From positions 1-36,146 of the forward strand of contig NIVC01004752.1 of the NCBI GenBank assembly GCA_002269645.1: DNA of 36,146 nucleotides, read 5' to 3'. A program made the translations under genes and the position numbers. Shown here piece after piece: positions 1 through 36,146 of this stretch (its first letter is position 1; every line of letters begins with the position of its first letter). Below the pieces are notes generated by a model. The model was not told the DNA's origin. It searched no databases and was given only the letters and a program-made list of their open reading frames with translations. The stretch is from Macrostomum lignano. Its lineage: Eukaryota.

Positions 1-2640
1 TGCTTTTTTCTGAAATCTTTTTTATTTGTTTATTCCACAACACATAAATGTATATGTTTTTATACCCTTTTTGCCTATATATTGACAAAGGTTAAAAAAT
101 TCACCAATTTTGTGACTTTTTTGCTACTGGAACTTGATAGCATATCTTAAAATTGCACATTTTTCAACTTTGAATGATTATAATTTTTAGACTAATGAAT
201 ATATATAAAGTTTGATTTGTTTTTCTAATGAAAAAAGTATAAAAAGGTTTTTTGTGTACTTTGGTTTATTTAAAAGCTCATTTTCATTTTTTCCCAATAT
301 TATTGCTTGTTGAGTAGCTGCAACTGAAGACTGAAGTTAGCATATATTTAATGCTTATTGTCTTTAGATACATAATTTATATTGTCTGCTTTGCTTTTTA
401 ACTGTAAAACAAATAGGTAAATAATTGTTGATACTATTGTCTTATATATATTTTGATTGAGCCTATCCTTATTATAAAATTGTATATTGTGAATAAAGTT
501 ACCAATGAACATTTATATCTGTAAACAAGTGTAAAGAAGTATTTAATAATATATTGTACTTAAAATTGTATATTGTGAATTTGCTTGTTAAACTTACAAA
601 TGGAATAAACATAATTTCGTATGAAATTCAGTTCATTTTTATGAGACTTTGCATTGCAGACCAAGGTTACATGCATTCAAGGGGTCACTTATTGGGATTA
701 CAACTGGTATAGCTCAATAAGTTAAAGCATACATTTATTTGTATTATTTTACCTTGGAAACTAATTTGCAGTGGTAAAATATCTTCTCTTTGGTTAAGAA
801 AAGCCATAATGAGCCACTTTTTCTATAAGTAGTATGTAAGTAGTATCGCTACTAAAAAGCTAACATTGCTGTTGCTCCTCGGCAGATATATGTGGAAAGA
901 AATAAAAGCATTGTGAAGAATTCCTTTAATTTCCTCTATTAAATGCAATAGAAGAATAGTCTTCGAAATTACTGCTAGAAAAAAATTGAAATTTTCTGTT
1001 TTATCTGTCTATTTTACACTGAAAAGATAGGCAAAAAACAGGCCTCAATAACTTTTTGGTGGATGTAGATAGACATGTACAGTTTTTTTTAATGTAATCA
1101 CATTATGGAGTAGCCTTCATTTCCAGGTTTTACTAAGCTTCGGAAATACAGGCACGATTTTTATTCAACTTTTATTTTTTTATACTATCCAAATAGGGAG
1201 AAAAAAAATTCTTCTTAAAATGTCAAAAAAAGGTTCTAAATATAGTTGTTTGTATCATTAAACAGTTATTTTTTGTTTAAATGATTGCTTTTGAAACAAA
1301 AAACAAACTTTTAAAATTCACTTTTTTTGGCAACAAAACGAGTGTATTAAAAAAAAGACGAAGTTCAGTGGGACACTACTCGGCATACAATGTATATATT
1401 TTTTGTTTCTTTATCTCATTAAAAAGAATAGAAACTTTTCTTTAACATGTATATTTTGTTTTTACTATAAACATTTTTTATGCTTGGCAATTTCATTTTT
1501 AAAAACACTATTTTACAATTTTTTTGTGTAATTATCAGCTTTACGATAACCTCACTGGAGTCCCTACTATAGGGTAATATTAGAGTTTCTATAGCTATGC
1601 AATACAGAGAATTGGAATAAGCCATAGTTTTACTTATAGCTACAGCACATAGACCCCCCTTACAATGGAACATAATAAATTTTGTTAGCAGTTTCAAAAA
1701 TATATAAACAATAATAGAAGTAACAAAAAAATTATTATTATAAAAATTTAATGCATATTGGTTTTTGCAATAGACAAAAAATTAAACTAATAGTATATTA
1801 AGCTAACATAATTGTATACAAATGTATAAAATTTATACAATTAAAGTTTTGTTTGTTATACTAGGCTAAATTAAATTCAAATTTGAACAAAAACATTAGA
1901 AAACTTCTAATTCAATAATCTTTGTCTAGGCCCTATAGCTTAAGACACTAAGCTTAGTCAAATCATCATATTCCATTTTGTCATTTGCCTAAATTGCAAG
2001 CAAGCCTATTGCCTTGGCTATGTTTCTATGTTATGACAAAGTGACTAAGAATTTAATTCCAGCATGCACATGCCACTTTCCACTTTTTTGACTATGCCAT
2101 CTATGGTACATTTGCAGCATTGTAACATTAAAAAACACAAAAACTTGAACAATATAGTACACTTTGCTAATGTAACCAACCAATGAGAAATAATATCACT
2201 GTTCAATAGTCATGTCACTGAAAATAGATTTAAAGATTTTTATAGAATACAGGTATATATTACAGTTTTGAAAAAAAAATACTGAAAAAATGAAAACTAC
2301 AGAAAATAAAAATGCCTCCTTCAACATGTACCAATTTTACTTCTCATAAACAAGTTGTTTCTAAGGAATGACTAAATAATATATATTGAGCAATGAATTA
2401 GATTAAAATAGGAAGATAAAATCTTTTATTTACTTATTTTGTAAATTGCAACAGAAAACATAATTTAAAGTAGCAAAGTATTTAGACATTTAGAAAGTAT
2501 TTAATACTTTATTATTTTATAATTAAAACGCTTAACTTAATTTTTAAATTTTTAAAGACGCAGTAAAGTTTTTTTTGTTTTAACTGTTTTAATTTCATGA
2601 CGTCTACGCCTGACGGGTTTAAATTGTTTCGAGTAAAATA
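1..2640. other. Very AT-rich, non-coding block, possibly a decayed transposon; identity not established
   Basis: Visibly far more AT-rich than the rest of the window, with few CpG and stops in all frames. The only tracked ORF (1419-1697) has no recognisable motif. Composition changes abruptly near 2640. Confidence 0.35.
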
Positions 2641-2944
2641 TATCCAGCATATGGATCAAAGTGTATTATTCAGACACTAGCAGAGGCATCGCCACAGAAA
2701 ACAGGAGGGGCATGTCCCCTAGTAAAAACTACTAAGTACAGCAATGCATGTAGATATCTACACGTGTGCCTGTATACATTACAAGTATATATTTATTTAA
2801 GGGTTTGCAATTTGTACATGTAACAAATCGTGCGTACTACTACGCCTTTCCGCTGTGTCCTCGGGACAGAGCAGCTAAGTCAAAGATATCAAAGGTTGCT
2901 CTCCAAGCGTTTAGAACTTTTTGAAATATCTTTCATTAAGGTAC

Positions 2945-4291
2945 GCGGTGAGGAGGCACCCAACATGGACCACGTACGGCGCACATCGTCGCAGTTCCAA
3001 AGAAGCCGTAGGCACCACGAGGCTTGAGGAGCATCGAGGTATCTGCCTTCAGTCCTGCGCTGCGAAGTTTTTCAACCGGATGCTGTTATCGCGGTTGCAG
3101 CCTAGCCGCAGAACGACTTCCGGCCCCATCGCGGCACAGTGACGCAGATCCTGGCTCTTCAGCGAGTCATCGAGGAAGCACGGATGCGGCAGTCGATCCT
3201 GATTGTTATCTTCATAGATTTCAAGAAGACATTCGACTCGGTGGTCGGCTCTGTGCTCCCAAAGGCGCTCCGTGCGTACAACGTGCCAGAGCAGCTGATT
3301 TCCGCCATCATGGCGATGTACCGCGATACGAAAGCTGCTCTTTCAACACCGGACGGCCTATCGGACTTTTTTGAAAAATTCTCCGGGGTGCCTCAGGGAG
3401 ATACGCTTGCACCGTTCCTGTTCGCTCTGGTGCTTGACTGGTACGTGCTGCACGCACGGATCGCTCTTACGACGACGGCTTTCTGTTGCGGCGACGCGTG
3501 GGTCGACGTCAACCGGAGAGGCGGCTCAGCGTGCTTGCCTACGCTGGCGATCTCGCGGCCTGCTGTCCTCAACTGTCGAGCCCAGCGACAACTGTGCAAG
3601 CTATACTACTAGTTGCTGTTGCGGCGAGTGTCGGCCTGGTGGTCAACACGCAGAAGACCGTCGTGCTCTGCGTGCCGGACGACATCGAGGCTGAAATTTT
3701 GTGAGAGGCGCTATAATGGACAGGCAACAGAGCTTCCGCGTTTTCAGCAGTTCATCTACCTCGGCGGTCTGGTTTCCGCCGTCCGCGAGGATTTGCGGCG
3801 TCGCCGCGGGCTTGCCTGGGCTAGCTGCCTTTCGTTCTGTGAAGGCAGTCCTGCAGTCCGAGGCTGTAACTGACCGCCAAAGGGTGGCGTTGTTCCAGGC
3901 GGTGATCGAGACCGTTCTGCTGTACAACGCCGAGACCTGGACGCTGAAGGAGTCGCTGGCCTGCTGGTCTGCTGCGCGCAGCCTTTAAAATCGGTTTTAC
4001 GAGTGAGTGACCAACGCGGCTTTGTATCACCGCGTCGGCCTGGTGTCTGTCCCATGCAGCGACCTGTTGCGCCGTCGGCGCCTCCAGCTGGCAGGCCGCA
4101 TCATCCGCGCCGAGTCGTACTGCCCAGAGCCGGTGCAGGAGGTGCTGCTGCTAACGCTGCAGGCACCCTACCGGCGGGGGCAGGCGCGCACTCGGCGTTT
4201 CATCGACTGCCTGCTGGCTGACGCCGGCGCCCCGGATTCGGCCGGCGGCGTGGCGTTCATTCGCGACCGGGGCTTGAGGCGCGCCCTGTGA
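2945..4291 (+). mobile_element. 5'-truncated, frameshifted non-LTR retrotransposon (RTE-like LINE), reverse transcriptase region
   Basis: RT motifs are spread over successive frames: RGICLQSCAAKFFNRML, FIDFKKTFDSV, GVPQGDTLAPFLF, LAYAGDLA (YADD changed to YAGD at 3540-3551), GLVVNTQKT, FIYLG, VLLYNAETWTL. A T-rich tail follows the stop at 4291. The clade assignment is from motif recall. Confidence 0.9.
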
Positions 4292-5008
4292 CGCTGAACG
4301 CGTATTCTGTTTTTGTTTTTTTGTTATTATGTATATACTACTGCATTCTGCGGCAACTAAAAATGCATCGTGTGCTCCACACCTCAGATGCAACCAGAAA
4401 CATACAACGAATGCTGTCTCCACGCTGGACAATTATCCTCAAAAAGCAGTACCTCGATCTCCATAAAGTACCTATACATGCACTGTAGTTGTCTCAGATG
4501 AAAGCTATGCGATGCAATAGTACCCCAGTCTGAGCAAACTTTGACGATCGATCTTGGTTGCTGGAAATGTGTCAGTCACGCCAAATCGCTTAGGGAATTG
4601 AACTACTCCTTATAATTGCATTGCTAGCTGAAAGCATGTGGAAGGAAAGGCCTGATCTACAGCTGCACAGTGAGAACCCGTCTCGTGTCCTCATCGACTA
4701 AAGGCAAATTGCAGAGAAATGCAACTCAATTTTTGGTTTGCCAGTCCAACATTGAAGCCGACCGACGCTGCTAGCTCACACTACCAAAACTGTCAACTCC
4801 TTTTGTGTTTAGCAAGCCATTAGCTTGCGTTAGTGACTCACCATCACTTTAATCAGAAACTCTACTGACATGGTATTTAAAGAGACGTTTTACAAGTGGA
4901 ATGATCCGAATTTCACCTGCTGCAGTTGAGACTGGATTGCCGCACATTAGATTACTTTGCCTGAAAAATCAACTGGACAACTGAAACGCTAAAGAAAGCA
5001 CATCAAGG

Positions 5009-5839
5009 ATGCAGTCAAACATCATCATCTGGATAAGTTTCCTTTGCGGTCTCGCAGCGCTTCTGGCTGTCGCAGCTGCGGAGGTGCCCAGGCCGGCTGT
5101 CCGGTTCACCGCGGCCTGGACGGGCAGCGCTGTCGCTCCGCCGGAGTTTCTATCGCAGCCCGGACTCAGCGAGCGCAGCTGCGGCTTCATGTGCAGCCAC
5201 AGGCCGGACTGCTTCGGCTTCTACTGGCTGCTCGGAGCGTGTCGGCTGTTCGACCTGCAGGCGTTTTACGATGCCAGCGCCTGGGTCAGCACCGGCAAGT
5301 GCGACGTCTTCGTGCTGGGTGCGTTTCTGGTGCTTTCGCTCACTTTGGTTCTTTTTTGTTAATATGACAACTGTTTCTGTAAACTCATTGATTGTATCTT
5401 ATGAGTAGATACATTTATTGTCTCTCCATCAGATTTCAAGAAGCTGCCTGCTGCGGACTGCAGCCAGAGCTCAACCAGTCCGAAATGGTTCTACCCATGC
5501 AACAGAGCCATCGACGGTAACACGAGCCAGTCTCTGTGGTCCGACTCCTGCACTCACACTCAGTTCAATGCTAGCGAGTGGTGGGAGGCCGGCCTCACAG
5601 CTCCGTCTCTCGTGTCCTTCGTCACCATCCACAACAGGCAGGACTGCTGCGCTGAGAGGCTCAACAAGTTCGACCTGCTGGTTGACGGGTCCGTGTGCAA
5701 CCAGGTGAGGCTCAGCGCTCCGTTCTCCGTGGCCAACTTCACCTGCGGCGCTTTCGGCTCTCGGTTCCGAGTTGTGGCTCGCAGCGACCCGCCAACAGCC
5801 CTCACCATCTGCGAGTTCATGGCCTACGGCTTCTTCTGA
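5009..5839 (+). CDS. Secreted PAN/apple-like + F-type lectin (fucolectin) domain protein, 2 exons, 238 aa
   Basis: Exon 1 5009-5318 has a signal peptide and a CGFMC...CFGF...CRLF Cys pattern. Phase-1 GT-AG intron 5319-5432. Exon 2 5433-5839 has AIDGN, SCTHT, WW and NRQDCCAERL. The F-type lectin motif H-x26-R-x-D-x4-R is exact. Confidence 0.88.
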
Positions 5840-6712
5840 TCGAGGAATTCTGAGAAATTCAATGTTGGATCACGGGATGCCCAGTGAAATACCATAATAG
5901 TTAAAAAGTCGGTTACAAAATAACCATCCTGATTCGAAAGCCCTTTGACATGTTTGTGTTATAATCACCTGCTGCTATTTTCCAAGTTTTCTGAATATTC
6001 AGAGAATTCGATCTTCTTTTCCCCTTCTACCGCTTAATTTGACATCGCTTTTAAGAAGCCGGTCAATCAATTTCCATTTATTCAAACTCAGAAAAATTAA
6101 TCGTAATGGGACATATGGGCTATGAAGGATGTACATCTATAGTCAAACTCTCCTCAATACGACTACTAATCAACAACTTTTGACTCTCCTGCTTTTTCTG
6201 AACGAATTTCAAGAAAGAAAAGTCAACTTGGCAGAAAATAAATAAGAAAAATCAATGACCAGCAAGTTCAGATCCTGATCAAGTTGCTGTCGGTCGAAAC
6301 TGCTGCCACAAAATTGTTTCTGGATTGCCAATTTATTTAAATTGTTTTTCAGTGTGCAGGCACGGAATGGTTGCTGGCATAGTCTAACGAGAATGTAGAT
6401 AAAAACTGCTTCAAGTTTCACAGGCCATACTGTCGGTTGCTGTGCATTGCAATCATTATGCTCTGTCGATCCCACCCCCGCGTGGTTTTGGAAATCAATA
6501 ATTTTGCTTTAGGGTGCTAAAATATATGTGCATGTATAAGTAGCACCTGCGGCACCGAAATAGGTGGCGCCGAATGAGTTCCTGTGGCGCCATAATGAGG
6601 CGCCAATTTACATTTAAGAACAAATACTAAACGTCGGAACCACAGAGAAGACAGAAACCAAATGGGATAATTATAGGAGCTATGGTACTCGTGGTACATT
6701 TATATTGATATT

Positions 6713-6803
6713 GCAGGGGGGTTGTGGCCGCACCCTGGCGAAACGCATCGTCCCACAACCAGCGCTGACGGTAATTCTGCCTATATTCCACTGACTCCAG
6801 AGC
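6713..6803 (-). mobile_element. 3' fragment of the older tRNA-SINE family also seen at 10653-11345
   Basis: The reverse complement aligns with the SINE 3' end (gctc..gagtca...gcagaatt...ggttg...cgtttcg..cagggtg) in nAChR intron 10573-11442. Confidence 0.6.
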
Positions 6804-7195
6804 TTCTCGATCTTTAACCTGATTGGACGATGCCCAAAACTCAACCGATTGGCTGAAGACTGCAGCTAAATACACAAAACTTTAGCAATACACAGACAGA
6901 TACAGGACGGTGGGAACTCCGTGAAAAATAAACCAATCGCTGAAGACTAAAGACTGCTGTCAATAAATTTAAAGCTGCTAGTTCAAAGCACCTTTAATTA
7001 ATTCCGTTGAACATTACAATTGTTGCTTTTGCAAAATGAAAATTCTACAAATGTTCCTCTATCTTGCGGCTTGTTGGACAGCTTTCTTAGTTATTTGTCT
7101 GCAGTGCTGCACACTATTTGGTAAGAGGCTGATGTTGAATATTCTACATAAAAAACTATTTTGCAGATATCAGCAAGCTAAGAATATGTATATAT

Positions 7196-7284
7196 GATAT
7201 TCTATGGGTTTGAGGTCGGTATGTGATTATTTCACTTCACGAGGGATTTAAGTGAAATACCGACCGAAAAAACCATAGAATATC
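7196..7284. repeat. Imperfect foldback hairpin (MITE-like)
   Basis: gatattctatgg..ggtcggtat..tttcactt pairs with aagtgaaataccgacc..ccatagaatatc. Confidence 0.65.
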
Positions 7285-7345
7285 TTATTTAAACTACTTT
7301 AATTTTGCGGGATGTATTCAGATAAATCCCGGAGCCATACTTGTA

Positions 7346-7408
7346 TGTCTATGGTTGAAGTTGGGGATGGGGTGTGGGGGCGAAGCCCCCACATTCTTAC
7401 CATAGACA
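7346..7408. repeat. Small element bounded by GTCTATGG/CCATAGAC with an internal GCGAAGC hairpin
   Basis: 8-bp inverted ends; tgtgggggc-gaa-gcccccaca forms a 9-bp stem at 7373-7393. Confidence 0.5.
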
Positions 7409-10060
7409 AAATTTCATTAAGAAATTTCTCGAGTCACGAAGGAAGAGAAGAGAGAAGCTCGCTTATTTAGACACATACAATAATCCTTGCAATATGTCCG
7501 GGAAAGTGATCGAATAAATCCCACAAAATAAAATCTACTTCAATAACCTCCCTGAAAGTGAGCTTTAAAGTGGTTTAAATGCTGTTTACCATAGATATTG
7601 TTAAGCAGCTATTCCTAATTCCTATTCCTAACTGAACATGCAGCAGATACATGGAATAGGCAGCAAAAGGGAATGATTTTTATTGTAACTCCAGGATCAA
7701 CTATGAATATTGCTCGATTACCATAGACAGCAGCTGTGTCTATAGTCTATGGTTTGACTGTACTGAGTGTGGAAGTCCTTTTTGTAGAAGGCGGGAACTG
7801 GCATTGTAAGCGCCAGACCATAGACACTGCATAGTGACGCAAGTTGACAGATACATAGTGCGGGTAAAAGGCCAGGTTGACCATATATTTTTTCACTTTT
7901 ATTTTATGCTTAATAGGTCAGATCTTTGTTGAAAAAAGACAAGCCTTGGAGCATCGAGGAACACATGTTCTCTGAACCGTATCAGAGCCTAAATTATCCC
8001 ACTTCGAACCGTGTCATACAATTATTTACAGCTTTTGAATCCTTAGAGTCTCTTTGATATAATTAGTATGGTAGGAGAATTTTAATGATGTTCTGCTTAA
8101 AAAATGCAGTTACAGGTCGTACAGTGCTAACTAGGGCCGCCGAAAACGTTGAAGAATATTCATCTATTCATCTCTAACTAGCTTTTACATGTCAATAAAG
8201 GGGATTTACATACAACATCGGTAAATTTTATCTGTCGAAAACCGCATTCGATTCGTGCATTGGGTAACAGGAGCTTCAGCCCTTGATGATATAGCAAAAA
8301 TGAGATGAAGACCGCAGGCAGCAGTTTCCGGATCGCGCTTTACGCCAGAGACAGATGCTATGTTAAAGCAAGTTCTCGCTACCGGGAGAGCAACCATCTA
8401 CCTCTTAGTTCGGAGAAGGTCTAGGGACACTCCGCAGACACCCGCCATGGGTTGATCGGCATTGGTGTCCCGCTGTATCCGGATGCCCGGAGTCCACTGC
8501 AGCTGAGTCAAGCGAGTCAAGGGTAAGTCAGTCACAATGCTGGAATCGAATGCAGTTTTCGACAGCAGATAAAAGTCACAAATGTTGAATGTAGCGTTGT
8601 ATATTTATAGATCAGGGGGTAAGACTGCCGAACAAGAGTCAAGTAAAATGAAAAGCTTTTTGGGACACCCGTTAGACGATTACACTACGATGGAGTACCT
8701 AAAAATATATGGTTGCTTTCTGGACCACCACGAGGGAAATAAACTTTTAATACAGCTACCTATCGTCTCGCGCTGCTCCGTAGAACGCATCTAATAAATA
8801 ATTCTGTTGTGTAATCCATTCTTTAACACCCCAACAACTTTATCTAAACCTAAATTATTCAATACAGACTGTCAAATACTTTGCGAAAGAAATAAGAATT
8901 AAGTTTAATGAAAACACATCGCGTGAGGTGTAGCACGTGTGTGACACATTTCTTTGATTAAATACTTAATTGAAAGATCATGGGACAGTCGACGGAACTG
9001 TCTACCAGCAAAAGAAGTTTAGAGACCAAAGCAGGAATTCCGCCAACATCATGTACTCGCATTTTGAAATTGGAGCTATAGAATAAACACTGTGAGCTTT
9101 GCTGGAAAAGAATTCACTTCCTTGAAGTTAATACTTTCTTTGGCTCACTGTTTGTGCATCTCTCTGCCCACTCCCTGTCTGGTTGCTGTGCTCCAACTCC
9201 AGGATCCGTCTGCCCCCCTCCCCGGGCAATTTCCTTCCCATTTCTCTAATACTTTTGCTCCCGAAGTTCCTTCCGTCCCAGCTGGACGGCTCTCTAGCTT
9301 TCCCAGCCTTCATTCCGTCCTCCTGCAGGGGGTCTCGTCACTCCGGTTCCTGACTATTCGCTTCTCCAAAACCAGGCGCCCCCATCCAGGAATCGCTTTT
9401 TTGCCGGGCGACGCGGGAAATGAGAAATTGAATGTGTCGTAACCGAATTATCGCCCCCTTCCGGCACCAACGCTCACGGCTGAGAATTGTTACTCTCCAA
9501 AGCAGCGTCATCCGTGGAGCTGCAATCTGCTTTTTTAGCCAGTCCCGCAACTAACTCCACTCAAATCAGACGGCGCGTGACTTGCAGGATGTGCTTGTTG
9601 ATTACAGCCCGACTGTCTACTGATGCACCATTTTGAATACTTTGTTTACTATTGACTTTGTTGTTGTCTGGCATCAAATGAAATTTTGCGCAAAGGTCAG
9701 CTACAAGAACCAAAAGGTTGTATGGAAGTGAAAAAGAAAAGACTGCAAAAACCATGATTGCCGAAACATGTCGACACGAACCGCTTGTGCTAGGTAAAAC
9801 GTTTTGCTGAATCTGAATATGACACTGATTATCAGCTTTGTTCTAGGCGTGAATTTTAGTTTAAAAGACTAATAATTTACGCCCCAAAAGGGAACTCTCT
9901 TTCAAAATCGAAACAGGCAGAAAATCTCTCTCATGATTAGCAGCTGGGTCTCAGATGAATTTTCGAGACATTCGAGCAAGAATCCAAAATATCTGAGTTG
10001 ATTTTCAATTTGATGAGGTCTGAGTAGTCTCAGGTACCAACTAACTCCATCTGCTAACAG

Positions 10061-16516
<6,456 letters not shown>

Positions 16517-17332
16517 ACTATGCGTAGCCGAAATACCTTTTCGGGAAATTGTGTACTGTAGATAAAAGTTGCCTACTGCTTGTAAAACAACATTGGTTCT
16601 AATGCTACAGTCTGTCACATTATGCACCAATATGCTGTTGTTTGTCGGCCGCAGCCAAGGATGTCAACTTACGCCCCTAAAATGGAGCCCAGAGTAACGC
16701 TCTGGACCAAAGTCGACTGTCATTGGTATCCTAAAACGCCGGATATCCCTCCTTGTGCTCCCAGGATGAAAAAAGGCTTGATACAAGAGACCACCAGGCA
16801 CTAGTTTGCAAGGCATCATCAGCTGAGCCATCAAAAAATTGAACAGGACGTTTGATCGCCCGAAAATTGGTCTCATTTGATAGCTGCGCGAACGAGCCTT
16901 AAGAGTCCATTGATTGATACTGTAAATATGTTGGAATTATTTAGACATAATTAAGCTTCTAAATAAGCAATAGAAGTGTGTTTCTCTCAATTGATAGAAT
17001 CTGCTCACCTGTTTGCAAATCACCGATAGCCCAATAGTTACCGCCTACTAGGTAACTAAAAATTACTTGAAATGCTGCTTTTTATTACTTATAGTAGCCA
17101 CCTATCAACTAACTCTTTAAGTAAGTTATAATAAATTTCGATTTTGACACTGTGAGTGAATCTGAGCAGCGATACATTCAGTTTTACATTTATTTTAACA
17201 AACTTTTTCATCTCGCTGGTCTGTCTAGGACTTTCGGCTTTGGTAAAAATGCAGGACGATTCATCCACAACAGAAGTCTATAATTTTCTCTCGAATGCAT
17301 TTACAGTAATGAACAGCAAAGAATGAAATTCA

Positions 17333-19028
17333 TTAGGGCCAACCCATTAGGACCAACCCATCAGGAACAACCCATTATTTTTTTTTATTAGAGGCAGGGG
17401 GGTTGTGTGCACCCTGGCGCAATTTAAGCGTCATTGGCACACAACCGGCGAGAGGCATTACTGCCCATTCCGCCAACTCCCCTGAGCAGGCATACAAGCG
17501 CGCGGATACGTTACGCAGGCACACACTCACACAGGAGTGTACAGCGGCCCTAACTTTATCAATTGTTAGGCATGTACATTTCACTGCGCCTTGGGGGGTT
17601 GGCTCTCAAGGCCGTTAATTGCACAAGCGAGCCAAGCCAAGATTCCAATCCAGCCCCAAATTAATGTGGCTGCACTTGGAATCGAGCCTGGGTCGCGGCA
17701 CACCAGAGCAGCTGCGCTACCGCTGGGCTACGGCCCCCCCTTTCCTGAGCAGGGACCAACCCATTAGGGCCAACCCATTAGGGCCAACCCATTAGGGCAA
17801 ACCCATTAGGGCCAACCCATTATTAGGGCCAACCCATAAGGACCAACCCATTATTAGGGCCAACCCATTAGGACCAACCCATTATTAGGGCCAATCCATT
17901 AGAACCAACCCATTAGGACCAACCCATTAGGGCCAACCCATTAGGGCAAACCCATTAGGGCCAACCCATTATTAGGGCCAACCCATTAGGACCAACCCAT
18001 TATTAGGGCCAACCCATTAGAACCAACCCATTATTAGGGCCAACCCATTAGGACCAACCCATTATTAGGGCCAACCCATTAGGACCAACCCATTATTAGG
18101 GCCAACCCATTAGGACCAACCTATTAATTATTAGGGCCAACCCATTAGGGCAAACCCATTAGGGCCAACCCATTATTAGGGCCAACCCATTAGAACCAAC
18201 CCATTAGGACCAACCCATTAGGGCCAACCCATTAGGGCAAACCCATTAGGGCCAACCCATTATTAGGGCCAACCCATTAGGACCAACCCATTATTAGGGC
18301 CAACCCATTAGAACCAACCCATTATTAGGGCCAACCCATTAGGACCAACCCATTATTAGGGCCAACCCATTAGGACCAACCCATTATTAGGGCCAACCCA
18401 TTAGGACCAACCTATTAATTATTAGGGCCAACCCATTAGGGCAAACCCATTAGGGCCAACCCATTATTAGGGCCAACCCATTAGAACCAACCCATTAGGA
18501 CCAACCCATTAGGGCCAACCCATTAGGGCAAACCCATTAGGGCCAACTCATTATTAGGGCCAACCCATTAGAACCAACCCATTATTAGGGCCAACCCATT
18601 AGGACCAACCCATTATTAGGGCCAACCCATTAGGACCAACCCATTATTAGGGCCAACCCATTAGGACCAACCCATTAATTATTAGGGCCAACCCATTAGG
18701 GCAAACCCATTAGGGCCAACCCATTATTAGGGCCAACCCATTAGGACCAACCCACTATTAGGGCCAACCCATTAGAACCAACCCATTATTAGGGCCAACC
18801 CATTAGAACCAATCCATTATTAGGGCCATCCCATTAGGACCAACCCATTATTAGGGCCAACCCATTAGGACCAACCCATTATTAGGGCCAGCACATTAGG
18901 GCCAACCCATTAGGGCCAACCCATTAGGGCTAATCCATTAGGGCCAACCCATTAGGGCCAACTCATTAGGGCCAACCCATTAGGGCCAACCCATTAGGGC
19001 CAACCCATTAGGGCCAACCCATTAGGGC
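17333..19028. repeat. 14/17-bp satellite (TTAGGGCCAACCCA, with optional extra TTA) with higher-order structure, interrupted by a SINE
   Basis: Main array 17752-19028, left remnant 17333-17377. Variants ggacc, gggcaaa and agaacc recur. The marker ctattaatt occurs at 18121 and 18412. Confidence 0.95.
17378..17751 (-). mobile_element. Second copy of the younger tRNA-derived SINE, inserted in the satellite
   Basis: The reverse complement closely matches 10862-11239. A-box tagcccagcgg, B-box-like ggctcgattcc, and a poly(A) tail read as a T run starting at 17378. Confidence 0.85.
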
Positions 19029-19480
19029 ACCAAGGCCCTTAAGGCACTAAGGTTCAGAAAAATGCATCAGAAGCAAATTTCCACTTCTCTCTAATTGTTT
19101 CTACGGGCGCATTCTTGAAAAATCACTTTGCAAAAATTCGGAAAAATATTTGGAGCAAAATTGCAGTTCTTGCTATTAAAAAATGAAAATTTTCATTTCG
19201 TAAATTGGATTTTTGCAACAAAAAAACTGTAGAAACTGTGGGTTGTTTCAATTCTCACTATTTCTGTTCGGATCAAAAGGGTGTCTTCGGTGTTTTTAAT
19301 TTAAATTTAATTGCTCTCAGTTAAATTAAGCCCCGCGGCGGTACAGCTCAGAGGGACAGCAAATGTTGCTTGATGAATCTCGTAAATACGGGTACAACAA
19401 TGTTTTTGTTAACGAATTATCAGTTCTTTAATGGATTATCAAAGTTATCAAATTCATCAAATCATCGCATGTCCGCGGCA

Positions 19481-20322
19481 TCACACGGAAGCAACGCCGA
19501 ACGCCTCGAACTCGCACAAGTTGATGTCCCGCGGGTGGTAGGTTCTGCGGTTCACAATCCTCACTTGCGAGCCGAACGTGCCGCAGGTGAAGTTGGCCAT
19601 GGAGAACGGCACGCTGACGTTCACCTGCTTGCATTCGGACCCGTCAACGAGGAGATCGAGAGTGTTGAATCTGTCAGAGCAGCAGTCCTGCCTGTTGTGG
19701 ATGGTGACGAAGGACACGAAAGACAGGGCGGCGAGGACGGCCTCCCACCACTCATTCATGTTGCTTCCAGTGCAGGAACCAGCATGCAAATTCGAGTTCG
19801 TGTTGCCGTCAATGGCCCGCTGGAAGACATTGTCCTGAGCTCGAACTCTGGTCGCAGTCGAGAATCTGCAGCTTCTCCAAAGCTGGATTCGGGTCAATAA
19901 AGACATGAAAATTGAAATAATCTGCATTGCATAGGCTTAATACACTTAGTTACATACAATAAGGTTTTGAAAACTTGGGAAGCTTCAAGCAAACTTTTAC
20001 ACCCAAAGCCTACCTATTACGAAGACCTCGCACTTGCCGGTGCTGACCCAGGCGCTGGCAATGTAAAACGCCTGCATGTCAAACAGCCGACACGCTCCGA
20101 GCAGCCAATAGAAGCCGAAGCAGTCCGGCCTGAGGCCGCACATGAAGCCGCAGCTGATCTTGTTGGGTCCGGGCAGAGAAGCGAAATCTAGCCGAGCGAC
20201 AGCGCTGCCACTGTTGGACTTGGTGAATTTCAGGACCAAGTTGCCGCCCTCAGCAGCAAAGAGAATTGCAAGACAATGGTGCTCATGGCAACCATGAAGT
20301 GTATAACAAATCTGATGAGCAT
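19481..20322 (-). pseudogene. Frameshifted paralog of the PAN + F-type lectin gene
   Basis: Same phase-1 intron position (intron 20013-19883) and same motifs (CGFMC..CFGFYWLLGACRLFD, AIDGN, NRQDCC). The signal-peptide ATGs (20322/20295/20286) are out of frame with the PAN domain. A second frameshift lies at about 19817-19835. The fucose-binding His is absent (SCTGS instead of SCTHT). Confidence 0.75.
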
Positions 20323-20473
20323 TTTTATTCCACTTTTAAACAAATTTATCCGTATGACTACCCACAAAGTTGGCCATTCGAGGACGTGAAGTCGTTTTTA
20401 GCTAGACTGATTTTGTACAAACTAGAGTTTATATGTTTATTGGATGAATCCAGTTGCTTTGTCACCCCATTGT

Positions 20474-20634
20474 CAGGGGCGTAGCCAGGAATTTCCTACG
20501 GGGGGATACACCAAGGTAAAAGTGCTATGACAGAGTCACATAGTAGCATGTATAGCAACAAAGGGCAACAAAAAAGTTTTGGTCAGGCTATTCTGGGGGA
20601 TACATCCCCCCTATCCCCCCTCCCTACGCCCCTG
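20474..20634. mobile_element. hAT-type MITE, 161 bp
   Basis: 11-bp TIR CAGGGGCGTAG/CTACGCCCCTG and a perfect 8-bp TSD CCCATTGT (20466-20473 and 20635-20642). Confidence 0.88.
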
Positions 20635-21447
20635 CCCATTGTCCCAACCAATATCTTCTGGAAATTTTATGCTGTCAGTAATCAGGGGTGAGGCGCATTG
20701 TTCGTGACTGGCTGTCGGTACAAGAGCTGTCGAACAGGTTAGGAGATTCAAAGTGACAGAACAGTGGAATGCGGTAAAACAAACATTAAAACAAAAACAT
20801 CACAGCTTCCTAGATTCGAGCAGACGTTGTACGTTATAGTAGTTCGACTTTAGAACAAGATATTGTAGCACAGAAGACAGCAAAACGAAAAATAACAACA
20901 AAGACAACAGAAAGAAACACTAGAACAACCAAACCTTCATGCATTATACACTATGCAATGCGTGAGTCTTCAGAATGTCTAAATCAGCATTGTGTAATTT
21001 TAAACTGAAAAATATTACTAAATTCACGCCAATACGAGCGCGTAAGTACGAGTAAGAGCATCTTTCCTGATGTTTGAGAACTCGTAATGTTAAAGCGTTG
21101 CAAAAATTTTAATAAATAATTGGCAAACAAATAGTTCAGCAGACGTGCCTACTGAAAGTAACATGATAGGCATTTTCATTTTGGTTCTTCGAAGTTAACG
21201 TTTTGATAACGATTTGCATAGCTTTCGAGGCATGCGAGAACTTCATGCTTTGGTTTATCCATCCGCTGCACTTACCATAGACTTCTCAGAGCTGCAATCA
21301 GCTGCATCCCAGCATCACTTGATTAGCCTAGCCCTCACGACGTGCTGCATGTGCAACCGCATTCTTCAACAACTCGGAATCAAACTTCAACAGCAACATA
21401 AGCCAGTAAAACAAATATCTTTGTGTCGAGAAGACCAACAGAGAAAC

Positions 21448-21750
21448 ATGAATCCTGCCACGTCGTCGTGCGAGTGCGAGCACTTCCAGGAAGCCGTGCG
21501 CAAATTCAGACGCGTCAGGGAAGGCAAAGTGGCGGCTGCTCAATCAGCGGCGGCGAAGTCCGAGCCGCCCGAGTCCTCCTCGCCGTCCGCCGAGAATCAG
21601 CACAACGAAAAGCAGCCGGCCGCCGCTCAGCCGAAGCCGCTGTTCAATTATCCGAGCCTGTGCGATGAATCCAAGCCGGAGAGGCTGCCCAGTCTGGAGA
21701 ATCACGTGATGCGAGGCGCTCAGGCCAGGACTGCTTCTGGGTCGGATTGA
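21448..21750 (+). CDS. Hypothetical 100-aa protein, low complexity (A/S/P/E-rich)
   Basis: A GC-rich ORF from ATG 21448 in an AT-richer context, with C/G-ending codons like the genuine exons here. No recognised domain. Confidence 0.4.
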   Translation: MNPATSSCECEHFQEAVRKFRRVREGKVAAAQSAAAKSEPPESSSPSAENQHNEKQPAAAQPKPLFNYPSLCDESKPERLPSLENHVMRGAQARTASGSD

Positions 21751-22099
21751 CGGCCTCTGGGACCTTCAAATAATTCTAACATAGACGCAACACACTCCAC
21801 AATCGTATAAGATTATTTTAACACAGCTGGAGACCGTCTTTACTTTTGACATTTGTACTGCCTAAGCATGTAAATGATGCGTCGGTTTGTTAACTTACAT
21901 TCTTTATGGGAGCCATGATAGTAGCCACTCTCTCAAGGCTTGACATCTCACAAGTACGAGGCTCCGATTCGGAGGGTCACATTTATCAACACTAAATTTC
22001 ACAACTATAAAATAGACTGAAGGGATTGGAGACTTCACAAACCGAAACAGTACTGAGGCGTTTCATATTACCCAATTCATAGCTGCTAAGAGTTGAAAC

Positions 22100-22350
22100 T
22101 AAAAGAATCTAGCCTAGTGGTCCAAGCGTTGGACTTGGAGCGTCGAACATGAAAGGTCGGAGGTTCGATTCTCAACCCACTCGGAACAATTTGTGTCCTT
22201 GAGCAAGAAAATTAACTCTGCATTGCTTCAGTTCACCCAGCTGTAAAATGGGTGCCAGCATTAGCTGGAGTGATTGAGCGTGTGTGTGGCGACCCCCCAG
22301 TCCTTGGATTGAACAGCCGTACGCAGCCTTTTATATACAAACAGCCTTTT
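22100..22350 (+). mobile_element. tRNA-derived SINE with a CORE-like central domain
   Basis: A box tagcctagtgg (22110) and B box ggttcgattct (22162). These are followed by tgtgtccttgagcaag..ttaactct...gcttcagtt...ctgtaaaatggg, which resembles the MIR/CORE consensus TGTGACCTTGGGCAAG..TTAACCTCTCT..GCCTCAGTTT..TCTGTAAAATGGG. The 3' boundary is approximate. Confidence 0.75.
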
Positions 22351-22938
22351 GTAGATAAAAATATAAAAAATGAATCCTAAAACTCCAGGAAACGATCCTT
22401 CTGGGCGTAGGTTGAACAAAAAGAAGCTTAACAAGACAAAAACTGAAAATTTCGGGTTTGCAAAACGACTCCACCGAAACCAATACTGGAAGGATTGGCG
22501 CACAGCAACTCGACTCCGCCATCATGACTCAGCCCACAAAAAATTACATTGAGTATTTTCAAGCTTTAAAAGCAGCCCCCATTCCAAATAATCAATTTTT
22601 GGCGGCAAATTCTTTTTGATAAATATTTTTGACAGCAGTGTATCGCGAATGATGCCTTCATACACGGAATTAAAACAATCATCGTAGCTGACTACCGAGA
22701 GCAGAACCAGATTACTTGTAGAACGCCGTCAGAAAAATTGTAATTTAAAAATGAAAAAAGACTTTCACCAAATGAACAAAGCTGGGATATTTAATTGAAA
22801 CGACCATTTTGTTTTGCGGGTACCCGCAGTGTCCTCAGTAGGCATTGCTTAATTTAAAAATTTCCCAAACAGTAGGCCCAAGCAATTGTCACTGATTGAC
22901 TGTCGATTAGCGTAATTGAACACTTCAATCTGCTACTT

Positions 22939-22989
<51 letters not shown>
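22939..22989. repeat. (CTA)17 microsatellite
   Basis: Directly visible. Confidence 0.97.
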
Positions 22990-23186
22990 AAAATGTTCAC
23001 ACCAATTATAGTAATTGAAATCAGAATTCAAGCAAAATAGGTCTATGAAAAAATACCCACTAATTGACGACCAATTTCACTGATTGGAAATTTGTTAATT
23101 AAATTTACACTTCATAAAAGAAGAGAAATTTCAAGCGAATCATCCCTAAATCTTGACTGACTTTTGTCACAGAAAAGCGGCAAACC

Positions 23187-24667
23187 ATGCGCCACTTGCT
23201 TCTGATCTCCCTGCTACTTGGCGTGACAGCTCATCGTCTCAATGCTGTCGGCAGCGCAATCTGGCGGCGAGTGCAGCTCAACCTGACTGAGTACCGAACT
23301 CTGCAAGTTTTCCCCAGCAGTAAGCTCATCGAGTGCCTGACTGCTGCCACTGCCGACACCGACGCCGTGCTGTTCGCTGAGCAGACGGGGCTGTGCAGCC
23401 TCATGAGCTGCCCGAAGGGCCGGCTGGGCTGTCAGAAATGTCGGCATTTCAATCAACCGGACCTGCCGCCGTCCGTCTGGGTGAGTTCGACTCACCGAGT
23501 TTCCAGTTCTCGCCTTCAAAAACTTGATGATGAGATGAACAAGCACACTCCAGCTGCCTTTTCTTTGAGATACCGAAACAAAACATGATAATATTAATTA
23601 GAGACTTAGCGAGCAATTCTAGCTGAGATATCAAGGCTCAAAGTTGATAATTCTTGATATCAGACCTATTTCTTTCCTGCTTTTTGCACATTTAATTTCT
23701 AAGAAAGTAAGCATAGCATTACGTTTTTTAATAAGGAGCTTTTTGGGTATTTTTTTCTTTGTTGTCTCCCCAACGGGGGCTACAACTGCTATTCCAATGA
23801 ACAAATTTCGCTCTATTAAAAAAATTAAGGACCACTGTAGCATCAGGTCCAGGACGCAAAAGTTTCAATCGAAGAGAACTCATTGGACAGTCCGATTTTA
23901 ATCTCGAGTTTGCACATTGACTTCATTTGATTCTTGGAAGCATTCGAAGTTAGGATTTTTTACTGCATGGAAAACTAAAGTAAAAGGAGGCAATATCTCA
24001 CCTGGACTTTAGCTGGTCATTCGAGCCATCTTACTGTCGAATCCGTTCGCTTTATCATCTAACGCAGATTCGAGCATCTCAGAGTCGCGTCACTTGCTGG
24101 AGAACCTTCCAGCACAGGGTTGACGGCTCGCTGAGCTTCAACCGCAACTGGGCCGCGTACGTCAGCGGCTTCGGCCAGACCGAGCACGCCAACTTCTGGA
24201 TGGGCCTGCAGCCGCTGCACCTTCTGACTCTGGACGGCACTCGGCGACTCCGGTTTGAGTTCGGCGACTGGGACGGCAACTGGTACTGGACGGAGAATCC
24301 CAACTTCACGGTAGCTGGCTCAGCCGACAATTACCGAGTCAGGATCGGGCCACTCGATGCCAGCAGGTCCAGCGTGCCCCAGTACAACCGCGGCTCTATG
24401 TGGAATATCCACAACTTTCAGTTCTCCACTCCTGATCAGGACAATGACGTGGCTGCAGTGAACTGCGCCTCCCTGCGCTCGGCTGGCTGGTGGTACGGCT
24501 ACTGCAACTCCTTCAACCCCAACGGAATCTACTATGCGCCTCCGTTTCCGCCGGGCTTCGACTCCAGCTACTCACCTCTGTACTATTTCTACGACGGCTC
24601 CACGACCCCGCTCGACATGGACTACTCCATGCAAACTGTCGAGTGCCTGGTCGAGGATACACCTTGA
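23187..24667 (+). CDS. Secreted PAN/apple-like + fibrinogen-related domain (FReD, ficolin-like) protein, 2 exons, 297 aa
   Basis: Exon 1 23187-23480 has a signal peptide and Cys pattern, with donor TGG|gtgagt. Exon 2 24068-24667 is in phase 0 and has WRTFQHRVDGSLSFNRNWAAYVSGFG, FWMGL, LRFEFGDWDG, FSTPDQDND, NCA..AGWWYGYC and NPNG. Confidence 0.88.
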
Positions 24668-25849
24668 GTATATATGATTAATTGAAGACATTATCAAACC
24701 TCGAACCAGTTGAGTGAGATACAATTAACTTACCAATCGAGTAACCAGAAGATCGAAATTCGCTGCTCCGATTTCTGCCCCTGTAGATAGTCCACACTGT
24801 TGGCAGTGGCAAATAAATATTCAAATGTTGCATCTCAAAACTTTTGGCCGATTCTTGAACTTCTTGCACTAATCTGGATCATCGAAATGCAGGTGTCTTT
24901 CGGAAACGAATTAGGCTGAAACTGGATAAAACGAGCGAAAAATTTGCTTCAAAATTTTCCCAGTTCGAACCAACGAGTCTTCAGTGGCATTTTCCTGAAT
25001 TTAAAGTGGATTAACTACTGAAATCTGCACTTCGTACGTACGCACGGTAAAATTTAGACTTTCTATCTCTCTAAATCGGGCCTTAAAATAAATTATCTAT
25101 CGAACGCGACTCAAGTGTTCGTCTTGATAGAACGACAACTTTTAGCGCAGTTTGAGAGACCCAGACAGCCCAGTTCAGTAGGAGGCCCCCACCGGCTGTT
25201 TGACAACGCCATGGCCAACGCGGGGGAGAGTCAGAGAGCGCGCATTCTTTGGGCATAAGTTACATTGAGATGACAGCAAGATCCTCAACCCAGTGTTTGA
25301 TGATGCGAATAGACGCTGTTTCGGTGTTACGAGCGTATATAAGATTCACGTTTTGACTTTTTATAAGAACAGACTCATCTTGATTGACCAATTTTTGTGC
25401 TTAGAGACACGATCTAACGTTAGTATTCGCAACTGCTATTGGTATCTTATTGACGTGGTGTTAGTTGATAGTTCCACAACAAAAGTAGTGCGCACGAGTT
25501 TTAATTCGACTTAAAAAAATTGCTCGATTCTGCACTCTGTGGAATTCTGTGCGTACATCTGGCTCAGTTTCAGTTTGCTGTGTTTCTAAAAATAGCGCGC
25601 GGTGATAAAATATCAGTTTTCTATTTTTAAACTGCGTAGAATTATGAAAGGAATATATAAATATAAGCATACATGAGCTGTATATCAACGTCAGTTGACA
25701 AGTTCTCAGCAGAATCACTTCGTCCACTCGCGTCTCGGTTGGCTAGATTCAGCCACACTGCAGCCTTCTGTAAGTTCCATGAAATACAAAATATTCCATT
25801 AGATTATCGATTCCTTACTGTACTAATTTTTACTCCCATCTTTGTTGTC

Positions 25850-27535
25850 TCCCCAGATAGAAAGACAATGGGGGTGTATTTTAAATACACACATTTTCCT
25901 TTGTCTGTATCTCCGAAAATATTCAACCAATTGCCATGAAACTCCCGAACACGGGCAAAAATTTTCCACTCTATTCGATGGAGCAACTTCGAGAATCACA
26001 AAAAATCGGCATCGTCGAGATATTCAACGATTCTCCTCGGGGTGTCTGGTGGCAAAAACCACCAACATTGGCAAAATTTTTCTGCTCACAAAATCTCATC
26101 ATGAAACCACGTCGGCTCGACAAACTATGCATATCAGTCGTAGAAGCCTTTGTTCTCAGCATTCTAGAAACCAGGGTCTCCTTCATCTCCGTCTGTAGCA
26201 TCGGCGGCGACCGTCGGGACCTTCAACGAAAGCACCCGATCGGTGTCTCAGAGACGGCTGCGTTCCCAAAACTGAAATGGAAGAATCCTCTTCTGCATGC
26301 AGCATTCAGTCAGTAGACATAATCGGTGAATGAAATGGACGACGGCGACCCTCTAGGCTGACCTGTAGACATACGGGCGACCTTCGGGACCTTCAACGGA
26401 GTGCCACCACGCGGCCCCGACGAGCTGGAACCGCCAACATCGTGATTTTTCTATCAAGGCACCAAACCAGGCATGTCTGCATATTATACAATGGTCCTGC
26501 ACCATGTTCAGCATTCAGCTCTGTCTGGACGACCTTCGGGACCTTCAACGGAGTGCCACCACGCGGCCCCGACGAGCTGGCACCCCACCAGTACTGCGCA
26601 CGTTGTACACCAAATTAAATAGTGACAATTGACTCCGCTTTTGTGTCTATTGGCCATTTGAATAAAGTGAGCAATAACTGGCGAGTTTCACCTCAAACTG
26701 ATTGAGCAAGAGCTTAAACTCGAGCAACTGCTCTGATCTGGAGCAGTTGCTCAATGTTCATATGAATAAAGAAATTTCTCAAATGCGGAGCATTTGCTCC
26801 TCATTCTGAGCAACTGCTTGGCACCTCTTGGCCATAGACAAAGAGAAAGCGGTTTTATATTTTTCTGTCGCCAATGAAATCGGTAACTCACCGATTTAAC
26901 ATGGTGCAGAACCATTGTATAATACGCAAACATGCCTGGTTTGGTGCCTTGATAGAAAAATCACGATGTTAGCGGTTCCAGCTCGTCGGGGCCGCGTGGT
27001 GGCACTCCGTTGAAGATCCCGAAGGTCGCCTGTATGTCTACAGGTCAGCCTAGAGGGTCGCCATCGTCCATTTCATTCACCGATTATGTCTAATGTTTGA
27101 ATGCTGCATGCAGAAGACGATTCTTCCATTTCAGCTTTGGGAACGCAGCCGTCTCTGAGACGCCGATCGGGTGCTTTCGTTGAAGGTCCCGACGGTCGCC
27201 GCCGATGCTCCAGACGGAGATGAAGGGGACCCTGGTGTCTGGGATGCTGAGAACAAAGGCCTCTACGACAGATGGACCCAGATTATTGAGCCAATATGGA
27301 TTCATCATAAAGGTTTATACAGTGTAGTGTTGCCACCAGTGTCTTCGACAAGAATCGTTGAATATCTCGACGATGCTGACGTCGGATGACTTTGAAAGTT
27401 AGTTCGTCGAAAAGGGTGGAAAATTTTGATCCGTATGGTGGACTTTTACGAAAATTGGAAAATTCTGTTTGCGAGATATCGTGAAATGGGTCGTGTGTAT
27501 TTGTAATACACCCCGTGGTCTTTACCCATGGGGAA
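25850..27535. mobile_element. Long foldback / inverted-repeat structure, non-autonomous, family unknown
   Basis: 26137-26508 is a near-identical reverse complement of 26898-27269. The outer segments (about 25850-26136 and 27270-27535) still align but are more diverged. Outer boundaries are approximate. Confidence 0.8.
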
Positions 27536-27695
27536 AAATAGCGTGGTCTTTCTACTGTTAAGTATCCCAAAGTAGAGCACAGGAATCAAATTCATTCAAG
27601 ATACGTTGGCCCCTTAGCATTTTCTGACTCAAATTGTACTAAAAATTAAACATGAAATGACCAAACAAATCAATTCAATAATATTTTAGGCCAAC

Positions 27696-29383
27696 ATGCA
27701 ATGTTTTACATGTAAATGCTCTGTGGTCGGCGACAAGGGCGTTGGAAAAACCAGTCTGATCATAACTTCTGCAACCAGCCAGTTTCCATCGGAGTACGTG
27801 CCGAATACGTGCGACCCCAAGGAAATCACAGGAAAAATTGGTACAGAGGACTTCATGCTGCAATTAATTGACTTGCCGGTGCCACTGGAATACGACAGGT
27901 AAATCGAGTGCAACTGATCAGCTAAAATATAACTTTAAAACCTCTTATTAAAAGCCTGAAAGAAATCCACTTATAGCGGTCCGCAGGGCTGGCCATAGAC
28001 TATAAGTTAGCTGCCAGCTCAGCAGCACTCATCGATGTCTTTGGCTGTACATCAGACTGTACACTGCATGATAATTCATCTTGCTTTGCATACTTTCTAC
28101 TTTCCACTTCAGATTGCGTCCTCCCGCGTATCCCAGCTACGACGGCTACCTGATCTGCTTCTCGGTGATCGACCCGGCGTCATTTGAAAATGTGGAAACC
28201 AAATGGTTGCGAGAGGCTCCGAGTTACATCTACAATAGCAGTACTCCATTCGTCCTGATTGGCACCAAGGCAGATTTGAGGACAGACCCGGATGTGGTTG
28301 AGAAACTGGCAAAGAATGGAAGTGCGCCGGTCACCTTCAAGCAGGGAACAATGTTGGCTAAGAAGACTAAAGCTCTCAAGTACATTGAATGCAGTGCGCT
28401 GACACACGTGAGTGCCATTCTCTAAATATTCTGCAGGTGCTGGCGCCTCTGGTGCTGGCGCCTCTGGTGCTGGCGCCTCTGGTGCTGGCGCCTCTGGTGC
28501 TGGCGCCTCTGGTGCTGGCGCCTCTGGTGCTGGCGCCTCTGGTGCTGGCGCCTCTGGTGCTGGCGCCTCTGGTGCTGGCGCCTCTGGTGCTGGCGCCTCT
28601 GGTGCTGGCGCCTCTGGTGCTGGCGCCTCTGGTGCTGGCGCCTCTGGTGCTGGCGCCTCTGGTGCTGGCGCCTCTGGTGCTGGCGCCTCTGGTGCTGGCG
28701 CCTCTGGTGCTGGCGCCTCTGGTGCTGGCGCCTCTGGTGCTGGCGCCTCTGGTGCTGGCGCCTCTGGTGCTGGCGCCTCTGGTGCTGGCGCCTCTGGTGC
28801 TGGCGCCTCTGGTGCTGGCGCCTCTGGTGCTGGCGCCTCTGGTGCTGGCGCCTCTGGTGCTGGCGCCTCTGGTGCTGGCGCCTCTGGTGCTGGCGCCTCT
28901 GGTGCTGGCGCCTCTGGTGCTGGCGCCTCTGGTGCTGGCGCCTCTGGTGCTGGCGCCTCTGGTGCTGGCGCCTCTGGTGCTGGCGCCTCTGGTGCTGGCG
29001 CCTCTGGTGCTGGCGCCTCTGGTGCTGGCGCCTCTGGTGCTGGCGCCTCTGGTGCTGGCGCCTCTGGTGCTGGCGCCTCTGGTGCTGGCGCCTCTGGTGC
29101 TGGCGCCTCTGGTGCTGGCGCCTCTGGTGCTGGCGCCTCTGGTGCTGGCGCCTCTGGTGCTCCTAGAGGTCGTAGATAGAAGGTTGACTGCTTAATTCCA
29201 AGAATTAACTAAATTCAACCTAATCTAGACAGGTTGAAACTGTTGCAACATTTGCTGTAATAATCAGCAATTAAATTCAAATTGCAGGAAAATCTGACAT
29301 CTCTCCCTACGGAACTTGTCAGCGCTCTCCAGGAACAGTATCTCAAAAGGACCAAGAAGAAGAGAGAATGTCAAGTTCTGTAA
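27696..29383 (+). CDS. Atypical Cdc42/Rac-like Rho-family GTPase, 3 exons, 197 aa
   Basis: Exons 27696-27898, 28113-28407 and 29288-29383 splice in phase. Motifs: GDKGVGKT, FPSEYVP, EYDRLRP, CFSVIDPASFENVETKW, GTKADLR, the Rho insert, ECSALT, and the C-terminal KRTKKKRECQVL (polybasic + CAAX). AATAAA at 29432. Confidence 0.92.
28436..29161. repeat. Perfect 15-bp minisatellite (GGTGCTGGCGCCTCT)x48 in GTPase intron 2
   Basis: Units run from 28436 to 29155 with no variant seen, then a partial unit. Confidence 0.98.
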
Positions 29384-29739
29384 ATAACGACTCCTTATTA
29401 TTGCTACTTCACTACTGTGACGAACCTTGGCAATAAATTGCTGGGTTAAAACTAACTTTAAGGATGGTAATATATTTGTAAAAAGCTGAGATTGTCTGAA
29501 ATATATTCTTTTACTATTTCTCGCTTATTACTCTTGCTGATTACGGTATTTATTAATATTTTGATTTTAAATCTAATATTGTGAAAATTGTTTAACTTCA
29601 AACTTTTAATGTAAGTTTTTAGGTGTTGAATAAAAAAGATTACCACCAAAAAAATTTACGCTCGAATATTTAATTACTCAACAGTAGAATTTCTTGTTTT
29701 TTGTAACTTTATTTTATTTTATTCCAGCTGTGCTTGGGT

Positions 29740-30237
29740 CCCCGCCTGACAATTTTACGTGAATTTACGAAAAAATTACGAAAAAAAATTTGGCTTTTTC
29801 TCAATATGTCACGTAAGATTACGTAAATATTCTTCCTTTTTTACGTAAATTTTACGGATTGCGGATTTTTTTCTTTGTAACCACAACTTTAGTGGGAAAC
29901 AAGACAAAATCATACTATTCCCTGATTACTGTAAATACATTTTCTTTCGATAGTTTAGCACATGACCCCGAAAAAAGCGTTTCGTAATTTTTTTACCTAA
30001 TTTTTCCGTATTTTTTCGGAAATTAGTTACGTGTATTTTACGTTTAAACAAATCGGAATTTTTTACGAAGCTTTAGTGAGCAATCAAAAAAGAGGCTTCA
30101 ATTAATTATACTTTTGTATGTAAATGAAACCAAATAAAACCCTTTTTGACCAATGAGACCCCAAAAAATAAAGTTTTTTTTCGTGAAAAAATTAACTTAA
30201 CTTTTACGTATTGCTTACGAGAAATTGTCAGGCGGGG
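29740..30237. mobile_element. MITE with 16-bp TIR CCCCGCCTGACAATTT and internal TTACG subrepeats
   Basis: The inverted ends are directly visible. No standard TSD could be resolved. Confidence 0.75.
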
Positions 30238-31355
30238 TCCCAGCTCATTTCGTAGGTTCTCCTGGCTAAAGTGAGCGTAAATTGACGATTTTAGACGAAT
30301 CAATGTTTTGACGAAAGTGAATCCGAGTTTATAGAAGTTGCGTCAGCAGATTGTCGATATGAATTGGAGTCTGACAAAACTAAAATGAAGTTTTGTCAAT
30401 GCCAAAAAAATATAGGCTTTCTTCCTCATACAAATCTGTGCTGGTCTGTCGATATTGAAAAGGAGTTTGTCTAAAATGAATGTCGATTTACATGTACAGA
30501 GCTGAAAGTGTCGAAGTTGAACTTGAACTTGAAAGTTGAACGAAAGTTTGTCTTCATGTGACATTACAGCATAGGTTATATAGGTTGCATGCATAGGTTA
30601 AAAGAACACTGAGTAAGATTTAAAAGCGTTAAGGAAGTTTATTAGGTTAAGCAATTAAGTTGGGTGAAAAGTAAAACTTAAAATTAACCTACATGTATAT
30701 CTTCTTTGGCAACACACTATTTTAAAGCAGTTCCTACAGTCATTAGTCAATAAATATTTGGATACGTACATACAACGCTTGCAAGTATTTCACCTCACAG
30801 CAAGTTTTTTTTCTACTCCAATATCCGTATGGATGTTTCACCTACCAACAAATGGTTCTAATATTACTCGTATTGTAACCGGATGTCCACACCAGTCAAA
30901 ATAATAGTGCGATCTCACCAGTACATAGAAAGGGAAAATAAGAAATCGAGTTCACTTCGGTTACTAAAGCAGCCTCAGACTGGTTTGGGAGTCGCTGCAT
31001 CAAGGGTTCTCGATTCACCGCAAACGAACTCATCATCAACTGTGATTTTCGGTCGCTTCGGGCTCGAATTATACCATCTGCCCGCTGTGGTGTCGTGTCT
31101 CAATAGACTAACACAGAAAGCCGCGATTAATTAGCCAAACCAGAATTCGAGGAAGGTGCGCTCCACTTAGGAAGACGAGCAAGCTGCGCTTATATTTGCA
31201 TTCAAGCATGAGTTATTATAAGATCGATAATTTCGGCAACGCAAAAAATACTAATTATTTGCATAACATTTACGTTGACGCCTACTTACAGTAGAGTAGT
31301 AAAGAAAAATAACCCTATTCAAACTAAGCTTGATATTTAGTAAAACGGTCATTTT

Positions 31356-31685
31356 AAGGGTCGCCATCATAAACCCGAAAAATCACAACTCCGAATGCAC
31401 TTCCCATCATAAATCCGAAATATCATAAACCCGAAATATCATAAACCGAAATATCTCAAAACCCGAAATATCACAAACCCGAAATATCATAACTCCGAAA
31501 ACCAAAATAGTGTTGGACATTGCTAGAAATTTCAGAGTTATGATTTTTCGGGTATATGATGTGCGTTGCTAGCAATTTCGGAGTTATGATATTTCGGGCT
31601 TGTGATATTTCCGGTTTGATATTTCGGGTTTATGATGGAAAGCGCTTTTCGGAGTTGTGATTTTCGGATTTGTGATGCCCCCTTT
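31356..31685. mobile_element. Foldback MITE built from ATCATAAACCCGAAAT-type subrepeats
   Basis: Tandem subrepeats in the left half are mirrored by reverse-complement subrepeats (atttcgggtttatgat) in the right half. Confidence 0.75.
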
Positions 31686-32469
31686 CAAGGGCTCCCTTGT
31701 CACGACACAACACCCGCAATGCTATTTTCCTGCAGTGCCACGCAACAGATTGTGTCTAACTTAGGGACGCGCAGCACCCTATTTTATTCGTTCTATGCGC
31801 TGATCGATCGATTTCTACCTTCCAAGTACGTATTTGCATAAACCTATAGTTGCATAAACCTATAGTTTCCCTCATATATGAGTGCTCAAGTGGAGGCTAG
31901 GCTTGTAAATGTTAGGCAATTGGGACTGCCACCTGTGCACCCCTCTACCTGTCCGTCCGTCCCCCAAACTTTATCTCTCTCTTTTTCTCAGTAGGCGACA
32001 CCTGATCACCCCTGGCACTACTATCTTTAACATAGCCACCGATCTCTCCAGTAGTTGAACTAGCCATGGAATTTCCACGGAATTTCCTGCAGTCGGGTTC
32101 CACTAACTCTCACCAGTTAACTACATGTGGCAGACTGGTGGAGAGAGGGGAGGGGCAAAAGATTGGCCGATATATTTGCCCTGGTAACTAATTATTTTAA
32201 CTAAGACTGCTGGAATTTTGTTTCCGATAGCTAGCTGGTCTGGATTTTATGCCCTAAGCATTAACTTATCTTAGCACAGCGAGTCTGTAAGTGTTTAAAG
32301 CATTACGAGCTACAAACGATAATCTTCGAATTCACAGCAAATAAATGGTTTCAACGAAATACCTTGCCAATTAAGAAAACTGCGTCAAGTAAGTTTTTCA
32401 CGCATATAATTATGTTCAATCGTGCTCGAAACTTCCTGGAAAGCAAAATAGAAGATATTTTGGAGAAGA

Positions 32470-33999
32470 ATGCAGGCAGAAAATGCAGTCAAAGCTGCTG
32501 CCAGTGGTACAAGAGAAGATCTGGAAAAATATTTGCAAAAGATTTCGGACAGAGACAGCTCGGACAAGTGTTGCACGGAGGCGACAAAAGCTGCAGCCTG
32601 CAGCAGCCAATGGCCACGGAGAAGTTGTCGCTGCTCTGATGGAATTCTTTTTCGACGAAAGCAGTAAAGTTAGTTGTTGTGCGGAAGCAGCCTGGATCGC
32701 TGCAGGAAATCAGCACTGGAATGTTGTGACTTTTTTGGTGCAAAGCATCTCTGACGAACAACTGCGAGATGACTTCTGTTCATCTTACATAAAGGCCGTT
32801 TCGGAAAACGCTGGCACAACAGACGAAACTTTTGAAGACGCTCCTGCACTTGCAAATAACGATCTTTTTAACCATGAGCTCATTATTTTTCTAGCAGGTA
32901 CAATTAGCGATGGGCAACTCAAAGATCAATACTGCATGGACGCTGCAGAATCTGCGTCCAGCCATGGCAATATGAACTGTGTGGCCTCTCTTGGGCAGAT
33001 GATTTCTGATTCGGACGGCCGGGATTCTTTCTGCATCTCCTATGCAGAGCAATCTGCTGCATCCAATTGCTTGGAAGCAGCTACTTCGCTTTTAAGAAAT
33101 ATTTCTAATCCAGCACTTAGAGATAAAAAATGCATCGATTTTGCTGAATCCTTTGTATTATCTGGCAGTTGGGATATCGCGAAGTCTCTAGTTGAGCTGA
33201 TCGCTGACCCCAGTCGCAGGTATCTGTGCTGCATGAAGCTTGCAGACTTAGCACATTCATCTGCTCAGTGCGAAGATCTGGTTTTTCTGGCTCTAACCAT
33301 TGAAGACAAAAACATGAGGGATCAGTGCTGCCTGAAAGCAGTAGAAATCCTTGCAGACAGAAACGAATGGAATGAAGTGAAAACTTTCATTGAGATCATT
33401 GACGATCAAAGCATTCTCGAAAGTAGCTGCATGATAACTGCAGGGGCTGCAGCAGATACGAAAAACTGGGATGTTGTCGCGACTGGCAAGTATATTCCTT
33501 CCAGCATGTTGCTGAAAGACGAGTACTGGAGGTCCGCGACGGAGACTGTTGCAGAAAAGATGGATATCCGCAGACTCAACGAGTTTCTTGTGTCCACTGC
33601 TTCAAAAGCCGGAGTCGGGGTCAGTTCCGATCTTTATTCCTCAAGCTCGGACGGAACAGCAGTGGCAGCCATTCCAGCTGACTGGCTGCTCCGCAACTCT
33701 CCACTGCTGAAGCTGCTCTCTCAGCACCTGGAGATTCCTGGTGACGATTCAGTTTTACGATATACGCTGTCTAAAATGCATGCCGTTCGCATCGCTCAAC
33801 TGCTCTGCCTGTCCATCACGCACAGTCTTGTCGCACTGGCACTCACGATAATCAGAAGCCAATACTATAGCGACACGCATGTCGATCAGCAGAATAGCAC
33901 AGGAGCAACGCTTTAATGCTGGCAGCAGATGCGGGTCAGCACGACGTCATCAATGAATTGTTACTTCACGGTGCGTCTGTGAGGGCTGCAGATGGCAAG
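32470..33999 (+). pseudogene. 33-aa helical-repeat protein ending in a canonical ankyrin repeat; two frameshifts
   Basis: Repeats of the form I(S/D)DxxxRDxxC...AA..(G)..W..V..L recur at a 33-aa period. Frameshift 1 is a tandem duplication of CTGCAGC (32591-32604). Frameshift 2 at about 33910-33915 separates NSTGAT from MLAADAGQHDVINELLLHGASVRAADGK. Possible donor aag|gtcgga at 34000. Confidence 0.7.
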
Positions 34000-34242
34000 G
34001 TCGGACGGCTCTGTCTCGAGCGTGCATAGCGGGCCATGTTTTATCTGCCAAGGTTCTGATAAACGAAGGAGCAGACCCAAGTCATCAAGATCACCAAGGC
34101 ATGACATGCGAGCAGCTGGCTAATCAATATCATAACTACCAAGTGCTTCCGGTGCTGCAAAATGGGTGCGTCTTTTAATCAATATATATATTTCTTTTTT
34201 TCTGAACGTCGATGCAAATTCATAGACTACGAAAGGGCACTA

Positions 34243-35174
34243 CACCTTTTTTCATTCAATTTCAACCAAAGTCGGCATTCAATTTCAGCAAGCTGGCATT
34301 CAAAATCGGCAATCTAAATTAGCCAACCAAATCTTCATTCAATTTAAGCATGCTCGCATTCCATATCAGCGAACCACATTCAGCGAACTGCATTCAATTC
34401 AATTTTGTCTCAAACTTGTCTGCTCGTCTATGGGTAAACTTTATTGACGCGTGCAGATTTTGCACTCAATTTCGGCAATCTGCATTCAATTTCAGCAAAA
34501 CACATTCGATTTCAACCACAGACGAATGTTCAATTCCATGTACAGTTTACATCCAAAGAGGCTTTGTCGATCCTTTCATTTCACTTCACCCCAGCTTTCT
34601 GTTTTTTTTACTGCAAGTGTAGATATCGAGCATAGATATGAGTGACAATGAGATCATTAAAGAACAAGCTGACGAAGAAATTGAGTCAGAAGAAGAAGAA
34701 GGTCGAGGACCAAACGCACGAGTTTCTGACAGAGATAGAGCCCGCCTTATCGATGCCCACGAGACAGGGCAGGACTATTTACAACTTGCAGAGCTCATGA
34801 ACATCAATGGGGACTGAAGGGCCACACTTGACGTGACTTCGATTTTCTGTTTTTGTTCCCTATGACACTGTACATGTATTGGACGACGTTCGTTTTGTTT
34901 TACGTTAAGTTAATAAAATTTGCTGAATTTGAATGCAGATTGCCGAAATTGAGCGCAAAACTGCACGCGTCAATAAAGTTTACCCATAGACGAGCAGACA
35001 AGTTTGAGGCAAAATTGAATTGAATGCAGTTCGCTGAATGTGGTTCGCTGATATGGAATGCGAGCATGCTTAAATTGAATGAAGATTTAGATGGCTAATT
35101 TAGATTGCCGATTTTGAATGCCAGCTTGCTGAAATTGAATGCGACTTTGGTTGAAATTGAATGCAAAAGAGATG
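34243..35174 (+). mobile_element. Internally deleted Tc1/mariner-like DNA transposon with TIRs of about 260 bp
   Basis: TA|CA...TG|TA ends (TA at 34241-34242 and 35175-35176) and long near-perfect TIRs. The internal ORF 34638-34817 (MSDNE...RVSDRDRARLIDAHETGQDYLQLAELMNIN) resembles a transposase N-terminal HTH. Confidence 0.8.
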
Positions 35175-35655
35175 TAACAAGTCGTGAAAATTTCACTGGA
35201 GGCCGGTTTTGTTCTGGTAATGTTGTTTCTCTCGACCAAGTTTGTCTATGGTAAAGCTCTATTTAATGTATGCAATGCAAGAGCAAAATCCTTGCGAAAT
35301 CCGTTTAGACAAGCAACCATAGCTAACATGCTTGCAACGAAAATTGGCCCCAATGAAATTCAGGAAATTTTTTGAGTTTCACTCATCCTCTTCTTACAAT
35401 GTCTTCCATGTACAAAAACGAATTTAAGTGTTTTAAAATTAATTTTGTGCTTTTAGAACTTCGGAAAACACGACAATGGATGTTTTGCGTCAACAAACTC
35501 GGTAAGCGATTCGGAGGTTGTCTAAATGCAATTGTCCTGGTGCCAAAAACCATAGACACAATCTACTATTGAGAGCATGTTTCTAAGAAAATTTTGCTTC
35601 TGTTTTTTAAATACGATCGTATGTGTTACTGAATATTTAGCTTTAACAAATTTAG

Positions 35656-35994
35656 AAACAGAGAGCTAAGTCGGAGTTGGCACCAGCAGCTTACCAGGCA
35701 GGATTCAGTCTGCGCAGGGCAAGTGTCAGCAAGTACTGGTCGCACTCTGCAAACGCTGGTTCAAAGCTCTTCAGATGGTCAGAGGCAGATGACTGGCAGC
35801 TACCGAGAAGGCTGGGGGAACAGTCTCGTGCAGGTGAACGGCAGAGTAGGGGCTCAATCCGACATCGACTGGACTACGATGGACTCTAGACAAGTAACTC
35901 ACCTGAAGGAGGCTGCCAAAGGTCTGAAAAATTGCAAAAATTCTCCACTGCTTCAGGTTAGAGAAGGCCACGCTCAGGTGGCAAGCTGGATCGG
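35656..35994 (+). CDS. Probable internal exon of a Mab-21/cGAS-like nucleotidyltransferase
   Basis: Acceptor tttag| at 35655, a stop-free frame of about 113 codons, and a strong donor GG|GTAAGT at 35995. It contains MTGSYREGWGNSL...SDIDW, a polymerase-beta-type GS...DxD signature. The family call is from motif recall. Confidence 0.5.
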
Positions 35995-36146
35995 GTAAGT
36001 TTTGCGCAGCTTATCAGTAACGCTTGCTTGTGCTCTGTTAAACCTTACAATTTAATAGTCAAGCCGCAACGAAGATCAAAGACTGATTTAAAGTACTAAC
36101 TGAGCCTGGCAACAATTCGACTAAGGTATAAACTCTTGTTGTCTCT

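What the first reader, a model, noticed from the sequence alone, without database searches (positions are those of the whole stretch)
27696..29383. Cdc42-like protein with dismantled switch regions: candidate pseudo-GTPase
Seen (Cdc42 numbering): G12K and A13G in the P-loop (GDKGVGKT), T35N in switch I (YVPNTCD for YVPTVFD), and DTAGQ replaced by DLPVP (T58L, A59P, G60V, Q61P). G4 (GTKAD), G5 (CSA), the Rho insert, three clean exons and polybasic+CQVL are all retained. Established: T35 and G60 sense the gamma-phosphate/Mg2+, and G12/Q61 are required for hydrolysis. Atypical Rho proteins such as Rnd and RhoH alter 12/59/61 but usually keep T35 and G60. Inference: a membrane-anchored, switch-dead Rho paralog that could act as a GEF/GDI decoy or scaffold.
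Basis: partly seen in the sequence, partly recalled or inferred. Interest (0 to 1): 0.72.

Follow-up and report, generated by a model that had tools for sequence, protein, structure and literature searches.

The report
Switch-less Cdc42 duplicate in a flatworm
The flatworm Macrostomum lignano carries an intact, fast-evolved copy of the cell-polarity switch gene Cdc42 that keeps its nucleotide pocket and lipid anchor but has lost the residues that let it switch, so it is a good but untested candidate pseudo-GTPase.

Summary
Window 27696-29383 (+) holds a three-exon gene with GT..AG introns. It encodes a 197-aa Rho-family protein most similar to Cdc42. It has GDKGVGKT (G12K, A13G), YVPNTCD (T35N) and DLPVP in place of DTAGQ. 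G4 (TKAD), G5 (CSAL), the Rho insert and KKKRE-CQVL are intact.

The organism is Macrostomum lignano. Three UniProt models are 99% identical and carry the same substitutions. Nothing closer than about 52% identity exists elsewhere in the two protein libraries searched.

Both introns sit at exactly the positions and phases of one canonical M. lignano Cdc42 gene, so this is a DNA-level Cdc42 duplicate. Its non-synonymous branch is 6-10 times longer than those of the canonical copies. Even so, the reading frame and all nine core nucleotide-contact residues survive, which neutral simulations rarely allow (1% and 0.05%). A rough omega is about 0.4.

By the published sequence definition it is a pseudoGTPase. 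It probably binds nucleotide but does not switch or hydrolyse.

Biochemistry, expression data and orthologues were not available. Interest is moderate.

The parts
27680..27695 (+). Splice acceptor (aatattttAG at 27688-27689) followed by the 6-nt leader GCCAAC. This is the probable spliced-leader trans-splice site.
   Evidence: All three UniProt models start with 'AN', which is the translation of GCCAAC immediately after the AG. The M. lignano SL ends in ...TTGCATG (PMC8629364), so its ATG would be in frame and give M-A-N-M-Q. This is inferred and not shown by reads.
27696..27898 (+). Exon 1 (aa 1-68, ending 2 nt into codon 68). It holds the P-loop GDKGVGKT (27729-27752), switch I YVPNTCD (27795-27815) and DLPVP in place of DTAGQ (27870-27884).
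   Evidence: The donor is GAC AG|gtaaat, at the R66-equivalent codon in phase 2. This is the same position as in the canonical Cdc42 gene L002.
27899..28112 (+). Intron 1 (214 nt, GT..AG, 41% GC).
28113..28407 (+). Exon 2 (aa 68-166). It holds the retained YDRLRP part of switch II, G4 TKAD (28264-28275), the Rho insert (28285-28326) and G5 CSAL (28390-28401).
   Evidence: A tblastn search finds no other Rho-like exon in the window.
28408..29287 (+). Intron 2 (880 nt, GT..AG, phase 0). It lies at the ancient Cdc42 intron position after Q162 and contains a perfect 15-bp minisatellite at 28436-29161.
   Evidence: The same intron position is found in both M. lignano Cdc42 genes, a cestode and a rotifer.
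29288..29383 (+). Exon 3 (aa 167-197 plus the stop codon). It holds helix alpha-5, the polybasic KRTKKKRE (29345-29368) and the CAAX box CQVL (29369-29380).
   Evidence: A C-terminal Leu in a CAAX box predicts geranylgeranylation (established knowledge).
29432..29437 (+). AATAAA polyadenylation signal, 49 nt after the stop codon.

Best explanation
This is a lineage-specific, selectively maintained duplicate of a Macrostomum lignano Cdc42 gene.

Its product keeps the Rho G-domain fold and the guanine-nucleotide pocket: P-loop GxxxxGKT, F28, D57, TKxD and SAL. It also keeps the polybasic-CAAX membrane anchor. It has lost both anchors of the GTP-dependent 'loaded spring' (T35 and G60). It has also lost the residues needed for hydrolysis (Q61, with G12 replaced by a bulky Lys), the Cdc42 effector loop (F37, N39, Y40, A41) and most GDI and GEF contact residues.

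The most likely mode of action is therefore a geranylgeranylated, constitutively membrane-associated protein that probably carries nucleotide. Its conformation would not report nucleotide state, and it would not be regulated by GAP, DH-GEF or RhoGDI. This makes it a class-ii-like pseudoGTPase. It would act through newly evolved surfaces, with output set by expression level and turnover rather than by a GTPase cycle.

Shown here: the sequence features, the Cdc42 descent, the intact ORF, and the non-random retention of pocket residues. Inferred: nucleotide binding, absence of switching and hydrolysis, prenylation, and the mode of regulation.
For: Fold and family:
- Pfam Ras matches at 3.7e-29.
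- Human Cdc42 structures score 176 bits, against 158 or less for Rac.
- The AF2 model matches Cdc42/Rac structures with TM 0.79-0.88.

Descent:
- Both introns share position and phase with the canonical Cdc42 gene L002/P0049: inside the R66 codon in phase 2, and after Q162 in phase 0.
- The Q162 intron is also present in cestode and rotifer Cdc42 genes.
- Canonical Cdc42 genes coexist in the genome (P0049, P0090).

Motif loss:
- The changes are seen in the window copy and in three UniProt copies.
- Of 268 Rho-like domains, 229 keep both T35 and G60. Only 10 lack both, and 4 of those are this gene.

Selection:
- Neutral simulations run to 50% amino-acid divergence stay stop-free in 0.7-1.1% of runs. 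They keep all nine nucleotide-contact residues in 0.05% of runs.
- Retention is higher at conserved columns than at variable columns (65/110 against 32/81, Fisher p=0.009).
- dN on the atypical branch is about 0.39, against 0.04-0.07 on the canonical branches, while dS is about 1. This gives a rough omega of about 0.4.
- GC3 is 0.57, against 0.35-0.41 in the introns.

Regulator and effector surfaces:
- 7 of 11 RhoGDI-1 G-domain contacts are lost, including H103 (PMC8253491).
- 4 of 6 intersectin-groove residues are lost (PMC8286826).
- A59 and E62, used by DH GEFs, are changed (PMC6767298).

Definition and classes of pseudoGTPases: PMC5593906.
Against: - RGK proteins also lack canonical G2 and G3 motifs yet still hydrolyse GTP (class iii, PMC5593906), so loss of hydrolysis is not certain.
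- T35 and G60 substitutions weaken Mg2+ and gamma-phosphate binding, so the protein could be nucleotide-free (class i).
- dS against the canonical paralogues is saturated (1.3 to undefined), so the omega estimate is crude.
- No orthologue from another species was found, so long-term conservation of the derived residues is unproven.
- The four known copies are 99% identical and count as one observation.
- AF2 gave low confidence in both switch regions, but so did the canonical Cdc42 control run with the same alignment. The model therefore says nothing specific about the switches.
- The NJ tree position is unresolved because of the long branch.
- Expression is only inferred from the form of the UniProt models.
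Confidence: 0.55

Rival explanations
1. Non-canonical but working GTPase (class iii, RGK-like). The protein would still bind and slowly hydrolyse GTP, or be switched by an unusual partner, with other residues (for example N35, or K12 acting in cis on the phosphates) replacing the lost ones.
For: G1, G4, G5, F28 and D57 are all kept, far beyond neutral expectation. RGK proteins diverge at several G motifs yet still catalyse hydrolysis (PMC5593906). [quoted passage not shown]
Against: Pro at positions 59 and 61 and Val at position 60 remove both the gamma-phosphate contact and the catalytic Gln. No residue in the new sequence stands out as an obvious substitute. A Lys at position 12 would occupy the space used by the GAP arginine finger (established knowledge from Ras G12 mutants; PMC13236570).
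Confidence: 0.2
2. Nucleotide-free scaffold (class i pseudoGTPase). Loss of T35, G60 and nearby residues would abolish stable Mg2+ and nucleotide binding, and the fold would serve only as a prenylated interaction module.
For: T35 and the DxxG region contribute to Mg2+ and gamma-phosphate binding (established knowledge). 45 of 110 near-invariant Cdc42 positions are changed, including residues in helix alpha-1 next to the P-loop.
Against: Retention of G10, G15, K16, T17, F28, D57, K116, D118, S158 and A159 is hard to explain if the pocket is unused (0.05% under neutrality). Known class i members have degraded G1, G4 and G5 motifs (PMC5593906, PMC12490416).
Confidence: 0.12
3. Functionless duplicate drifting towards a pseudogene after the recent whole-genome duplication in M. 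lignano.
For: M. lignano has an excess of duplicated genes (PMC10468722). The branch is very long. No orthologue is known.
Against: The divergence is shared by all four copies, so it predates the recent duplication. The ORF, both splice-site pairs, the CAAX box and the pocket residues are intact at about 50% divergence, which occurs in about 1% or fewer of neutral runs. A rough omega is about 0.4. The UniProt models reproduce both splice junctions and begin exactly at a splice acceptor, as an SL-trimmed transcript would (PMC8629364).
Confidence: 0.1
4. One reading: a decoy that sequesters Rho GEFs or RhoGDI.
For: Y64, D65, R66, L67, R68 and P69 of switch II, the polybasic region and the geranylgeranyl-type CAAX box are retained. 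From my own knowledge, G60A-type Ras mutants are known to trap GEFs.
Against: T35N, V36T, A59P, L70P, E95T, H103S and H104Y remove 7 of 11 RhoGDI-1 contacts. Replacement of H103 is the explanation PMC8253491 gives for non-binding of TC10, TCL and the Wrch proteins. Only D38 and D57 of the six intersectin-groove residues remain (PMC8286826). A59 and E62, used in DH-catalysed exchange, are changed (PMC6767298).
Confidence: 0.1

Closest known systems
Canonical Cdc42 (human CDC42; M. lignano BOX15_Mlig011286g1 / P0049)
   Same: It has the Rho G-domain fold, a Rho insert, a polybasic-CAAX tail ending in Leu, and about 48-50% identity. It shares the three-exon structure, with both introns at identical positions and phases to the P0049 gene.
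   Different: 45 of 110 near-invariant Cdc42 positions are changed. T35, G60, Q61, G12 and the effector loop are lost. Its non-synonymous branch is 6-10 times longer. It is a paralogue, not the Cdc42 orthologue.
Rnd1-3 and RhoH (GTPase-deficient atypical Rho proteins; class ii pseudoGTPases)
   Same: They are Rho-family proteins with substitutions at the positions equivalent to 12, 59 and 61. They are prenylated, insensitive to GAPs, not RhoGDI-1 targets, and regulated by expression and turnover (PMC13236570, PMC8253491, PMC5593906).
   Different: Rnd and RhoH keep Thr35 (PMC8253491, Table 2) and, from my own knowledge, Gly60. They therefore still adopt a GTP-bound 'on' conformation. This protein has lost both residues and also the effector loop. 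It is not orthologous to them, since its best similarity and gene structure are Cdc42.
RGK family (Rad, Rem, Gem/Kir; class iii pseudoGTPases)
   Same: They are small GTPases in which G2 and G3 are non-canonical while the nucleotide pocket is kept. The switch regions do not behave canonically (PMC5593906).
   Different: RGK proteins belong to the Ras branch. From my own knowledge, they have no Rho insert and no CAAX box, and they carry long N- and C-terminal extensions. They retain some hydrolysis.
Sporadic switch-degenerate Rho-like proteins in other eukaryotes (for example Anaeramoeba ignava KAJ5069578.1 = P0205, and the unnamed P0233 and P0235)
   Same: They are Rho-like domains lacking both T35 and G60 while keeping GK[ST], [NT]KxD and SA.
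   Different: They are no closer to this protein (40-45% identity) than ordinary Cdc42 is. They represent independent losses in unrelated lineages, and none has been characterised.

Membership tests
Rho family of small GTPases | Ras-like G-domain fold | tested here: met
   Pfam PF00071 matches at 3.7e-29. The AF2 model (pLDDT 74.9) matches Cdc42/Rac structures with TM 0.79-0.88.
Rho family of small GTPases | Rho insert helix between beta-5 and alpha-4 | tested here: met
   The alignment across Cdc42 residues 122-135 is ungapped, with 8 of 14 residues identical to the consensus. The model shows a helix at residues 127-135.
Rho family of small GTPases | C-terminal polybasic region plus CAAX box | tested here: met
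   The sequence KRTKKKRE-CQVL is followed by the stop codon. Actual prenylation was not testable.
Cdc42 subfamily (descent) | Closest similarity to Cdc42 rather than Rac or Rho | tested here: met
   The 36 best distinct PDB sequences are all Cdc42 (170-176 bits), and Rac scores 158 or less. Mean distance is 0.53 to Cdc42, 0.61 to Rac and 0.65 to Rho. The NJ topology itself is unresolved because of the long branch.
Cdc42 subfamily (descent) | Shared gene structure with a bona fide Cdc42 gene | tested here: met
   The introns inside the R66 codon (phase 2) and after Q162 (phase 0) are identical to those of M. lignano Cdc42 L002/P0049.
Cdc42 orthologue (function) | Conserved effector loop and switch residues (T35, F37, Y40, DTAGQ) | tested here: not met
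   T35N, F37C, N39P, Y40K, A41E and DTAGQ to DLPVP. Canonical Cdc42 genes exist elsewhere in the genome.
Active small GTPase (five G motifs) | G1 GxxxxGK[ST] | tested here: met
   GDKGVGKT. Positions 12 and 13 are changed, but the motif pattern is intact.
Active small GTPase (five G motifs) | G2 switch I threonine | tested here: not met
   T35N in all four copies.
Active small GTPase (five G motifs) | G3 DxxG (plus the catalytic Q) | tested here: not met
   DLPVP. D57 is kept, G60 is Val and Q61 is Pro.
Active small GTPase (five G motifs) | G4 [NT]KxD and G5 SA[KL] | tested here: met
   TKAD and CSAL.
PseudoGTPase (Stiegler & Boggon, PMC5593906) | [quoted passage not shown] | tested here: met
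   The fold is present, and G2 and G3 are lost.
PseudoGTPase class ii (binds nucleotide, no catalysis) | Nucleotide binding demonstrated and hydrolysis absent | not testable with these tools
   This is only predicted, from retained G1, G4, G5 and F28 and from lost Q61, G60 and G12. It needs mant-nucleotide binding and hydrolysis assays.
Rnd/RhoH-type atypical Rho | Changes at positions 12, 59 and 61 with T35 and G60 retained, giving a constitutively GTP-bound 'on' state | tested here: not met
   Positions 12, 59 and 61 are changed, but T35 and G60 are also lost. Rnd and RhoH keep Thr35 (PMC8253491, Table 2).
RhoGDI-1 client | Conserved contacts T35, V36, A59, Y64, R66, L67, L70, E95, E100, H103 and H104, plus the polybasic region | tested here: not met
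   Only Y64, R66, L67, E100 and the polybasic stretch are retained, and H103 is Ser (against PMC8253491, Table 2). Binding itself was not assayed.

The most novel reading that the evidence does not exclude
A Cdc42-derived, geranylgeranylated pseudoGTPase that has given up both spring anchors (T35 and G60) yet is kept under selection with an intact guanine pocket. It would be a nucleotide-loaded but state-blind membrane module with a rebuilt effector face, evolved within the Macrostomum lineage. It may have arisen in part through a compensated frameshift across the DTAGQ codons, because the Ala-Gly hexamer GCCGGT persists one base out of frame. This would be an animal Rho-family counterpart of the RGK solution and a natural experiment in how a switch becomes a scaffold.
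Probability: 0.3. Interest if true: 0.6.

Novelty: new variant of a known kind. Interest (0 to 1): 0.45.

Why it matters
PseudoGTPases are a small group that is still being defined. Within the human Rho family, the GTPase-deficient members (Rnd, RhoH) keep the switch I threonine, so they still adopt an 'on' conformation.

A prenylated Cdc42 duplicate that has lost both gamma-phosphate sensors, while retaining every core nucleotide-contact residue under apparent purifying selection, would show that a Rho protein can be converted into a nucleotide-holding, state-independent membrane module.

M. lignano is a laboratory model with transgenesis, RNAi and in situ methods. The idea is therefore directly testable, and the canonical parent gene sits in the same genome for comparison. 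The finding is limited in scope: one lineage, no orthologues yet and no functional data.

Tried and rejected
1. AF2 as a test of switch disorder. The query has low pLDDT at residues 27-39 and 63-73. The canonical M. lignano Cdc42 control, run with the same alignment, is also low in both switches. This was rejected as evidence.

2. Search for orthologues. The word-indexed search of 5.8 billion proteins and the exhaustive HMMER search of 1.84 billion representatives found nothing closer than about 52% identity except the gene's own cluster. Other Macrostomum species may simply not be in these libraries.

3. DNA of the other M. lignano copies, for dN/dS among copies. P0001 and P0121 are not on record as called genes.

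4. Pairwise dN/dS against the canonical paralogues. dS is saturated, undefined under NG86 for one pair, and YN00 fails. Only a rough three-taxon omega of about 0.4 could be derived.

5. NJ phylogeny. The query groups with other long-branch sequences, so placement is unresolved. The Cdc42 assignment rests instead on scores, distances and intron positions.

6. Tandem copies or alternative C-terminal exons in the window. None were found.

7. Retrocopy origin. This was rejected because both ancestral introns are present.

8. Literature. No paper linking M. lignano to an atypical Cdc42 or Rho protein was found. The key pseudoGTPase review (PMC7544640) is not held.

9. Compensated-frameshift origin of DLPVP. 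This rests only on a 6-nt out-of-frame match, with a chance probability of about 0.02-0.03, and is kept as speculation.
Full report
**1. What is in the sequence**

Reading window 27300-29800 and splicing in silico gives a three-exon gene on the + strand. The exons are 27696-27898, 28113-28407 and 29288-29383. Both introns are GT..AG. The CDS is 594 nt and encodes 197 aa:

MQCFTCKCSVVGDKGVGKTSLIITSATSQFPSEYVPNTCDPKEITGKIGTEDFMLQLIDLPVPLEYDRLRPPAYPSYDGYLICFSVIDPASFENVETKWLREAPSYIYNSSTPFVLIGTKADLRTDPDVVEKLAKNGSAPVTFKQGTMLAKKTKALKYIECSALTHENLTSLPTELVSALQEQYLKRTKKKRECQVL*

An AATAAA signal lies 49 nt after the stop codon. No second Rho-like exon or copy exists in the window.

**2. Check of the observation**

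- Pfam assigns the Ras family at 3.7e-29.
- In a search of PDB sequences, the 36 best distinct hits are all Cdc42 (170-176 bits). Rac follows at 158 bits or less.
- The printed alignment confirms, in Cdc42 numbering: G12K, A13G, T35N, T58L, A59P, G60V and Q61P.
- It also confirms retention of G4 (TKAD), G5 (CSAL), an ungapped Rho insert and the polybasic-CQVL tail.

Against 68 Cdc42 orthologues from animals and fungi, the protein departs at 45 of 110 columns that are at least 95% conserved. These include V36T, F37C, N39P, Y40K, A41E, M45K, F56I, E62L, L70P, H103S and H104Y.

**3. Organism and copies**

The only close relatives among 5.8 billion clustered proteins are three UniProt entries from the free-living flatworm Macrostomum lignano: A0A1I8G5Q0, A0A1I8H664 and A0A1I8J975. 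They are 99% identical and auto-named 'Ras-related C3 botulinum toxin substrate 1'.

- They differ from the window copy at one or two residues each. All keep DKGVGKT, VPNTCD and DLPVP, and both exon junctions.
- M. lignano is a hidden polyploid with many recent duplicates (PMC10468722). These entries are therefore alleles or homeologues, and together they count as one evolutionary observation.
- All three models begin with 'AN'. This is the translation of GCCAAC, which lies directly after a splice acceptor (ttttAG at 27688-27689).
- The 35-nt M. lignano spliced leader ends in ...TTGCATG, and about 30% of genes are trans-spliced (PMC8629364).
- A trans-spliced mRNA would therefore carry an in-frame SL ATG, reading M-A-N-M-Q.

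I take this as indirect evidence that the models derive from SL-trimmed transcripts, and hence that the gene is expressed. It is an inference.

**4. No orthologue was found**

The word-indexed search and an exhaustive HMMER scan of 1.84 billion representatives returned nothing above about 52% identity apart from the gene's own cluster. The next hits are ordinary Cdc42 proteins. Other Macrostomum species may not be represented in these libraries, so this is absence of evidence only.

**5. Descent from Cdc42**

I fetched the two canonical M. lignano Cdc42 genes from assembly GCA_002269645.1: P0090 as L001 and P0049 as L002.

- The P0049 gene has introns inside the R66 codon (phase 2: GAT AG|gtgagc...ccag|A CTG) and after Q162 (phase 0).
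- The atypical gene has introns at exactly the same two positions and phases: GAC AG|gtaaat...tcag|A TTG, and CAC|gtgagt...gcag|GAA.
- The P0090 gene has its first intron after Q61 instead.
- A cestode Cdc42 gene has introns after T35, near K96 and after Q162. A rotifer gene has only the Q162 intron.

The atypical gene is therefore a DNA-level duplicate of a Cdc42 gene, most simply of the P0049 type, and not a retrocopy. A neighbour-joining tree could not place it, because its terminal branch is 0.35 against a median of 0.04 for Cdc42. Its mean distance is nevertheless smallest to Cdc42 (0.53), against 0.61 for Rac and 0.65 for Rho.

**6. Maintained or decaying?**

- (a) Starting from this CDS or from the P0049 CDS, neutral substitution to 50% amino-acid divergence leaves the frame stop-free in only 0.7% and 1.1% of 2000 runs. 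Indels were ignored.
- (b) All nine core nucleotide-contact residues (G10, G15, K16, T17, F28, D57, D118, S158 and A159) survive in the real protein, but in only 0.05% of neutral runs.
- (c) Retention is higher at conserved columns than at variable Cdc42 columns (65/110 against 32/81, Fisher p=0.009).
- (d) dN is 0.43-0.46 against either canonical paralogue, compared with 0.105 between the two canonical genes.
- On a three-taxon tree, about 0.39 of the non-synonymous change falls on the atypical branch, against 0.04 and 0.07 on the others. The synonymous branch length is about 1. This gives omega of about 0.4, compared with about 0.1 between the two canonical genes.
- dS is saturated, so this figure is rough. 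It is clearly not 1.
- (e) GC3 is 0.57, against 0.35-0.41 in non-repeat intron sequence.

Together these argue for a burst of relaxed or adaptive change followed by purifying selection, and against neutral decay.

**7. What the protein can and cannot do (inference from established GTPase mechanism)**

- The P-loop pattern, T17, F28, D57, K116/D118 and S158/A159 are kept. A guanine nucleotide pocket is therefore likely.
- T35 and G60, the two residues that clamp the switches onto the gamma-phosphate, are both gone.
- Q61 is Pro, and position 12 carries Lys. Non-glycine residues at position 12 and altered switch II are the cited reasons why Rnd and RhoH are GTPase-deficient and GAP-insensitive (PMC13236570).
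- The beta-2 effector strand (VFDNYAVTVM to TCDPKEITGK) is rewritten, including Y40. By established knowledge this is required for CRIB effectors.
- Of the Cdc42 residues that contact RhoGDI-1 (T35, V36, A59, Y64, R66, L67, L70, E95, E100, H103, H104 and the polybasic pair), only Y64, R66, L67, E100 and the basic stretch remain.
- H103 is Ser. That paper finds H103 conserved in all RhoGDI-1 targets, and its replacement explains why TC10, TCL and the Wrch proteins do not bind (PMC8253491).
- Of the intersectin-groove residues T35, V36, D38, N39, F56 and D57, two remain (PMC8286826).
- A59 and E62, which DH GEFs exploit during exchange, are changed (PMC6767298).

The most coherent reading is a geranylgeranylated, membrane-resident protein that probably carries nucleotide and is blind to nucleotide state. 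It would lie outside GAP, GEF and GDI control and would signal, if at all, through new surfaces.

**8. Structure prediction**

AF2 with a 72-sequence alignment gives a Cdc42-like fold (pLDDT 74.9). Foldseek TM scores are 0.79-0.88 to Cdc42/Rac structures.

Both switch regions have pLDDT below 50. The same is true for canonical M. lignano Cdc42 predicted with the same alignment. The model supports the fold and nothing more.

**9. How unusual is it?**

- Among 268 Rho-like domains from the two searches, 229 keep both T35 and G60.
- 29 lack one of the two.
- 10 lack both, and four of these are this gene.
- The others that lack both come from protists such as Anaeramoeba, or from unnamed metagenomic eukaryotes. 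They are no closer to this protein than Cdc42 is.

Such losses therefore occur sporadically and independently. Among human Rho proteins, all keep Thr (Ser in RhoF) at position 35 (PMC8253491).

[quoted passage not shown] The class cannot be assigned without assays: (i) no binding, (ii) binding without catalysis, or (iii) residual catalysis. I favour class ii.

**10. Verdict**

It holds for 'Cdc42-derived candidate pseudoGTPase, probably membrane-anchored'. It is weakened for 'GEF/GDI decoy'.
- Novelty: a new variant of a known kind, namely a Rho-derived pseudoGTPase with G2 and G3 loss like the RGK proteins, but with Rho features and a CAAX box.
- Interest is moderate (0.45). The gene is real, unusual, apparently selected, and sits in a tractable model. 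It is confined to one lineage and has no functional data.

Noticed in passing
window 28436-29161 (inside intron 2): A perfect minisatellite: the 15-bp unit GGTGCTGGCGCCTCT repeated 48.4 times with 100% identity between copies. It raises local GC to 62% and is open in two + frames, as (GAGAS)n and (LAPLV)n. It is spliced out of the gene. Such perfect identity suggests a very recent expansion or an assembly collapse or expansion.
   Followed up: partly
window 25927-27458: A large inverted repeat lies just upstream of the gene. The inner arms are 26098-26508 and 26898-27308 (411 nt, 92% complementary). The outer arms are 25927-26055 and 27330-27458. The arms carry matching ORF fragments with no Pfam hit. 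It looks like a foldback or transposon-like element and ends about 240 nt before the ATG.
   Followed up: partly
window 27870-27887, compared with L001 3196-3213 and L002 698-715: The Ala-Gly hexamer of DTAGQ (GCC GGA or GCT GGT in the canonical genes) persists in the atypical gene as GCCGGT, but one base out of frame (T TGC CGG TG, read as TTG CCG GTG = L P V). This hints that the motif was destroyed by a compensated frameshift or small indels rather than by four separate missense changes. The chance probability is about 0.02-0.03, so this is only suggestive.
   Followed up: partly
window 27690-27698: GCCAAC follows the acceptor AG and precedes the ATG. The M. lignano spliced leader ends in ATG (PMC8629364), which would be in frame and would add Met-Ala-Asn to the N-terminus if it is used.
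   Followed up: partly
window 27696-27722 (aa 1-9): The N-terminus is two residues longer than in Cdc42 and has two extra cysteines (MQCFTCKC against MQTIKC). Whether these are acylation sites or structurally relevant is unknown.
   Followed up: no
L001 about 3640-4020 (intron 2 of canonical Cdc42 P0090): The homologous intron of the canonical M. lignano Cdc42 gene is also filled with simple repeats, here (GACA)n and (GATA)n. The ancient Q162 intron therefore hosts repeat expansions in both paralogues.
   Followed up: no
L001 against L002: The two canonical M. lignano Cdc42 paralogues differ in the position of their first intron: after Q61 in phase 0, against inside R66 in phase 2, which is 14 nt apart. 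This is a case of intron sliding or of loss and gain between otherwise 87%-identical proteins.
   Followed up: partly
window 3139-3612, 15596-16516, 19481-19927 (-), 24200-24667, 32483-33916: Neighbouring coding fragments are a reverse-transcriptase piece, a Cys-loop ligand-gated channel transmembrane exon, an F5/8-type-C or NedA-like galactose-binding domain, and a fibrinogen C-terminal domain. There is also a 477-aa single-exon ORF with internal repeats and no Pfam match.
   Followed up: partly
proteins P0205, P0233, P0235 (not in the window): Other Rho-like proteins lack both T35 and G60 while keeping G1, G4 and G5: Anaeramoeba ignava KAJ5069578.1 and two unnamed metagenomic eukaryote proteins. 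This is a scattered, uncharacterised set of possible Rho pseudoGTPases.
   Followed up: partly
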